From contig JAKSPM010000001.1 of assembly GCA_024404825.1 (NCBI GenBank), positions 1 to 60,370 of the forward strand: a stretch of 60,370 bases of DNA. The letters run 5' to 3'. Shown piece after piece: positions 1 to 60,370 of this stretch. A program made the position numbers and the translations under genes. Numbering within the stretch: position 1 is the stretch's first letter; the number at the start of each line of letters is the position of its first letter. The notes under the pieces are model-generated. The model was not told the origin of the DNA and ran no database searches. It worked only from the letters and a program-made list of their open reading frames with translations. The DNA comes from Clostridia bacterium (lineage in GTDB: Bacteria; Bacillota; Clostridia; Oscillospirales; Oscillospiraceae).

Positions 1-127
1 GTGCCCCCGTATAGCCGACACTTCCGCCGATAATCAAGATGCGGCCATAATCGCCCTTGTGAGTATCGTCCTCACGTTTTGGGAGGTATCTCCGAACGGA
101 TTCTTGTGTGATCGTAAACTTTATCAT
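1..127 (-). CDS. NAD(P)H-hydrate dehydratase (YjeF C-terminal, carbohydrate-kinase type), first 42 codons only; the gene runs off the window
   Basis: My own minus-strand translation from ATG 127-125 gives MIKFTITQESVRRYLPKREDDTHKGDYGRILIIGGSVGYTGA. The HKGDYGR..IGGS.GYTGA pattern is the typical N-terminus of this family. The ORF is truncated and so is absent from the ORF track. Confidence 0.55.
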   Translation of the reverse strand, partial: MIKFTITQESVRRYLPKREDDTHKGDYGRILIIGGSVGYTGA

Positions 128-159
128 AACTGCTCTCCCACTCACAATCTGTTTTTTTC

Positions 160-188
160 ATTATAGAGCTAAAGAGTTCAAATTTCAA
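160..188 (-). promoter_or_regulatory. sigma-A type promoter for the truncated dehydratase gene
   Basis: The minus strand reads TTGAAA (188-183), a 17-nt spacer, then TATAAT (165-160), about 33 nt upstream of the ATG at 127. Confidence 0.5.
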
Positions 189-488
189 CATTCCCCCGGT
201 TGTACTGGAAAATGCAGGCTTTTTTTATAACACGCGAGTAACGTCATGTAGCAGGACAAGCAGACAAAAAGTTTGTAAAAACCAAAATCTGATATTTTTC
301 GATGCAATGACGAGAATCAGAATCGTACTTTAGCCCAAAATATGCTTCTGCTCATAGGCCGCAATTAATTCTTTCGAACACAGTTCATCTTTATGCGGCT
401 AATTCTGCTTGTTCTCCTTTGAATCGAGCATTTTCCATTACACCATTTTCAAATAATCGCAATTTCTCTGTCAGTTTCCCCAACTCTG

Positions 489-525
489 TAAAAAGCTCCG
501 CCGCAGATACAGATCTGCGGCGGAG
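489..525 (-). terminator. intrinsic terminator of the radical SAM gene
   Basis: A 13-bp perfect stem (CTCCGCCGCAGAT / ATCTGCGGCGGAG) with a 4-nt loop is followed on the minus strand by CTTTTT. It starts 15 nt after the stop at 540. Confidence 0.7.
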
Positions 526-539
526 AAGGGCTTTTGAAC

Positions 540-2297
540 TTACAGATAAGATGCCATATTTTTGATGCGGAATTTTCCGTCCTCGCCCAGCATCACATAA
601 GAAACCGTCTTTCCCGGTCGGTAGTCTTCGATTGCTTTACCGGCAAAGTAATCGTCTGCAGAAAATCCGAATTCTGCAACCTGTGCGGCAGGAGTGCCAT
701 TCTCCGCATTAGGGAATCTGCATATGCCGATAAAACGTGCAACTTCCTTTAGTAGCTCAAAGCGGCTGTCATCGGTGAAGCAGCTGAGAAATCTGTCCTT
801 CTGTGCAAGCAGCATCGGTGTATGGTAGGTGTCGCTGCCCTGATCAGCAAGCGGACGTAGCAGCTCCTCATTTGCCGCTGCCCAATCATAGTACATTTCA
901 ACCGATAGTCTGTCAGCATAGCGGGTATCTTTCAGATAGCGGTAAATCGGCTTAAATGCTTCAAAGGTAGTCATGAACATATTCAGATAGCGCAAACGCT
1001 GACGCAGTGATGTAGTGTACTCATAGAACTGCGAAAACAGCTTTGGATATGCACTGATCAGATCCGCACAGGCTGTCGCGCCGAAATTGCCGACCAAATT
1101 CGGCGTAAAGCTATTCTTGGAAAGCTCATCTCTGTACTGATTGTGCAGTTCCGTGCCGGGAAGGAACGTGCAAAGGTGCATATCCACTTCTAATCCGGGA
1201 ATCATCACAAGATCCGCACACAGATCAATCGTCTGTGAGAGATCTTCTTCCGTTTCCTGCGGGAAACCGTAAATGAATGATGTAACAACGGAAATTCCCT
1301 TGCTGCAGATGGAAGCAAGCCGTTCCGCAATTTCATCAAGTTTTAGATTTTTGTTGACAAGTTTCTGCATTCTCGGAGAGCCGGTTTCGACACCGAAAAA
1401 GATGTTCGTCATACCTGCATCGTGCATTGCATCGATCAGCTCTTCGTCAATGCAATCCATTCTTGCACTGCAGTACCACGTAATCGGGAAATCCAGTTCT
1501 TTGATCATCTTGCAGATTTTCAGAACCTTTATCTTGTTCATCGTAAACATATCGTGCTCAAAGATGAACCGGTTGGCACCGAACTGCTCGTGCAGCGTTT
1601 TGATTTCTTCGACAATACGCTCCGCGCTTTTCAGGCGGTAATGCTGATGCCAAAAGCTCTTTGTGCTACAATAAGTGCAGGCGAACGGACACCCTCTGCC
1701 GACATCGACAGAGAAGGTTTTCTTACGGTTTTTGCCTGCCTTCATCAGTGAGAAGTCAATCGTTGGCAAACTGTCGAGATCGTCAATCATAGGCGGACGC
1801 TCGTTGATCACCAGACGTCCGTCACGCATAAACGCAAGTCCTTGGATTGTCTCGTCTGGTTTGCCTTCAAGCAATGACCGGAAAAACGGCACGACGGTCG
1901 TTTCACCCTCTCCGCGGCAAATATAGTCGATCCAGGGAAGATTCTGTAAGGTGTCTTCTGCGCAGAGATCAGACTGCGGCCCGCCAAAAATGATATAGAG
2001 GTTCGGGTGATTCTCTTTCAGGCGCTGAGCAAGCTTGATTTCCAGATGGTACATATCACATCTGGTATAAAATGAAACGATGGAAGCACCCGTTTCAAGA
2101 ATGCACGCTTCCATGGTCTGTAAAAAGGATTCCAGCTGACCTGCGCCCTGATCTTCAGCGTCACAGTCCCATCTGAGGTGAACAATTTCGCTCTCGATCC
2201 CGGCCTTTCTGAGGATCGTTGCAAGGATCAGCGTTCCAATCGGTTCAGAACGGTAGGATTCGGAATAATTCGGTGTTACAAAGACTACATTTGACAA
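540..2297 (-). CDS. B12-binding-domain radical SAM protein (class B), 585 aa, with a C-terminal extension of about 150 aa of unknown function
   Basis: ORF track. The CxxxCxxC cluster is in VGRGCPFACTYCS, and the N-terminal Rossmann-like segment (VSFYTRCDMY..IIFGGPQ) is typical of the cobalamin-binding domain. TTG start with GGAG 9 nt upstream. Confidence 0.7.
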   Translation of the reverse strand: MSNVVFVTPNYSESYRSEPIGTLILATILRKAGIESEIVHLRWDCDAEDQGAGQLESFLQTMEACILETGASIVSFYTRCDMYHLEIKLAQRLKENHPNLYIIFGGPQSDLCAEDTLQNLPWIDYICRGEGETTVVPFFRSLLEGKPDETIQGLAFMRDGRLVINERPPMIDDLDSLPTIDFSLMKAGKNRKKTFSVDVGRGCPFACTYCSTKSFWHQHYRLKSAERIVEEIKTLHEQFGANRFIFEHDMFTMNKIKVLKICKMIKELDFPITWYCSARMDCIDEELIDAMHDAGMTNIFFGVETGSPRMQKLVNKNLKLDEIAERLASICSKGISVVTSFIYGFPQETEEDLSQTIDLCADLVMIPGLEVDMHLCTFLPGTELHNQYRDELSKNSFTPNLVGNFGATACADLISAYPKLFSQFYEYTTSLRQRLRYLNMFMTTFEAFKPIYRYLKDTRYADRLSVEMYYDWAAANEELLRPLADQGSDTYHTPMLLAQKDRFLSCFTDDSRFELLKEVARFIGICRFPNAENGTPAAQVAEFGFSADDYFAGKAIEDYRPGKTVSYVMLGEDGKFRIKNMASYL

Positions 2298-2360
2298 TGT
2301 GTCTCACTCCAATCTGTATGTCGTTTGCAATTTTACACAACAACTCATATGATATAATGT

Positions 2361-2390
2361 ATTATATCTTCTAGATTGTTAAAATGTCAA
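2361..2390 (-). promoter_or_regulatory. sigma-A type promoter of the radical SAM gene
   Basis: The minus strand reads TTGACA (2390-2385), an 18-nt spacer, then TATAAT (2366-2361). Confidence 0.5.
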
Positions 2391-2458
2391 CACAAAAACG
2401 ATTCCCACAGTGATTGACCTCGTAGATAGAAAAAGAAAACATATACTGCAGATTTTCC

Positions 2459-2487
2459 TTGCAAGTCAGCAGAAAATATGATAAAAT
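2459..2487 (+). promoter_or_regulatory. sigma-A type promoter of the pheST leader
   Basis: TTGCAA (2459-2464), a 17-nt spacer, then TAAAAT (2482-2487), preceded by TGa (extended -10). Confidence 0.5.
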
Positions 2488-2499
2488 ATAACTCGATAT

Positions 2500-2740
2500 G
2501 GAAATGCGATGATCGGGCTGTCTGATTTTCGAAAAAACGGCTGCAGAGAGGGCGGGATGCTGTGATCCGCCTGCCGTGGAATGAGGGCCTTCTCCCGGGA
2601 GCTGCCGCCTGAACTTTCAGTAGGGTGTGCCGGGTCACTCCGTTAAAGGTATTAAGCGCGCCGTTTGGCGAATTGCGGGTGGTACCGCGGAAGAGCAGTC
2701 TTTCGTCCCCTTTTGTGGACGGAGGGCTTTTTTTATTTCG
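2500..2740 (+). promoter_or_regulatory. T-box leader (tRNA-Phe sensing) with terminator
   Basis: The canonical T-box sequence AATTGCGGGTGGTACCGCGG lies at 2671-2690. It is followed by the terminator CGTCC..GGACG plus GGGCTTTTTTTATTT (2704-2738). Upstream are GCGATGA (K-turn-like), an AGAGA box, and a candidate specifier UUC followed by A in GAACTTTCAGTAGG (about 2611-2625). It sits directly upstream of pheS. Confidence 0.8.
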
Positions 2741-2770
2741 GATTTTATTCAGAAGGAGATTCTATTGTTT

Positions 2771-3799
2771 ATGAAAGAAATGCTTGAACAAATCAGAGTT
2801 CGCGCGCTGGACGCATTGGATGCCGCGCAGGATTCCAATGAGTTAGAGGCGCTGCGCGTTCAGCTGCTCGGCAAAAAGGGCGAATTGACCGCCGTTTTGA
2901 AGCAGATGGGCGGCCTGTCGGCAGAAGAACGCCCCGTCATGGGTCAGCTTGCAAACAATGTCCGCGCCGACATCGAAAAGAAGTTAGAGGCGCGCAAGGT
3001 TGAGCTGAAGGCAAAGGCGCTTGAGGAAAAGCTCAAGGCCGAAGCCATTGACATCACCATCCCCGGCGATCCCGTTTCCCTCGGCCACAAGCACCCGATG
3101 AACAAGGCGCTTGACGAGGCAAAGGAAATCTTCATCGGCATGGGCTTCCAGATCTTAGAGGGTCCCGAAGTCGAGCTTGCAGAATACAACTTCACCAAGC
3201 TCAACACCGAAGAAGGCCATCCGGCAAGAGACCGCAGTGATACGTTCTATATCACAGATGACGACTCCGTGCTTCTGCGCACGCAGACTTCCCCGATGCA
3301 GATCCGCGCAATGGAGGCGATCAAGAATCCTCCCATCCGCGTGCTGGCTCCCGGCCGCGTCTACCGCAAGGACGAGGTCGATGCGACCCACTCCCCGATG
3401 TTCCATCAGATCGAAGGCCTTGTCATCGACAAGGGCATCACGATGGCTGACCTCAAGGGCACGCTCGTCACACTGGTCAAGTCTCTCTACGGCGAGGATG
3501 CCGTGACCCGCTTCCGTCCGCACCACTTCCCGTTCACTGAACCGAGCTGTGAGGTTGACGTGCAGTGCTTCAAGTGCCACGGTGCAGGCTGCCCCACCTG
3601 TAAGGGTGAAGGCTGGATCGAGCTGCTCGGTGCCGGCATGGTGCATCCGAAGGTTTTGGAAAACTGCGGCATTGACCCCGAGGTCTATTCGGGCTTCGCC
3701 TTCGGCATCGGCCTGGAGCGTATGGCAATGCGCCGCTTCCGGATTTCCGACCTTCGTTTGATTTTTGAGAACGATGTTCGGTTCCTGGAGCAGTTCTGA
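2771..3799 (+). CDS. pheS: phenylalanine--tRNA ligase alpha subunit
   Basis: ORF 2627-3799 trimmed to ATG 2771 (MKEMLEQIRVRALDAL), because the upstream part overlaps the T-box terminator. Class II motifs are present (FRPHHFPFTEPS, GFAFGIGLERMAM). Confidence 0.92.
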   Translation: MKEMLEQIRVRALDALDAAQDSNELEALRVQLLGKKGELTAVLKQMGGLSAEERPVMGQLANNVRADIEKKLEARKVELKAKALEEKLKAEAIDITIPGDPVSLGHKHPMNKALDEAKEIFIGMGFQILEGPEVELAEYNFTKLNTEEGHPARDRSDTFYITDDDSVLLRTQTSPMQIRAMEAIKNPPIRVLAPGRVYRKDEVDATHSPMFHQIEGLVIDKGITMADLKGTLVTLVKSLYGEDAVTRFRPHHFPFTEPSCEVDVQCFKCHGAGCPTCKGEGWIELLGAGMVHPKVLENCGIDPEVYSGFAFGIGLERMAMRRFRISDLRLIFENDVRFLEQF

Positions 3800-3812
3800 G
3801 GAGGGTTAAAGT

Positions 3813-6197
3813 ATGAATATTTCGAGAAAATGGCTCAAAGAGTTTGTGGACATCGAAGCCACAGACCGTGAATATGCTGAAATCATGACCATCGCCGGTC
3901 AGAAGGTAGAATCCTATGCCCGGATGGACGACGAGATCAAGAATGTCGTTGTCGGTAAGGTCTTATCCATTGTCCGCCACGAAAATTCCGACCATATGTG
4001 GGTCTGTCAGATCGACATCGGAGAAAACGAGCCCGTGCAGATCGTCACCGGCGCGCAGAACGTCCATGAGGGTGACCTTGTTCCCGCCTGCCTGCATAAC
4101 AGTTACCTGCCCGGCGGCGTTCATATCACCAAGGGCAAGCTCCGCGGTGTGCTTTCCTGTGGTATGCTATGCTCCTTTGCAGAGCTCGGTCTGACGCAGA
4201 ACGATGTCCCCGGCGCTTATGCCGACGGCATCTGGATCCTCAATGACGAGGACTGCCATGTCGGTCAGGACATCAACGAGGTCATCGGCAATAACGACAC
4301 CATCGTTGAGTTTGAAATCACCAACAACCGCCCCGACTGCTACAGCCTGCTCGGCCTGGCACGTGAGACCGCAGCTGCGTTCAATGTTCCGATGAAGCAC
4401 CATGAGCCGGTCGTGAAAGGCGGCGGCAAGGGTAATCTTTTCGAGCTGCTGGATGTGGAAGTCGAAGCGGACGACCTTTGCAAGCGCTACTGCGCAAAGA
4501 TGGTACGCAATGTTAAAATCGAGCCGTCTCCCAAGTGGCTGCGTCAGCGTCTGCGCTCGGCAGGCATCCGCCCGATCAACAACATCGTTGACATCACGAA
4601 CTATGTCATGGTCGAATACGGCCAGCCGATGCACGCATTTGACTACCGCTATGTCAAGGGCGTCAAGATTATTGTCCGCCGCGCAGGTGAAGACAAGGAG
4701 CTGACCACGCTCGACGGCAATGTCCGTGCGCTTACCCCCGATATGCTCGTTATCGCAGACGAGACCCGCCCTGTGGGTCTTGCCGGTGTCATGGGCGGCG
4801 AAAATTCCGAGATCGCAGACGACACCGTGGATGTTGTGTTCGAATCCGCAAACTTTGACGGTACCTCCATCCGTAAAACTGCGCTCGCCCTCGGTATGCG
4901 TACCGATTCTTCGGCAAAATTCGAAAAGAACATTGACCCGATGCTGACCCTGCCCGCTGTCAACCGTGCGTGTGAGCTCGTAGAGCTGCTCGGAGCAGGC
5001 GAAGTGCTCGACGGCATCATCGATGTGATCAACTATGTTCCCGAACCTTACGAAATGCCCCTGGAGCCTGAAAAGATCAACGCCCTGCTCGGCACAAACA
5101 TCTCCACTGAAGATATGATCGAATATCTGCGCCGCGAGGAAGTCCCCGTGGAAGGCATGACGATCAAGGTCCCGTCCTGGCGTCCCGACCTGCGCAGAAT
5201 GGCTGACATTGCAGAAGAAGTCGGCCGCTTCTACGGCTACAACGAAATTGAAACCACCCTCATGCGCGGTGCAACGACCCGCGGCGGCTACTCTAAGTCC
5301 CAGCTTTTGGAAAATGCCGCAGGCGCTACGGCAAGAGCCCTCGGCTTCAATGAGATCATCACCTATTCGTTCGTCTCCCCGAGCATCTTCGACATGGTGA
5401 GAGTTCCTGCCGATTCTCCCCTGCGCAACACCATCAAGATTCAAAATCCGCTCGGCGAGGACACCTCGGTCATGCGTACCATCGCCCTGCCCTCCCTGCT
5501 GGATATTTTGAGTCGCAACTATGCACATCACAATAAGTCTGCAAAGCTTTATGAGCTGGCAAAGATTTACCTTCCCAAGGACGGCGAGCCTCTTCCCGAA
5601 GAACCCAAGCGCTTCCTGCTCGGCTCCTACGGTGCAAAGGAGACCTTCTTCTCCCTCAAGGGTGAGGTGGAGGCTCTGCTGGACGCACTTAATGTCAAGG
5701 AGCATGAATATGTTGCCATCACCGACCATCCGAGCTATCATCCCGGCCGCTGTGCCGCTTTGATGATTGACGGCAAGCAGTATGGCATCCTCGGTCAGAT
5801 CCATCCTCTGGTGGCGCAAAATTACGGCATTTCCGATGAAATCTTCGTAGCGGAGCTCGACTTTACCGAGCTGCAAAGCGAGCTTGCCGACGAACGCACC
5901 TTCAAGGCACTTCCGAAGTTCCCGTCCGTTGCACGTGACCTTGCCGTTGTCTGTGATGAAGCGGTCACCGTTGCGGCACTGGAAGGGTGCATCAAGTCTG
6001 CTGCCGGAAAGCTTCTCAAGGGTATCAACCTCTTTGATATCTACCGCGGCACCGGCATCCCCGAGGGCAAGAAGTCTACCGCATTCAGCCTCGTGCTGCG
6101 CAGCGATGACCACACCCTGACAGACGCCGACATCGACCCCGTTATGGAAAGCGTTCTCAAGGCCTTGGCCGAAAAACTCAACGCCGTTTTGAGATAA
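3813..6197 (+). CDS. pheT: phenylalanine--tRNA ligase beta subunit
   Basis: 794-aa ORF immediately after pheS. It has an N-terminal tRNA-binding domain (MNISRKWLKEFV), B3/4 and B5 regions, and a C-terminal FDX-ACB-like domain. Confidence 0.92.
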   Translation: MNISRKWLKEFVDIEATDREYAEIMTIAGQKVESYARMDDEIKNVVVGKVLSIVRHENSDHMWVCQIDIGENEPVQIVTGAQNVHEGDLVPACLHNSYLPGGVHITKGKLRGVLSCGMLCSFAELGLTQNDVPGAYADGIWILNDEDCHVGQDINEVIGNNDTIVEFEITNNRPDCYSLLGLARETAAAFNVPMKHHEPVVKGGGKGNLFELLDVEVEADDLCKRYCAKMVRNVKIEPSPKWLRQRLRSAGIRPINNIVDITNYVMVEYGQPMHAFDYRYVKGVKIIVRRAGEDKELTTLDGNVRALTPDMLVIADETRPVGLAGVMGGENSEIADDTVDVVFESANFDGTSIRKTALALGMRTDSSAKFEKNIDPMLTLPAVNRACELVELLGAGEVLDGIIDVINYVPEPYEMPLEPEKINALLGTNISTEDMIEYLRREEVPVEGMTIKVPSWRPDLRRMADIAEEVGRFYGYNEIETTLMRGATTRGGYSKSQLLENAAGATARALGFNEIITYSFVSPSIFDMVRVPADSPLRNTIKIQNPLGEDTSVMRTIALPSLLDILSRNYAHHNKSAKLYELAKIYLPKDGEPLPEEPKRFLLGSYGAKETFFSLKGEVEALLDALNVKEHEYVAITDHPSYHPGRCAALMIDGKQYGILGQIHPLVAQNYGISDEIFVAELDFTELQSELADERTFKALPKFPSVARDLAVVCDEAVTVAALEGCIKSAAGKLLKGINLFDIYRGTGIPEGKKSTAFSLVLRSDDHTLTDADIDPVMESVLKALAEKLNAVLR

Positions 6198-6263
6198 GGA
6201 AGATATTTCCGGCGCAAAACCGACACAATTTGCCCGAATTTGCTTGTTGTTCTTGACAAGTCG

Positions 6264-6272
6264 TGCTATAAT
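6264..6272 (+). promoter_or_regulatory. possible extended -10 promoter element (TGcTATAAT)
   Basis: TGCTATAAT lies 32 nt upstream of the ATG at 6305. No good -35 at correct spacing. Confidence 0.3.
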
Positions 6273-6304
6273 GAACAAAATCGACCGATTGTGAGGGATT
6301 TTTC

Positions 6305-6943
6305 ATGGTACAGAATTTCAGAAGCGCTCTTCACGGCTTCAACCGCGAGGATGTTGTGCGCTTTATGGAGCAGAATACACAGATGCATGAGCAGGAGCTC
6401 AGAAAAAAAGACGGCGAGATCGAACGCTTGCAGGAAGACCTCAAGCAGACGCAGGACGCATTGCAGGTCATGACGGAGGAAAATGCCCGTCTGCATGAGC
6501 TGCTTTCCAATGCGACAGCCGCAGTTCCCGAGAAAGAAACCGCACCCGAAATTGAAGATATCTTCGATTTTGAGGCACCCACCGAGGAAAACGCTCCCGC
6601 CGATCCCTTGGACTGCCCCATCACCCCGACCGTTGAGCAGACGCCGCCGGAGCCGCGCGAGGATGTGGCACAGATGGAGCTGACCGCTTATCGCCGCGCT
6701 GAAATGACCGAGCGTATCGCAAGAGAGCGCGCCAATGCCGTTTACGATCAGATCGCAAATGTGTTTGAGCAGTCCACCGTGAAGCTGACCGACACCCATC
6801 AGGACATGGATGTGATGGCGGCTACCGTGCAGGCAAATCTGCGCCAGCTGGAATCCATGCTCGACAATCTTCGCGCTGTCTATGCAGAGACGAACGACGC
6901 CTTCCGCACCGTCAGCGAATCGGCTGTCTATCCGCCGGAATAA
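6305..6943 (+). CDS. DivIVA-domain coiled-coil protein
   Basis: The N-terminus FRSALHGFNREDVVRFMEQ resembles the DivIVA F..GFRGY..EVD.FL motif. A long heptad-like Glu/Leu/Gln-rich region follows. Confidence 0.55.
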   Translation: MVQNFRSALHGFNREDVVRFMEQNTQMHEQELRKKDGEIERLQEDLKQTQDALQVMTEENARLHELLSNATAAVPEKETAPEIEDIFDFEAPTEENAPADPLDCPITPTVEQTPPEPREDVAQMELTAYRRAEMTERIARERANAVYDQIANVFEQSTVKLTDTHQDMDVMAATVQANLRQLESMLDNLRAVYAETNDAFRTVSESAVYPPE

Positions 6944-6959
6944 ATCGAAATATGTACAG

Positions 6960-6997
6960 AAAACAGGAGTCTGTAAGCGCAGGCTCCTGTTTTTTTC
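6960..6997 (+). terminator. intrinsic terminator after the DivIVA-like gene
   Basis: AAA-ACAGGAGTCTG-taagcg-CAGGCTCCTGT-TTTTTTT: an 11-bp stem with one G.U pair, then a 7-T run. Confidence 0.75.
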
Positions 6998-7009
6998 GTT
7001 GTTTTTTAC

Positions 7010-7038
7010 TTGCACACCTCCGAAAACTGTGCTATACT
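7010..7038 (+). promoter_or_regulatory. orphan sigma-A type promoter
   Basis: TTGCAC (7010-7015), a 17-nt spacer, then TATACT (7033-7038), preceded by TGc. It lies between two terminators and has no ORF start downstream for about 245 nt. Confidence 0.45.
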
Positions 7039-7043
7039 TTTCT

Positions 7044-7154
7044 TGCCACACAACTTTATATGAGCCGTAGAACAAGTGTGTATTTTTATACCTTTGGTAA
7101 AAATACACGCTCATTTCCGCATACTTGTTCGTATGGCTTGGAAGTTGTGTGGCA
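7044..7154 (+). ncRNA. candidate structured RNA: a 111-nt long imperfect hairpin (small RNA or cis-leader); class unknown
   Basis: Three stacked helices. TGCCACACAACTT (7044-7056) pairs with AAGTTGTGTGGCA (7142-7154). AGCCGTAGAACAAGT pairs with ACTTGTTCgTATGGCT. GTGTATTTTTA pairs with TAAAAATACAC around the loop TACCTTTGG. There is a 14-nt asymmetric bulge, GCTCATTTCCGCAT. The hairpin begins 6 nt after the -10 box at 7033-7038 and is followed by the terminator at 7178-7210. Confidence 0.35.
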
Positions 7155-7177
7155 GCAATCGGAGCTGTGTATTTTTC

Positions 7178-7210
7178 GTGCGCAGCTTCGGCTGCGCACT
7201 TTTTTATTTT
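7178..7210 (+). terminator. intrinsic terminator
   Basis: GTGCGCAGC-ttcg-GCTGCGCAC followed by TTTTTTATTTT. Confidence 0.75.
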
Positions 7211-7284
7211 CGGAGGTGAAAAACCGACTATCGTATCGCATTATTGTCAATAAAAGCAAACATATTTAAAAAGGAGATACATAC

Positions 7285-7890
7285 ATGAAAAGAATAACCA
7301 GTATAATAATTGTTCTACTAATTGTATTCTCATTTGCTGCCTGTAAAGCAGAAAATGAATCGAGGGTCAATCCCGAATCTTGTGAGCACACTTATTCTTC
7401 AGAAATCACAAAGGCTGCCACCTATGACGAAGAGGGTGAAATTACTTATACTTGTACAAAATGCGGTGATACCCATACCGAACCTCTTGAAAAACTGCCT
7501 CGCCCTGTTGTTTCAAAGGATGATTTGAATGATGCACTGTCAAAAGTAAAATACTATAATGATCCGTTCTCAATTTCGGTCGGTGAATTAGTCAATTCGA
7601 CGATGGACAGCTATTATGTCACCTATTACACCGGCGAAGAAGCAATCGAAAAAGGTCTTATTACAAAGAGTCAGATTGCCAGTTCTGTAGATATAAACTT
7701 CTTATATTATGCTGTAATATCCGGCGACACTATGATGAATCCCGATATACCGTATCTGACAGAATATAACGAAAGAGCTTTAGAAGTATGGATGGTGTTC
7801 GACGAAAACAACCGTCTTATTGATTCCGGTGTCAGCGGTATTTGCAGTGATCTGCAAACCTGCGCAATTCTTATTATGACAAGCTTCTAA
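7285..7890 (+). CDS. lipoprotein, function unknown
   Basis: Signal peptide with lipobox (IVFSFAAC). A CxxxxC..CxxC segment (CEHTY..CTKCGDTH). AGGAG RBS 8 nt upstream. Confidence 0.6.
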   Translation: MKRITSIIIVLLIVFSFAACKAENESRVNPESCEHTYSSEITKAATYDEEGEITYTCTKCGDTHTEPLEKLPRPVVSKDDLNDALSKVKYYNDPFSISVGELVNSTMDSYYVTYYTGEEAIEKGLITKSQIASSVDINFLYYAVISGDTMMNPDIPYLTEYNERALEVWMVFDENNRLIDSGVSGICSDLQTCAILIMTSF

Positions 7891-7944
7891 CTATACTTCA
7901 TATAGGCTCCAGTTCAGTGCCCGCTACTGGCGGATATATCAATT

Positions 7945-7978
7945 AGGCGGCAGGCCGAGAGAGTTCGGACTGCCGCCT
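7945..7978. terminator. hairpin between convergent genes (probable bidirectional terminator)
   Basis: AGGCGGCAGGCCGA-gagagt-TCGGACTGCCGCCT between the stops at 7890 (+) and 7993 (-). The flanking T and A tracts are weak. Confidence 0.45.
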
Positions 7979-7992
7979 GTGTTTGTGTTCAT

Positions 7993-8871
7993 TTAATTCT
8001 TCGGGGCGATTGCGGGGTGGTCTTTATCCACGATGCCATGGGCAAGGATATAATCGCGGTAGAGCTCATAATACTGCGGGTACAGGTGTGCGCCGTCGCC
8101 GGAGTATTCTGCCTTCATATAGCCTGTGCCGTCATCGACAAACTCGTTGACATCGAGATAGAAAATATCCGTGCCGTTATCCAGCTCCGAGATCGCTTCA
8201 TTTTTATTCGAGATCACAGAGGTGTTAAACACCGGCTCCTTTTCTGCTCTTTCCCGCGTGGTATACATGATCGACTGGACGAAAATCAAGGCATCCGGCT
8301 GATAATAGCGCACAGTATCGATCAGCTCCTGATAGCTTTCCATGAAGCTCTCGTTGGAGAAACCGCACTCATTGATACCGAAGCACAGATAGACCTTGCC
8401 GTAATGCTTTGCGGCAAGCACGCTGTAAACGCCCGTGTAACCGTTGACGGTATCGGTATTATCGAGGACGTCATAGATGGTCATCATATCGACGCCGTAA
8501 TAGGTTGCCTCACCAAGCGGCTGATAATAGCCGAACCATTTTGTGCGGGAATTGCCGATAAAGAGTGCATCGTCAAAATAATGCTCTCCGACTTGGCAAA
8601 ACTCTTTTGGGGTAGGTTCTGAGGGCTCCGAGGGCATCGGCTCTGTCTGCTCCGGAGGTTGCTCCGTTTCCTGCTGCGCCGGGGTGCTTTCTGCGCTGGA
8701 CGCTCCATTCTGCATATAATACGGAACCGGCTTTTTGACCTTTTTCTCCGGTTCTTCTTCTCTGAAGGAATTCAAAATGAGAAAGCCGATTCCGAAAACG
8801 ACCAGGCTGATCAGCAGTGGGCAGGCCTTCCAAAATGTGGTTTTCTTTTTTCTGACTTTTGTTCCGTTCAT
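7993..8871 (-). CDS. membrane-anchored SGNH/GDSL-type esterase/acyltransferase partner of the MBOAT protein
   Basis: N-terminal TM helix, Pro/Glu-rich linker, then a block I-like motif FIGNSRT and a block V motif GDGAH (DxxH). The gene starts 18 nt downstream of the MBOAT gene. Confidence 0.55.
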   Translation of the reverse strand: MNGTKVRKKKTTFWKACPLLISLVVFGIGFLILNSFREEEPEKKVKKPVPYYMQNGASSAESTPAQQETEQPPEQTEPMPSEPSEPTPKEFCQVGEHYFDDALFIGNSRTKWFGYYQPLGEATYYGVDMMTIYDVLDNTDTVNGYTGVYSVLAAKHYGKVYLCFGINECGFSNESFMESYQELIDTVRYYQPDALIFVQSIMYTTRERAEKEPVFNTSVISNKNEAISELDNGTDIFYLDVNEFVDDGTGYMKAEYSGDGAHLYPQYYELYRDYILAHGIVDKDHPAIAPKN

Positions 8872-8889
8872 GCTGTTTCACCTGCCCTT

Positions 8890-10215
8890 TCAGAAACCCG
8901 CATAAGCAAGCGGCATACTGCCGGACTTTTGCACGGTATACACTGCCCACCAAAACAGGACTGACAGGATGATCGCGCCCGGCCAGGTCTTGCCGAATCT
9001 GCGAACGATGTTTTCCGGGATCGGGAAGCAAAACAGGACGCCTGCAAGTAGGTACGGCCAAATGCCGCTGTACTGGCCGATGCCGACCTGATAGCGGCTT
9101 GCAGAGCCGCCGAACATCGGGAAGAGTCGGCCGAAATAGACACCGAGATTATGGATATCCGTGACCTTGAAGCAGCACCAACTCAGGACGATGAAGAAAA
9201 TTACATACAGATGCGGCAGGATCTTGAGCTTGTCCATGAGCTTGCCCAAAAAGAGCTTTTCAAGCACGATCAGAACGCCAAGCCCCATGCCCCACAGCAG
9301 GAAGTTCCAACCGAATCCGTGCCAGACGGAGGTGATGAACCAGACGATCAGAATATTGAGGAACGTTCGTACCATTCCCTTTCGGCTGCCGCCGAGCGGG
9401 ATATAAATGTAATCCTTGAACCAACGCATGAGGGTCATGTGCCAGCGGCGATAGAATTCACCGATCGTCTTGGCAAGATAGGGATAATTAAAGTTGTTCG
9501 GCAGGTTGAAGCCGAGCATTTTGCCGATGCCGAGCGCCATAAAGGTATAGCTCTGCCACTCCAAATACAGCTGCATACTGAAGGTGATGATACCCAGCCA
9601 TGCAAGCGGCATAGATAGATTCTGAAAGCCGTGCATTTCCAGCTCACCCCAAAGCCCGCCGAGCTTATCCGCAAGCAGTACCTTCAGGCAAAAGCCGAGG
9701 ACGAAGGATTCAAGTCCTGCCTGAATACCGCGCCAGCTCACGCGCGGAGCCATCAGATTTTGGCTGACCTCTTCATAGCGTGTGATGGGGCCTTGCTGGA
9801 GCTTCGGAAACATCGTAACAAAGGCAGCAAAGGCCGCAGGATTGTTCTCTGCGGGAATTGTTCTGCGATAGACATCAACGATGTATGCGATGCAGGAAAA
9901 GGTATAGTAGCTGACGCCGAGCGGCAGATAGGAAAATGCCTTGAAGCAAACCAGCGCAACAGCATTGCCTGCAACGCCGATCAAAAGATACAGCCTGCGC
10001 TTATTCTTGTCCCTCTGCCCGGAAATGAGCCCGCCGAAAATGAAGCTGAACACGGCAAACAGCACACAGATCAGCGCCGAAAGCCAGCTTCCGAACACAG
10101 CAAAAACAAGGCTTCCGAGCAGGAGCGTATACTGTCGGAAGCGTGCCGGCGTTGCCGCGTAGACGATCAGAAATATTGCGAGAAAGAGAAGAAACTTTAT
10201 GCTCGTAAAGGTCAT
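8890..10215 (-). CDS. MBOAT family O-acyltransferase (AlgI/DltB/PatA-like)
   Basis: Polytopic membrane protein with the MBOAT signature region RRWHMTLMRWFKDYIYIPLGGSR and the conserved His in SVWHGFGWNF. Confidence 0.8.
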   Translation of the reverse strand: MTFTSIKFLLFLAIFLIVYAATPARFRQYTLLLGSLVFAVFGSWLSALICVLFAVFSFIFGGLISGQRDKNKRRLYLLIGVAGNAVALVCFKAFSYLPLGVSYYTFSCIAYIVDVYRRTIPAENNPAAFAAFVTMFPKLQQGPITRYEEVSQNLMAPRVSWRGIQAGLESFVLGFCLKVLLADKLGGLWGELEMHGFQNLSMPLAWLGIITFSMQLYLEWQSYTFMALGIGKMLGFNLPNNFNYPYLAKTIGEFYRRWHMTLMRWFKDYIYIPLGGSRKGMVRTFLNILIVWFITSVWHGFGWNFLLWGMGLGVLIVLEKLFLGKLMDKLKILPHLYVIFFIVLSWCCFKVTDIHNLGVYFGRLFPMFGGSASRYQVGIGQYSGIWPYLLAGVLFCFPIPENIVRRFGKTWPGAIILSVLFWWAVYTVQKSGSMPLAYAGF

Positions 10216-10237
10216 CTTTTTCTACCCCTTACAGGTG

Positions 10238-11368
10238 TTATTTTACAATCTTACCGTTGATATAGACTGCTTTGCGGTTGAAATCGCCGTCGCAGACGAT
10301 AAAATCCGCTTCCTTGCCGACAGAGATGGAGCCGACCTCTTTTTCTACGCCCAAAGCGCAGGCGGGGTTATAGGAGGCAGCGCGGACGGCGTCTTCCGGT
10401 GCGATACCGAAGGAAATGGCGTTTTTCATGCAGTCAAAGAGGTTCGTTACGGAGCCGGCAAGTGTGCCGTCAATGAGCGTGCAGGTCTTGCCCTTGAGGT
10501 AGACATCCTGACCGCCGAGCTCATATTTGCCGTCGGGCATGCCGCAGCAGCGAAGCGCATCGGAGATAAGGATCATCCTAGAAGCCCCGAACATAGAGAA
10601 CGCCAGTCGGATGGAGGCAGGATGAACATGGATGCCGTCACAGATGATCTCTGCACGGACAGCTTGATTCTCCGCACCTGCGCCGATGACACCGGGCTTA
10701 CGGTGATGGATGGGAGGCATGGCATTATACAGGTGGGTCAGATGGGTCGCGCCGGCATCGATGGCAGCCTTGGCTTCGTCATAGGAAGCGTCGGTATGGG
10801 CGATGGAGACCGTACAAAGCTCCTTTGCCTGCTTGACAAACTCGACACTGCCCGGAAGCTCGGGTGCTAAGTCAACAATGCGGACCAAACCGTCACAGCC
10901 ATCATAGAGCTTTTTGAAGGCTTCAAAATCCGGCTCACGCAGATAAGCGCCGTTCTGTGCGCCCTTTTTCTTTTCGGAAAAGAAAGGGCCTTCCATCTGA
11001 ATGCCCTTGAGCTTGGAAGATCCCTCGGGGGCTTCCTTGCGGAGCTGCTTTGCCGTTGCAAACGCCTTTTCCAGCACATCATACGGAAGCGTCATGGATG
11101 CGGGTGCAAAGGATGTGATGCCGTTTTTTCCGAGATAGTCCGCCATCTTTTTCAGGCCATCGTAGTCACCGTCCGAGAAGTCGGCGTTGGAATTGCCGTG
11201 ATTATGGACATCAATCAGGCCGGGAATGACCGTCGCGCCTTCTAAATCGATGCCGGGCAGAGAGTTGACGCCCTCATAGATCTTGATGAACTTTCCGTCT
11301 TCTACTTCAAAGCTGCCCTTGACGAAGCGGAAATTCTCTGTAAAAATGTTTGCGTTTTTGAATAACAT
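10238..11368 (-). CDS. nagA: N-acetylglucosamine-6-phosphate deacetylase
   Basis: 376 aa. Metal ligand motifs DVHNHG and HLYNAM, plus C-terminal ADFIV-type strands, typical of NagA amidohydrolases. Confidence 0.85.
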   Translation of the reverse strand: MLFKNANIFTENFRFVKGSFEVEDGKFIKIYEGVNSLPGIDLEGATVIPGLIDVHNHGNSNADFSDGDYDGLKKMADYLGKNGITSFAPASMTLPYDVLEKAFATAKQLRKEAPEGSSKLKGIQMEGPFFSEKKKGAQNGAYLREPDFEAFKKLYDGCDGLVRIVDLAPELPGSVEFVKQAKELCTVSIAHTDASYDEAKAAIDAGATHLTHLYNAMPPIHHRKPGVIGAGAENQAVRAEIICDGIHVHPASIRLAFSMFGASRMILISDALRCCGMPDGKYELGGQDVYLKGKTCTLIDGTLAGSVTNLFDCMKNAISFGIAPEDAVRAASYNPACALGVEKEVGSISVGKEADFIVCDGDFNRKAVYINGKIVK

Positions 11369-11387
11369 AGTTTACCTCCGTACGGAA

Positions 11388-11423
11388 AATAGCTGTTGCA
11401 AAGGAGCTCTGCAACAGCTATTT
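11388..11423 (-). terminator. hairpin between the ROK-like gene and nagA (weak terminator or processing site)
   Basis: The minus strand reads AGCTGTTGCA-gagctcctt-TGCAACAGCT followed by ATTTTCC, which is only a 4-U tract. Confidence 0.35.
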
Positions 11424-11426
11424 ATT

Positions 11427-12839
11427 TTATTTCGATTCAGGCAAAGACGCGGCAGCGACAGACTGGCCGACTCTGCGGGTCTTTTCATCGGGCAGCATGA
11501 CCGTCATCTTTGCAAACAGTGCGGGATATTCCTCTTCCATGATACGGTTGCACTCGGCAAGGATGGTATCGCCGCCCTTGCCGGACATGACACGGCCTAA
11601 GACCATCATGTATTCTACATCATAGAACTGGCTGTAAAGGTTCATCGTATGCGCCAGATAGCAGCCGATGGAGCGGAAAATGCGGATGGCACGCGCATCA
11701 TCTGCTTCCATGAGATTCTGAACGGCTTTCAGCTTCTCGGCGGGGGTCAGGCTTTCATCAAGCTCAATACCGGCAGCAGGTGCCAGTTTGATAACGGCAT
11801 CCTGCGAGAAATACTTGCAGCCGACGCCGATGTCATACGACCATTCATCCATCATGGCCTGCTCGGAAAGGTCAACCGGTGCAAAGGCAAGCTCATTGAA
11901 CCAGCCGAGAACATTGCCCTTTCGGTCAACATAGCCGACAGCCTCACTCGTGCCCATGGCCATGCCCATGACGGCAGTTGCTTCCATGCCCATGGCACCG
12001 GCAAGCGCGGTCACATCGCCGTCATTTGCAACAACGATGGGTACATTGCCGTCACCGATCTCGGTGGCTGCGCGGTCAAAAATGGTATGGACGAGCTTAC
12101 GGACTTCCTTTTCTCTCGGGACCTTGATAAACAGGGACGAGACCATCGGTGCATTGCCGATGAATACACCGGCAGAGGAAACGCCGATGCCGTCAACGCG
12201 GGGCATTTTGGACGCGGCAGTCTTGAAAGCTGCAACGATTTCATCATAGTGGTACTGAGGATCCGCCTGTGTCTTGGGATGCCAGACGACCTCCTCGGAA
12301 TAGACGGTCTCGCCGTCAACGACAGCGGAAACCTTGCGGTCGGAGCCACCGGCATCAAAGCCGATACGGCAGCCATCCATATGGCCGCCGACGGAAACGG
12401 AGGCGTCATTTTCCTGTGGGAAGGTCTCTTCCGTGCAGTCGATGATCTCAAAGCCGTTTTCGTAGACATCGGACATAAACTGAACGTCAAACCAGCGTTC
12501 GCCGTTCTCGCCGTCGCCGTTTTCAAAGTAGACATATGCCTTTTTCAGACGCTGTGCGATTTCGCTTGCGCCGAGGATATAGACGCGGAAGCCGCCGATC
12601 GACCACAGCAGAAACTTGACATAGCGCTCGACAAAGCGGAAGTCTGCTTCCTTCATTTCAGGTGTGCCGTAGAGCTTTGCATGGCGAACGGAGATCTTGC
12701 CCTGGTCACGCTCGACGGCGATGGAGATGGGCTTGCTTGCCCCTGCCAGGTAGGCTTCCATCCACGGGCCGAACGGGATAAAGCCGGGATCAAGCTCCGG
12801 CATATTTTTGACGTTGAATTCAATTCCTAAGTAGTTCAT
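11427..12839 (-). CDS. ASKHA-superfamily sugar kinase (ROK/PpgK-like) with an N-terminal extension of about 160 aa
   Basis: Phosphate-1-like IGFDAGGSDRK, ROK-like VANDGDVTALAG and phosphate-2-like GMAMGTSEAVGYV motifs. I see no CxCGxxGC zinc motif, so this is not a canonical ROK kinase. Confidence 0.5.
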   Translation of the reverse strand: MNYLGIEFNVKNMPELDPGFIPFGPWMEAYLAGASKPISIAVERDQGKISVRHAKLYGTPEMKEADFRFVERYVKFLLWSIGGFRVYILGASEIAQRLKKAYVYFENGDGENGERWFDVQFMSDVYENGFEIIDCTEETFPQENDASVSVGGHMDGCRIGFDAGGSDRKVSAVVDGETVYSEEVVWHPKTQADPQYHYDEIVAAFKTAASKMPRVDGIGVSSAGVFIGNAPMVSSLFIKVPREKEVRKLVHTIFDRAATEIGDGNVPIVVANDGDVTALAGAMGMEATAVMGMAMGTSEAVGYVDRKGNVLGWFNELAFAPVDLSEQAMMDEWSYDIGVGCKYFSQDAVIKLAPAAGIELDESLTPAEKLKAVQNLMEADDARAIRIFRSIGCYLAHTMNLYSQFYDVEYMMVLGRVMSGKGGDTILAECNRIMEEEYPALFAKMTVMLPDEKTRRVGQSVAAASLPESK

Positions 12840-12852
12840 AGCATCCTCTTAA

Positions 12853-12925
12853 CCGTTGATTTTCAAGCCTTTTCCGAAGCATCAGCAAAGCAATGCCCGT
12901 GAAAACCGGCTTGGGTTCGACTCTC
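12853..12925 (-). repeat. intergenic copy of a motif also found inside the 529-bp element (57939-58015)
   Basis: The reverse complement reads GAGAGTCGAACCCAAGCCGGTTTTCACGGGCATTGCTTTGCTGATGCTTCGGAAAAGGCTTGAAAATCAACGG. Its core CGGTTTTCACGGG..GCTGATGCTTCGGAAAA matches 57956-57994 at 35 of 39 positions. Confidence 0.7.
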
Positions 12926-14003
12926 AACCGTTGGCAGCAACCCGCGCAACGATATCTTTCATCTGCATCCACTTGCTCTCCATGTCGGCGACCAGCTTCA
13001 TCTGGCTGCGCGCACGGACAAGATTGTGATCGGGATAGTCGGTCTTGAAGTAGAGATCGCCGTTGAGGTAGTCGGTGAGGAAACGAACGGCAAGCTCTAA
13101 CGTGATGATCTTTGCACCCATGGGGAGCATTTCGATTTCCTTCGGGGTCAGGCTCGGGCAGGCAGTCATAAAGCCGCGGGTGTATATCTCAAAGAGCTTG
13201 AGGTTCAGCGTCATCTTGGACAGGTCTTTTTCATCCTCGGCAGCCGTTGCTGCGCCGAAGCGGATGGAATCGCCAAAATCGAACAGGCTGAGACCGGGCA
13301 TAACGGTGTCTAAGTCTAAAACGCAGAGCGCCTTGCGGGTCTGCTTATCCAGAAGGACATTGTTGAGCTTCGTATCATTGTGGGTCACGCGGAGCGGAAG
13401 CAGACCCTTCTCTAACATTCCCTGCAGGGTGCCTGCCTCGACCTCACGGGTCAGGACAAAGGAGATGTCCTTTTTGATGTCCTTTGCACGGCCACAGGCG
13501 TCCTTTTCCAGTGCTTCATGGAAAATGCGGTAGCGGTCGACCGTGTTGTGGAATTCCGGAATGGTTTCATGGAGCGTATCTGCCGGGAAATCGGACAGAA
13601 GATTCTGGAATCTGCCGAAGGCGATCGCACTCTCATAGAAGTCGGAATCGGTTTCGGGCGTTTCCAGGCAAACGCCGTCTGCGAATTCATAGCAGCGCCA
13701 GTACTCCTCTGCTTCATCGACATAGTAGTATACGCCGTCCTCGGCAGGAATAAAGTTGAGCGCCTCGCGGGGATCTTCCACGCGCTCACGCAGATACTGC
13801 GTGATGGCACCGACATTTTCCATAACTGCCTTCGGGTCGGAAAACACATACTTGTTGATACGCTGAAGGATGTATTCCTTGCCTGCATCGGTTTTTACCA
13901 TGTATGTAAGGTTGATATGGCCGCAGCCGTAGGTTTCGCAGGATACCGGCGTTCCTTCGACCTGAAAATGTCGGATCGCGGGTTCAATCACTTGATTCTT
14001 CAA
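12924..14003 (-). CDS. nahK: N-acetylhexosamine 1-kinase (anomeric GlcNAc/GalNAc kinase, APH fold)
   Basis: 359 aa. PLRVTHNDTKLNNVLLD, DLDTVMPG..LFDFGDSIRFGA..EDEKDLSK and RFLTDYLNGDLYFKTDYPDHNLVRARSQMKLV closely follow the Bifidobacterium NahK sequence as I recall it. Confidence 0.75.
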   Translation of the reverse strand: MKNQVIEPAIRHFQVEGTPVSCETYGCGHINLTYMVKTDAGKEYILQRINKYVFSDPKAVMENVGAITQYLRERVEDPREALNFIPAEDGVYYYVDEAEEYWRCYEFADGVCLETPETDSDFYESAIAFGRFQNLLSDFPADTLHETIPEFHNTVDRYRIFHEALEKDACGRAKDIKKDISFVLTREVEAGTLQGMLEKGLLPLRVTHNDTKLNNVLLDKQTRKALCVLDLDTVMPGLSLFDFGDSIRFGAATAAEDEKDLSKMTLNLKLFEIYTRGFMTACPSLTPKEIEMLPMGAKIITLELAVRFLTDYLNGDLYFKTDYPDHNLVRARSQMKLVADMESKWMQMKDIVARVAANG

Positions 14004-14200
14004 AACGAAAACTCCTTGTGTTTCATTGTTCTATCATATGCGCCGAAAAAGCAGAGGAACTTTGTCCGCTAAGGCGCAAAAGCGCAAAATGAATATGCTA
14101 CGCAGCATAGCCCTACTAATTTACCACGTTCCCCGTGAAATAGCAATCTTTTGTTTTGTTTTTTTGTTTATTTTCGAAAGATTTTTTCGAATATTTACAA

Positions 14201-15955
14201 TTATTGCTGCAACTGCTGTGTCCGGCACAGGGCGGCATAGATGCCATCGAGTGCAAGAAGCTCAGAATGGGTGCCGTTTTCTTTGATGACGCCCTCTTCG
14301 ACCACGATGATTCTGTCTGCATTGCGGACGGTGGAAAGCCGATGCGCAATGATGAGGGTCGTGCGTCCCTTGGCAAGGGCATCAAAGGCTCTTTGGATCT
14401 TCGCCTCGGTCACGGAATCAAGCGCCGAGGTCGCCTCATCAAGAATGAGAATGGACGGGTTTTTCAGGAAGATGCGCGCAATGGAAATGCGCTGCTTCTG
14501 CCCGCCGGAAAGAAGGGTTCCGCGTTCGCCGACATAGGTATCGAAGCCCTCGGGCATTTGAAGAATATCCTCGTAGATCTCCGCCTTCTTTGCCGCCTCG
14601 ATGACCTCCTCCATGGAGGCATCGGGCTTGCCGTAGCGGATGTTTTCAAAGATCGTATCGGCAAAGAGGAAAACGTCCTGCTGCACAATGCCGATATTGG
14701 CGCGCAGTGATCGCTGCGTCACCGTACGCACATCTCTGCCGTCAATTTTGATAGTGCCGTCCGTGACCTCATAAAAGCGCGGAATGAGCTGGCAGAGCGT
14801 CGTTTTACCGCCGCCGGAGGCACCGACAACGGCAACCGTCTGCCCGGCTTCCACATGGAGAGAAACATCGTGCAAAACATCCGGGTCGCCCTCATAGGCG
14901 AAGCTGACGTTTTCCACATCGATTTTACCGAAAACATCCGTAAGCTCCCGGGCATCCGGTGCATCCTGAATGGAAGGCTCGGTACGCATGATGTCTGCAA
15001 AGCGGCTCAGGCCTGCAAAGCCGCTGGCAAAGAGCTCGGACATCATGGCGATCTTGCGGATGGGCGTGACGAAGGTCGCAATATACATACTGAACGTCAG
15101 AAGATCGACCGCATTCAGCTTTGCACGGCCTTTCATAATGATGTACCCACCGACGCCGATCACAATCACGGAGAGGATGCAGGTGAAGAATTCCATGGTT
15201 GCGTGGAACAGACCCATTTCCTTATGGAACTCCCGCTTGGAAACCTTGAACTGATCGTTGGATTTTTCAAACTTGTGCAGCTCGGAATCTTCATTCGTAA
15301 ATGCCTTTGCCGTGCGCACGCCTGAAAGCGAGGACTCGATGTCAGCATTGATAGCCGCAGTTCGCTGCTTGACCATTTTGGAGACCTTGCTCATTTTCCG
15401 TCTGCGGAAAATGACAAGCGACAGGCAGATCGGGAACATGATGCAAACGATCAGAGCAAGGCGCCACTGAACAAGGAACATGACAATCATCGCGCCGATA
15501 ATGGTAAGCGCTGAGGTCACCAAATCCTCCGGGCCGTGGTGGGCAAGCTCCGTGATATCAAAAAGGTCAGAGGTCAGTCTGCTCATGAGCTGGCCGGTGC
15601 GGTTGCGATCATAGTAGTCAAAGCCAAGCTCCTGCAGATGGCCGAACAGCGCCCTGCGGATGTCTGCCTCGACGCGAATGCCGAAGGTATGTCCCCAGTA
15701 GGCGATGATAAATTGCAAGAAAGAACGCAGAAAATACGCCGCGACCATGGCTGCCATAATAACGAAGAAGACTTTATAGTGTTCCCTCGGGAGAAGGTCG
15801 TTCAAAGAGTAGCGCGTAATGAGCGGGAAGGTCAGGTCGACCGCAGCAACGATCAATGCGCAGAACATATCTACCGCAAAAAGCTTCCTGTGCGGCTTAA
15901 AAAAGGAGAAAAAGATCCCCAGAATTGATTTTTTCTGATATTGCTTTGTTGTCAT
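14201..15955 (-). CDS. ABC transporter, fused permease/ATPase (MsbA-like exporter)
   Basis: Six-TM N-terminal domain. Walker A GASGGGKTT, signature LSGGQKQR, Walker B ILILDEATSALD. Confidence 0.85.
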   Translation of the reverse strand: MTTKQYQKKSILGIFFSFFKPHRKLFAVDMFCALIVAAVDLTFPLITRYSLNDLLPREHYKVFFVIMAAMVAAYFLRSFLQFIIAYWGHTFGIRVEADIRRALFGHLQELGFDYYDRNRTGQLMSRLTSDLFDITELAHHGPEDLVTSALTIIGAMIVMFLVQWRLALIVCIMFPICLSLVIFRRRKMSKVSKMVKQRTAAINADIESSLSGVRTAKAFTNEDSELHKFEKSNDQFKVSKREFHKEMGLFHATMEFFTCILSVIVIGVGGYIIMKGRAKLNAVDLLTFSMYIATFVTPIRKIAMMSELFASGFAGLSRFADIMRTEPSIQDAPDARELTDVFGKIDVENVSFAYEGDPDVLHDVSLHVEAGQTVAVVGASGGGKTTLCQLIPRFYEVTDGTIKIDGRDVRTVTQRSLRANIGIVQQDVFLFADTIFENIRYGKPDASMEEVIEAAKKAEIYEDILQMPEGFDTYVGERGTLLSGGQKQRISIARIFLKNPSILILDEATSALDSVTEAKIQRAFDALAKGRTTLIIAHRLSTVRNADRIIVVEEGVIKENGTHSELLALDGIYAALCRTQQLQQ

Positions 15956-17349
15956 TCAGCATTCACCTGATTTGATACGATATTGTTGACCCACACGCCC
16001 CGCTTAATCAGTACATAGCCGACGATACATTTCAGAAGGTCAAGACCGTTGACGATCGCATAGAGCGGGATAATCGGAAGCGCGGTAAAATGCACCAGCA
16101 GATAGGCCGCCGGGACGCTGACAGCCCAAACATAGAAGCTGTCAAATAAGAATGTGATAAGGGTTTTTCCGCCGCTGCGCATGGTAAAATAGGCCGCATT
16201 GACAAAGCAGTTGAGCGGCATCACCGCTGCGTAGACTAAGATAAGCTGCGTGGCAAGATGACGGATGTCCGTAGAGGTGTTGTAAATTTTCGGGAAGGCC
16301 CATGCAAACGAAACCGAGATCGCCGCGATGACGACGGTGAGCAGCATGGAAAACACGATCAGCTTTCGGTCGGTATCCCTGGCTTTTTCCGTTTCCCCTG
16401 CCCCGAGCTGCTGACCGACGATGATACCGATGGCGTTGCCCATTGCGATAAAGGCAACACTGAAGACATTGGTCAGGGTGTTGCTGATATTGGTGGCAGA
16501 AATGACATTATAGCTGCGCAGGGAATAGCACTGCACCAAAAGTGCCATGCCGCCCGACCAAAGCGTTTCGTTGATCAGAAGCGGCAGACCCTTCCGGACG
16601 ATTCGCCCGAACAGCAGGGCGGGAATCCGCATAGAACGGAATGCCCCTTCGATAAACGACGCTTTTTGCTTATGGCCTGCCGTCCATAGAGCGACGATCA
16701 GAAGCTCTGCAAAGCGGGAAATGACGGTTGCGATCGCCGCACCGCGAACGCCGAGCCTCGGCGCACCGAAATGGCCGAAAATCAGGATGTAATTCAGGAT
16801 CAGATTGATACAGACAGATACAATGCCGGCTGTCATCGGAACAACCGTCTGCCCGGTCTCGCGGAGGGTGCCGGAATAGCACTGGACAATGGCAAACGGC
16901 AGCAGGCCGAAAAGCATGACAAGCGAATATTCCTTGCCCGCACGGAAGCTAGCCTCGATGTCGGTCAGCGCTCCCTCGCCCTTCAGGTAGTGGCGGATCA
17001 GGCTATCGCCGAACAGCAGATAGATCACCACGCCGACTGCGGTTAACAGCAGGCAGATCAGGAGCTTGAAACGGAAGGTATCGCGCATGCCCTGTTTATC
17101 GCTGCTGCCGTAGAATTGGGCGGTAAAGATGCCCGCGCCGGAGATCGCACCGAAAATTGCCAAATTAAAGACGAAAAAGAGTGTATTTGCAATGGAAACG
17201 CCGGTCATCTCGATCGTTCCGATCTTGCCGACCATGATATTATCCAGCATACCGACAAAGTTCGTAATGCCGTTCTGGATCATAATGGGAACGGCAACGA
17301 GCAGCGCCATTTTGTAGAATTGTTTGTTGCCGAAATAACGTTTTAACAT
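15952..17349 (-). CDS. MATE family efflux transporter
   Basis: 465-aa 12-TM protein with the MATE N-terminal pattern (PIMIQNGITNFVGMLDNIMVG). It overlaps the ABC gene by 4 nt, so the two form an operon. Confidence 0.8.
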   Translation of the reverse strand: MLKRYFGNKQFYKMALLVAVPIMIQNGITNFVGMLDNIMVGKIGTIEMTGVSIANTLFFVFNLAIFGAISGAGIFTAQFYGSSDKQGMRDTFRFKLLICLLLTAVGVVIYLLFGDSLIRHYLKGEGALTDIEASFRAGKEYSLVMLFGLLPFAIVQCYSGTLRETGQTVVPMTAGIVSVCINLILNYILIFGHFGAPRLGVRGAAIATVISRFAELLIVALWTAGHKQKASFIEGAFRSMRIPALLFGRIVRKGLPLLINETLWSGGMALLVQCYSLRSYNVISATNISNTLTNVFSVAFIAMGNAIGIIVGQQLGAGETEKARDTDRKLIVFSMLLTVVIAAISVSFAWAFPKIYNTSTDIRHLATQLILVYAAVMPLNCFVNAAYFTMRSGGKTLITFLFDSFYVWAVSVPAAYLLVHFTALPIIPLYAIVNGLDLLKCIVGYVLIKRGVWVNNIVSNQVNAE

Positions 17350-17431
17350 AGCTGCCTCTTACTTTAATACATTAGTTGAATTTTAGCACATTTTTGTCAA
17401 AAAAACAAGCAGGTGTTTGTTTTGCGCCGGT

Positions 17432-17460
17432 GTTGAAAATCTGGTAAAACAGTGCTATTA
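17432..17460 (+). promoter_or_regulatory. sigma-A type promoter
   Basis: TTGAAA (17432-17437), a 17-nt spacer, then TATTAT (17455-17460) with TGc upstream. Confidence 0.45.
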
Positions 17461-17487
17461 TTGAGCAAACGGAAATGGGGGATGAAA

Positions 17488-18471
17488 ATGAAACGGATCA
17501 TTGCAATTTTTCTTCTTTTCTGCCTGCTGTTTTGCGGCTGCCACAGCGCGCAAAAGCAGCCTGTGCAGACGGAAACCGTAACCGAATCTGCAACCGTTGT
17601 GACCGAGCAAGCCGAGCTTGTTTGCAGGCCGCTTTTATACAAGGTCACATCGGAAGGCGGCGGAACGCTTTACCTGTTCGGCTCGATCCACGCCGCGGAC
17701 AAGCGGGCAAAGCCCCTGCCCGGGTTTGTTATGGATGCCTATCGGGAAAGCAGCTATCTGGCCGTGGAATGTGACACCGTTGCGCTGACGGAGGATATGG
17801 ATCGACAGATACAGCTTATGATGGCTTTTTTGTGCGAGAGCGGAATGAAAACCGAAGATTATCTCGGAAATGTGCTCTATACAAAGCTGAAAGATTATCT
17901 TTCGACACAGGGGCTTTATGCACCTGCCTATGATCTTTATACCCCTGCAATGTGGATGTCGCTGGCGGAAAACGCGATCGTCGAGCAGGCCGGGCTCGAT
18001 GCGAACAAGGGCATCGACACCCAACTGCTGAAAAAAGCGCATAAGGAGGAAAAAGAGATTCGCGAGGTCGAATCCGCAGAGTTCCAATATACGCTTTTGG
18101 CAAATTTAGATCTGCAGCTGCTGTGCATAATGCTGGAGGAATATGTCGATCACGCCGAGGACGAGGTCGCAGCCCTGACCGGGATGTATGAGGCATGGCT
18201 CGCCGGGGATGAAGAAGCACTCCTTTCCCTCGTTTCCGAGGATGCACCGGAGGAGCTGACGGAGGAAGAGCTGGCGCTGTACGAGAACTACAACAAGGCG
18301 ATGATCACCGACCGCAACCTCCATATGCTTGAGGTTGCCGAGGGATACCTGAAAGAAAAGACGACCGGGTTTATGGTCGTCGGTGCAGCCCATGTGCTGG
18401 GCGATGGCGCCCTTGTTTCCCTGCTGCAAGAGCGCGGTTATACCGTGGAGCTTGTTGCTCCGTATGATTAA
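17488..18471 (+). CDS. TraB/GumN family lipoprotein
   Basis: ORF 17452-18471 trimmed to MKRIIAIFLLFCLLFCGC (lipobox), because the promoter -10 lies at 17455-17460. Family motifs LFGSIHAAD and GAAHVLG are present. Confidence 0.65.
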   Translation: MKRIIAIFLLFCLLFCGCHSAQKQPVQTETVTESATVVTEQAELVCRPLLYKVTSEGGGTLYLFGSIHAADKRAKPLPGFVMDAYRESSYLAVECDTVALTEDMDRQIQLMMAFLCESGMKTEDYLGNVLYTKLKDYLSTQGLYAPAYDLYTPAMWMSLAENAIVEQAGLDANKGIDTQLLKKAHKEEKEIREVESAEFQYTLLANLDLQLLCIMLEEYVDHAEDEVAALTGMYEAWLAGDEEALLSLVSEDAPEELTEEELALYENYNKAMITDRNLHMLEVAEGYLKEKTTGFMVVGAAHVLGDGALVSLLQERGYTVELVAPYD

Positions 18472-18517
18472 AAAAATACAACAAAAAAGAGCTGTAAAAA
18501 AACTCTCACAAAAAAAA

Positions 18518-18553
18518 GACAGAAGTCTGCAAAAGCAGGCTTCTGTCTTTTTT
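18518..18553. terminator. bidirectional intrinsic terminator between convergent genes
   Basis: AAAAAAAA-GACAGAAGTCTGC-aaaa-GCAGGCTTCTGTC-TTTTTT. Confidence 0.75.
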
Positions 18554-18560
18554 GATGAAA

Positions 18561-20009
18561 TTACAGACGCGCAAGAATTGCAAGCAGATAATCCCAGGTG
18601 CGCTTTGTCGAATCTAAGCTCAGCTTTTCGCGGGTGGTGTGGATGTCCTCCATATCGGGACCGAAGGAGACTGCGTCAAGCCCGGGCAGCTTATCCGAGA
18701 GAATGCCGCATTCCAGACCTGCGTGGATGGCCTCAACAACGGGCTTGTGACCGTAAAGCTCCTCAAAGACCTCAATCATCAAGGGGCGCAGGCGGGAGTC
18801 TTCACAGTATTCCCATGCGGGATACTCTCCCATCTGAGAATATCGAGCGCCGAAATCTGCGGCGATCTTGCGAAGGGTGCCGATGAGTTCCTCTTTTTCG
18901 ATATTGACGGAGCTGCGGACGGAGAAGGTCATTTTCATCTCGGTTTCGCCCATCTCAAGAATGCCCATGTTCAAAGAGGTCTGCACAAGGCCTTCGATCT
19001 TGTCGCTCATCTTCTGCACACCGTTGGGAAGCTTGCTAAGGAGCTTGACTGCACGCAGGGAATCCAACACGGAAAGAGTATTTTTTGTCTGCTTTCCGCA
19101 GTTTTCGGCATTTACGCGGAGATTTGCTTCCACGTCTTTATGCTCTGCAAGAAGCACCGTTTTTGCACCGGAAAGAGCAAGCTCAAAATCAGAGACGGCC
19201 GTTTCGTCTACCAGCAGCTCGGCAACGGTGGCACGCGGGATGGCATTGTCCTTCTGACCGCCGGAAAGGCTGACGAGACGAGCAGGTGCATTGGAAAGAA
19301 CACTGTCCAAAAGCTCTGCCATGAGCTTGTTGGAGTTGAGCCTACCCTTGTTGATTTCGACGCCCGAATGGCCGCCCTGCAGGCCGTCAACGATGATGCG
19401 GTATGTAACGCCGTTTGCGCTCTTGCGTGCCAGAGGAAGCAGTACCGTAGAGGTTGCGCCGCCGGCGCAGCTAACGGTCAGGATCCCCTCGTCCTCGGAG
19501 TCAATGTTGAGAAGAAGTCTTCCCCTGATATCGGAAAGGTCGATCGCCGCAGCGCCGAGCATTCCGATCTCTTCATCCACGGTGAAGATCGCCTCGACGG
19601 GCGGATGGGCGATGGTATCGGATGCAAGAATTGCAAGGCAATAGGCAACGGCAATGCCGTCATCGCCGCCGAGGGTCGTCCCCTTGGCATAGAGCTTGCC
19701 GTCCTTGACATCTAAGCGCAGGCCGTCCTTGGAAAAATCAATATCACAGTCTGCATCCTTTTCGCAGACCATGTCCAGGTGTCCCTGCAAAATCACAGGT
19801 GCATGGTCTTCATAGCCCGGTGTGCCGTTCTTCCAGATGATCACATTATTGCTCTCGTCCTGACGGTACTTCAGGCCGCGTGCTTCGGCAAAGCGGACGC
19901 AGTAGTCGGAGATGGCTTTGGTATCGCGCGAGCTGTGCGGGATGGCACAGAGCTGTTCAAAATAATACAGAGCCTCTTTGGGCTCATAAGCGGATAAGAC
20001 AGATTGCAT
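18561..20009 (-). CDS. pepD: aminoacyl-histidine (Xaa-His) dipeptidase, M20 family
   Basis: 482 aa. IPHSSRDTKAISDY, LQGHLDMVCEK and AKGTTLGGDDGIAVA are typical PepD motifs. Confidence 0.85.
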   Translation of the reverse strand: MQSVLSAYEPKEALYYFEQLCAIPHSSRDTKAISDYCVRFAEARGLKYRQDESNNVIIWKNGTPGYEDHAPVILQGHLDMVCEKDADCDIDFSKDGLRLDVKDGKLYAKGTTLGGDDGIAVAYCLAILASDTIAHPPVEAIFTVDEEIGMLGAAAIDLSDIRGRLLLNIDSEDEGILTVSCAGGATSTVLLPLARKSANGVTYRIIVDGLQGGHSGVEINKGRLNSNKLMAELLDSVLSNAPARLVSLSGGQKDNAIPRATVAELLVDETAVSDFELALSGAKTVLLAEHKDVEANLRVNAENCGKQTKNTLSVLDSLRAVKLLSKLPNGVQKMSDKIEGLVQTSLNMGILEMGETEMKMTFSVRSSVNIEKEELIGTLRKIAADFGARYSQMGEYPAWEYCEDSRLRPLMIEVFEELYGHKPVVEAIHAGLECGILSDKLPGLDAVSFGPDMEDIHTTREKLSLDSTKRTWDYLLAILARL

Positions 20010-20167
20010 GAGATCTCCTCCTGTTTTTTATGTATTTTATTCTAACACAATCATCCCAAATTGTCTATCCTTCACAAATTTTTCCGCAAATAACGAAATT
20101 CCCGTTATTTTGTCTTTTCACAAGTCAAATATGCACTATATCTAGTTTTCCGGAACTGTTTTCTCAC

Positions 20168-20196
20168 TTGAAATTTTAAGAAGAAAACAGTATACT
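20168..20196 (+). promoter_or_regulatory. sigma-A type promoter of the atp operon
   Basis: TTGAAA (20168-20173), a 17-nt spacer, then TATACT (20191-20196). Confidence 0.5.
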
Positions 20197-20251
20197 ATCT
20201 ATAATGCGAAAAAATTGTGATTTTCTGCGCCAGAGGGAAACGGAGCGAGCC

Positions 20252-20518
20252 ATGAAACTGCCGATGAAGGGTCTTCGTGAATTTATCTACTACACCCAAA
20301 TGGGGTTTTCTCTGGTCATTCCTCCCCTGCTTCTGATCTGGCTCAGTGTGGGACTTCGCAAGTGGTTTTCGCTCGGCGTGTGGGTCACGGTGGTCGCCAT
20401 CGTCATCGGAATATTGGTGCTTTGCGCGACGGCTGCTTCTTATTTCCGGGAATTTCGGAAAAAGCAGGATAAGGCAAAGGATGATCCCCCGCGTACTTCA
20501 TTTAATTCTCACGATTGA
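20252..20518 (+). CDS. AtpZ/AtpI-family small membrane protein (ATP synthase gene 1 type)
   Basis: ORF 20204-20518 trimmed to the ATG at 20252, which has a GGAG RBS; the 20204 start lies only 8 nt after the -10 box. Two TM helices. It is the first gene of the atp operon. Confidence 0.55.
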   Translation: MKLPMKGLREFIYYTQMGFSLVIPPLLLIWLSVGLRKWFSLGVWVTVVAIVIGILVLCATAASYFREFRKKQDKAKDDPPRTSFNSHD

Positions 20519-20531
20519 TAAGGAGCTTCCC

Positions 20532-20990
20532 ATGAAGCTGTCACCGAATCTGAAAAAAGAGATCCTGCACATTGCCGTCGGCGTGATTTTGCTTTGCATT
20601 GCGGCAAATGCGATCTACCTCGGTATTGTGTTCGGATTCCATTTCAAATATGATCCGAAGATCACGTTCGGCTCCATTTTAGGCAGCGCCTATGCGATCT
20701 TCAACTTCTATTTGCAGGCACGTAGCGTGCAAAACGCGATCAACGCAGGCGATCAGGGCGCGATTTTGCTGCGCAAGAGCTATTCCCTTCGGATGCTCGG
20801 CATCGTAGCACTGCTTGTGATCAGCTTTGTATTAAAAAAATATGTCAGCATTCTCGCGGTTGCGGTCTGCTTGCTGTTCCCGCGAATCACGATTTTCTTC
20901 ATGCAGCTGTTCGGAATGTATAAGCCCGAGCAGTTAGATCAGGCAGATATGTCCGAGGAAGAAAAGGAGGTGCCGGAAGACAATGGGTAA
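20532..20990 (+). CDS. atpI: ATP synthase subunit I
   Basis: ORF 20346-20990 trimmed to MKLSPNLKKE, which has an AGGAG RBS. Hydrophobic 4-TM protein upstream of atpB. Confidence 0.6.
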   Translation: MKLSPNLKKEILHIAVGVILLCIAANAIYLGIVFGFHFKYDPKITFGSILGSAYAIFNFYLQARSVQNAINAGDQGAILLRKSYSLRMLGIVALLVISFVLKKYVSILAVAVCLLFPRITIFFMQLFGMYKPEQLDQADMSEEEKEVPEDNG

Positions 20991-21966
20991 TATTGCCGAA
21001 AGAATCCACGGTTCAACAATCCTGTTTTCGATCCAAATCGGAAAAGTCAATATTTTTGTCCTGTTCGGCATTCTCTTTGGGTTAGCCGTTCTGCTGACGG
21101 CACTTTGGGGTCTGCTTTCCAAGGGCTTCAAAAAGAAAATGATCGACACACTCGGCTTTGCCCTTTCGACCAAAGGCCTCGTCATCGGCACCTGGGTCGT
21201 TGCGCTGCTGCTTGCCGGCGTGATCGGCCTTGTGACGGATTGGTTCAAGGTCAAGACCGTCAACCTCGGTTCAATTCCCATCTCCACAACGCTGGTTGTG
21301 ACCTGGGGCGTGATGATCGTTCTGACCGGCCTGTGCATCTTCCTGACAAGAGATCTTCGCGTGCGGGATGTTTCCGTGCGTCAGACCATTGCGGAGTATG
21401 TGGTCAACACCGTGGAAAACATGGTCAAGTCGAACATGGGTCCGCAGTATGAACACTATGCTCCGTTTATCTGCGGCATCTTCGCAATGTCCGTATTTTG
21501 CAGTCTTTCCGCCCTGCTCGGCTTAGAGCCGCCGACGGCGGATGTCAATACAGAGCTCGGCTGGGCGATCTTCGTGTTCTTCCTCATTACGAAAACCAAG
21601 ATCGCGACCAACGGTCTGCTCGGCTACGGAAAGAGCTTCCTTGACCCCATCTTTGTGATGGCGCCGTTCAATGTGCTCGGCGAAGTGTTCAAGCCGGTCT
21701 CCATGTCCTTCCGTCACTTCGGCAACGTCCTTTCCGGCTCCGTTATCAGCGCGCTGCTGTATGCAGCCCTGGCCGCCGCAAGCGCCGCACTTCTGAGCCT
21801 GATCCCCGGCATGGTCGGCGATGTTTTGAGCCGCATCCCGATTTTCGATGTCGGTATTCCCGCAATTTTGTCCGTCTATTTTGACTGGTTCAGCGGTGTC
21901 ATGCAGGCGTTTATCTTCTGCATGCTCTCAATGATGTTTATTTCCGCAGCGGCTGAAAAAGACTAA
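20983..21966 (+). CDS. atpB: F0F1 ATP synthase subunit a, with an unusually long N-terminal membrane extension
   Basis: The conserved stator arginine is in SMSFRHFGNVLSG. At 327 aa it exceeds the roughly 230-270 aa I expect, and the extra ~100 aa are N-terminal and hydrophobic. Confidence 0.85.
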   Translation: MGNIAERIHGSTILFSIQIGKVNIFVLFGILFGLAVLLTALWGLLSKGFKKKMIDTLGFALSTKGLVIGTWVVALLLAGVIGLVTDWFKVKTVNLGSIPISTTLVVTWGVMIVLTGLCIFLTRDLRVRDVSVRQTIAEYVVNTVENMVKSNMGPQYEHYAPFICGIFAMSVFCSLSALLGLEPPTADVNTELGWAIFVFFLITKTKIATNGLLGYGKSFLDPIFVMAPFNVLGEVFKPVSMSFRHFGNVLSGSVISALLYAALAAASAALLSLIPGMVGDVLSRIPIFDVGIPAILSVYFDWFSGVMQAFIFCMLSMMFISAAAEKD

Positions 21967-22001
21967 CGCGGTAATATAATAAAGTTACACACAAGTTTTA
22001 G

Positions 22002-22286
<285 letters not shown>

Positions 22287-22328
22287 GCCGATCAAAAACG
22301 CATTTTATCTCTGTAAGGAGGAACAACT

Positions 22329-22853
22329 ATGGAACTTCTTTTCCTCGCCGGTAACGTGCAGGATCTTGTTGAAGTCGTTCCTTGGACGATCGTTGCCCAG
22401 CTCTGCAACCTCCTGATCCAGGTATACCTGTTCAAGCGTTTCCTGTTTGAGCCCGTCAAAAAGGTCATCAAGCAGCGTCAGGATGAGATCAACGGCATCT
22501 ATACCTCTGCCGAAGAGGCCGACGAAAAAGCACAGGCTGCCAAAAAGGACTATGAAGGTCTGATGGAGGGTGCGAAAACGGAAGCTGCGCAGATCATGAA
22601 GGATGCAACTTCCAGCGCCCAGACCCGCAGCTCCGAAATCATTTCCGAAGCAAAGCAGGAGGCTGCCGCCATCCGCAAAAAGGCTTCGGCTGACATTGAG
22701 CTTGAAAAGAAAAAGGCACTCAACGATGTCAAAGACGATATCTCCACGATTGCAATGGATATCGCCGAGAAGGTTGTTGAAAAAGAGATCAGCAAAGAAG
22801 ACCAGACGGCGCTCATTGCCGACTTCATTCAGAAAATGGGTGACGAGCAATGA
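22329..22853 (+). CDS. atpF: F0F1 ATP synthase subunit b
   Basis: N-terminal TM helix followed by a long charged helix, in the correct operon position. Confidence 0.85.
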   Translation: MELLFLAGNVQDLVEVVPWTIVAQLCNLLIQVYLFKRFLFEPVKKVIKQRQDEINGIYTSAEEADEKAQAAKKDYEGLMEGAKTEAAQIMKDATSSAQTRSSEIISEAKQEAAAIRKKASADIELEKKKALNDVKDDISTIAMDIAEKVVEKEISKEDQTALIADFIQKMGDEQ

Positions 22854-23389
22854 CACAAACTGCAAAGAATTACGGCGGTGCGTTGTATGATCTTGCCAAG
22901 GAGGATGGCCTGGAGGCCGAGATTCTCAAGGAGCTTCAGGTGATCGACGGCTGTTTCGGAGCAGAAGCTGACTATGTGAAGCTGCTTGCGACCGCTTCCG
23001 TCCCGAAGCAGGAGCGCCGGGATATTTTAGAGCGCGACTTCGGCGGAAAAATCCAGCCCTATGTGCTGAATTTCCTGATGCTGCTCACAGAGCGCGGCTA
23101 CATCCGTGAATTCCACGGCTGTGCAGAAGTTTTCCGGCACCGCTATAACGAAGACGCCGGAATTTTGGAGGCTGTGGCTGTCACGGCCATTCCCCTGCCT
23201 AGTGATCTTCGGGAAAAGCTTCTGAAAAAGCTCTCCGGCACCACCGGCAAAAAAATCGACCTGTGCGAGCGCATCGACCCTTCCGTTCTCGGCGGCATCC
23301 GCCTGGAGATGGACGGGCAGCAGCTTGACGGCACCGTCCGTCACAGGCTCGACGATATTCGAAAAATCCTCGGCGATACAGTCCTGTAA
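22850..23389 (+). CDS. atpH: F0F1 ATP synthase subunit delta
   Basis: 179-aa OSCP/delta pattern (YGGALYDLA .. GGIRLEMDGQQLDGTVR). Confidence 0.85.
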   Translation: MTQTAKNYGGALYDLAKEDGLEAEILKELQVIDGCFGAEADYVKLLATASVPKQERRDILERDFGGKIQPYVLNFLMLLTERGYIREFHGCAEVFRHRYNEDAGILEAVAVTAIPLPSDLREKLLKKLSGTTGKKIDLCERIDPSVLGGIRLEMDGQQLDGTVRHRLDDIRKILGDTVL

Positions 23390-23454
23390 TCTTTTACCGC
23401 ACGACGCGGTGCCGGCGTTCCGGCAAAAAGCATCGTTAAGAAAGTTGGTAGAGC

Positions 23455-24969
23455 ATGGAACTCAGACCAGAAGAAATTACCAAAATCATTCGCTCTGAAA
23501 TCAAAAACTATGCCGCTCAGATCGAGCGCAGCGAAACAGGCACGGTCATCCTTGTCGGCGACGGCATTGCACGTGTGACCGGCCTTGATAAATGCATGGT
23601 CAATGAGCTGATCGAATTCCCCAACGGCAGCTTCGGCATGGCGCAGAACTTAGAGGAAAACTCTGTTTCAGTCGTCATTCTCGGCTCCGATGCGGGAATC
23701 CGTGAGGGTGACACGGTCAAGCGTACCGGCAAGGTCGTTTCCGTTCCCGTCGGAGAAGCTCTGATCGGCCGCGTGGTCAACGCCCTCGGCCAGCCCATCG
23801 ACGGCAAGGGTCACATTGATTCGGCTCAATATCGTCCCATCGAAAGCCCTGCACCCGGCATCATTGAGCGTCTTTCCGTCTCCGAGCCGCTGCAGACCGG
23901 CATCAAGGCGATCGACTCCATGATCCCGATCGGCCGAGGTCAGCGTGAGCTCATCATCGGCGACCGTCAGACCGGCAAAACGACCATTGCAACCGATACC
24001 ATCATCAACCAGAAGGGCAAGGATGTCATCTGCATCTATGTTTCCATCGGTCAGAAGCGTTCGACCGTGGCACAGATCGTCAACACCTTTACCAAGGCCG
24101 GCGCGATGGATTATACCATCGTTGTCTCCGCAACTGCCTCCGAGCTTGCTCCCATGCAGTACATTGCGCCCTACGCAGGCTGTGCAATGGGCGAATACTT
24201 CATGGCACAGGGCAAGGACGTGCTCGTTGTCTATGACGACTTGAGCAAGCACGCAGTTGCTTACCGCGCCATTTCCCTTTTGATCCGCCGTCCGCCCGGA
24301 CGTGAAGCCTATCCCGGCGACGTCTTCTATCTGCACTCCCGTCTTTTGGAGCGTGCAGCACGCATCGCACCGGAATTCGGCGGCGGCTCTCTGACTGCCC
24401 TTCCCATCATCGAAACCCAGGCGGGTGACGTTTCCGCCTACATCCCGACGAACGTCATTTCCATCACCGACGGTCAGATTTTCCTGGAGACCGAGCTGTT
24501 CCACGCAGGCATCATGCCCGCTGTCAACCCCGGTATCTCCGTCTCCCGTGTCGGCGGCAACGCACAGATCAAGGCCATGAAAAAGGTCGCAGGCTCTCTG
24601 AAGCTTTTGTATTCACAGTACCGCGAGCTGCAGAGCTTCGCGCAGTTTGGCTCCGACCTCGATCAGGACACCAAGGACAGACTGGCGCAGGGCGAACGCA
24701 TCGTGGAAGTCCTGAAGCAGCGCAACAACTCCCCTGTGGAGGTCGCGCATCAGGTCTGCATCATCTATGCCGTTGTCAATGACTACCTCAAGGACATTGC
24801 CGTTTCCGACATTGCAAACTTTGAGGCCGGTCTTTACCGCTGGATGGATGACCGTTACTACAACGTGCTGACGCAGATCCGCAAGACCCGTCAGCTCGAC
24901 AAGGAAACCGAAGCTGCTTTGAAGGAAGCTCTGCAGGGCTATGTTGCAGACTTCCTCAAGAAAAACTAA
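23455..24969 (+). CDS. atpA: F0F1 ATP synthase subunit alpha
   Basis: Walker A GDRQTGKT. 504 aa. Confidence 0.95.
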
Positions 24970-24986
24970 GGAAGGGGTAATTCAGC

Positions 24987-25841
24987 ATGGCCGGCGTATC
25001 CATGAAAGATATCAAGCTCCGCATCAAGAGCATGGAATCGACAAAGCAGATCACCAAGGCCATGGAAATGGTTGCTGCTTCCAAGCTGCGCAAGGCGCAG
25101 AACCGCGCCATTGCAAGCCGTCCCTATTTTGAGACCCTCTATTCCACCTTCACTGATATTGCAGGAAACATTCAGGATTTTTCCTCTCCTTATACCCAAA
25201 AACGTGATGTTAAAAAATCCTGCTATATCGTCATTGCCGGTGACCGCGGCCTTGCCGGAGGTTACAACAGCAATATTCTGAAGATGGTCTACGCACAAAT
25301 GGAGGGAAAGGACGTCTGCGTTTTGCCCATCGGCAAAAAAGCGGTGGAGTTCTTCCGTCTGCGGAAGGTTCCGATCGTCTCTGAGGCCTATGCGGAAGCA
25401 GCCGACATCACCATCGGCGACTGTTTCACCATGGCAAAGCTCCTTTCCAAGGAGTTTTTGAAGGGCGAATTTGATGAGCTGATCCTCGGCTACACCAATT
25501 TTGTCTCCATGCTTTCTCAAACCCCTGCCACCCTTCCCATGCTCCCGCTTGACAGCATCGGCAAGAGTAAAAAGAACAATCAGATCGGTCTGCTCACGAC
25601 CTATGAGCCGGATCCCGTTTCTGTTTTCAACGCTATTATCCCCGAATACCTAGGCGGCGTAATCTACGGTGCTTTGGCTGAATCGGTTGCCTCTGAACAG
25701 GCTGCCCGCCGCACCGCCATGGATTCCGCCACCAAGAATGCCGACCAGATGATTGCAGATCTCAGTCTGAAGTTTAACCGCGCCCGTCAGGGTGCGATCA
25801 CCCAGGAGATCACCGAGATCGTCGCCGGCTCGGATCAATAA
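24987..25841 (+). CDS. atpG: F0F1 ATP synthase subunit gamma
   Basis: N-terminal IKLRIKSMESTKQITKAMEMVAASKLRKAQ and C-terminal ITQEITEIVAG. Confidence 0.92.
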   Translation: MAGVSMKDIKLRIKSMESTKQITKAMEMVAASKLRKAQNRAIASRPYFETLYSTFTDIAGNIQDFSSPYTQKRDVKKSCYIVIAGDRGLAGGYNSNILKMVYAQMEGKDVCVLPIGKKAVEFFRLRKVPIVSEAYAEAADITIGDCFTMAKLLSKEFLKGEFDELILGYTNFVSMLSQTPATLPMLPLDSIGKSKKNNQIGLLTTYEPDPVSVFNAIIPEYLGGVIYGALAESVASEQAARRTAMDSATKNADQMIADLSLKFNRARQGAITQEITEIVAGSDQ

Positions 25842-25852
25842 ATCCACGATAA

Positions 25853-27262
<1,410 letters not shown>

Positions 27263-27268
27263 TACGCC

Positions 27269-27670
27269 ATGACGAAATTCCATTTGCAGATCGTCACGCC
27301 CGACGGACTCATTTATGACGGCGAAGCAGAACGCCTGAGCGTTCGCACGATTGACGGCGAGGTCGGTATTTTGGCCAATCACATTGACTATGTGACCGCC
27401 CTCGGCATGGGCGAGGCTCGGCTGCTGCTTGACGGCAAGACTCGCCGCGCTGCCTGTATCGGCGGGATGCTGTCGGTTTCCAAGGGTGAGGTCAAGCTTG
27501 TTGCCACCACCTTTGAATGGGCAGAAAACATCGACAAGGAACGTGCAGAACACGCCTACCAAAAGGCAAAGGCCGCGCTGGATGAAAAGAAGCTGTCTGA
27601 GGCCGATCTGAAAATTACGGAAGCAAAGCTCAAGCGTGCGCTTGTACGCAAGGGCGTTGCCGGAAAATAA
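27269..27670 (+). CDS. atpC: F0F1 ATP synthase subunit epsilon
   Basis: 133 aa, last gene of the operon. Typical beta-sandwich N-terminus (LQIVTPDG). Confidence 0.88.
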   Translation: MTKFHLQIVTPDGLIYDGEAERLSVRTIDGEVGILANHIDYVTALGMGEARLLLDGKTRRAACIGGMLSVSKGEVKLVATTFEWAENIDKERAEHAYQKAKAALDEKKLSEADLKITEAKLKRALVRKGVAGK

Positions 27671-27676
27671 ACTTAC

Positions 27677-27707
27677 AGGGCTGTCTCAACTTCTTTGAGA
27701 CAGCCCT
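27677..27707 (+). terminator. hairpin after atpC (13-bp stem, no U tract)
   Basis: AGGGCTGTCTCAA-cttct-TTGAGACAGCCCT. It lacks a T run, so it may be a stabiliser or a weak terminator. Confidence 0.35.
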
Positions 27708-27724
27708 CGGCATATGAGGAAACG

Positions 27725-28747
27725 ATGCAAGAACAAAGTCTTTGGAAAGTATTACAAGCTGCAAATAAGCCCATCGTCCTTTACGGCATGGGAAACGGCG
27801 CGGATAAGATCCTCGTGCTGTGTGAGAAATACGGTGTCAAGGTCTCCGGGGTCTTTGCATCTGACGGATTCGCAAGGCACAATCTCTATCACGGGTTTCC
27901 CGTGCTTTCCTATTCAGAAATGAAAGAAACGCGCAAGGATATGATCGTGCTGGTCAGCTTCGGAACGCAGCGGCCGGAGGTCATATCTCTCATTGAACAG
28001 GTTGCAACCGAGCAGGAGCTTTACTGCCCCGACACACCTGTGATCGGCGACGGTGAATTTGCGTCTTTTTATGAAGAATACCGTGAAGAATTTGATTGTT
28101 TGCGGGAACGTCTCGCGGATGAGCAATCAAGGCTCGTTTTGGATAGCTTGATCTCGTATCGGCTCAGCGGAAAAATCGATTATCTGAAAAAAGCTGAAAC
28201 TCCTGTTTCTGAGTCTTATGTTAACATATTGAAGCTTTCAGATAGTGAGAATTATTTGGATTTAGGAGCATATACAGGAGATACCGTTAAGGAATTTTTG
28301 AATTATGTTAACTCATATTCCTCCATTACCGCTGTGGAGCCGGACCGAAAAACTTTTCAAAAGCTGACGCAAAATGCCCCGTTTGCCAAGTGTATTCACG
28401 CAGCAGTTTCCGACCGGGACGGTGAGGTTTTGTTCCAAGCCGCAGCAGGTCGGCAATCCGCAATCGGCAAAAACGGAACGCCGACCTTAGCAATTTCAAT
28501 TGACGGCTTGCATAGTTCGTTTTCTTATGTTAAAATGGATGTTGAGGGTGCGGAATGCGCCGCCATCGAGGGCGGCCGGGAAACGATTGCATTATGTAAA
28601 CCGAAAATGCTGATTGCAGCCTACCACCGCACCGAAGACTATTTGGAGATTCCCCGCAAAGTACTGAATATCAACCCGGATTATCGGGTTTATATGCGCC
28701 ATCATCCCTATATCCCCGCGTGGGACACAAACTTCTATTTTGTATGA
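27725..28747 (+). CDS. FkbM family methyltransferase
   Basis: ORF trimmed to MQEQSLWKV, which has a GAGGA RBS. SAM motif YLDLGAYTGDTV. The C-terminal half is typical of the FkbM family (VKMDVEGAE). Confidence 0.65.
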   Translation: MQEQSLWKVLQAANKPIVLYGMGNGADKILVLCEKYGVKVSGVFASDGFARHNLYHGFPVLSYSEMKETRKDMIVLVSFGTQRPEVISLIEQVATEQELYCPDTPVIGDGEFASFYEEYREEFDCLRERLADEQSRLVLDSLISYRLSGKIDYLKKAETPVSESYVNILKLSDSENYLDLGAYTGDTVKEFLNYVNSYSSITAVEPDRKTFQKLTQNAPFAKCIHAAVSDRDGEVLFQAAAGRQSAIGKNGTPTLAISIDGLHSSFSYVKMDVEGAECAAIEGGRETIALCKPKMLIAAYHRTEDYLEIPRKVLNINPDYRVYMRHHPYIPAWDTNFYFV

Positions 28748-28756
28748 GGTGAAATT

Positions 28757-30115
28757 ATGTCAACTTTACTGATCAAGAATCTCAACACCGTCGTTACCTG
28801 TGACGACAACGACTCCGTCCTGAAAAATGTCGATATCCTGATCGAGGACAATGTCATCCGCGCCATCGGCCCGTCTTTAGCAGATACTGCCGACCGTGTG
28901 ATCAACGGTGAGCATATGCTCTGCTACCCCGGCCTCATCAACACCCACCATCATCTGTATCAGCAGTTCTCCCGCAACCTCAAGCAGGTGCAGAACATGG
29001 AGCTGTTTGACTGGCTGAAGACTCTGTATGAAATTTGGAAGAACCTCGACCGTGATGTGATCCGTATGTCCTCGATGAGCGGCATGGGTGAGCTGATGAA
29101 GAACGGCTGCACCACCTGCTTCGACCATCACTATGTCTTCCCGGCAAACACCGGTGACCTCATCGGTGCGCAGCTTGAAGCTGCATCTGCACTCGGTATC
29201 CGTATGGCCTGCTCCCGCGGCTCCATGGATTTGAGCAAGAAGGACGGCGGCCTGCCTCCCGATTCCGTTGTGCAGAGTGTTGACGAGATCATGGCTGACT
29301 CCGTTCGCCTGATCGAAAAATACCACGATCCTTCCTTCGGCTCGATGCACACTCTGGCACTGGCTCCCTGCTCCCCGTTCTCTGTTTCCGCAGAGCTTCT
29401 GCGTCAGTCGGCCATCCTTGCCCGTCAGTACAAGGTTCGCCTGCACACTCATCTGTGCGAGACCAAGGACGAAGAAAACTATATGTTAGAGCGTGAGGGC
29501 GTCCGTCCGTTAGAGTACATGGCTCGTCTCGGCTGGATCGGCGACGATGTATGGTATGCACACGGCATCCACTTCAACGACGAAGAGCTCAAGCTCCTTG
29601 CCGAAACCGGCACCGGCGTTGCACACTGCCCCGTTTCCAACATGAAGCTTTCCTCCGGCATTGCACGCATCCCCGAAATGCTTGACCTCGGCGTGAAGGT
29701 CGGCCTTGCTGTTGACGGTTCGGCATCCCAGGACGGCAGCAACCTGCTCGAAGAGATCCGTATCTGCTACCTGCTGCACCGTCTGAATTCCTCCCGTCAG
29801 GCACCTTCCGGCTATGACATCCTCAAGCTCGCAACGAGAGGCTCCGCTTCCCTGCTCGGCAGAACCGATATCGGCTCTCTGGAGGTCGGCAAGTGCGCTG
29901 ACCTGTTCATGGTCGATTCCCGCCGCTTAGAGCTGGTCGGCGCTTGCTACGATCCGATGAGCGTGTTCGGCACCGTTGGTCTGCGTCAGCCGGTTGATTA
30001 CACCATCGTCAACGGCAAGGTCACCGTTGAAGGCGGCAGACTTGTCAATGTGGACGAAGAAAAGCTCGCACATGACGCACAGGCTGTCTGCGATGCTTAT
30101 CTCGCAAAGAACTGA
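28757..30115 (+). CDS. amidohydrolase of the 8-oxoguanine deaminase / AtzB-like chlorohydrolase family
   Basis: GLINTHHHLYQ, GCTTCFDHHY, SRGSMDLSKKDGGLPPD, ALAPCSPFSVS, RLHTHLCET, YAHGIHF, AHCPVSNMKLSSGI and AVDGSASQD follow the 8-oxoguanine deaminase pattern as I recall it. Confidence 0.65.
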   Translation: MSTLLIKNLNTVVTCDDNDSVLKNVDILIEDNVIRAIGPSLADTADRVINGEHMLCYPGLINTHHHLYQQFSRNLKQVQNMELFDWLKTLYEIWKNLDRDVIRMSSMSGMGELMKNGCTTCFDHHYVFPANTGDLIGAQLEAASALGIRMACSRGSMDLSKKDGGLPPDSVVQSVDEIMADSVRLIEKYHDPSFGSMHTLALAPCSPFSVSAELLRQSAILARQYKVRLHTHLCETKDEENYMLEREGVRPLEYMARLGWIGDDVWYAHGIHFNDEELKLLAETGTGVAHCPVSNMKLSSGIARIPEMLDLGVKVGLAVDGSASQDGSNLLEEIRICYLLHRLNSSRQAPSGYDILKLATRGSASLLGRTDIGSLEVGKCADLFMVDSRRLELVGACYDPMSVFGTVGLRQPVDYTIVNGKVTVEGGRLVNVDEEKLAHDAQAVCDAYLAKN

Positions 30116-30130
30116 TTTTTTGATATTCTC

Positions 30131-30164
30131 GGCGCCGCAGGAAAACCCTGCGGCGCTGTTTTTT
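30131..30164 (+). terminator. intrinsic terminator
   Basis: GCGCCGCAGG-aaaac-CCTGCGGCGC followed by TGTTTTTT. Confidence 0.75.
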
Positions 30165-30221
30165 GTCATTGTGCTGAAAAATGAAAAAGAAAATTTGTAG
30201 AAAATGAGAAAGCCGGAAGCA

Positions 30222-30250
30222 TTGCAAATTTTCCGATAATCTTTTATAAT
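30222..30250 (+). promoter_or_regulatory. sigma-A type promoter of the ssnA-ygfK unit
   Basis: TTGCAA (30222-30227), a 17-nt spacer, then TATAAT (30245-30250). Confidence 0.55.
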
Positions 30251-30256
30251 TAAGGT

Positions 30257-30369
30257 ACAATTAAAGATTGATAGCTGTAACGAAGTGCTGCGCGCACGGG
30301 CTTCCAACTATCACTTAGGCGTTGCTTGAGTGGAGTTATTTTGACATAGGGTCAAAATGGCTCCTTTTT
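30257..30369 (+). promoter_or_regulatory. structured 5' leader with intrinsic terminator (riboswitch or attenuator candidate; class not recognised)
   Basis: A 45-nt stem-loop closed by TGATAG (30269-30274) and CTATCA (30308-30313), with inner pairs GAAG/CTTC and GTGC/GCAC. A competing hairpin TCACTTAGG/CTTGAGTGG (30311-30334) follows. The terminator is GGAGttATTTTGAC-atagg-GTCAAAATggCTCC plus TTTTT (30332-30369), 31 nt before the ssnA ATG. Confidence 0.45.
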
Positions 30370-30400
30370 GTTTCGCTAAGACTAAAGGAGGTTTCCAACT

Positions 30401-31759
30401 ATGTATTTACTCGCAAACGGCAGACTCATCACCAGAGATCCGTCCAATGGCTACATCAAAGACGGCGGTGTTGTCATTGACGGCACCAAAATCAAGGAAG
30501 TCGGCTCGACCGCTGATCTGAAAGCAAAATATCCCAATGCGGAATTCATTGACGCAAAGGGCGGCGTGATCATGCCCGCTTTCATCAATGCACACACCCA
30601 CATCTACTCGGCGCTCGCTCGCGGCCTTTCCATCAAGAGCAATAACGCTGACAATTTCTACGATGTTCTGGACAAGCAGTGGTGGGCAATCGACCGCAAG
30701 CTCTACATGGGCGGCACGAGAGCTTCTGCAAATGCCCTTTACATCGACTGCATCAAGCAGGGTGTTACCACCGTATTTGACCATCACGCATCTTACGGCG
30801 AGATTCCCGGCACACTGCACACAATCGCCGAATCTGCAAAGAAATTCGGCATCCGTTCCTGCCTGTGCTACGAAGTCTCCGACCGTGACGGCGAAGAAAA
30901 GTGCCTGCAGGGCATCAAGGAAAACGCTGATTTCATCACCGAATGTGAAAAGAACAAGGACCCGATGCTTGCAGCCATGTTCGGCGGCCACGCCCTGTTC
31001 ACCATCTCTGACAAGACCTTTGAGCGCATGGTCGAAGCCAACAACGGCCGTACCGGCTACCATATCCACGTTTCCGAAGGCTGGAACGACGTTTACGACT
31101 CCATTCAGAACTACGGCAGACGTCCGGTTGAAAGGCTGCGCGATCATGGCATTCTCGGTGAAAAGACCATCCTCGGTCATTGCATCCACGTAACAGACAA
31201 GGAAATTGACCTGATCCGTGAAACCGGCACAATGGTCGTCAACAATCCCGAATCCAACATGGGCAACGCTGTCGGCACCTGCCCGGTACTTCCCCTCTAC
31301 AAGAACGGCATCCTGCTCGGCTTGGGCACTGACGCCTACACCAACGATATGCTGGAATCCATCAAGGTCGCTCTGATTGCGCAAAGACAGAACGCAGAGC
31401 TTCCGAATGTCGGTTGGTGCGAAGTGACCGATATGCTGTTCAAGAACAACGCAAAGATCGGTGCAAAGTACTTCCCGGATGAACTCGGCGTTCTCAAAGC
31501 CGGCGCTGCCGCTGACGTGATCGTCATGGACTACAAGCCATTCACCCCGTTCTCCGACGCCAACATCGACGGCCATATGATCTTCGGTATGACCGGCCGC
31601 CAGTGCATGACCACCATTGCCAACGGCAAGCTGCTGATGAAGGACCGTGAGCTTGTCGGCATCGACGAGGAAGCAGAAAATGCTTACATCCTCGAAGAAT
31701 CCAAGAAGCTTTGGGGCGATCTGAACGGCTGCAAATACTCTGCCGACGGTGAATGCTGA
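30401..31759 (+). CDS. ssnA: putative aminohydrolase SsnA
   Basis: 452-aa amidohydrolase (FINAHTHIYS, HIHVSE, LGHCIHV, GLGTDA) immediately upstream of ygfK, as in the E. coli ygfK-ssnA neighbourhood. Confidence 0.7.
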   Translation: MYLLANGRLITRDPSNGYIKDGGVVIDGTKIKEVGSTADLKAKYPNAEFIDAKGGVIMPAFINAHTHIYSALARGLSIKSNNADNFYDVLDKQWWAIDRKLYMGGTRASANALYIDCIKQGVTTVFDHHASYGEIPGTLHTIAESAKKFGIRSCLCYEVSDRDGEEKCLQGIKENADFITECEKNKDPMLAAMFGGHALFTISDKTFERMVEANNGRTGYHIHVSEGWNDVYDSIQNYGRRPVERLRDHGILGEKTILGHCIHVTDKEIDLIRETGTMVVNNPESNMGNAVGTCPVLPLYKNGILLGLGTDAYTNDMLESIKVALIAQRQNAELPNVGWCEVTDMLFKNNAKIGAKYFPDELGVLKAGAAADVIVMDYKPFTPFSDANIDGHMIFGMTGRQCMTTIANGKLLMKDRELVGIDEEAENAYILEESKKLWGDLNGCKYSADGEC

Positions 31760-31760
31760 T

Positions 31761-31976
31761 ATGTGCAAAATTCTGTTCCTCGACCGCTTCGGTGAGCTGA
31801 ACTATACGGATGTCACCGGCGCTTATCTTTCCAAATTTCAGGACGTAACAAGACTCGTCATCGGCACGCAGGGCTGGGATATGCCCCGCGAACAGGCAGA
31901 GGACTATGTCCGCCGCCTTGCCGAAGCAGACTGTGATGAGCTGCTTGACCTGACCGTTCTTGGTCCTGCACAATAA
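31761..31976 (+). CDS. small hypothetical protein (71 aa) between ssnA and ygfK
   Basis: ORF 31749-31976 trimmed to the ATG at 31761, 1 nt after the ssnA stop (MCKILFLDRFGELNYTD..). Acidic with no TM helix. I recognise no family. Confidence 0.35.
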   Translation: MCKILFLDRFGELNYTDVTGAYLSKFQDVTRLVIGTQGWDMPREQAEDYVRRLAEADCDELLDLTVLGPAQ

Positions 31977-31996
31977 AAATACGGAGGTTTTCCAAT

Positions 31997-34945
31997 ATGT
32001 CCGAAAGAATGTACCCCATTCCCTTTAGATCCCTGATGAACTGGATCGTCACCGAGTATGCCCGTGAGGGTGAGCTGTTCGGTGTCCATTCCGCCTACCG
32101 CCCCAAGGGCAAGAAGCTGCCCATCTTCGGTGAAACCATCGAAACGCCCTTCGGTCCCGCAGCAGGCCCCAACAGCCAGCTTGCACAGAACATCATCGCC
32201 TCCTACATGGCAGGTGCAAGATTCTTTGAAGTCAAGACCGTTCAGAAGATGGACGGTCACGACCTGGCAGTCTGCGTTCCCCGTCCCTGCATTTTAGCCA
32301 ACGATGAAGGCTACAACCAGGAATGGTCGACCGAGCTGACTGTCCCGCAGGCACAGGATGAATATATCAAGGCATGGTGTGCTTTGAAGGTTCTGTCCAA
32401 GGTCTACGGTCTCGGCGATCCCGACGGCTTCGTGTTCAATATGTCTGTCGGCTACGACTTGGAAGGCATCAAGGGCGACAAGGTCAACTCCTACATTGAA
32501 AACATGAAGGACGCATCCAAGACCGCGCAGTTCAAGGAATGCCTGGAAGTCCTGACCGAGATGTTCCCTGAGGAAAAGGACTTTATCGCAAAGATCTCCC
32601 CGAAGGTCTCCGGCTCCATCACCCTGTCCACCCTGCACGGCTGCCCGCCCGATGAGATTGAGCGCATTGCAAGCTATCTCATCAGCGAGAAGAAGGTTCA
32701 CACCTTTGTCAAGTGCAACCCGACCATTCTCGGCTACAAGACCGCAAGAGAAACGCTCGACGCGATGGGCTATGACTACATCGTATTTGACGAGCATCAC
32801 TTCAACGAAGACCTGCAGTGGGCTGACGCCGTCCCGATGTTCGAGCGTCTGCGCGAGCTTGCAGCAAAGAACGGTGTGGAGTTCGGTTTGAAGCTCTCCA
32901 ACACCTTCCCCGTTGACACCACCCGCGGCGAGCTGCCCGGCGACGAGATGTATATGTCCGGCCGTGCACTGTTCCCGCTGACCATTGAAATGTGCAACCG
33001 CATTTCCAAGCAATTCAAAGGCACGATGCGTATCTCCTTTGCAGGCGGCGCTGAGTTCTTCAACTGCGATAAGCTGTTTGCAGCAGGCATCTGGCCGATC
33101 ACCGTTGCAACCACCATTCTCAAGCCCGGCGGCTACAACCGCCTGAAGCAGATGTGCGAGAAGGTCGACGATCTCCCCTTCAAGGCATTTGCCGGCACCG
33201 ACTCCGCTGCCATCGAGGCACTCTCCGTTGACAGCCATTCGAACTTCCATCATGTCAAGCCCATCAAGCCGCTGCCCGAGCGCAAGTCCGACAAGAAGGT
33301 TCCCTGGATCGACTGCTTCACCGCTCCGTGTAAGGGTGGCTGCCCGATCGCGCAGGACATCCCCGAATACATTGAGCTTTGCAGAAAGGGACTCTATGGC
33401 CCGGCACTCAAGCTCATCACCGAAAAGAACGCACTTCCGTTCATCACCGGCACCATCTGCGCACATCGCTGCCAGGGTAAGTGCACGAGAAACTTCTATG
33501 ATGAATCCGTGCAGATCCGCGACACCAAGCTTCTTGCTGCAAAGAACGGCTTTGAGGCTCTGATGGCTTCCATCAAGGCACCCGAAAAGTTAGACGGCAA
33601 GAAGGTCGCTATCATCGGCGGCGGCCCGACCGGTATCGCAGCTGCTTACTTCCTCGGCCGCGCAGGCATCGACACCACCATCTACGAGCGTGAGAATCAG
33701 CTCGGCGGTATCCCGCGCCATGTCATCCCCGCGTTCCGTATCACTGACGAAGCCATCGACAAGGACATCGCTCTGATGCAGAAATACAATGTCGAGGTCA
33801 AGCTCGGTGCTCCTGCTCCCGAAATTAGCGAGCTGAAAAAGCTTGGCTACACCCACATCCTGCTCGCTGTCGGCGCATGGAAAGCCGGCAAGCTTGATAT
33901 CGAAGGCAATGTCGTCGGCGTTATCGGCTGGATGAAGGATATGAAGAAGGAAGTCAAGCCTTGTCTGAGCGGTAATATCGCTGTTGTCGGCGCAGGCAAC
34001 ACTGCAATGGATGCTGCCCGTGTTGCAAAGCGCATGGGTGCAAATGCAACGATCGTCTATCGCCGCACCAAGAAGTATATGCCCGCTGACGAGCATGAGC
34101 TGGCGCTTGCCATTGAAGACGGTGTCAACTTTGTCGAGCTGGCTGCTCCCATCAAGCAGGCTGACGGCAAGCTGACCCTTGAGAAGATGGTTCTCGGTGA
34201 GCCTGACGCTTCCGGCCGCCGCAGCCCCGTTGGTTCCGGCGAGTTCTTTGACATCCCCTGCGATCTTGTCATTTCCGCAGTCGGCGAAAAGGTCGACGAC
34301 GAGCTGATGGCTGCCAACGGCATCGAAATGGGTCGCAAGGGTCCCGAATTTGAGACGAACATTGAAGGCGTTTATGCCGCAGGCGACTGCCACAGAGGCC
34401 CGGCTACCGTTGTTGAAGGCATTGCTGACGCTGCCAAGTTTGCAGAAATCGTCATCGGAAAGTCCCATGAATATGAGATTCCCGAACAGGCCTATGTTAC
34501 CAAGGCTGATGCCATTGCAAAGAAGGGCATCCTCAAGATGGCAAAGGACGCCTGCTGTGAAGGCTCCCGCTGCTTAGACTGCAACACCGTCTGCGAAAAC
34601 TGCGCAGATTCCTGCCCGAACCGTGCAAATGTCGTCATCAAGCTCGCTGACGGCCGTCACGAAATTCTGCACATTGACAAGATGTGCAACGAGTGCGGCA
34701 ACTGCACGCACTTCTGCCCCTACGCTTCCGAGCCCTGCCACGACAAGTTCACGCTGTTCCAGACGGAAGAAGATTTCGTCGACAGCAAGAACGCAGGCGT
34801 GCTGTTCCTCGGCGGTGACAAGGTGCGCGTGAGACTGTTCGATGTGAAGGATTACGACCTCGCTGACAAGGACAATGGCCTGCCCGCAGAGATTGAAACC
34901 CTGATCCTGACCGTCCGCGACAAGTACGCTTACCTTTACAAATAA
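31997..34945 (+). CDS. ygfK: YgfK-type putative selenate reductase / oxidoreductase subunit (DPD-like, FAD/NAD(P) and 4Fe-4S domains)
   Basis: 982 aa. The N-terminus MYPIPFRSLMNWI is like YgfK. There is a GltD-like dinucleotide fold (VAIIGGGPTGIAAAYFL) and C-terminal ferredoxin motifs (CLDCNTVCENCADSCP, CNECGNCTHFCP). Confidence 0.8.
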   Translation: MSERMYPIPFRSLMNWIVTEYAREGELFGVHSAYRPKGKKLPIFGETIETPFGPAAGPNSQLAQNIIASYMAGARFFEVKTVQKMDGHDLAVCVPRPCILANDEGYNQEWSTELTVPQAQDEYIKAWCALKVLSKVYGLGDPDGFVFNMSVGYDLEGIKGDKVNSYIENMKDASKTAQFKECLEVLTEMFPEEKDFIAKISPKVSGSITLSTLHGCPPDEIERIASYLISEKKVHTFVKCNPTILGYKTARETLDAMGYDYIVFDEHHFNEDLQWADAVPMFERLRELAAKNGVEFGLKLSNTFPVDTTRGELPGDEMYMSGRALFPLTIEMCNRISKQFKGTMRISFAGGAEFFNCDKLFAAGIWPITVATTILKPGGYNRLKQMCEKVDDLPFKAFAGTDSAAIEALSVDSHSNFHHVKPIKPLPERKSDKKVPWIDCFTAPCKGGCPIAQDIPEYIELCRKGLYGPALKLITEKNALPFITGTICAHRCQGKCTRNFYDESVQIRDTKLLAAKNGFEALMASIKAPEKLDGKKVAIIGGGPTGIAAAYFLGRAGIDTTIYERENQLGGIPRHVIPAFRITDEAIDKDIALMQKYNVEVKLGAPAPEISELKKLGYTHILLAVGAWKAGKLDIEGNVVGVIGWMKDMKKEVKPCLSGNIAVVGAGNTAMDAARVAKRMGANATIVYRRTKKYMPADEHELALAIEDGVNFVELAAPIKQADGKLTLEKMVLGEPDASGRRSPVGSGEFFDIPCDLVISAVGEKVDDELMAANGIEMGRKGPEFETNIEGVYAAGDCHRGPATVVEGIADAAKFAEIVIGKSHEYEIPEQAYVTKADAIAKKGILKMAKDACCEGSRCLDCNTVCENCADSCPNRANVVIKLADGRHEILHIDKMCNECGNCTHFCPYASEPCHDKFTLFQTEEDFVDSKNAGVLFLGGDKVRVRLFDVKDYDLADKDNGLPAEIETLILTVRDKYAYLYK

Positions 34946-34963
34946 GCAACCATCCTGAACTGA

Positions 34964-34997
34964 AAACAGGAGCCTGAAATCAGGCTCCTGTTTTTCA
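34964..34997. repeat. left copy of a 34-bp direct duplication; it is the intrinsic terminator hairpin of ygfK
   Basis: GAAAACAGGAGCCTGAAATCAGGCTCCTGTTTTT is identical (34/34) to 35249-35282. Confidence 0.9.
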
Positions 34998-35248
34998 GAC
35001 TGTCAATAAACCCCGAAACCGTCAAAGTCGAGAGTCGGAACGAGGCATTATGCACCGAATATCGTTTGACGAGAATCGTACCATCGCAACACATCCAAGC
35101 CCGAAAAGGCTTGCTGCGCAAGGACTTTGACTTACTGCGCAACTCTCACTCTACCGTACCTATGTACGCCTACGAGTGAGAGTTGCTTGTCTTTCAGGCT
35201 TTCTTGACCGTCTGCCAGCGTGTCAAAAAACTTTTTTGACACGCTGGA
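34998..35248 (-). mobile_element. 251-bp non-coding repeat element (short variant); MITE-like with imperfect terminal inverted repeats
   Basis: It starts CAGACTGTCAATAAA and ends TTTTTTGACACGCTG. The reverse complement matches 57830-57929 plus 58213-58358 with 2 substitutions and one loop indel. Strand is given relative to the long copy. Confidence 0.75.
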
Positions 35249-35282
35249 AAACAGGAGCCTGAAATCAGGCTCCTGTTTTTTT
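35249..35282. repeat. right copy of the 34-bp direct duplication (second terminator hairpin)
   Basis: Identical to 34964-34997. Confidence 0.9.
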
Positions 35283-35304
35283 GCATAATTCAGCAAAATG
35301 TCTT

Positions 35305-35333
35305 GATTTTTTACATTCTCTGTGATAGAATGA
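35305..35333 (+). promoter_or_regulatory. sigma-A type promoter of the lipoprotein pair
   Basis: TTGATT (35305-35310), a 17-nt spacer, then TAGAAT (35328-35333) with TGa upstream. Confidence 0.4.
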
Positions 35334-35411
35334 CGTAAAGGTACATAATTTTGTCATTTTTGCAAGAAAACAGTCAATATGTACCAAAATAATCTTTCAT
35401 TGGAGGAACTT

Positions 35412-36464
35412 ATGAAAAAACTAATTGCGATCCTTTTGACTCTTTCCCTTGTGCTTGTTCTGTTTACCGGCTGTAAGGGCGGCAAATACGACGATGCAAA
35501 AGCCCTGTTTGAAGATGGCAAATACGCAGAAGCCGCTAAACTGTTTAAGTCTCTCGGCGACTACGAAGACAGCAAGCAAATGCTCTCTGCCAGCAATTAT
35601 GCCCTTGCCTGTGAAAAGCTTGAAGCAGGCGAATTTGACGAAGCATTAAAGCTCTTTACCGATCTCGGTGACTATGAAGACAGCGCCGCCAAGATCCCTG
35701 CCTGCAACTACGGCAAGGCCGCTTCCCTGATGGAAGCCAGTGACTATGAAGGCGCCATCGCCCTGTTTGATAAGCTCGGCGACTATGAAGACGCAGCAGC
35801 TCAGCGCGCTTTGGCGAACGCAGAGCTTCAGTATCAGAGCTATGGAGAAGCCATCGATCTGCTTTGCGTTGAACCCTTCTTTGCCAACGGCGGCACGGAG
35901 AATTCTCTGAACTGCTTTGTGTTCTCAAAGGAGTCTGTTCTGGTCAAGCACGTTTTCTTTGACGGAAACGGCTATCAGACATCAAGCGAAAATAACCTGC
36001 CCTACACCGTTGACGACAGCTCGATTTCCATGACGCTTGATGACGGCAGCGAGCTCGTGCTCCCCTATACGCTCAGCGGTGATACGATTGCACTCGGCAG
36101 CGGCGAATATTTCTCCGCTTCTCAGGTCGATGCGGCGCTTCAGGGCTATTGGTACTGCAATGAGTACAGCTACAACTCTTTTACCGGTTTCTCAAGTTCC
36201 AAGTACAATGCTTATTTCCACGACGGAACCTTTGAATACGAATATGCTACAGAAGCATACGGCTACAATGACGGCTCCTACTATTATTACGGACCGTACG
36301 AGGACAGCTATACGCTCGGATTGGGCAGAATCGAATCCGATATCCATAACGGCTCGTATTTCTTCTTTAATATCATTGACGGAGAAGTCAAGCTGATGCA
36401 CTTCGACCATGTATATTCCAAGGCAAGCTCCGGTATGCCCGGTGAAGACGGTTATTCGTTCTGA
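35412..36464 (+). CDS. lipoprotein with repeated LGDYEDS/A helical motifs
   Basis: ORF trimmed to MKKLIAILLTLSLVLVLFTGC (lipobox). There are four repeats of about 35 aa ending in LGDYED. Confidence 0.6.
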   Translation: MKKLIAILLTLSLVLVLFTGCKGGKYDDAKALFEDGKYAEAAKLFKSLGDYEDSKQMLSASNYALACEKLEAGEFDEALKLFTDLGDYEDSAAKIPACNYGKAASLMEASDYEGAIALFDKLGDYEDAAAQRALANAELQYQSYGEAIDLLCVEPFFANGGTENSLNCFVFSKESVLVKHVFFDGNGYQTSSENNLPYTVDDSSISMTLDDGSELVLPYTLSGDTIALGSGEYFSASQVDAALQGYWYCNEYSYNSFTGFSSSKYNAYFHDGTFEYEYATEAYGYNDGSYYYYGPYEDSYTLGLGRIESDIHNGSYFFFNIIDGEVKLMHFDHVYSKASSGMPGEDGYSF

Positions 36465-36465
36465 T

Positions 36466-37044
36466 ATGAAGAAAACGATCGTATTACTGCTTGCTGCTCT
36501 CATGGTGCTGTGTGCGCTTGGCGGCTGTAGTGCAAATGCGCCTGTACCAACCACCGAGCTTCCAACGGAATCGACTGCCTATATTGCAGATGGCTATGAT
36601 GTGCTCGGCGGTCTCTGGTGGCCCGGCGGAATGTATTATGACGGCAAACTCATCGATATGAATGATTATGAAACCATAAAGGATCTGTATGATTCTCAGT
36701 TTCTGTCCGTGAAAGAGGACGGAACGTTTGAGTTCTTTTCCGTATTCGGTGAGCGCGGAACCTACACCCGTTATGAAAAAGGCGGAGAGGGTTATTCCTG
36801 CTTCCTGCTTCGCCGTGAGGAGGTTTACAGACAAAGCCTTGAAAACGGCAAGCTTGTGGAGATTCCGAACGAAGATGCCGCACCGCGCACCTATCTTGTC
36901 GAGATTCCCTGTGAGGATGAAAACACTCTGATCCTGCATAAATTTGACCCGCTGACAGGCGCACCTGCCGCAGAAGACGATCCGCTCATCTATGTCAAGG
37001 ACGGCTGCGAAAGCAGCTTTATCGCGAAGTATAAATATCAATAA
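36466..37044 (+). CDS. lipoprotein, function unknown
   Basis: ORF trimmed to MKKTIVLLLAALMVLCALGGC (lipobox). The ATG lies 1 nt after the upstream stop. Confidence 0.55.
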   Translation: MKKTIVLLLAALMVLCALGGCSANAPVPTTELPTESTAYIADGYDVLGGLWWPGGMYYDGKLIDMNDYETIKDLYDSQFLSVKEDGTFEFFSVFGERGTYTRYEKGGEGYSCFLLRREEVYRQSLENGKLVEIPNEDAAPRTYLVEIPCEDENTLILHKFDPLTGAPAAEDDPLIYVKDGCESSFIAKYKYQ

Positions 37045-37049
37045 GACCA

Positions 37050-37084
37050 ATCGCCCGAAAAGAGGTTTTCTCTTTTCGGGCGAT
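37050..37084. terminator. bidirectional intrinsic terminator between convergent genes
   Basis: ATCGCCCGAAAAGAG-gtttt-CTCTTTTCGGGCGAT (15-bp perfect stem), followed by TTCTTT. Confidence 0.7.
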
Positions 37085-37091
37085 TTCTTTA

Positions 37092-38567
37092 TCACAAGAT
37101 AATGCAGATCAGGCCGTTGCAGCCTTCGTTGATAATGCGGCCGATGGTATCACGCATTTTCAGTCTTGCCGTGTCCGGCATCCGTTTGAGCTTGGAGGTC
37201 AGGCCGTCATTGACAAGCTCATATACTGACTTGCCGAAGATGTTGCTCTGCCAGAGCTTTTCGGGGCTGCCCTCGTATTCCTTCATTAAGTATTCCACCA
37301 AATCGGACGACTGCTGCTCGTCGCCTACCATGGGGCAGATCTCGGTACGGATGGCACACTTTATCATATGCACGGCATCGGCCTTTGCGCGCAGCTTGAC
37401 GCCGTAAGCACTGCCCTTTTTGACGATCTCCGGCACGTCCAGCTCCATATCCTCCGCATTCGGCATCACGATGCCGTAGCCGCTTGCCTCCACCTCGGCA
37501 AGCGCCGTTTTCATGCGGTCATACTCGCGCTTGATTATGGACAATTCTTCCAAATAATGAATGAGATCGGCATCGTTTTTGATTTCCAGTCCGCTCTTTT
37601 CCCCGAGCACTGTATAAAACAGGTTTTCCGGGAATTGCAGCTCCGCAAGCACAACGCCTCTGCCGGGATCGATCTGACGGATCCTGTAACCGTTTAGGCC
37701 CTGCCGGTCGGCAATTTCACGGATGACAGACTCTGTCTGCATCAGGCGCGATACCCCGCTGATTCTCTCACGAAGTGCCCCAAACAGGCCGGATTTTAAC
37801 GGATGCGAGGTCTCCAATGCACAGATCCATGCAGGCAGAAAGATTTGCAGCTCTCGAAGCGGGAATTCATAGAGGATCGCTGAAAGGAGCTCGCTGATCT
37901 CCTGCTCGGCCATGCTCTGACAATCCGTGCAGATACATTTGACACCATAGTCCTGCTCTAATTGAAGGCGGATGTCCTGCGCAGCCTGCTCCTGCGGCGC
38001 GCTCGAGTTGACAATGACCACAAAGGGCTTGCCCGTCTTCTGCATATCCTCGATCGCCCGCCGCTCAGAAGAAACATAGTCCTCACGTTCGATGTCGGTG
38101 ATCGTGCCGTCTGTTGTGATGACTACACCGACAGTGCTGTGCTCCTCCATCACCTTTTGCGTGCCGAGCTCTGCGGCATCCGTCATCGGGATCTCCGTGT
38201 CTAGCCAGGGCGTTGTTACCATCCGAGGCTTTCCGTCCTCACTGGCGCCGATGGCACCCGGAATCATGTAGCCGACGGAGTCAATCATGCGGACGCGGAG
38301 CTTTGCCGTTCCGTCCGGCGAGATTGCGACTGCTTCCTCGGGAACGAATTTCGGCTCGGCGGTCATGATCGTTTTTCCTGAGGCACTCTGCGGAAGCTCA
38401 TCCTTTGCCCGCTCCTGCCAGTAGGGATCGTCGATATTCGGAATGACGACAGTCTCCATAAATCGCTTGATAAAGGTCGATTTGCCTGTTCTCACAGGGC
38501 CGACGACGCCGATATAGATATCGCCGCCCGTGCGTTTGGCGATTTCCTGATAGATATTCTGTTTCAT
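37092..38567 (-). CDS. spoIVA: stage IV sporulation protein A
   Basis: 491 aa. The N-terminus IYQEIAKRTGGDIYIGVVGPVRTGKSTFIKRFM (Walker A) is diagnostic. Confidence 0.92.
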   Translation of the reverse strand: MKQNIYQEIAKRTGGDIYIGVVGPVRTGKSTFIKRFMETVVIPNIDDPYWQERAKDELPQSASGKTIMTAEPKFVPEEAVAISPDGTAKLRVRMIDSVGYMIPGAIGASEDGKPRMVTTPWLDTEIPMTDAAELGTQKVMEEHSTVGVVITTDGTITDIEREDYVSSERRAIEDMQKTGKPFVVIVNSSAPQEQAAQDIRLQLEQDYGVKCICTDCQSMAEQEISELLSAILYEFPLRELQIFLPAWICALETSHPLKSGLFGALRERISGVSRLMQTESVIREIADRQGLNGYRIRQIDPGRGVVLAELQFPENLFYTVLGEKSGLEIKNDADLIHYLEELSIIKREYDRMKTALAEVEASGYGIVMPNAEDMELDVPEIVKKGSAYGVKLRAKADAVHMIKCAIRTEICPMVGDEQQSSDLVEYLMKEYEGSPEKLWQSNIFGKSVYELVNDGLTSKLKRMPDTARLKMRDTIGRIINEGCNGLICIIL

Positions 38568-38586
38568 TTTGATTCCTCCCCTGCCG

Positions 38587-40098
38587 TCACATCGGGATCA
38601 GAAGAAGCGTCTCGGACATGGCCGCTTCCTCTTGCAGGCCGTTTGCTTCCATGATTTTCTGTACCGTTGTGCGGTAGGACTTTGCGATCGACCACAGGCT
38701 TTCCTCCTGTCCGATCCGGCGCAGAATCAAAGACGGCCGCTCCGCTTCCTCTTCGATCGGCTCTGTCTTTCCGCCGCAGATACCCCGGATCTCCTGCGCG
38801 GCATAGCTGTCTGCAACGCTGACGATCGGGCATCTCAGCTCTGTCTGTCCTCCGTTCATCACCGCACACGGCTCTGTGAGCAGGATCCCGGCACGGCACT
38901 GGCCGTTCGGCGAAAGACTCATATCCGAAGAATGTTCAATATGCACCGTTCTGCCTTGGAGCTGGTTGTCCTGATCGTAATACAGAAGATTCACATTCAG
39001 GGCGTATTGAAGGCACAGCGTATCCCCGTTACGGTTTTGACGCACCTGCTCGGGGTAGGCATAGACATCGACTGTTTTTTTGATCGGCACCGTGAGCTTG
39101 CTGACCATCGTATCCCGATATTCACGATGGTCGAGAAGACCGGTCAGGCTGATGCTGTGATATTCCGGCATAAGCGTTTCCACAGTCGAATAGGCATCAG
39201 AGACAAAGGGCACCGAGCAAACGCCGAACACAGTGCATTGCGCGAGCAAATTCATATTGAGCAGAAGCCTGTGGCAGTCAAGCTGACCGTCTGTTGTAAG
39301 CTCTGCACCGGTCACGGAAAGGACGATTTCCGGCTCGCAGCCGTCACGATCCTCACTTAGCTCCACATACTGGGAAAACGGGAGCTCCGAGTCGCAGGAG
39401 TTCAGGCTTCCGTCCTGCGCACTGTAGAGGGTATGTACCCCGATCGTTCCTTTATATGCAAGCTTATTGCCGACCATTTTCTTTTCCGTGACATTCAATC
39501 GGTACTGCTCCTTCAAAATCTCCTCCACAGCGGGAAGCTCCTCCGGAAGCAGAACCTCTTCATTGACCGCAAAGCTCTTTTCCTCGGCATCCAGGCAAAG
39601 CTTCATCGGCAGAACCGAGGAATAGGTCATAATGTCCTGCTCCGGCTCCGGGAGTGTATAGGTGACGATCTGCTGCGGACTGTAGGCTGCAATGCTGCTT
39701 GCAAGGCTGAGACGAAGCATGGCCTTGCGGGAGCTTATCATCCTGGCATCCACCTGACACACCTGAAGCTGTATCTGTACCTTGTCATTGACCTCCAGCC
39801 GCTCGATCTCCTTTTTTACGGTAAAAGGAAGATACGTTTGCAGCAGTTTCGGCTTCTGTTCGCCCTCCGGGACATAAAGGATCCCGCCGCGCACACCGCC
39901 CGATACCGTGACGATGCCCGTACCGACCTCCTTTTGCCGAAGCTGTACCGCGGCAAAGCTGTCAACGACCCGGAAAATATCCGGCCAGCCCTCCGGCACG
40001 ATGATCTCCGCGGTTTCCTCCTGTATCACGGTATCATGGAACAACTGCTCCATGCACTGTGTTCGATTTTCCTGAAACGCAAGCTCCATTGCATCCAC
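38587..40098 (-). CDS. SipL/SpoVID-like spore morphogenetic protein (SPOCS/DUF3794-type repeats plus a C-terminal LysM domain)
   Basis: The C-terminal LysM is LILRRIGQEESLWSIAKSYRTTVQKIMEANGL. It lies immediately upstream of spoIVA in the same orientation. The family call for the N-terminal region rests on memory of DUF3794 architecture. Confidence 0.5.
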   Translation of the reverse strand: MDAMELAFQENRTQCMEQLFHDTVIQEETAEIIVPEGWPDIFRVVDSFAAVQLRQKEVGTGIVTVSGGVRGGILYVPEGEQKPKLLQTYLPFTVKKEIERLEVNDKVQIQLQVCQVDARMISSRKAMLRLSLASSIAAYSPQQIVTYTLPEPEQDIMTYSSVLPMKLCLDAEEKSFAVNEEVLLPEELPAVEEILKEQYRLNVTEKKMVGNKLAYKGTIGVHTLYSAQDGSLNSCDSELPFSQYVELSEDRDGCEPEIVLSVTGAELTTDGQLDCHRLLLNMNLLAQCTVFGVCSVPFVSDAYSTVETLMPEYHSISLTGLLDHREYRDTMVSKLTVPIKKTVDVYAYPEQVRQNRNGDTLCLQYALNVNLLYYDQDNQLQGRTVHIEHSSDMSLSPNGQCRAGILLTEPCAVMNGGQTELRCPIVSVADSYAAQEIRGICGGKTEPIEEEAERPSLILRRIGQEESLWSIAKSYRTTVQKIMEANGLQEEAAMSETLLLIPM

Positions 40099-40221
40099 TC
40101 CTCGTTCATCAGTTCGTTATCATGCCGCCGCTGCACCGAATCATACGTCAGAGGCGGATGTTTTTCCGTGGTAGATATATACGCAGGGCTTGTCCGTTCC
40201 ATGCAAGTTTTTTTGGGTGCT

Positions 40222-40371
40222 TCATCGCTTTTTTGCAATCAGGCAGCCGGCCGCGACACAGACAATGCCGATCATTGCTGCGATCACGCCTGAGGAAAAG
40301 ATGATCGACAGCAGCATCCCTGCCCCGAAGCTCATGATTGCTGTTCCGATTGCCTCCGTTTTTCTGCACAT
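40222..40371 (-). CDS. possible 49-aa hydrophobic peptide
   Basis: My own translation gives MCRKTEAIGTAIMSFGAGMLLSIIFSSGVIAAMIGIVCVAAGCLIAKKR. A GGAGG RBS lies 5 nt upstream (8 nt from its last G to the ATG) but is embedded in the 3' arm of the rsgA terminator. The ORF is below the ORF-track cut-off. Confidence 0.3.
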   Translation of the reverse strand: MCRKTEAIGTAIMSFGAGMLLSIIFSSGVIAAMIGIVCVAAGCLIAKKR

Positions 40372-40408
40372 AAAAACCGCCTCCTGCAAAAGTATACGCA
40401 GGAGGCGG
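40372..40408 (-). terminator. intrinsic terminator after rsgA
   Basis: The minus strand reads CCGCCTCCTGC-gtatactttt-GCAGGAGGCGG followed by TTTTT. Confidence 0.65.
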
Positions 40409-40423
40409 CCATTTCATATGCAA

Positions 40424-41311
40424 TTATTTTGGCAGTTCCCAAAGCTTGATGCCCTTTGCGCTCTCATACAGGCGCACATAGCTGTCATAGCGGGTCTGCC
40501 CGATCTGCCCATCTGTCAATGCCTGACGGACACAGCACCCGGGCTCCTTTATGTGGGCGCAGTCACGGAACTGACATTGACCGAGATACGGTGCAAAATC
40601 CGGGAAGGCATATTGCAGTTCTTCTTTGACGACCAGTTCCATCTGCTCGGTATCAAAGGAGGAAAAGCCGGGCGTATCCGCAATGCAGGTGCCGTCGGGA
40701 AGCTCGTAAAGCTCCACATGGCGCGTTGTATGCCTGCCACGGCCGAGCTTTTCGGAGACCTCGCCGGTTTGAATGGCAAAGTCCGGGCAGAGGGCATTTA
40801 AGATGCTGCTCTTGCCGACACCGGAGTTCCCGGTAAAGGCAACGGTCTTTCCGGAAATCTCTTTTCGAAGCTCGTCGACGCCTTCCCCGGTCTCGGCACT
40901 GGTCTCGATCACGCGGAAGCCCGCGTGGCGATAGATAGTGCAAAGGTTTTCTCCGGGGTCCAGGTCGATCTTGTTGACACAGAGGATCACAGGAACATCC
41001 CGGCTTCCCGCGATCGCCGCAACGCGGTCGATCAGAAACGGGTCGGTGATCGGATTGCTGTTGGCAGCAAGCAGCACCAACGCATCCAAATTTGCGACCG
41101 GCGGACGGATGAAGCTGTTTCTGCGCGGGAGCAGCTGTTCGATCACGCCCTTTTTGCCAGTCATGGAAATCAGCACCTCGTCACCGACCAGGGGCGTCAG
41201 ATTTTCCTTGCGCATTTTGCCTCTCGGCTTACATTCCACAAGGCCGTCTTCGCATTTCACATAATAGAAGCCACTCAGGGCTTTCATGATTCTGCCCTGT
41301 TTCTCAGCCAT
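40424..41311 (-). CDS. rsgA: ribosome small-subunit-dependent GTPase A
   Basis: Circularly permuted GTPase (NKIDL .. GNSGVGKSS) with the C-terminal zinc motif CQFRDCAHIKEPGC. Confidence 0.9.
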   Translation of the reverse strand: MAEKQGRIMKALSGFYYVKCEDGLVECKPRGKMRKENLTPLVGDEVLISMTGKKGVIEQLLPRRNSFIRPPVANLDALVLLAANSNPITDPFLIDRVAAIAGSRDVPVILCVNKIDLDPGENLCTIYRHAGFRVIETSAETGEGVDELRKEISGKTVAFTGNSGVGKSSILNALCPDFAIQTGEVSEKLGRGRHTTRHVELYELPDGTCIADTPGFSSFDTEQMELVVKEELQYAFPDFAPYLGQCQFRDCAHIKEPGCCVRQALTDGQIGQTRYDSYVRLYESAKGIKLWELPK

Positions 41312-43271
41312 AGATTTTCTGCGTGTCGAAATTGACCGTGATGTCCTTATAGCCGTCGCCGGTATAGATACGGAACACCTTTGTTCCGGTGCCGGTCAGG
41401 GTGACGACACATTCATTGACCCCTGCTTCGACTTCGGTCGAGAAAACGATCTCGCCCGATTCGCGATCCTCTACGCTGACGGTAAAGGCTTCCTCGGGAT
41501 GGTCGGAAAGGGGGACGGTATAAGACAGTGTAACGGGCTGAGGCTCCGGCGGCTCGGTCTCCTTGGGTCCCTGCGAAACCGTAAGCTTGATGGTTGTTCC
41601 CTCTTCTACGCTCGTGCCCTGACTGATGGACTGGGCGATCACGGTATCCTTTTCCGCTGCGTCTTCCACATATTCATAATCTGCCTTCAGATTATAGCTG
41701 CTGCTTGTCAGAAGAGAAATGGCGTTGGAGATGGTCATGCCGGTCACCTTGGGTACCTCAACGGGGTCCTTTCCCTTGCTGATGTACAGCTTGACGGTAT
41801 CGCCGGAGGAAACATCGGAATATGCTGCAGGCTCGGTACGAATGACGAGGCCGGATTCGACCTTATCGTCATTGACCTCTTCTACCCTAATAATGATATC
41901 CAGCTTCAGGTTGTTGATCGACTTTTCTGCATCTGCGCGAGTCATGTGTACGACATCGGGCAATTTTTCCGATTTTTTGCCGCTGGAAACGGTCAGCTTG
42001 ATCTGACGGGTTCCCTTAATTTCGGAGCCGGCATCGAGGCTCTGACGGATAATCATACCCTCTTCTTCGCTGGCCACTTCCTTCTCGATTTCAAAGGTCA
42101 GGTAATCATAATCGGAAAGATTGATCTCATCATACATTTTTCCGACAAACTGCGGAACCGTATGGAGTTGCTGATCAGAGGTGCTTTTCGTCGGCTCTCC
42201 CTTGGGTGCGGGACTGTCCTTAAACTGATAAATCAGGAATGTTATCAAGCCGATCAGCACCATTGCGCAGGCAACGATGGCAATGATGATGGGAAGATTG
42301 TTATTCTCCGATTTTTTCTTTGCCGGAGCCGTACGCTGCTGCTCGCGGTTCGGCGCATAGCCCGCCTTTTGCTCGGCAAGATTCTTTGCCGTGCGGCGAA
42401 CAGGTGCAACCGCCGCCGGCTGTACCGCTACGCCGAAAATGATCGCGGGATTCTTGCGGAATTCCTCCATATCGCGGAGCATATCCGTGGCAGAGTCATA
42501 ACGCTTGTCCAGTTCGACCTCCATGGACTTGAGGATGATCTGCTCCAGGCCTTTGGGAATTGAGGAATTGAGCTGACACGGCGAAAGTAAATTGCCGTTG
42601 ATGTGCTGGATCGCCACGGCAACAGGCGTCTCGCCGTCATAGGGCGGCTTTCCGGTCAGCATTTGATACATGACAACACCGAGAGAATAGAGGTCGGCAC
42701 GGTTATCCACGCGGCTGCCCTTCGCCTGCTCGGGAGAAATGTAGTGCACAGAACCGAGTGCCTCACGTGTGAGGGTGCTCTGAGACGAGACGATGCGTGC
42801 AATGCCGAAGTCTGCGACCTTGACGCTGCCGTCCTTCAGAATCATAATGTTGTGCGGCTTGATGTCACGGTGAACGATGCCGCGGCTGTGGGCGTGCTCC
42901 AGTGCCTTTGCGATCTGCATGGAAAAATGCAGACTCTCCCGCCAGTTGATGATGCTCTTCTTGTCCATATACTGCTTGAGCGTGATGCCCTCGATCAGTT
43001 CCATGACGATATAATCAATATCGCCGCTGCGAGAGACGTCATAAACACTGACAATATTCGGGTGAGAAAGCATGGCAACCGCCTGCGATTCCGCATGGAA
43101 GCGGCGGCGGAATTCCTCGTCCTTGGAGAATTCGTCCTTTAATATTTTAATGGCAACCATTCGGTTCAAACGGTGGCACAATGCCTTATAGACCACTGCC
43201 ATGCCGCCGGTACCGATGACCTCTAATATTTCATAGCGATTGTCGAGCAATCTTCCTATGTAATTTTCCAT
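41304..43271 (-). CDS. prkC: Ser/Thr protein kinase with PASTA repeats
   Basis: Hanks kinase motifs (GTGGMAVVYKA, HRDIKPHNI, DFGIA), one TM segment, then three PASTA-like repeats. Confidence 0.9.
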   Translation of the reverse strand: MENYIGRLLDNRYEILEVIGTGGMAVVYKALCHRLNRMVAIKILKDEFSKDEEFRRRFHAESQAVAMLSHPNIVSVYDVSRSGDIDYIVMELIEGITLKQYMDKKSIINWRESLHFSMQIAKALEHAHSRGIVHRDIKPHNIMILKDGSVKVADFGIARIVSSQSTLTREALGSVHYISPEQAKGSRVDNRADLYSLGVVMYQMLTGKPPYDGETPVAVAIQHINGNLLSPCQLNSSIPKGLEQIILKSMEVELDKRYDSATDMLRDMEEFRKNPAIIFGVAVQPAAVAPVRRTAKNLAEQKAGYAPNREQQRTAPAKKKSENNNLPIIIAIVACAMVLIGLITFLIYQFKDSPAPKGEPTKSTSDQQLHTVPQFVGKMYDEINLSDYDYLTFEIEKEVASEEEGMIIRQSLDAGSEIKGTRQIKLTVSSGKKSEKLPDVVHMTRADAEKSINNLKLDIIIRVEEVNDDKVESGLVIRTEPAAYSDVSSGDTVKLYISKGKDPVEVPKVTGMTISNAISLLTSSSYNLKADYEYVEDAAEKDTVIAQSISQGTSVEEGTTIKLTVSQGPKETEPPEPQPVTLSYTVPLSDHPEEAFTVSVEDRESGEIVFSTEVEAGVNECVVTLTGTGTKVFRIYTGDGYKDITVNFDTQKIYG

Positions 43272-43313
43272 TGTTTACCTCCCTGCGTTCAGGTTCATAT
43301 TGGGATCCCCTGC

Positions 43314-44045
43314 TCAAAGGCAGACGAGAACAGATGTCACATTGTCCGGTGCGCCTCTGTCCTTTGCGATCTGGAGAAGGCGCTTGCAGCAGTCGCTCTT
43401 CTTTGTGCCGTGAAGCACCTCGAAGAGGATCTCCTGATCTGCGAGCAGATTGGAAAGACCGTCCGAGCAAAGTAGGAACTGCTCGTCCTTGGAAAGCTCT
43501 AACCGGAAAATATCACATTCAACAGCACGCTCCGTGCCGACGGCACGGGTAATCAGGTTTTTCTGCGGATGGGTGCGTGCCTGTTCTTTGGAGATCTCGC
43601 CGCGCTGTACCATCATTTCGACCAGGGAATGATCCTTGGACACACAGGAAATGCCGTCCTCATTGATGCGATACACACGGCTGTCACCGACATTTGCGGC
43701 AACCGCAAAATCATCTTTAATCAATATGGCAACAAGGGTCGTTCCCATGCCTGCAAAATCTTCCGAAAGCTGGGAATGTTCATAGACCGCTTGATTTGCA
43801 AGGCTACAGGCCTCGCGCAGCACTGCCTCTGCCTTTTCCAAAGTCAGCTCCGGGGTAAAGGATCGCTCCACCTCACTGGAAAACACATCCGAGGCAAGCT
43901 TACTTGCGACATTGCCGGATTTTGCGCCGCCCATGCCGTCACAGACAACGGCCAGCAGGCTTTTTTCTCCAAGCTGTAGGATGCGGAAATCATCCTGATT
44001 CTGTTTTCTGACAAGGCCTAAGTCAGTCAGTCCGTATACTTCCAT
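43314..44045 (-). CDS. stp: PP2C-family Ser/Thr phosphatase
   Basis: ORF trimmed to MEVYGLTDLGLVRKQNQD, which has an AGGAG RBS. VCDGMGG, GDSR and DNVTSVLV motifs. Confidence 0.88.
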   Translation of the reverse strand: MEVYGLTDLGLVRKQNQDDFRILQLGEKSLLAVVCDGMGGAKSGNVASKLASDVFSSEVERSFTPELTLEKAEAVLREACSLANQAVYEHSQLSEDFAGMGTTLVAILIKDDFAVAANVGDSRVYRINEDGISCVSKDHSLVEMMVQRGEISKEQARTHPQKNLITRAVGTERAVECDIFRLELSKDEQFLLCSDGLSNLLADQEILFEVLHGTKKSDCCKRLLQIAKDRGAPDNVTSVLVCL

Positions 44046-45108
44046 CGCTCTGCTCCTTTCCTTCTTTTTCATAGTTTCTGCGGAGCTGTCCGCAAGATGC
44101 GTCGATATCGCTGCCTAACGTGCGGCGTACCGTCGCGGTGATCCCGTGTTCCGTCAGCATCTTCTGGAAGCTGGCAACTTGTGCACGGGTGCTGGGCTTC
44201 AACGGGCTTTCCTCCACGTTGTTCAGAGGAATGAGATTGATATGGCTCGGCAGGCCTTTGAGCTTTTTAATGAGAAGCTGTGCCATCTCCGGTGTATCAT
44301 TGACATCGCGGATCATGGCATATTCAAAGGAGATCCTTCTGCCGGTTTTTTCAAAGTAACGGCGGCAGGCCGCAAGCAGGGTGTCCACATCATAACGGCG
44401 GTTGATCGGCATGATTTTAGAGCGTATCTCGTTATCGGGGCAATGCAGAGAGACCGACAGCGTTAATTGCAGATCTTCCTCTGCCAGACGGTCGATCTTA
44501 TCCACAAGACCGCAGGTGGACAGGCTGATGTGCCGCATACCGATGTTCATGCCCTCCGGTGCATTGACGAGCTCCAGAAAGCGCAGTACGGTGTCATAGT
44601 TATCCAGTGGCTCGCCGATGCCCATTAAGACGATGTTGGAGATCGGAAGGCCGGAATCAAGCTGTGTAAAGAGCACCTGATCGAGCATTTCCGAAGGGCG
44701 CAGGCGGCGCACGAGACCTCCGAGCGTGGAGGCACAGAAGGCACAGCCCATCGGGCAGCCGACCTCGGAGGAAATACAGACGGTGTTTCCGTGGTGATAC
44801 TGCATCAGAACGGACTCCACACAGTTACCGTCAGAAAGACGCCAAAGATATTTGATTGTTCCGTCCTTTTGGGAGGCCTGCTTCCTTGCGACGGTCGGGA
44901 CTGTCAGGAAGTATTCCTCCGACAGCTTCCTTCGAAGGTCTTTGGAAAGGTTGCTCATTTCATCGAAGCTTTTAACGCCCCGATGCAGCCACGTAAAGAC
45001 CTGCTTTGCCCGGAACTGCGGCTCGCAGATAGCTTTCAGTTCAAGCGAAAGCTCCGCAAGGGTCATGGATTTGATGTCTTTTTTCAAGCTTGTTTCCTCA
45101 TACGGCAC
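44023..45108 (-). CDS. rlmN: 23S rRNA (adenine2503-C2)-methyltransferase
   Basis: Radical SAM cluster CPMGCAFC, plus GIGEPLDN and the conserved C-terminal Cys region. Confidence 0.9.
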   Translation of the reverse strand: MPYEETSLKKDIKSMTLAELSLELKAICEPQFRAKQVFTWLHRGVKSFDEMSNLSKDLRRKLSEEYFLTVPTVARKQASQKDGTIKYLWRLSDGNCVESVLMQYHHGNTVCISSEVGCPMGCAFCASTLGGLVRRLRPSEMLDQVLFTQLDSGLPISNIVLMGIGEPLDNYDTVLRFLELVNAPEGMNIGMRHISLSTCGLVDKIDRLAEEDLQLTLSVSLHCPDNEIRSKIMPINRRYDVDTLLAACRRYFEKTGRRISFEYAMIRDVNDTPEMAQLLIKKLKGLPSHINLIPLNNVEESPLKPSTRAQVASFQKMLTEHGITATVRRTLGSDIDASCGQLRRNYEKEGKEQSDGSIRTD

Positions 45109-46391
45109 ACAAAGAAGCCGTCAGTATCATGGTCGCAGGGCAGGAAGGTCACCATGCCCGCGTTGGGAAGCTGCAACTGCTCCGGAAGCGAAATTTCATC
45201 GAGGGTGAACTCCGGATGCCCGGCCAGAAAGCGTTCGACCACTTCCTCGTTCTCTTGCTTTAAGATGGTGCAGGTACTGTAGAGCAGTACGCCGCCCGGC
45301 TTGACGTAGTTTGCCTGCGTCGAAAGGATTTTGAATTGTAGTGCCGGAAGCGCGGCAAAATCCGCAGGATCCTTATAGCGGATGTCGGGCTTCTTGCGAA
45401 TGACGCCTAGGCCGGAGCACGGCACATCGGCAATAACAAGATCGAAGCTGTGATTCCATTCCTCCCGCGGCATTGACGCATCCTGAAGCATCGGATGGAT
45501 GACGGAAAGGCCGAGGCGTTCTGCCCCGTTTTGCAGGAGCTTGATCTTATGCTCGTGAATATCACAGGAGATGATCTCCCCTGAATTTTCCATTAAGATT
45601 GCGGAGGCAAAGCTCTTGCCGCCGGGTGCGGCGCAGGCATCCAGAACACGCATCCCGGGTCTTGCACCGCCGAAAATCGCTGCAAGCTTGGCGGCGGGAT
45701 CCTGCATATAGAACTTTCCCTGCCGGAAGGCGTCGAGACGTTCAACATTGCCCGTCCCCGAAAGATAGAGACAATTCGGAAGCCACGGATGGCCGCTTGC
45801 TTCGATGGAAAGCGCCTGAAGCTCCTCGCGCAGAGCTCGCTCCCCTGTTTTTAAGGGGTTGATCTGTGCGCAGGTACGGGGTGCGGAGTTGTTGGCCTTC
45901 AGAAGCGCCTCCAGCTTCTCCTCGCCGACATTTTCCCGCAGGAGGTCAACGATCCTTTGCGGGTGACTGTAGCGGACAGATAGCGTTTCCGGCTCCGGCA
46001 AAGCGTCTTTGTTCCGTTCTACAGAGCGCAGCACGCCATTGACAAGACCGGCCGCTTGCCGATTGGCATAGTGCTTCGTCTGCTCGACCGCCTCATTGAC
46101 GGCGGCAGACGCGGGAATTTTATCGGTCTGCGTCAGCTGAAAAACGCCGAGACGCAGAATATCGAGCACGATGGGGTCTAAACGACGGATCGAGCCCTTG
46201 AGGAACGCCGAAATATAAAAATCCAGCAACTCCCGATTCTGCATGACACCGTAGCAAAGAAGACTCGCAAGTGCCGCGTCGCGCTTGTCCAGCTTGTCAC
46301 GGAGCATATATTCTTTTAATATGCCGTCCGACCAGGCTTTTTGCCGCCGTAAGGCAATGAGCGCCGTGAGCGCAGTGTCCCTTGCTGTCAT
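45084..46391 (-). CDS. rsmB: 16S rRNA (cytosine967-C5)-methyltransferase
   Basis: ORF trimmed to MTARDTALTAL, after the fmt stop. NusB-like N-domain, then DACAAPGGKS and PCSGLG motifs. Confidence 0.88.
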   Translation of the reverse strand: MTARDTALTALIALRRQKAWSDGILKEYMLRDKLDKRDAALASLLCYGVMQNRELLDFYISAFLKGSIRRLDPIVLDILRLGVFQLTQTDKIPASAAVNEAVEQTKHYANRQAAGLVNGVLRSVERNKDALPEPETLSVRYSHPQRIVDLLRENVGEEKLEALLKANNSAPRTCAQINPLKTGERALREELQALSIEASGHPWLPNCLYLSGTGNVERLDAFRQGKFYMQDPAAKLAAIFGGARPGMRVLDACAAPGGKSFASAILMENSGEIISCDIHEHKIKLLQNGAERLGLSVIHPMLQDASMPREEWNHSFDLVIADVPCSGLGVIRKKPDIRYKDPADFAALPALQFKILSTQANYVKPGGVLLYSTCTILKQENEEVVERFLAGHPEFTLDEISLPEQLQLPNAGMVTFLPCDHDTDGFFVCRMRKQA

Positions 46392-46399
46392 GGTTTCTC

Positions 46400-47317
46400 C
46401 TAAATTTCGATGGGGTGGCCGCGGAAATAATCGGCAGCCGGCATCTGCTTGCCGCCCTCGGCCTGCAAGCGGGTAATCACAACGGATTTTCCCTCCCCGC
46501 AAGCGATCTCCAGCCCCTGTTTTTTCAGCGCAAGGATCGTTCCGGGCTGCCGGTCGGTTACGGTATCGCCGGGACGCACCTCATAGATTTTGAAATGGTT
46601 TCCGCTAAGCTCTGCCGTTGCTACCGGCCACGGATTGAGTCCGCGCACATGGTCAATGATTTGTCGCTGCGTTTTGCTCCAGTCGATCGGGCAAAGCTCC
46701 TTGGTAAGCATGGGTGCAAGCGTGACAAGACGACCATCCTGCGGCGTGCGGGTATAAGTGCCTTTTTCGAGGTTGTCCAAGGTGTCGCACAGAAGGTCTG
46801 CGCCGATCACGGCAAGTCTGTCTAACAGCTCCTGGGCGGTCTCGTAAGGTTCAATGGGGGTTTTGCGAATTTCAATGATATCGCCTGCGTCAAGCGCAGC
46901 CGACATGAACATGGCAGTAACGCCGGTTTCATCAAAACCGTTCAAGATGGACCACTGTACGGGCCCGCTGCCGCGAAGAAGCGGCAAAACGCTTGCGTGG
47001 ATGTTGATGCAGCCGAGCCGCGGGATATCCAGAACGCGCTGCGGCAGGATCTTTCCGTAGGCAACCACAGCGATCACATCGGGGGCTAACGCCCGAAGCT
47101 CCTCGACCACGGCGTCATCCTTAAAGGTCGTCGGCTGATAGACCGGAAGCCCCTGTGAAACGGCATACTGCTTTACATCAGACATGGTGAGCTTCATGTG
47201 CCGCCCCTTGGGCTGGTCGATCTTCGTATAGACGCCGACAACGTCATAATTCTTCTGCACAAGTGTTTTCAAACAGGTCGCCGCAATATCCGGCGTACCC
47301 ATAAAGACGACTCTCAA
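46400..47317 (-). CDS. fmt: methionyl-tRNA formyltransferase
   Basis: MRVVFMGTPD and the HASVLPLLRG (SLLP-type) motif. 305 aa. Confidence 0.92.
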   Translation of the reverse strand: MRVVFMGTPDIAATCLKTLVQKNYDVVGVYTKIDQPKGRHMKLTMSDVKQYAVSQGLPVYQPTTFKDDAVVEELRALAPDVIAVVAYGKILPQRVLDIPRLGCINIHASVLPLLRGSGPVQWSILNGFDETGVTAMFMSAALDAGDIIEIRKTPIEPYETAQELLDRLAVIGADLLCDTLDNLEKGTYTRTPQDGRLVTLAPMLTKELCPIDWSKTQRQIIDHVRGLNPWPVATAELSGNHFKIYEVRPGDTVTDRQPGTILALKKQGLEIACGEGKSVVITRLQAEGGKQMPAADYFRGHPIEI

Positions 47318-47805
47318 GTCTCGTCATCCTCTCCGTACATTTCTTCCAGTTCATCATCGCTCAGCATCCGGTATGCCACTTCGGTGTATACCTTGCCGTC
47401 CAGATGGTCGCACTCATGGCAGAACGCACGGGCGATCAGCTCCTCACCTTCGACCTCGTACCATTCGCCGTTTCGATCCTGTGCGCGCACCTTGACAACA
47501 TTGGGACGCTTGACAAGACCGTACTCACCGGGCAGGCTCAGGCAGCCCTCGATCCCATCCTGCTCCCCGCTCGTCTGTAAGATTTCGGGGTTGATGAGTT
47601 CTAAGACCTGATCGCCTGCGTCCACGACCACAACACGGCGCAAAATGCCGATTTGCGGGGCGGCTAAGCCGACGCCGTTGGCCTCATACAAGGTCTCGGT
47701 CATATCGTCAAGCAGGGTGTGAAGCTTTGCATCAAATTCCGTCACCGGACGGCATTTTTTATGCAGTGCGCTGTCATCGAATGTCAGAATTTTTCTAAGT
47801 GCCAT
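47314..47805 (-). CDS. def: peptide deformylase
   Basis: GVGLAAPQIG, EGCLSLPG and HECDHLDG motifs. Confidence 0.95.
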   Translation of the reverse strand: MALRKILTFDDSALHKKCRPVTEFDAKLHTLLDDMTETLYEANGVGLAAPQIGILRRVVVVDAGDQVLELINPEILQTSGEQDGIEGCLSLPGEYGLVKRPNVVKVRAQDRNGEWYEVEGEELIARAFCHECDHLDGKVYTEVAYRMLSDDELEEMYGEDDET

Positions 47806-47819
47806 ATTTTTATCTCCGT

Positions 47820-50261
47820 TTAATAGGCGTTGAGGTCCGCAAAGACGGTCACGCCGCGATTGATTTTATTTTTTGCAAATTCGCGCAGCAAATACGCAAG
47901 CATCTGCCGCACGGGTCTTGTCAGCTTACACTGAACGGTGAGCTGATAGCGGAAACGATTGTTCAGCTTCATGATCGGAGCAGGTGCAGGGCCTAAGACC
48001 TGCATGGCAAGCTCCGGCTTGTCGCAGGCCGAGGCAAGCATCTGACGAAAGCGCTGTGCGCCCCGCTGCACCTCTGCCTCAAAGGCGCCGGAAAAGCTGA
48101 CTGTGACAAGATCGGAAAACGGCGGGCAGGAACGCACCCGGCGCATCATAATCTCCGTCTCAAAGAAGGCGTCATAGTCCTGACAGGATGCGCGGACAAT
48201 GACGGGGTTTTCGGGCGTCATGGTCTGAATGACTGCACGCCCGAGCTTCGCACCGCGCCCCGCTCTTCCGACCACCTGCGTGATCAGGGAGAAGGTCGTT
48301 TCCTGTGCGCGATAAGAGCTGTTATAGAGTGCCGCGTCGGCATTTAACACACCGACAAGCGTGACATTTTCAAAGTTGAGACCCTTTGTGACCATCTGTG
48401 TTCCGAGCAAAATCGGAACGTTTTTCTCACGGAAGGTCTCAAGGATCTTTTCATGGGGATTCGTTGCCGATACGGTATCGGCATCCATGCGCAAAACCTC
48501 GGTTTCCGGGAGAAGGCTCTTTAGCTCCTCCTCGACCCGCTGCGTTCCGAAGCCCACCTGCTTATAATGACCGCCGCATTTTTCACAGCGGTCTGTCAGC
48601 AATTGGGAAAAGCCACAGTGGTGGCACATAAGGCGTCCGTTGGCCTGATGGTAGGTCAAATTGACGCTGCATCGCGGACACTCCGGCACATAGCCGCAGT
48701 CAATGCAGACGGTGAGCCGACTGGAGCCGCGGCGATTGAGGAACAGGATGGTCTGCTGCCCCAGCTTAAGGTTTTCGCGGATGGAATCAAGCAATACAGA
48801 GCTGATAACGCCGCTGTTGCCGCAGCGGATCTGTTCTTTCATATCGACGACTTCTACCGGCGGAAGCGCACTTCGATTAAAGCGGTTTCTCAGTGTATAG
48901 AGCTGATAGTCGCCGCACTTTGCATGGTACATTGTCTCTACGCTCGGTGTGGCAGAGCCCAATAGAACAAGCGCCTTTTCCTGTGCGCCGCGGAAAATTG
49001 CGGCCTCGCGCGCATGATAGCGGGGATTGTTTTCGGATTTATAGGTGTGCTCCTGCTCTTCATCCACGATCAGTAGACCAAGCTCCCTGACCGGGGCGAA
49101 AACCGCCGAGCGTGTCCCGAGAACGACCGTTGCCTCGCCTCGTGCTATGCGCTTGAATTCATCATATCGCTCGGAAACCTGCAAGCTGCTGTGCAAAACC
49201 GCCACCTGCTTGCCGAAGTGCGCGGCAAACAGCGCCAGAAGCTGCGGCGTCAGTGCAATTTCCGGAACCAGCATGATCGCCTGCTTTCCGCGGCGAAGTG
49301 TCTGCGAGATCAGCTCAAGATACACAGCTGTTTTGCCGCTGCCGGTCACGCCGTAAAGCAGGGCAATGCCGGGCTTTTCAGAACTGCTCTGCGCATCCAG
49401 AGCTTCAAAGACCGCTTGCTGCTCTTGATTCAGCGTCAGCCTTTGCGCCGTCTGCTCGGTAAGCGTTCGATGCAGGCGGAGCACCTCCCGGGAAGTGGTC
49501 TCCACAAGACCGTATTCCTCTAAACGCTTGATCGTGGCACTTGTTGCCCCTGTGAAGTAGCAGAGCTCCTTTGCGCTCACAGTGCCGAAATCGACAAGCA
49601 TCTTGAGAGCCTGTGCCTGAACGGCGGCACTTCTGCGCTTGGCAGAGATAAAGGCCTCTGCCTCCTCCGCAGACACTGCCAGGCTCACGATCTTTTCGGT
49701 TTTATCGGAAACCTTGCGCAAATAATCGGTCTGCGCTGTCAGCCATTTCTTGTTGAGCAGATAGCGCAGGGCGTCCTCCAGCTCCTCCGGAGCAAACTGC
49801 TGCGCAAGCAGTTCATGCTTTGCATTTTCTCCGAGGTCGAGGATCGTCTGCATAACGCTTTGCGCACAGGGCTTGCGCTTACAGAGCGATTGCCAGTCCT
49901 CCGGCAGTTCGGATATGGTATAGGTGTCCTTGACGGAAAACCACATCCCCGCCGGAAGCATGGCGCGGATCGCGTCAAAAAAGGTGCAGAAATAGCGTTC
50001 GCGCAAAAACGCGGCAAGACGAAGCATCGACTCTGACAACACCGGAGTTTCATCGAGCACCTGCAAAATCGGCTTGCAGTCCTGCGCGGTGTCCTCGGAA
50101 AGTGCCAGCACAATGCCCTCACAGGCGCGGTTGCCTCTGCCGAACGGCACCAGCACGCGAACCCCGGCTGCGACCTGCATCCCATTCGGGATCAGGTAGC
50201 TGTAAGGCTTGTCAATGGCATAGATCGCCGCAGAAACCGCAATCTGAGCTGTCATTGTCAT
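47820..50261 (-). CDS. priA: primosomal protein N' (replication restart helicase)
   Basis: GVTGSGKT Walker A, a DEEH box, and Cys-rich zinc fingers CIDCGYVPECPRCSVNLTYH..CHHCG. Confidence 0.92.
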   Translation of the reverse strand: MTMTAQIAVSAAIYAIDKPYSYLIPNGMQVAAGVRVLVPFGRGNRACEGIVLALSEDTAQDCKPILQVLDETPVLSESMLRLAAFLRERYFCTFFDAIRAMLPAGMWFSVKDTYTISELPEDWQSLCKRKPCAQSVMQTILDLGENAKHELLAQQFAPEELEDALRYLLNKKWLTAQTDYLRKVSDKTEKIVSLAVSAEEAEAFISAKRRSAAVQAQALKMLVDFGTVSAKELCYFTGATSATIKRLEEYGLVETTSREVLRLHRTLTEQTAQRLTLNQEQQAVFEALDAQSSSEKPGIALLYGVTGSGKTAVYLELISQTLRRGKQAIMLVPEIALTPQLLALFAAHFGKQVAVLHSSLQVSERYDEFKRIARGEATVVLGTRSAVFAPVRELGLLIVDEEQEHTYKSENNPRYHAREAAIFRGAQEKALVLLGSATPSVETMYHAKCGDYQLYTLRNRFNRSALPPVEVVDMKEQIRCGNSGVISSVLLDSIRENLKLGQQTILFLNRRGSSRLTVCIDCGYVPECPRCSVNLTYHQANGRLMCHHCGFSQLLTDRCEKCGGHYKQVGFGTQRVEEELKSLLPETEVLRMDADTVSATNPHEKILETFREKNVPILLGTQMVTKGLNFENVTLVGVLNADAALYNSSYRAQETTFSLITQVVGRAGRGAKLGRAVIQTMTPENPVIVRASCQDYDAFFETEIMMRRVRSCPPFSDLVTVSFSGAFEAEVQRGAQRFRQMLASACDKPELAMQVLGPAPAPIMKLNNRFRYQLTVQCKLTRPVRQMLAYLLREFAKNKINRGVTVFADLNAY

Positions 50262-50288
50262 GCCTCCTCTCCCGGGTTTTTCTGTGTG

Positions 50289-50495
50289 TTACTGCTGATA
50301 TTCTTCCTTGACCGACGCGGTCAGCTTGCCGTCTGCAACTTCACGGATTGCAAGGGTCACGGGCTTTTCACTCAGGGGCTCGTGGAATTCCTCGGATTCG
50401 ATGGAGAGCTGTCTTGCACGTCTTGCAACAACGTTTACAAGAAGATAACGGCTGTCGATGTGTTCAAGTAACTGGGCCATGGGGGGATAAAGCAT
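50289..50495 (-). CDS. rpoZ: DNA-directed RNA polymerase subunit omega
   Basis: 68 aa with SRYLLVNVVARRARQL, downstream of gmk. Confidence 0.88.
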   Translation of the reverse strand: MLYPPMAQLLEHIDSRYLLVNVVARRARQLSIESEEFHEPLSEKPVTLAIREVADGKLTASVKEEYQQ

Positions 50496-50496
50496 A

Positions 50497-51096
50497 TTAA
50501 AGTACCTCCTTCAGATGTTCAAATCTGTTGTTTGCTTCATAATTTACGGCAGAGATGATCGTCTGCACTTCACGACAGGCATCATCTACGATGTCGTTAA
50601 AAACAATGTAATTATATCGCTCTGCCTGCAGGCATTCTTTTTTTGCAATTTCCAGACGCAGCGCAACATCGGCATCCGAAGTATCGCCGCGGTTGCGCAG
50701 TCTTTTCTCTAATTCCGCCATGGACGGCGGCGCGATAAAGACCATGATAGCCTCCGGAAAGCGCGCTTTTACCTGTGCAGCGCCCTGCACCTCGATGTCC
50801 AGCACCACATCATAGCCCTTTCCCCTCGCCTCTTCCAAGGCTTTGTAGGGTGTTCCGTAATAGTGGTTGGCATAAAAGGCATACTCTGCAAGCTCATCGT
50901 TCTCAATCATTTCCTTGAAGCATTCTTCGGAAACGAAATAATAATGTACCCCGTCGGTCTCCGAGGGGCGCTTTTTTCTTGTTGTGGCGGAGACGGAAAA
51001 ATGCAGCTCGGGATTCTGCTTCAGCAGTTTGCTGACAATGGTCCCCTTTCCGACGCCGGAGGGGCCGGAGATTACAATGATGTGTCCTTGTTTCAT
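50497..51096 (-). CDS. gmk: guanylate kinase
   Basis: ORF trimmed to MKQGHIIVISGPSGVGKGT, which has a GAGGAG RBS and starts after the remA stop. Confidence 0.92.
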   Translation of the reverse strand: MKQGHIIVISGPSGVGKGTIVSKLLKQNPELHFSVSATTRKKRPSETDGVHYYFVSEECFKEMIENDELAEYAFYANHYYGTPYKALEEARGKGYDVVLDIEVQGAAQVKARFPEAIMVFIAPPSMAELEKRLRNRGDTSDADVALRLEIAKKECLQAERYNYIVFNDIVDDACREVQTIISAVNYEANNRFEHLKEVL

Positions 51097-51106
51097 GGTG
51101 TACTCC

Positions 51107-51352
51107 TCATGTCTGGTTATCCGGTTCAAGACTTTTGGCAAGCTTATCCGGCGGAATCGCGGACAGAACTACGTGGTCGGTGTCCATGATAAGCACGCTC
51201 TGCGTCTTTCTGCCGTAGCTGGCATCAATGAGCATCCCGCGATCTTTCGCTTCGGTCACAAGCCGCTTCACAGGTGCCGAATCCGGGTGGACAACGGAAA
51301 GCAGCCGCTCTGCCGAGATCATGTTGCCAAAGCCGATATTGATCAGGCGCAT
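51107..51352 (-). CDS. remA: RemA/YlzA (DUF370) family regulator
   Basis: [42 protein letters not shown] is the family pattern. Confidence 0.85.
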
Positions 51353-51364
51353 AATCTTCCTCCG

Positions 51365-52243
51365 TTATTCGATGTTCTGCATCTGCTCGCGGATCTTTTC
51401 AAGCTCCGCCTTGATCTCAACGACCGTGCGTGCCTGCTCCAGGTCATTGCCCTTGGAGCCGATGGTGTTGGCCTCGCGGTTCATTTCCTGCATCAGGAAA
51501 TCCAGCTTGCGGCCGATCGCGCCGCCGTTTGTAAGCATAGTTTCCAGCTGATTCAGGTGGCTGCGCAGACGGACGGTCTCTTCATCCACGGCGATCTTAT
51601 CGGCAAAAATGGCTGCCTCTGTCAGGATTCTTCCCTCGTCGATGGTAGTAGATTCCAGCACCTCACGCATTTTTGCCTCAAGCCGTGCGCGGTATTCCGC
51701 AATCGTGACCGGGCTGCGCTGCTCGACCTTTTCCACAAAGCCGAGAATGGTCTTTGCACGGCTGCGAAGATCCGCCTCCAATGCCGCACCCTCGACCTGA
51801 CGCATATGGTTATACGCGGAAAGCGCTGCATCCGTAACGGAAAGCAGATCTGCGGTGAGCTGCTGCTCATCAGCCTGTTCCTTTTCTACTGTCAGCACAT
51901 CGGGCAGCCTTGAAAGTGCGGTGACGGAGATGTCGTCCCGAACGCCGTACTCGCTTGCAATCTGCCGCATTGCAGTGAGGTAGCCCTCCAGAACAGGGCG
52001 GTTTAGAGAGATTTTCGTGTCTGCCGCTTCGGTGGAATTAACGCTGATGTAAACATCCACCTTGCCGCGGGAGACGCTGTCCTTGACCCGCTGCTTGACC
52101 GCATCCTCCGCAAAGGAAAACAGCCGCGGCAGCTTGACCGTGCAGTCTAAGTATCGGTTATTGACCGAACGGATCTCCACGGTGATCTCACGGCCGGAAA
52201 CGGTTTGCACCGAACGGCCGTAGCCAGTCATACTGTAGATCAA
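51365..52243 (-). CDS. YicC family protein
   Basis: MIYSMTGYGR N-terminus and C-terminal REANTIGSK..ELEKIREQ.QNIE. Confidence 0.88.
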   Translation of the reverse strand: MIYSMTGYGRSVQTVSGREITVEIRSVNNRYLDCTVKLPRLFSFAEDAVKQRVKDSVSRGKVDVYISVNSTEAADTKISLNRPVLEGYLTAMRQIASEYGVRDDISVTALSRLPDVLTVEKEQADEQQLTADLLSVTDAALSAYNHMRQVEGAALEADLRSRAKTILGFVEKVEQRSPVTIAEYRARLEAKMREVLESTTIDEGRILTEAAIFADKIAVDEETVRLRSHLNQLETMLTNGGAIGRKLDFLMQEMNREANTIGSKGNDLEQARTVVEIKAELEKIREQMQNIE

Positions 52244-52331
52244 TTTTGCTCGCTCCTTAAAAAATAGTTTATCTGAACGGCTTTCTTATCTCAAAGCCGT
52301 ATCATTCCCGGTTTTTCGGCGTTTGCCTTAA

Positions 52332-52934
52332 TTACCTGCAGCCTCCGCACAGGCAGTTCATGCACATGAGAGCACTGCACAAGTCGCAGATATCGCACTC
52401 GCCGAAATCAGCGCCGCCGGGCTGCGTGCCGCGCGTTGCGGAATAGGTATAGCTCCCGCCGACACGGTTATACGCCTGCCGGTACTCGGCATTGCCCGGA
52501 TCCATTTCACAGGCAATGCGGAAATTCTGCTTGGCCTCGTCCATCCAACCGCGCTTGTAGGCAATAACGCCGCGCAGATAATACCATTCCGCATCTTTGC
52601 CCGCCATCGCATTGAGGCGCTGTTCGGCCTCCTCCACGCGGTTTTGGTTCAGAAGCTGACGGATCTGTGCATATTCGGAATTGTACGATGACGAAGCGCC
52701 TGATGAATAGGAGCTGCCCGAATAGGCATTTCCGGTGCTTTGGCCGGAACGCTGCTTCATGATGGTATCGTACGCCTCGTTGATCTGCTTCATTTTCTCC
52801 TGCGCAAGATCGGCAAGAGGATTATCTGCATAGTTGTCCGGGTGATATTTTCGGACAAGCTCATGGTATGCTTTTTTCAGTTCTTCATCGGAAGCACTTG
52901 GCGTTACGCCGAGCACCTCATAGGGATCATTCAT
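52332..52934 (-). CDS. J-domain protein with a TPR-like segment and a C-terminal cysteine string
   Basis: J domain [19 protein letters not shown]. The C-terminus [20 protein letters not shown] has 8 Cys within 20 residues. Confidence 0.75.
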
Positions 52935-53806
52935 AGCTTTCTCCTGTTCGCTTTTTTCCGGAATACGCCTGCCGCGACACCGTGAGCTGCGATTTTCATT
53001 CCGAACGACGTGATATTTTCAAGCAGCTCTGCATGGCTCTCAGGCGTCAGCAGCTGCAATGCCGTTTCGATCTCATGTACAGAGCAGAGGATCGTCTCCA
53101 GGACTTCCTTTCGGTCTTCCCCGGAGAACTCCCTGTCCGCCTTGCAATAGCGGTGAAGAAGCGGATTATAGGTCTTCTTTTTTCGATCCTTGTCAAAATC
53201 ATCGAGTGCATCGATCAAATAAAGATACCGTCCCGTATGATAGAGGATCTGACGCAGGATGCGTGCAGTCGGCTCGTCCTGCTCCGGGATGCAGGCCGAC
53301 AAAAGCTTTGCAAAAGCATCTGCCGTTTTGTCAATGCTGTCACAGCTCTGTCCTTCCAGTTCGGACAGGCGCGACATCTGCCGCTCTGCCTGCAAGGCAA
53401 GCTCCGGCTGTGCCGCTTCTGCAAGCGCATAATCTTTCCGGTACAGCCGCAAAAGAAGCTTCGCCGCCGTTCGGCGGAAGAAACCGTCATCGGCAACGGT
53501 ATCAAGAAGCTTCCACCATGACAGAATGATCGTGACATCCGCGCAGAAGCTAAGCGCATCTGAGCAGGCTGTGCATTCACGTTTGCAAAACGGATGCACC
53601 GGACACCTGCAACGCTTCACCTCCGGCGAAGGCGCCTGTGCGCAAAGCAGCGCAAACAAGAAGGTCACATCATAGCTGACGAGGAAGCGGGCGCGAAAGC
53701 CGTACTGCTTTTTTAATTGACGGCACAGGCCGCAATAATCGGCATGATATTGAAGTTTGCTTTCTTCCGAAAGGGTTTTTCGGTAGGGTAATATATAGCC
53801 AAACAT
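52931..53806 (-). CDS. Cys-rich hypothetical protein (resembles the DUF5685 family)
   Basis: [15 protein letters not shown] and [17 protein letters not shown]. It overlaps the J-domain gene by 4 nt. The family name is from memory only. Confidence 0.4.
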
Positions 53807-53807
53807 C

Positions 53808-54212
53808 TCAGTTTTCCAAAATTGAAACGATCCGGTAGGTCATTTTTGCCGTTCGGATCATATGGCGGTTATACAGCAGTGCCGCACCCACACCGAGTGC
53901 AAAACCAAGCAGCCCCCACAATACGGGCTTCCCCGGAAGATACAGGCCTGCAAAATAACCCGCAAAGAACAGCACCAGCGGAACCAAGTAGACGACCGCG
54001 ACCACCGCAAGCACAATGCCGGATTTGCTCTCCACCTCGACGCAATCGCCCTTTTTCGCACCGAGGGGATTGGCCGCCTCGGCTGTGACGACCTCGTTCG
54101 GGGTGCAGCCGCCGCAGTGCTCGCACTCGCCGCTGCAGGCGCTCTGCCGCCGCAGGAATATGACCGCCGTACCGTCCGGCCGGGATTCTTTTACCGTTAC
54201 ACGCTGCCGCAT
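53808..54212 (-). CDS. RseC/MucC-family (SoxR-reducing system) membrane protein
   Basis: N-terminal CSGECEHCGGC followed by two TM helices. 134 aa. Confidence 0.6.
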   Translation of the reverse strand: MRQRVTVKESRPDGTAVIFLRRQSACSGECEHCGGCTPNEVVTAEAANPLGAKKGDCVEVESKSGIVLAVVAVVYLVPLVLFFAGYFAGLYLPGKPVLWGLLGFALGVGAALLYNRHMIRTAKMTYRIVSILEN

Positions 54213-54221
54213 GAATACTCC

Positions 54222-55253
54222 TTACGATTCTTCTCTGTCCGCATCCTTTTCCGTTTCAATCGGCTTCACAGTCACGATGACCGTTGCAATTGTTTCCTCA
54301 TCGTGGATGTTGATGCCCTCCTTCGGCGGGTTGATCGGGCATTGGATCGTCCATGTGTTTCCGTTTTTCTCTGCCATGGAATAATCCACTTCGATCTCCA
54401 TCTGCGCTTTGAGCCCATCCAGATCATCCTTGTTGCCGGTCACACGTATCGATTCCGGCGTGATCTTTATATCAACGATCTCATAGCCCTCCGGGAGTCC
54501 TTTGCGAGTTGCAGTAAGCTGAAGGTCACGATAAGGGAGGATGTCCAGATGAACGGAGATCACATTGCCTGCGGCTTCGTCCTCCGCGTATCGCTTTACT
54601 TCCACATCACACAGGGCAGACAGTTCGACCTCCTTGCCTGCTTCATCGTAGAAACGGAATTCGAGATCATGGATGGTTTCAGAGGTATCGATTCCCGTAA
54701 CGTCCACGGAAACCTCCGCCTTGGAGATTCTGTTGATTTCCTCGGCAGGGCCGAAAACGAAAACCGAATCGACCTCCGCTTCCGCATTTTCCAGCAGATA
54801 GCCCTCCGGAAGCTTGCCCTCCGTGCTGACAGCGATATACAAGGTTTTGGAATTGGCAACCTCAGTCGTGATCGTCAGTGTTTCCACAGATTTCTTTTCG
54901 ACGGCAAGATCACCGCCCGCAACGGTATCCGGATAGGAAATCGTATAGGAGACCTTCTGATTTTCGCCCGCCTCCGTGACGGAGCCGAGGTTCGCGGTGA
55001 TCTTGATATTATCAGAGTTCAGCTTGGCAAGATCCTTACGGTTGCCGCGAATGGTCAGGTCGACCGTCTGTGTTCTGCCGTCGGTCAGAACGAGACCGCG
55101 TCCCTCCAGCACATCCTCTGCGGTGAAACGTACAGGAATGTCACTGTATTCTTTTGTGGTTTCCGGGCTGATGTAGGTCACGGTATATGCCCAAAGAACA
55201 AGCGCAAGCAGAAGCGCGACGATCAGAGAAATAATTTTGCTGTGTTTTTTCAT
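54222..55253 (-). CDS. cdaR: YbbR-domain protein, regulator of diadenylate cyclase
   Basis: N-terminal TM helix followed by repeated YbbR-like beta-rich modules. The gene lies directly downstream of cdaA. Confidence 0.75.
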   Translation of the reverse strand: MKKHSKIISLIVALLLALVLWAYTVTYISPETTKEYSDIPVRFTAEDVLEGRGLVLTDGRTQTVDLTIRGNRKDLAKLNSDNIKITANLGSVTEAGENQKVSYTISYPDTVAGGDLAVEKKSVETLTITTEVANSKTLYIAVSTEGKLPEGYLLENAEAEVDSVFVFGPAEEINRISKAEVSVDVTGIDTSETIHDLEFRFYDEAGKEVELSALCDVEVKRYAEDEAAGNVISVHLDILPYRDLQLTATRKGLPEGYEIVDIKITPESIRVTGNKDDLDGLKAQMEIEVDYSMAEKNGNTWTIQCPINPPKEGINIHDEETIATVIVTVKPIETEKDADREES

Positions 55254-55254
55254 C

Positions 55255-56115
55255 TTACTTCTCCTTTCCCGAAAGCTGTTCCTTTACACGGCGGAAGAAG
55301 CCCTTCTTTTCCGCCTTTTCATCTGAGATCAGCTCTGCGCGGAGCACCTTTTCCAAAGTTTGCGGCGCAAGATGGCGCTTGAGCATACCGCCCGTTGCAA
55401 CCGAGATCGTACCCGTTTCCTCAGAGACGATGATTACAACCGCATCGGAATTCTCGCTCATGCCGACGCCGGCACGGTGGCGCGTGCCGAGGTCACTGGA
55501 AAGATGATTGTTTCCCGTCAGCGGAAGCACACAGCCTGCCGCTGCCACACGGCTGTCACGGATAATCACCGCGCCGTCATGCAGCGCAGCCTTCGGGAAA
55601 AAAATATTGCGCAGCAGCTCGGAGGTCAGCTTGGCGTCCACTTCGGTTCCGCTCTTGAAGTATTCATCCAGCATAATATTCCGCTCAAACACGATCAGCG
55701 CACCGATCTTTGCCTCGCTCATCGCCTGACAGGCATTGACCGTCTGGATAATTCCCAGATCCAAATCACTGGATTTGGACTTTGTATCGATCAGCTCACG
55801 TACGGACTTTCCGCCGACGCGCTCGAGCAGACGCCGAAGCTCCGGCTGGAACAATATGACCAATGCAATGATACCGATCTCCAATATACGGTCAAGCAGC
55901 CAGTTGACCGTACGGAGTTTGAGGACATCTGTCAGCCAGGTCAACACGACAATCGCAAGAATCGCCTTGGCGATCCTTGCCGCGCTGGTCGTTCGAATCA
56001 GCCGGATCAGCTCATAGATGATGAGCGCCATCAATAGAATGTCGATCACGTCAGCAATGCCGATTGTAGTCCGATAAGAAAAGAATTCTTTTATTGAGCT
56101 GAATAATTCTTTCAT
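55255..56115 (-). CDS. cdaA: diadenylate cyclase CdaA
   Basis: Three N-terminal TM helices and a DAC domain (GALIVFER, DGAVII, LGTRHRAG, VIIVSEETG). Confidence 0.9.
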   Translation of the reverse strand: MKELFSSIKEFFSYRTTIGIADVIDILLMALIIYELIRLIRTTSAARIAKAILAIVVLTWLTDVLKLRTVNWLLDRILEIGIIALVILFQPELRRLLERVGGKSVRELIDTKSKSSDLDLGIIQTVNACQAMSEAKIGALIVFERNIMLDEYFKSGTEVDAKLTSELLRNIFFPKAALHDGAVIIRDSRVAAAGCVLPLTGNNHLSSDLGTRHRAGVGMSENSDAVVIIVSEETGTISVATGGMLKRHLAPQTLEKVLRAELISDEKAEKKGFFRRVKEQLSGKEK

Positions 56116-56276
56116 AGGCCTTCTCCTGCATTTTATATTTTTCTAATTATACCCTATAAAAAGAATAATAGCAAGGAGCAACGAGAAAAAAAGAGGAAAT
56201 ATTTGTCCTTTTACAGGGCTTATTTTGAAAGAAACATTATAAAAAAAGATTTTGACATTTTACGCCTTGTCTTTAC

Positions 56277-57380
56277 CTAAATTGTGCGCAAGGTATGCAC
56301 AAGCTCTGCAACATCCTCACGCGTATGAAAGAAAGAAAAGCTGATACGCACTGTTCCGGTGTCCAGCGTCCCGGCGCTCCGGTGGGCAAGCGGCGCACAG
56401 TGCAGTCCCGCCCGCACGGCGATGTCCCTTGCCGCCAAACAGGCCGCAAGCATCTCACAATCGAGATCTCTGTGCTGCACAGAGACAACGCCCGTCTGAT
56501 CGCTGTCAAAAAAGATACGGTACTTCCCTTCCGTCCGCAGGCCGCTCGAAAAATACCGTGCAAGCTCCGCCTCATGTGCACCGATAGCCTCGGGCGTTTT
56601 TTCGAGGATAAACCGAAGCCCTGCCGAAAGCCCGCAGATCCCCGGAACATTGTGCGTTCCGGCCTCGACCCGGTCAGGAAGCTCCTGCGGCATATCAGGC
56701 AGCATCGCAAGACTCCCCGTGCCGCCGAAAATCAGGGGGTCAGGTCGTCTGCCGCAAATCAAGATACCTGTTCCCTGCGGGCCATATAAGCCCTTATGCC
56801 CCGGCATGGCGAGGAAATCCGCCCCGCATGTTCGCAGCGTGACGGGAACACAGCCTGCTGACTGCGCACAGTCAACCACAAACGGCACGCCGCGTTCACG
56901 GCAAAGTGCTCCGATTTCCTCCACAGGCAGCCGCCAGCCGAAAACATTGGAGACCTGTGTGCAGACAACAGCATCCACGCCCGGACGGATCGCACGGTCA
57001 AACGCCGATAAAAGGTTTTCTCTGTCATAGAGCTTTTTGCCTGCGACCGTGATTTTTGCCTTCAGGGCATGGAGCGGACGTACGACGGCATTATGCTCAA
57101 AGCCGGAGATCACGACCCTTCCCCCGGGTTTGACCAGAGAACGGATTGCAAGATTGAGTGCGTGTGTGGCGTTCATTGTAAAAACGACCTGCTCCGGCTC
57201 GGCCCCGAACAGCAGACCTGCGAGCTCGCGACATTCATAAACCGCTTTGGCGGCCAAGTCCGCCTGCCGATAGCCGCCGCGTCCGATGCTCGTCATGGTC
57301 AGCATGGCCTCTTGTACACAGGCAAGCACCCCGGGCGGCTTAATAAACGAAGTAGCGGCATTATCGAAATACGCCATCAT
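56277..57380 (-). CDS. class V aminotransferase (cysteine desulfurase / selenocysteine lyase-like)
   Basis: ORF trimmed to MMAYFDNAATSF, whose ATG overlaps the upstream stop (ATGA). PLP-lysine region AMPGHKGLYGPQG. Confidence 0.75.
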   Translation of the reverse strand: MMAYFDNAATSFIKPPGVLACVQEAMLTMTSIGRGGYRQADLAAKAVYECRELAGLLFGAEPEQVVFTMNATHALNLAIRSLVKPGGRVVISGFEHNAVVRPLHALKAKITVAGKKLYDRENLLSAFDRAIRPGVDAVVCTQVSNVFGWRLPVEEIGALCRERGVPFVVDCAQSAGCVPVTLRTCGADFLAMPGHKGLYGPQGTGILICGRRPDPLIFGGTGSLAMLPDMPQELPDRVEAGTHNVPGICGLSAGLRFILEKTPEAIGAHEAELARYFSSGLRTEGKYRIFFDSDQTGVVSVQHRDLDCEMLAACLAARDIAVRAGLHCAPLAHRSAGTLDTGTVRISFSFFHTREDVAELVHTLRTI

Positions 57381-57628
57381 ACTTCCTCCCAACGTCCGTC
57401 CGGGAGTTGAAGATAAACACGCTGCCATGCAATCTTTTGCTGTGCCAGCTCGATTTTCGCCCTTTGTGGCTCGGCATATATATGCACACAATAACCGCAC
57501 CCCTGACGGCTGACCGCCTTCGGCGCCCGCATTACAAAGCCTTCGATCCCCGCGTGTTCCAGTGTACGCGCGGCGTGCTGCGCAGCGGTCTGGGAGCGGA
57601 ATGTGAAATAATAACCCGACATATTCAT
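57377..57628 (-). CDS. DUF3343-type putative Se/S carrier-like protein
   Basis: 83 aa, with FRSQTAAQHAARTLEHAGI..RAPKAVSRQGCGYC. It is translationally coupled to the aminotransferase. The family call is from memory. Confidence 0.5.
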   Translation of the reverse strand: MNMSGYYFTFRSQTAAQHAARTLEHAGIEGFVMRAPKAVSRQGCGYCVHIYAEPQRAKIELAQQKIAWQRVYLQLPDGRWEEV

Positions 57629-57795
57629 CCCTCCGAATTCAATTTATGTCGGGGAGTTAAAAGAGGTGATTTTATCAGACGCCGCGGCTTTCGGGTACAG
57701 ACGGTGGAGAAAATTTGCATTTATACGCACAGGCGAGCGATGTTCGCCCCTTAGATCTCAAAAGAACGGTAAATTTGTGATTCGCGCGCAGGGGC

Positions 57796-57829
57796 ATAAA
57801 AACGGCTCCGATCTCGGAGCCGTTTTTTA
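57796..57829. repeat. left copy of a 34-bp direct duplication (terminator-type hairpin)
   Basis: ATAAAAACGGCTCCGATCTCGGAGCCGTTTTTTA is identical (34/34) to 58359-58392. Confidence 0.9.
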
Positions 57830-58358
57830 CAGCGTGTCAAAAAAGTATTTTTTGACACGCTGGCAGACGGTCAAGAAAGCCTGAAAGACAAGCAACTCTC
57901 ACTCGTAGGCGTACATAGGTACGGTAGAGAAAGCCGAGGAGAGCTGTCCCTAAGTCGGTTTTCACGGGTGTCGCTTCGCTGATGCTTCGGAAAACTCCTT
58001 GGAAATCCATCAAGGATTCCCTGCGTCGTTTTGCTTGCCTCAACAAACCGACACTCCGGGAAAACTGCTTCGCATCTGTGAGCGAGTAGTTTTGGAGAGA
58101 TTTTCGGTGCGGCGGACGTAGCCTTGCTGACGCAAGGCAAGGACAACAAGCCGAAAATCACCCAAAAGAGCCACTCACAGACGATTTGGGGTCAGCTTTC
58201 CTCGGCTTTAGCTGCGCAGTAAGTCAAAGTCCTTGCGCAGCAAGCCTTTTCGGGCTTGGATGTGTTGCGATGGTACGATTCTCGTCAAACGATATTCGGT
58301 GCATAGTGCCTCGTTCCGAATCTCGACTTTGACGGTTTCGGGGTTTATTGACAGTCTG
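57830..58358 (+). mobile_element. 529-bp non-coding repeat element (long variant) with a 283-nt central module
   Basis: It starts CAGCGTGTCAAAAAA and ends TTTATTGACAGTCTG (15-nt imperfect TIR, 12/15). The first 33 nt form a perfect palindrome. The outer parts match the reverse complement of 34998-35248. There is no credible ORF. Confidence 0.75.
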
Positions 58359-58392
58359 ATAAAAACGGCTCCGATCTCGGAGCCGTTTTTTA
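58359..58392. repeat. right copy of the 34-bp direct duplication; it is the intrinsic terminator of the M3 peptidase gene
   Basis: Identical to 57796-57829. It lies 1 nt from the stop at 58394. Confidence 0.9.
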
Positions 58393-58393
58393 T

Positions 58394-60208
58394 TTATTTA
58401 AGGGCATCTTCGAAATACGATTCCAGGTAATTTACTCTGTCATCATCAAACGGGGAGGTCATTCCCGTCCTATCGAGAAGTTCAAGGAAGTCAAGCTCGC
58501 CGGCAAGCTCGATCATCTCCATATATTTATCCAGGCCGTCGCCCTTCTGCTGATCCTCTAAGGAGAAAATCTGAAGTGCAACATCGGCGGAGGTACAGTA
58601 GCTTATGATATAATCCGGTGCAATGAAGAAGTGGTTGATATCAACCCAGACCTGCTTATTATACCAGTCCATGCCGTAAGCATACATGCCGTAATCGCGT
58701 ACGACATCTGCATAAGTGTCGTTGATTATGTCAACCGTTATAGTGTCGGGATCCAGTTGATACACACGATCCTCAAAATCTGCATACATGCCCTGATAGA
58801 CGAAGACTTCAAGCAGATCGAGCAGCTTTAAGGTCTTCAGGCGTTCAACCGTTTTCTTGTCAAAGTCGCTGTAGCTCAAGGCAATTGCTTCCATTGCCTG
58901 CGAGAAAATTTCGCACTTATCCAAAGAATCGTCTTCGTTGTCGTTAATCATGGAATCGGAGAAATGTCCGAATTCATGCGCAAGCGTCATAAAATCAGAT
59001 TCTGTTCCGGTAGGGCTTATGTAAACAAAAGGTTCTGCGTAGGTCGGCAGATATGTCTCATAGGAGCCGGACATTTTGCTTGACGATTCCGTAGCATCCC
59101 ACAGTTCAAAATATTCCATGAAGGAGAAGAATTCATAGAAGGTTGCGTCATCTGCAGCAGAGTCGATCCGGTACAGCGCGCGCTTCAGTGTATCGATCAC
59201 CGTGTCAAAATCCATATCGTCATATTCCAGGTTGACCTCATCGGAATATCGCAGTGACATATACAAAGGTGCAAGCTCATCACAGATTTCTTCAATGTAT
59301 TCGCGTGCCATCTGCGGGGTATAGTCTCTGCCATAGTTATATTCGTAGGCGAAATCCGCATAGGAATCATAGCCGACGGTCTTTGCCATCGCCTGTCGGG
59401 TCTGCACAAGCTGCACATAAATCTCGCCCATGGACGCATTGTATTTTGCAAAATACGCCGGGTAGATACTGTTATATAATGTGTTGTAGTCCCCTTCGTA
59501 TTCTTCCATCAGATCGTCCAGAAGGCACTCCTCGCCGTTAAACATGATCGTTTGGTTTTCCTGCAGCTGCATATAGTCGGTCTGCAGCTTGGCCTCCTTC
59601 TGCGCAAGCTTGACAAATTCATCGTTGGTATAGATGTCGTGTTCAAGGTAGAAGTCAAGGAAGTTATCACCAAAATACTCTTCTTCTAACATTTCTTTGT
59701 CGGGACATTCCGCAGCAGCCTCGTAAAGAAGCTCTAACGCCTGCTGAATGAGCGGAGCCTGGTTTTCCAGATAGTCGTATTCTTCCTTGTAGAAAGTGTC
59801 GCTGAGATTTTCACAATAGCAAATATAGGAAACGGAATCCATCGTGGAGAACTCATCAGAATACGGCTCGAGCGCATAGATCGCGTCCAAAATCTCTTCG
59901 CCGGTGGCACCCGATTTGATGAGCGCCGTGGTATCATTGATTTCGGCAATCAGCCTCTGCACATCCGGCCGCTGATATTCGATCTCGGAAAAAGCAACCG
60001 CATCAGGATATGCAGACGGATCAAAATCATCCGGAAGCTCGATCGGCTCCGGAGAATCCGTCGGCTTCGGAGAATGCGTCGGATCAGGAGAATCCGTCGG
60101 CTTCGGGCGTTCGGGGTCGTCGGACGGACGAATCACCCAATTACAGCCTGTAAACAGCAGGCTGAGACACAAAACAAGTGCGGAAAGGCAAAGAAGTTTT
60201 CTTTTCAT
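58394..60208 (-). CDS. M3-family oligoendopeptidase-like zinc metallopeptidase, lipoprotein
   Basis: Lipobox LLFTGC, a Pro/Thr/Asp-rich linker, and the zinc motif TLAHEFGHF. 604 aa. Confidence 0.7.
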   Translation of the reverse strand: MKRKLLCLSALVLCLSLLFTGCNWVIRPSDDPERPKPTDSPDPTHSPKPTDSPEPIELPDDFDPSAYPDAVAFSEIEYQRPDVQRLIAEINDTTALIKSGATGEEILDAIYALEPYSDEFSTMDSVSYICYCENLSDTFYKEEYDYLENQAPLIQQALELLYEAAAECPDKEMLEEEYFGDNFLDFYLEHDIYTNDEFVKLAQKEAKLQTDYMQLQENQTIMFNGEECLLDDLMEEYEGDYNTLYNSIYPAYFAKYNASMGEIYVQLVQTRQAMAKTVGYDSYADFAYEYNYGRDYTPQMAREYIEEICDELAPLYMSLRYSDEVNLEYDDMDFDTVIDTLKRALYRIDSAADDATFYEFFSFMEYFELWDATESSSKMSGSYETYLPTYAEPFVYISPTGTESDFMTLAHEFGHFSDSMINDNEDDSLDKCEIFSQAMEAIALSYSDFDKKTVERLKTLKLLDLLEVFVYQGMYADFEDRVYQLDPDTITVDIINDTYADVVRDYGMYAYGMDWYNKQVWVDINHFFIAPDYIISYCTSADVALQIFSLEDQQKGDGLDKYMEMIELAGELDFLELLDRTGMTSPFDDDRVNYLESYFEDALK

Positions 60209-60370
60209 TTTTCTTGCTCCTTTCGGTTTTTCATGATTATTTTATCATATTCATTTCAATTTGAAAAGACGTTATTTCTGCCGAAATGTTTCATGTTTTT
60301 TGAATATGCGGATTTCCCTGCAAAATTCATGTATTTTTTTCAAAAAACGTTTGACAAACAATAGATTTGC

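Follow-up and report, generated by a model that had tools for sequence, protein, structure and literature searches.

The window analyzed here, a stretch of 60,370 nucleotides from a Clostridia bacterium, harbors a recently mobile element (copy A) from gut Clostridia, which lands on terminator hairpins and duplicates the whole hairpin on both sides. Together with its relatives it forms a family of non-autonomous DNA transposons (MITEs), which is widespread in gut and rumen Oscillospiraceae/Clostridia. The family is undescribed; a DDE transposase of the IS1182 type probably mobilizes it in trans, with an insertion directed by the structure of palindromic targets. In the literature, hairpin targeting by the IS1182 family is already known, and duplication of a whole stem-loop has been drawn as a possibility. 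The Oscillospiraceae MITE family itself was not found described there, nor was any family of elements in which whole terminator hairpins are regularly duplicated and the hairpin determines how long the duplication is.

Two Copies in Two Terminators

Copy A sits in the terminator of ygfK, which is its target. The locus is arranged as follows:

31997–34945, forward strand: ygfK, encoding a putative subunit of selenate reductase (1252.7 bits with NCBIfam TIGR03315, whose cut-off is 835.3)
34962–34995, forward strand: left 34-bp target duplication, the ygfK terminator hairpin (34 of 34 positions identical to 35247–35280)
34996–35246, forward strand: MITE copy A, 251 bp, non-coding, alignable to 48 non-redundant relatives that are each about 250 bp long
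35247–35280, forward strand: right 34-bp target duplication (34 of 34 positions identical to the left one)

An initial annotation of this DNA had proposed an element of 251 bp behind ygfK with a terminal inverted repeat of 12 out of 15 positions, a perfect palindrome with a 15-bp stem at one end and no credible open reading frame (ORF), flanked by a perfect duplication of the terminator hairpin. Here, each of these statements was reproduced, except that the coordinates given for the duplication were 2 nt too high. The 34-nt repeat reads GAAAACAGGAGCCTGAAATCAGGCTCCTGTTTTT, and the element in between starts with CAGACTGTCAATAAA and ends with TTTTTTGACACGCTG. The longest ORF overlapping copy A comprises 68 amino acids and is not conserved. 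The left hairpin has a stem of 14–15 bp, if the A and T tracts are counted in, and a DNA folding energy of −15.6 kcal/mol (z = −7.65). Since the element begins past the fifth T, the T tract of ygfK is shortened from seven to five T. A complete hairpin is nevertheless retained by ygfK, and the downstream side of copy A is faced by a second complete hairpin/terminator.

The second copy lies at the other end of the window in the terminator of a different gene:

57796–57829, reverse strand: target duplication of copy B on the side of the terminal palindrome, a terminator hairpin differing in sequence from that of copy A
57830–58358, reverse strand: MITE copy B, 529 bp, the same element as copy A plus a nested insert
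57930–58209, reverse strand: nested insert of 280 bp with its own 17-bp terminal inverted repeats (AAAGCCGAGGAaAGCTG)
58359–58392, reverse strand: target duplication of copy B on the side of the left inverted repeat, terminator of an M3 oligoendopeptidase gene (58394–60208)

Copy B is the reverse complement of copy A save for the 280-bp insert, which splits the 5′ arm of a conserved internal hairpin. The arms common to both copies are about 98% identical (three mismatches over 149 nt, and over the other arm of about 98 nt a 2-nt indel located in the loop of the palindrome). Thus, the near-identity seen in the initial annotation is real, with three instead of two substitutions. No credible ORF is present in copy B either, the longest overlapping one having 96 amino acids and lacking conservation. 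The initial annotation had missed the flanks of copy B, which are a perfect 34-bp duplication on both sides, ATAAAAACGGCTCCGATCTCGGAGCCGTTTTTTA.

The two copies therefore occupy different terminators of the window, each with a perfect 34-bp duplication, and both duplicated segments are centered exactly on the dyad of the hairpin. As single-stranded DNA both target hairpins fold with about −15.5 kcal/mol (z < −7.6). Three of the four hairpin copies at the flanks escape a simple terminator scan, which counts their T tracts into the stem, and for this reason the flanking hairpins are named terminators by sequence and position only.

The Empty Site of Copy B

For copy B, an exact empty site was found in a Logan contig (L112) from another sample, SRR17543908. 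This contig encodes the 604-amino-acid neighbor protein of copy B, identical residue for residue. At the site of copy B it displays flank, one hairpin (L112 positions 1917–1950) and flank; the flanks are identical to those of the window, and solely the 529-bp element and the second hairpin are missing. This demonstrates that the 34-bp duplication was produced by the insertion. It bears out the initial proposal of a mobile element that duplicates a terminator upon insertion, and L112 represents a near-identical strain with a single hairpin at such a site, as had been sought.

The gene that follows copy A is also represented in this sample, on a contig that begins inside the hairpin. As assembly with short k-mers breaks at an exact repeat of 34 bp, the site of copy A is probably filled in this sample as well.

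Anatomy of the Element

The anatomy was derived by aligning 49 non-redundant copies, each about 250 bp long. Its order is left repeat, variable middle, a conserved right half with a long hairpin, an internal inverted copy of the repeat, a single nucleotide and the terminal palindrome. In copy A these parts are:

34996–35027, forward strand: left terminal inverted repeat (IRL) with a conserved subterminal extension, CAGACTGTCAATAAACCCCGAAACCGTCAAAG
35139–35186, forward strand: conserved internal hairpin, outer stem of 13 bp and inner stem of 5 bp around a conserved loop
35200–35214, forward strand: IRR′, the right inverted repeat in its internal copy, which reads TTTCTTGACCGTCTG (reverse complement of CAGACGGTCAAGAAA); 1 nt separates it from the palindrome
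35216–35246, forward strand: terminal palindrome (PAL) with 15-bp arms, CAGCGTGTCAAAAAA-c-TTTTTTGACACGCTG

Within IRL and its extension, most alignment columns are at least 90% conserved. The consensus of the left repeat with its conserved extension of about 33 bp is CAGACTGTCAAAAAAGTCCGTAACCGTCAAAAT, the repeat opening with CAGACTGTCAAWAAA, and the internal inverted repeat copy has a consensus ending in GAACTTTTTGACAGCCTG. Between the left repeat and this internal right repeat the match is longer than the tip-to-tip match of 12 out of 15. The exact 32-mer of copy A, i.e., IRL plus extension, occurs in the window in copies A and B only. Likewise, the end motifs are found in the window in these two elements only, at a chance expectation of 0–0.23 matches.

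The terminal palindrome has the consensus CAGCGTGTCRAAAAA-(1–4 nt)-TTTTTYGACACGCTG and folds as DNA with −14.9 kcal/mol (z = −7.7); 98.8% of its positions are paired across the 49 copies. Its outer arm is the functional right terminal repeat and its inner arm an inverted copy thereof. A hairpin built from the repeat and an inverted copy is absent from the left end of the element. The arrangement of a palindrome, 1 nt and CAGRCTGTC had been considered as a sign of tandem elements. This was rejected, since it is the right end described here as it reads on the opposite strand.

The internal hairpin folds as DNA with −16.5 kcal/mol (z = −8.6). All 13 outer pairs covary with changes on both sides and 96.6% of the cells are paired, compared to 31–50% when the partner is slid by 1–3 columns. 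One-sided changes of the G-U type are almost absent. This favors upkeep at the DNA level, so that a palindrome kept as DNA appears to fit better than an RNA structure. In Rfam, no family reached its gathering score on the element, and at a loose threshold weak matches to generic hairpins were the only ones obtained.

A Family in Gut and Rumen Clostridia

A scan for the terminal palindrome, using one genome per species, yielded at least 109 loci, and a scan of metagenomes for the left end added at least 120 further loci. Among the 80 matches listed for the palindrome, nine belong to MGYG-HGUT-02250 and 13 to Reindeer_2_mag_46, each a single assembly. All titles among the matches listed are those of Clostridia (Oscillospiraceae, Clostridiales, Ruminococcaceae, Ruminococcus, Oscillibacter, Faecousia, and Eubacterium), and the hosts named there are human, goat, reindeer, roe-deer and chicken, in each case the gut. 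The lengths cluster at 245–256 bp, with size variants of about 162, about 310 and 346 bp. Small size, lack of coding capacity, terminal inverted repeats, a duplication distinguishing filled from empty site and many dispersed copies are all present, and all of these are properties of a MITE.

In plasmid and phage collections, the sole relative is a non-coding copy in a phage record from human feces (MT835999). It is flanked by an AT-rich palindrome of 17 bp, AATAATTTGTAATTATT, which indicates that the target need not be GC-rich.

Many of the scan matches are located at contig ends. The elements break assemblies of gut Oscillospiraceae, and the strain-level polymorphisms created by their insertions are usable as markers.

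The Target Palindrome Sets the Length of the Duplication

As a rule, the length of a target-site duplication is short and constant, being dictated by how far apart two active sites lie on straight DNA. A different picture emerged from the flanks of 106 complete copies, in which a direct repeat was defined as at least 15 bp with at most 10% mismatch. Such repeats flank 70 of the 106 copies, and each is a different palindrome. The duplication of a palindrome is thus not confined to the copies of the window; its length is not always 34 bp but ranges from 17 to 41 bp.

The repeat ends follow the palindrome ends, the repeat is centered on the dyad and its length varies with the size of the palindrome. 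In 44 of the 70 repeats the outermost bases pair with each other, and in 20 more the pairing begins one base further in. Furthermore, 53 of the 70 are symmetric about their own center and contain at least 6 bp of stem without interruption, and a run of four A or four T is present at an edge of 44. The duplication length is thus set by the structure of the target and not by a fixed stagger of the enzyme. Cleavage at both bases of the hairpin, as put forward in the initial annotation, fits to these data.

The insertions show no bias in orientation relative to the T-tract side of the terminator, which is the expectation for a symmetric target. Moreover, diverged duplicate pairs covary almost never via G-T. 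The near absence of such intermediates suggests that these palindromes are kept at the DNA level.

Nearly all of the other 36 copies are also bordered by hairpins on both flanks. Diverged copies of one hairpin are seen in at least 13 of them, and about 16 carry two different hairpins, which may have arisen by recombination between copies. Finally, in a few copies the terminal palindrome is missing and only one side bears a hairpin. Secondary recombination or deletion is required to explain copies with mismatched flanks or a one-sided hairpin.

Taken together, about 70 independent natural insertions have duplicated a whole palindrome of any size between 17 and 41 bp. This is strong natural evidence for the capture of a folded target, cruciform or hairpin, with joining at the hairpin base, and it points to a transposase that reads the shape of DNA rather than its sequence. 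For the element, such an insertion just past genes, with a complete terminator restored on both sides, would be a low-cost way to spread in gene-dense genomes.

Search for the Transposase

The initial annotation had suggested looking for a longer copy with the same ends that encodes a transposase. No such autonomous copy was detected in about 230 loci, in plasmid and phage collections or in viral contigs, and, apart from a nested IS5-group element described below, nothing resembling a transposase was found in or beside the about 230 loci. A search for left ends within 6 kb of a terminal palindrome did not reveal one, nor did a search for pairs of repeat-like motifs 0.9–3 kb apart. For left ends without a palindrome, the flanking hairpin served as a probe for the right boundary. 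All long spans between ends, considered as autonomous copies, proved to consist of host genes that separate two copies, or to be copies with a degraded palindrome. ORFs beside palindromes and all ORFs of at least 200 amino acids were clustered across the loci, and no recurrent protein emerged; a cas1-like gene adjoining the copies was not present among these neighbors either. In viral contigs, three patterns of ends and loops retrieved an unrelated AT-rich hairpin, nothing, and two copies without terminal palindrome, respectively.

Four transposases of the IS1182 family gave no tblastn match in any of the loci, and no IS1182-type gene was found in about 1.5 Mb around the copies. A protein search with the transposase of ISClbu1 retrieved close Clostridium relatives only and no partner transposase.

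The sole piece of a transposase found inside a copy is an N-terminal fragment at locus L064, 140 bp inside the left end. It was rejected as the parent, because it is part of an unrelated element of the IS5 group with the ends GGCAATACCGCACA, which is nested in the copy. At a further locus (L115) this IS5-group element is present in its entirety, with a frameshift.

Candidate Transposase and Alternatives

With about 230 loci yielding no autonomous copy, the family of the transposase has to be judged from the short likeness of the repeats, the architecture and the type of target. These three point to the IS1182 family as the most likely one: the repeat tip (CAGGCTGTC / GAGACTGTC), a terminal hairpin built from the repeat, and palindromic targets.

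For comparison, IS1272 from a staphylococcal plasmid, ISClbu1 with further copies, members from E. faecium and L. plantarum, and 33 members from viral contigs were used. In about 20 elements of the IS1182 family the repeat tip is RGGGCTGTC or GAGGCTGTG, GCTGT beginning at base 4. Among the comparators, GGGGCTGTC, GAGGCTGTG or GAGGCTGGG were found, with GCTG from base 4. The MITE family has the tips CAGGCTGTC, GAGGCTGTC, GAGACTGTC and CAGACTGTC, which are in the same register as RGGGCTGTC / GAGGCTGKG of IS1182. This match spans about nine tip bases only and lends moderate support to the link. ISClbu1 and its kin from clostridia and viral contigs have either GGGGCTGTATC or GGGGCTGTC as tip, and their GCTGT is in the register of the MITE. 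Here, the ends of ISClbu1 and of four further elements (L263, L268, L270, and L287) are hairpins of the repeat and an adjacent inverted copy, as in the terminal palindrome of the MITE; one such IS1182-family end reads GGCTGTATCAAATTGAATTT-aaaa-AATTTCAATTTGATACAGCC. In contrast to the gene-less MITE, these elements are 1.8–2.0 kb long and encode a transposase with DUF772, DDE_Tnp_1 and DDE_Tnp_1_6. The third feature is the target preference, which is IS1182-like, since palindromic duplications or hairpins flank nearly all of the 106 copies.

Mechanistically, an IS1182-type transposase provided in trans would bind the element at its left repeat and at the outer arm of its terminal palindrome, which may act as a folded donor end. 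The target would be chosen by its shape, i.e., a palindrome, usually an intrinsic terminator, present as an extruded cruciform or folded hairpin. The element would then insert at the 5′ feet of the extruded cruciform, a joining polarity suggested by the end products. The two joined positions would be neighbors at the four-way junction, while being 17–41 bp apart in the linear sequence. Repair synthesis would fill each single-stranded hairpin arm and give rise to palindrome, element and palindrome, leaving the upstream gene and the downstream side each with a complete hairpin.

The same MITE with the same structure-directed insertion might also be served by another DDE family, ISAs1-like, IS5-like or undescribed, the likeness to IS1182 then being convergent or superficial. 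We regard this as rather unlikely. The failure to find an IS1182-type gene in about 1.5 Mb around the copies, the lack of hairpin duplication in the IS1182 elements examined and a repeat similarity of about nine bases would be accounted for. However, three independent IS1182 features agree, namely tip register, terminal hairpin and palindromic/terminator target, and the only transposase fragment inside a copy stems from the unrelated IS5-group element, whose ends are different.

A more radical departure would be an undescribed system which is not simply a relative of IS1182. Here, a junction-specific, integrase-like enzyme would recognize the four-way or hairpin form of DNA in two places, the terminal palindrome and the target. 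We consider this unlikely. Such an enzyme may be encoded away from all copies, which would explain why the about 230 loci contain non-coding copies only.

As terminators are transcribed and transiently single-stranded, the target could be a hairpin on single-stranded DNA, on the lagging-strand template or in a transcription bubble, with replication or repair then copying this hairpin on either side. The end product would be the same, hairpin, element and hairpin, and covariation that rarely proceeds via G-T, with palindromes maintained at the DNA level, would be compatible with it. However, no orientation bias relative to the T tract is seen. Single-strand transposons are characteristically devoid of terminal inverted repeats and target duplications, both of which are present here and are atypical for such a route. 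The data are compatible with this model as well as with a cruciform; we consider the single-strand route improbable.

An even weaker case can be made for a structure-specific integrase outside the DDE enzymes, either Cas1-like or a junction-resolving enzyme encoded away from the element. A Cas1 integrase duplicates the whole CRISPR repeat when a spacer is inserted, which resembles the duplication of a whole palindrome of 17–41 bp, and about 230 loci without a linked transposase would be in line with it. Yet duplications of the Cas1 type are fixed in length, whereas those described here vary with the palindrome. Furthermore, terminal inverted repeats with a tip shared with IS1182 are typical of DDE transposons, and neither a cas1-like nor any other recurrent gene lies beside the copies. 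This makes such an integrase very unlikely.

A reading without transposition, as an ancestral tandem pair of hairpins or a hairpin being part of the element, is refuted by the empty site with one hairpin as well as by the different palindrome at every copy and can practically be dismissed.

Comparison With Known Systems

Bacterial MITEs such as Correia/NEMIS, RUP, ERIC, Chunjie and others are likewise small, non-coding and multicopy with terminal inverted repeats. Their target duplications are short and of fixed length, 2–10 bp, whereas those of the present element comprise 17–41 bp and equal the target palindrome. They are mostly intergenic, polymorphic between strains and at times nested in one another (PMC10969869).

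REPIN/RAYT and IS200/IS605 resemble the present element in being tied to extragenic palindromes and in needing hairpin-forming ends. They move as single strands and have neither terminal inverted repeats nor a target duplication; the present element has both, which separates it from these systems. Group IIC introns also insert after terminator hairpins, but contain ribozyme domains and usually a reverse-transcriptase ORF, and no duplication is formed. The element described here does not belong to them, since it has 251 bp, a duplication and no Rfam family at gathering score.

The target duplication of RAG is short and fixed. RAG is among the DDE transposases that favor hairpins or cruciforms as targets in vitro, and these enzymes set a precedent for non-B DNA, and hairpins especially, directing strand transfer of the DDE type (PMC1618415). 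For RAG, four nucleotides at the hairpin tip modulate the efficiency of transposition (PMC1618415), whereas the present element joins at the hairpin base.

The closest comparison is that with the IS1182 family. In the ISfinder table, direct repeats of this family range from 0 to 60 bp. Among the IS1182-family elements examined, no duplication of a whole hairpin was observed: in 15 elements from viral contigs, direct repeats do not exceed 8 bp, and ISClbu1 copies sit between both arms of host palindromes without a direct repeat.

The initial annotation regarded the long duplication as atypical of common IS and MITE families. The behavior nevertheless has a precedent in IS1272 of the IS1182 family, which is reported to target terminator hairpins. 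For IS1272 and its composite TnSha1, found in staphylococci, the reported insertion sites are hairpins, for the most part confirmed terminators located just downstream of genes; there is no specificity for a primary sequence, and the target stem-loop is deleted, so that no duplication is left (PMC4923244; PMC5678879). The inverted repeat of IS1272, GAGTCTGGGACATAAA, and that of the MITE family, GAGACTGTCGATAAA, have the start GAG.CTG and the end ATAAA in common, and both elements possess extra copies of a terminal repeat. In contrast to the non-coding MITE, which duplicates the whole stem-loop, IS1272 is autonomous with a transposase of 548–570 amino acids and removes all or part of the stem-loop. 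The outcome at the target thus differs, the stem-loop being duplicated here and not deleted.

In the model published for IS1272, the 3′ ends of the element attack an extruded cruciform, an attack at the 3′ feet leads to replacement of the stem-loop, and a doubling of the entire stem-loop was drawn as one possible outcome (PMC5678879). Within this model, the outcome seen for the MITE would correspond to joining at the 5′ feet instead of the 3′ feet. It is the mirror image of the hairpin deletion by IS1272, and a hypothetical branch of the model (PMC5678879) has now become a testable case.

Flanking hairpins

Where the two hairpins flanking a copy of the element have diverged (L013, L046, L051, L060, L110 and other loci), each member of the pair is usually still a good palindrome, because the changes affect both arms. 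Accordingly, once the element has inserted, its flanking palindromes are preserved or corrected at the level of the DNA.

About 16 of the 106 complete copies are positioned between two different hairpins and not between the duplicates of a single one (L004, L007, L020, L037, L083, L093, L128, L141, L193, L204, L207 and others). Such flanks would be produced by recombination between copies residing at different terminators, with inversions or deletions as the result. Furthermore, the terminal palindrome is absent from a number of copies, which display a hairpin on the side of the left repeat only:

L168, from 3305, minus strand: copy without the terminal palindrome
L292 and L293, IMG/VR phage contigs: copies without the terminal palindrome

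At L168, the motif CCTG is common to the junction and the terminus expected for the hairpin copy, pointing to a secondary microhomology deletion.

Sequences nested within the element

Several copies harbor additional sequences, among them copy B, the minus-strand copy at window positions 57830-58358:

Window 57930-58209: nested insert of 280 bp inside copy B, bordered by 17-bp terminal inverted repeats of its own, AAAGCCGAGGAaAGCTG / CAGCTCTCCTCGGCTTT
L064, approximately 3660-3917, minus strand, and L115, 2224-3350: IS5-group insertion sequence nested in a copy of the element, ends GGCAATACCGCACA

In copy B, the conserved internal hairpin has its 5' arm broken by the insert. Over a 59-nt part, the insert shares 83% identity with the intergenic window positions 12858-12915, and judged from this match it probably represents a second small repeat family. 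The variants of 310-346 bp (L028, L042, L051, L061, L072, L075, L081, L082) contain an extra module with GTCATTGCGAGG at one boundary and CCTCGCAATGAC at the other; it appears to be a further small inverted-repeat element, nested within the MITE family.

The transposase of the IS5-group insertion sequence is InsH-like and frameshifted. Using its N-terminus as query in a protein search, only fragments of 29-72 amino acids were matched, one of which is on record for at least 1000 contigs. This suggests that the insertion sequence is very common and mostly broken in these gut bacteria.

Gene neighborhood of ygfK

Within the window, ygfK is preceded by two features, in this order:

Window 30265-30312: ssnA RNA motif (Rfam RF03031), scoring 62.2 bits where the gathering threshold is 37.3
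Window 30401-31759: SsnA aminohydrolase gene, with the RNA motif just upstream

The SsnA aminohydrolase gene and ygfK form a selenium/purine-type gene cluster.

Comparison with ISClbu1

For ISClbu1, an insertion sequence of the IS1182 family, no direct repeat was found at the flanks in the Clostridium butyricum genomes (L249-L256). Here, the left and right flanks are mutually reverse complementary (e.g., AATATAGATAAAGG before and CCTTTATCTATATT behind the insertion sequence), the arms of a host palindrome lying on either side, and the terminal repeat of ISClbu1 itself forms hairpins at both ends.

Follow-up and report, generated by a model that had tools for sequence, protein, structure and literature searches.

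The window analysed here, a 60,370-nucleotide stretch of DNA from a Clostridia bacterium of the family Oscillospiraceae (contig JAKSPM010000001.1, positions 1 to 60,370), carries two copies of a hairpin-targeting, IS1182-like transposable element whose target duplication is the whole terminator hairpin into which it inserts. We found no such element documented in the searchable literature; hairpin targeting by the IS1182 family, and a model that predicts duplication of an entire stem-loop, are already published.

The larger copy is a 529-nt segment (57830-58358) that starts CAGCGTGTCAAAAAA, ends TTTATTGACAGTCTG and is enclosed by two copies of the 34-mer ATAAAAACGGCTCCGATCTCGGAGCCGTTTTTTA. This 34-mer is present exactly twice in the window (57796-57829 and 58359-58392), while the chance expectation for such a repeat is 0 (100 shuffles). 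A single nucleotide separates the right copy from the stop codon of an ORF at 58394-60208 on the minus strand. The perfect 34-bp duplication at an M3 peptidase gene described in the earlier note is borne out as an exact repeat. The product of this ORF (604 aa) matches M3-family oligoendopeptidase models, although under their curated cut-offs (NCBIfam M3_not_pepF, E = 2.7e-56), and the terminator of the gene is the insertion target. The gene-proximal hairpin (58359..58392, minus strand) adjoins the single-site (left) end of the element and folds into a 13-bp stem with two unpaired nucleotides at each edge (-21.5 kcal/mol); the gene-distal copy (57796..57829, minus strand) was assigned from the exact repeat, its fold and the comparison with an empty site.

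The earlier note had called for a comparison of filled and empty sites, and this is provided by a contig from another sample (L034), which was reached by look-up of the M3 oligoendopeptidase protein, identical on the two contigs, and which represents a near-identical strain. L034 has the peptidase gene, then one hairpin copy, then the same downstream genes, with the element absent. Window positions 60309-58359 align with L034 1-1951 at 100% identity and positions 57829-55000 align with L034 1918-4747 at 99.97% identity. The 34-bp hairpin, whose sole copy on that contig is at 1918-1951, is precisely the stretch that both alignments cover; the filled site is therefore the empty site plus 529 bp and a second copy of the terminator. 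With a single hairpin and no element in L034, it is clear that the 529-bp segment was inserted and that 34 bp of its target were duplicated. The insertion is very recent, since the two copies in the window are approximately 98% identical and the flanks of the empty site are 99.97-100% identical. The junctions fall at the same bases of the element (CAG… …CTG) whatever the flank, and local tandem duplication is ruled out by these constant junctions together with the empty site. A second empty site was sought for the smaller copy, and no alternative contigs were found for its neighbouring genes; contigs anchored on SpoIVA terminate within the hairpin, an assembly break at the repeat.

The smaller copy (34996..35246, plus strand; assigned by sequence comparison and fold) is of standard size (251 bp), and its internal hairpin (35140-35185) is intact. 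Aligned with the 529-bp copy, to which it is about 98% identical, it covers nt 1-148 and approximately nt 430-529, and sequence comparison confirms that it is the same element in reverse orientation on the genome. A different 34-bp hairpin, also perfectly repeated, flanks it: the left duplication (34962..34995, plus strand) lies 16 nt past the stop of a gene for a 982-aa oxidoreductase, and the right duplication is at 35247..35280 (plus strand; repeat comparison and fold). The perfect 34-bp repeat reported earlier at this site thus stands, with its register, given as 34964 and 35249, moved by 2 nt. The two copies are, as had been proposed, independent insertions of one mobile element into unrelated terminator hairpins, a conclusion for which both the L034 empty site and 25 insertion sites (see below) are evidence.

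The 529-bp copy is the standard form plus a 281-nt module, and its parts can be followed from one end to the other. At the left, 148 nt (58211..58358, minus strand; sequence comparison) are common to the 251-bp copy and end in the 15-nt terminus CAGACTGTCAATAAA at 58344-58358. Next is the 281-nt module (57930..58210, minus strand; copy comparison), which, among the window copies and all standard copies of approximately 250 bp compared, is found in the 529-bp copy only. The module has inverted termini of its own (AAAGCCGAGGA(A/G)AGCTG), takes the place of the 5' arm of the internal hairpin of standard copies, and is extremely structured (fold of -136 kcal/mol, z = -8.9). The right-end body (57879..57929, minus strand) is conserved across all copies and contains the 3' arm of that hairpin with its apical motif GTAGGCGTACATAGGTACGGTA (plus strand, 57905-57926); in copies in which the internal hairpin is intact, 11 of its pairs are kept through changes on both sides. 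Motif scans place a subterminal copy of the terminus motif, CAGACGGTCAAGAAA, at 57864..57878 (plus strand), and a perfect 33-nt palindrome, CAGCGTGTCAAAAAA-GTA-TTTTTTGACACGCTG, at the right end of the element (57830..57862).

The element is therefore asymmetric with respect to its 15-nt terminus motif (CAGNNTGTCAANAAA), which is single at one end and present in three copies at the other. The triple-copy end consists of the subterminal copy, which is inverted, a 1-nt gap, and the terminal palindrome of two inverted copies, such that the tip of CAGACGGTCAAGAAA faces the tip of the palindrome across the single-nucleotide spacer. The element termini read CAG(A/G)CTGTCAATAAA and CAGCGTGTCAAAAAA, and as terminal inverted repeats CAGACTGTCAATAAA and CAGCGTGTCAAAAAA are identical at 12 of 15 bases; there are eight matches to the terminus motif in the window (0.87 expected). 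Two short variants found elsewhere, L024 (161 bp) and L026 (165 bp), share only the 33-nt palindrome and the 15-nt left terminus with the standard element, and because nothing else is common to them, these two parts are the essential cis sites.

Copies of the element range from 161 to 529 bp in length and contain only short, unconvincing ORFs. We identify the 529-bp segment as a MITE, a non-autonomous transposable element: it is small, has no transposase gene, and has terminal inverted repeats, a target duplication and dispersed copies. No known ribozyme, intron or guide RNA is a candidate for its identity, as the Rfam covariance models gave no match to the element at gathering thresholds, with sub-threshold hits at chance level only. 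On inspection, the 529-nt insert was also found to be without group II intron boundaries.

Scans with the terminal palindrome identified 26 loci in species-representative genomes and seven in metagenomes, for a total of 33; since the 33-nt palindrome was the search pattern, its presence in these copies is by construction. The named sources are gut Oscillospiraceae, Faecousia, unclassified Clostridiales metagenome-assembled genomes (MAGs) and human-gut metagenome assemblies, and a single MAG contributes at least 10 of the loci. The usual size of the element is 248-255 bp. Several MAG contigs end inside the element.

Wherever both flanks were available, the element was delimited and the flanks were compared, yielding a census of 25 independent insertions. 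At these 25 sites the flanks are direct repeats, and the 25 repeats are different, unrelated hairpin sequences. Each duplicated sequence folds as one stem-loop across essentially the entire repeat, leaving at most two unpaired nucleotides at the 5' edge and at most three at the 3' edge, and the mean folding energy per nucleotide is approximately five times that of random window segments of equal lengths. The first base of the duplication is a purine at 24 of the 25 sites and the last base is a pyrimidine at the same number (24/25). With one exception, the hairpins are within approximately 50 nt (mostly within 25 nt) of an ORF's 3' end, on one side or on both, and many sit between convergent genes: the targets are terminator-type hairpins. 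We rejected the possibility that the flanks are part of the element because the flank sequence differs at every site; this and the L034 contig establish the flanks as true target duplications, as the earlier note had held. A strict orientation of the element relative to the upstream gene was likewise rejected: the two window copies agree in this respect, but several other sites adjoin only a convergent gene.

The duplications come in 13 different lengths, the shortest being 20 bp, the longest 41 bp and the median 29, and their length follows the span of the stem-loop closely (r = 0.955, 25 sites). A fixed 34-bp ruler is incompatible with 13 different lengths. The 34 bp that had been noted for both window copies is correct for those copies, but it is not a property of the mechanism; because lengths follow stem-loop span, the shared value is a coincidence of two similar-sized terminators. 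Random variation in length, which the earlier note had named as grounds for abandoning its reading, is not what is seen, and the proposal that hairpins are recognised and cut symmetrically at their edges is strongly supported by the 25 whole-hairpin duplications. Some loci depart from the simple pattern. At L025 and L009 the hairpin on one side differs from that on the other, and an apparent exception, L016, is located at a contig end. Some pairs of flank copies have diverged in a palindrome-aware manner: in L017 the loop is inverted, and L002 has compensatory changes.

We searched for the enzyme at several levels. Within the window, every ORF with a family match is a housekeeping gene (PheRS, the ATP synthase operon, SpoIVA, PriA, a PASTA kinase, CdaA and others) and five ORFs matched no family; transposase, integrase, Cas1 and HUH families were not detected among the window ORFs. 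When the window and the 33 loci that bear the element were searched by tblastn with the IS1272 transposase, no trace of IS1182-like coding sequence was found. Within the reach of these searches, the earlier statement that the window has no enzyme gene is upheld. An all-against-all comparison of ORFs among the element loci revealed no recurrent transposase, the recurrent families being ABC transporters, two-component systems and amidohydrolases. At L009, an interval of 3.1 kb between a left and a right end contains cargo-like genes and no transposase.

An autonomous partner with the element's termini would carry the ends CAGNCTGTCAA…TTGACNGNCTG. Scans of genome, metagenome and viral collections with the terminal palindrome returned MITE copies only, or nothing; the left-end pattern was not found in viral contigs, and blastn against plasmids gave no match. 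Protein searches for an IS1182-type partner reached only Bacilli, Bacteroidales and one gut clade, and linked no transposase to these termini. A cognate transposase, which would be expected to carry the domains PF05598 and PF13751 (with or without PF01609) of the IS1182 family, was not found in the window, in the 33 loci or through the protein searches; MAG assemblies usually lose IS copies.

The family that best matches the element, IS1182, was not among the candidate analogies of the earlier note. Two reports describe how the IS1182-family elements IS1272 and TnSha1 insert into hairpins whatever their primary sequence; most of these hairpins are confirmed terminators, and the stem-loop is partially deleted or replaced with no duplication (PMC4923244; PMC5678879). 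Siguier et al. (2015), as quoted in these reports, state that some IS1182 members target palindromes, with no detailed data in the quoted text (PMC4923244; PMC5678879). Targeting of hairpins irrespective of their sequence, a reported IS1182 trait, is found at all 25 targets of the element. Its insertion outcome is another matter: an IS1182-type outcome, either no duplication or one of 4 bp, is not what this element gives.

The termini were compared with those of the family using the transposase of IS1272 from plasmid pST75 (via fabI/TnSha1) as a probe. IS1182 is absent from pRUM and from a staphylococcal aadE-sat4-aphA-3 plasmid. A profile built from the probe led to 52 IS1182-family loci from viral contigs, of which 20 are complete elements, and 39 ends were entered in a matrix. 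The ends of the complete elements have a common core, (G/A)GGCTG(T/G)…A-rich (e.g., GAGGCTGTCTCAAAAT, GGGCTGTCCCAAAAGT and GAGGGTGTGTCAAAAGT). With the register locked at the true tip, the termini of our element are in the top 0.005-0.13% of window positions when scored with this matrix, and the window's own termini rank in the top 0.02-0.13%. The best match to any single IS1182 end is 10-11 of 15 bases (null P approximately 0.002-0.009), and the element has C at its tip while the core starts with G or A in all 39 family ends. This likeness, significant but modest, is supportive of an IS1182 relationship at the level of terminal sequence and is not decisive.

Direct repeats of at least 10 bp flank none of the 20 complete IS1182-family elements, and several of these have short inverted flank extensions such as a split palindrome would give. 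An abundant gut IS1182 relative, whose ends (GGGGCTGTAAAAAAA) are the closest to those of the MITE, was examined on 10 contigs with seven sites readable at both ends. No direct repeat was found at these seven sites; most left flanks are rich in A and most right flanks rich in T, as would be expected had the GC stem-loop between the A tract and T tract of a terminator been replaced. Because 20 plus seven sites are without repeats, whole-hairpin duplication is not the family's usual outcome in this sample. The element described here has IS1182-like termini and terminator preference but the opposite insertion outcome. Such an unlike outcome marks it as a variant and is still compatible with IS1182 membership, as the family is reported to be heterogeneous.

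Comparison with IS1272 illustrates both sides of this relationship. The IS1272 terminal repeat, read from L037 as GAGTC(T/C)GGGACATAAA, is related to CAG(A/G)CTGTCAATAAA of our element, and both have extra copies of the end repeat (IS1272L and the triple site, respectively). IS1272 is autonomous, with a transposase of 548-560 aa, whereas our element is non-coding; IS1272 deletes or replaces the stem-loop with no duplication, whereas our element keeps the hairpin and duplicates it whole. Wan et al. model IS1272 insertion as an attack on the 3' feet of an extruded cruciform, and in pathway b of their Figure 13 an attack on the 5' feet would duplicate the whole stem-loop (PMC5678879). In the accessible text, pathway b is a theoretical alternative given with no natural example (PMC5678879); this element supplies 25. 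We found no analysis in the searchable literature that equates duplication length with hairpin length, or that describes hairpin-sized duplications. ISfinder is said to list direct repeats of 0-60 bp for the IS1182 family, and if this range is right, long and possibly palindromic IS1182 duplications are already known to its curators.

Other systems resemble the element in part. MITEPye1/ISPye18 of Paracoccus yeei, a MITE attributed to IS1182-family transposases, is, like our element, small and non-coding with IS1182-like terminal repeats and presumed to be mobilised in trans; unlike those of our element, the direct repeats of MITEPye1 are short (4 bp), and it is not reported to target hairpins (PMC11578231). 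Class C group II introns and IS elements that target REP sequences (IS1397 and the IS110 family; REP-targeting IS elements are treated in PMC1525189) share its preference for terminators or extragenic palindromes. The element differs from the IS1202 group and the IS1634 family in that their duplications are not known to be tied to a target stem-loop. Those duplications are unusually long for DDE enzymes and are either fixed per subgroup (for example, approximately 27 bp) or erratic. They are also not known to be structure-sized, which weighs against the analogy to IS1634 drawn in the earlier note. The class C introns and REP-targeting elements, for their part, insert next to or within the hairpin and duplicate nothing or a few base pairs, and their mechanisms are unrelated.

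We consider it probable that a trans-acting transposase of the DDE type, most likely of the IS1182 family, attacks both feet of the target palindrome, and that repair of the resulting gaps duplicates the hairpin. The transposase would be supplied in trans and would bind the 15-nt termini, one end of the element offering its terminus as the 33-nt palindrome. It would join the two 3' ends of the element to the two feet of the target palindrome, one on each strand and 5' of a purine, most simply on a hairpin or cruciform form of the target in which both feet adjoin. Short GC-rich palindromes do not readily extrude as cruciforms in vivo. On linear DNA the two joins would have a 5' stagger of the whole palindrome length, and host gap repair would copy the entire hairpin to both sides of the element, leaving both neighbouring transcription units with a terminator. 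The duplication length (20-41 bp) would therefore be set by the structure of the target and not by the enzyme. In this scheme the identity of the enzyme, the cruciform or hairpin intermediate, and the attack on the 5' feet followed by gap repair are what we infer.

The same foot joining and gap repair could be carried out by a DDE transposase from outside the IS1182 family, with a likeness of termini that is convergent or coincidental. Consistent with this are the failure to link an IS1182 transposase to the element in the window, the 33 loci or the protein searches, the lack of duplication by the full-length family members sampled, and termini that begin with C, not with the G or A of all 39 family ends, and reach only the top 0.02-0.13% in the window. 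We regard this explanation as unlikely, because the terminus core (A/G)GGCTGT…AAAA is IS1182-like and locked at the tip, and because the use of unrelated terminator hairpins as targets was reported as novel among IS elements when it was described for IS1272 (PMC4923244).

Enzymes of entirely different kinds would also have to account for the termini and for lengths that vary with the hairpin. An HUH/Y1 transposase (IS200/IS605 or RAYT-like), or a template-switching accident at stalled hairpins, is suggested by the central place of hairpins both at the target and at the end of the element, and by the palindrome-aware flank differences of L017 and L002, which are typical of template switching at quasi-palindromes. 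HUH elements have subterminal hairpins and a fixed target tetra- or pentanucleotide, and are without terminal inverted repeats or target duplications, whereas in our element the 15-nt termini are inverted repeats and the duplications are exact; membership in IS200/IS605 or REP/RAYT was rejected on these grounds. The constant junctions (CAG… …CTG) exclude microhomology-driven switching as the mechanism of insertion, making this pair of explanations very improbable, and template switching may instead have produced the later differences between two flank copies. A Cas1-type integrase (casposase or Cas1-solo) that inserts the element and duplicates its palindromic target like a CRISPR repeat, the first analogy named in the earlier note, is extremely improbable. 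The formal likeness is a real one, as CRISPR Cas1-Cas2 and casposons also make symmetric nicks at the borders of a palindromic segment (here of approximately 30 bp), followed by gap filling and duplication, and this likeness alone speaks for such an enzyme. Casposon duplications are fixed at approximately 14-15 bp, and within a CRISPR array the duplicated repeat has a constant length. At our 25 sites the duplication measures between 20 and 41 bp, depending on the hairpin, and is not set by enzyme or repeat, the termini match a DDE family with another enzyme fold, and the window has no cas genes, cas1 included, and no integrase (casposon integration is treated in PMC5137440); casposon or Cas1 membership was rejected accordingly. 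The earlier analogies to Cas1/casposase and HUH enzymes thus give way to the terminal inverted repeats, the structure-dependent lengths and the lack of any such gene nearby.

Foot joining by an IS1182-family transposase can be taken a step further, to a transposase that uses DNA structure itself as a ruler: any terminator hairpin, presumably in cruciform or hairpin form, would be joined at its feet, and the duplication would equal the palindrome. We advance this generalisation tentatively and consider it doubtful as it stands. If it is true, a choice between 5' and 3' feet would switch one family between duplicating and deleting terminators, and a tandem arrangement at L020 hints that one system may do both. 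A more radical version would assign the role to a structure-specific integrase, undescribed and outside IS1182, that is encoded elsewhere in these genomes.

If the mechanism proposed here holds, the element is a natural example of a target duplication whose length is set by the secondary structure of the target and not by the enzyme, the hypothetical branch of the IS1272 model becomes testable, and the duplications would report on how hairpins or cruciforms at terminators are recognised in vivo. Terminators duplicated around repeats of approximately 250 bp also break contigs in short-read assemblies, as in L100, L101 and the MAG contigs that stop within the element, which matters for both annotation and assembly. 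Because the terminator is duplicated, insertion would be self-insulating: transcription of the upstream gene would still end at a terminator, and another would separate the element from the genes downstream. This may explain how the element has spread with little damage in the compact genomes of gut bacteria.

The standard element contains an internal hairpin (window 35140-35185 in the 251-bp copy), with equivalents in the copies at the element-bearing loci L001-L031. The basal stem of this hairpin is 13 bp in length and, in a comparison of 15 copies, 11 of its pairs are kept by compensatory changes on both sides, as illustrated by CAACTCTCACTC/GAGTGAGAGTTG versus CAAACACAAGCC/GGCTTGTGTTTG. 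The copies compared also share a conserved asymmetric internal loop, and their apical stem (CGTAC/GTACG) is invariant. These features suggest that the internal hairpin is a constrained DNA or RNA structure. Template-switch "palindrome correction" could, alternatively, be the source of the paired changes, mimicking selection.

At sites where a duplicated terminator hairpin has two non-identical copies (the flanks of the elements at L017, L002, L015, L031 and L028), the changes respect the palindrome. Between the L017 flanks the loop is inverted (AATTC versus GAATT), the L002 flanks show a compensatory change from G:C to T:A, and at both L015 and L031 the palindrome is closer to perfect in the right-hand copy than in the left-hand one. 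These differences are suggestive of fold-back or template-switch synthesis, either during or after gap repair.

Three loci have unusual arrangements. Two elements lie in tandem at L020 (33-504), with their tips abutted (1 nt between them) and the pair bounded by a single 25-bp hairpin duplication. The first of these elements is missing its terminal palindrome, as if the second copy had taken its place; such a replacement resembles the outcome of IS1272-like insertion. At L007, a solitary 33-nt palindrome (approximately 4220-4252) is located about 20 nt past a histidine-kinase gene, with AGTGC on both sides. At L009, 3.1 kb (836-3917) separates one left end of the element from one right end, and the hairpins flanking them are not alike. 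As judged by eye from the sequences, these ends enclose a fusion of a GNAT fragment with a cytidine/blasticidin-deaminase-like ORF, a flavodoxin-like ORF, an alpha/beta hydrolase and a fragment of a serine recombinase; this interval is possibly a composite transposon with cargo.

Many full-length IS1182-family elements (L090-L099 and L040-L086) can fold back their own end into a small terminal hairpin (GGCTG-TAAAAAAA-CAGCC and TGTGTCA-AAAG-TGACACA are examples), echoing the 33-nt terminal palindrome of the MITE. The left flanks of an abundant gut IS1182-family element are mostly A-rich and its right flanks mostly T-rich.

The 281-nt module (window 57930-58210), found only in the 529-bp copy, is predicted to fold into a closing stem and two long hairpins (z = -8.9). 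Part of this module, 59 nt in length, is found again with 83% identity at window 12858-12915, in an 87-nt intergenic spacer with minus-strand genes on either side. The module may represent a second small repeat family nested in the element. Variants at L027 and L031 (432-434 bp) also have an insert at this internal position, but it is a different one.

Elsewhere in the window, an ssnA RNA motif (Rfam RF03031; 30265-30312, 62 bits) is found upstream of the SsnA aminohydrolase gene (30386-31756), which is an ordinary, expected association.

Short-read contig ends recur within the element or within the duplicated hairpin, including those of L100 and L101 (at approximately window 35251) and of the MAG contigs L011, L013, L016, L020 and L021. 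This repeat family therefore fragments assemblies of these genomes.
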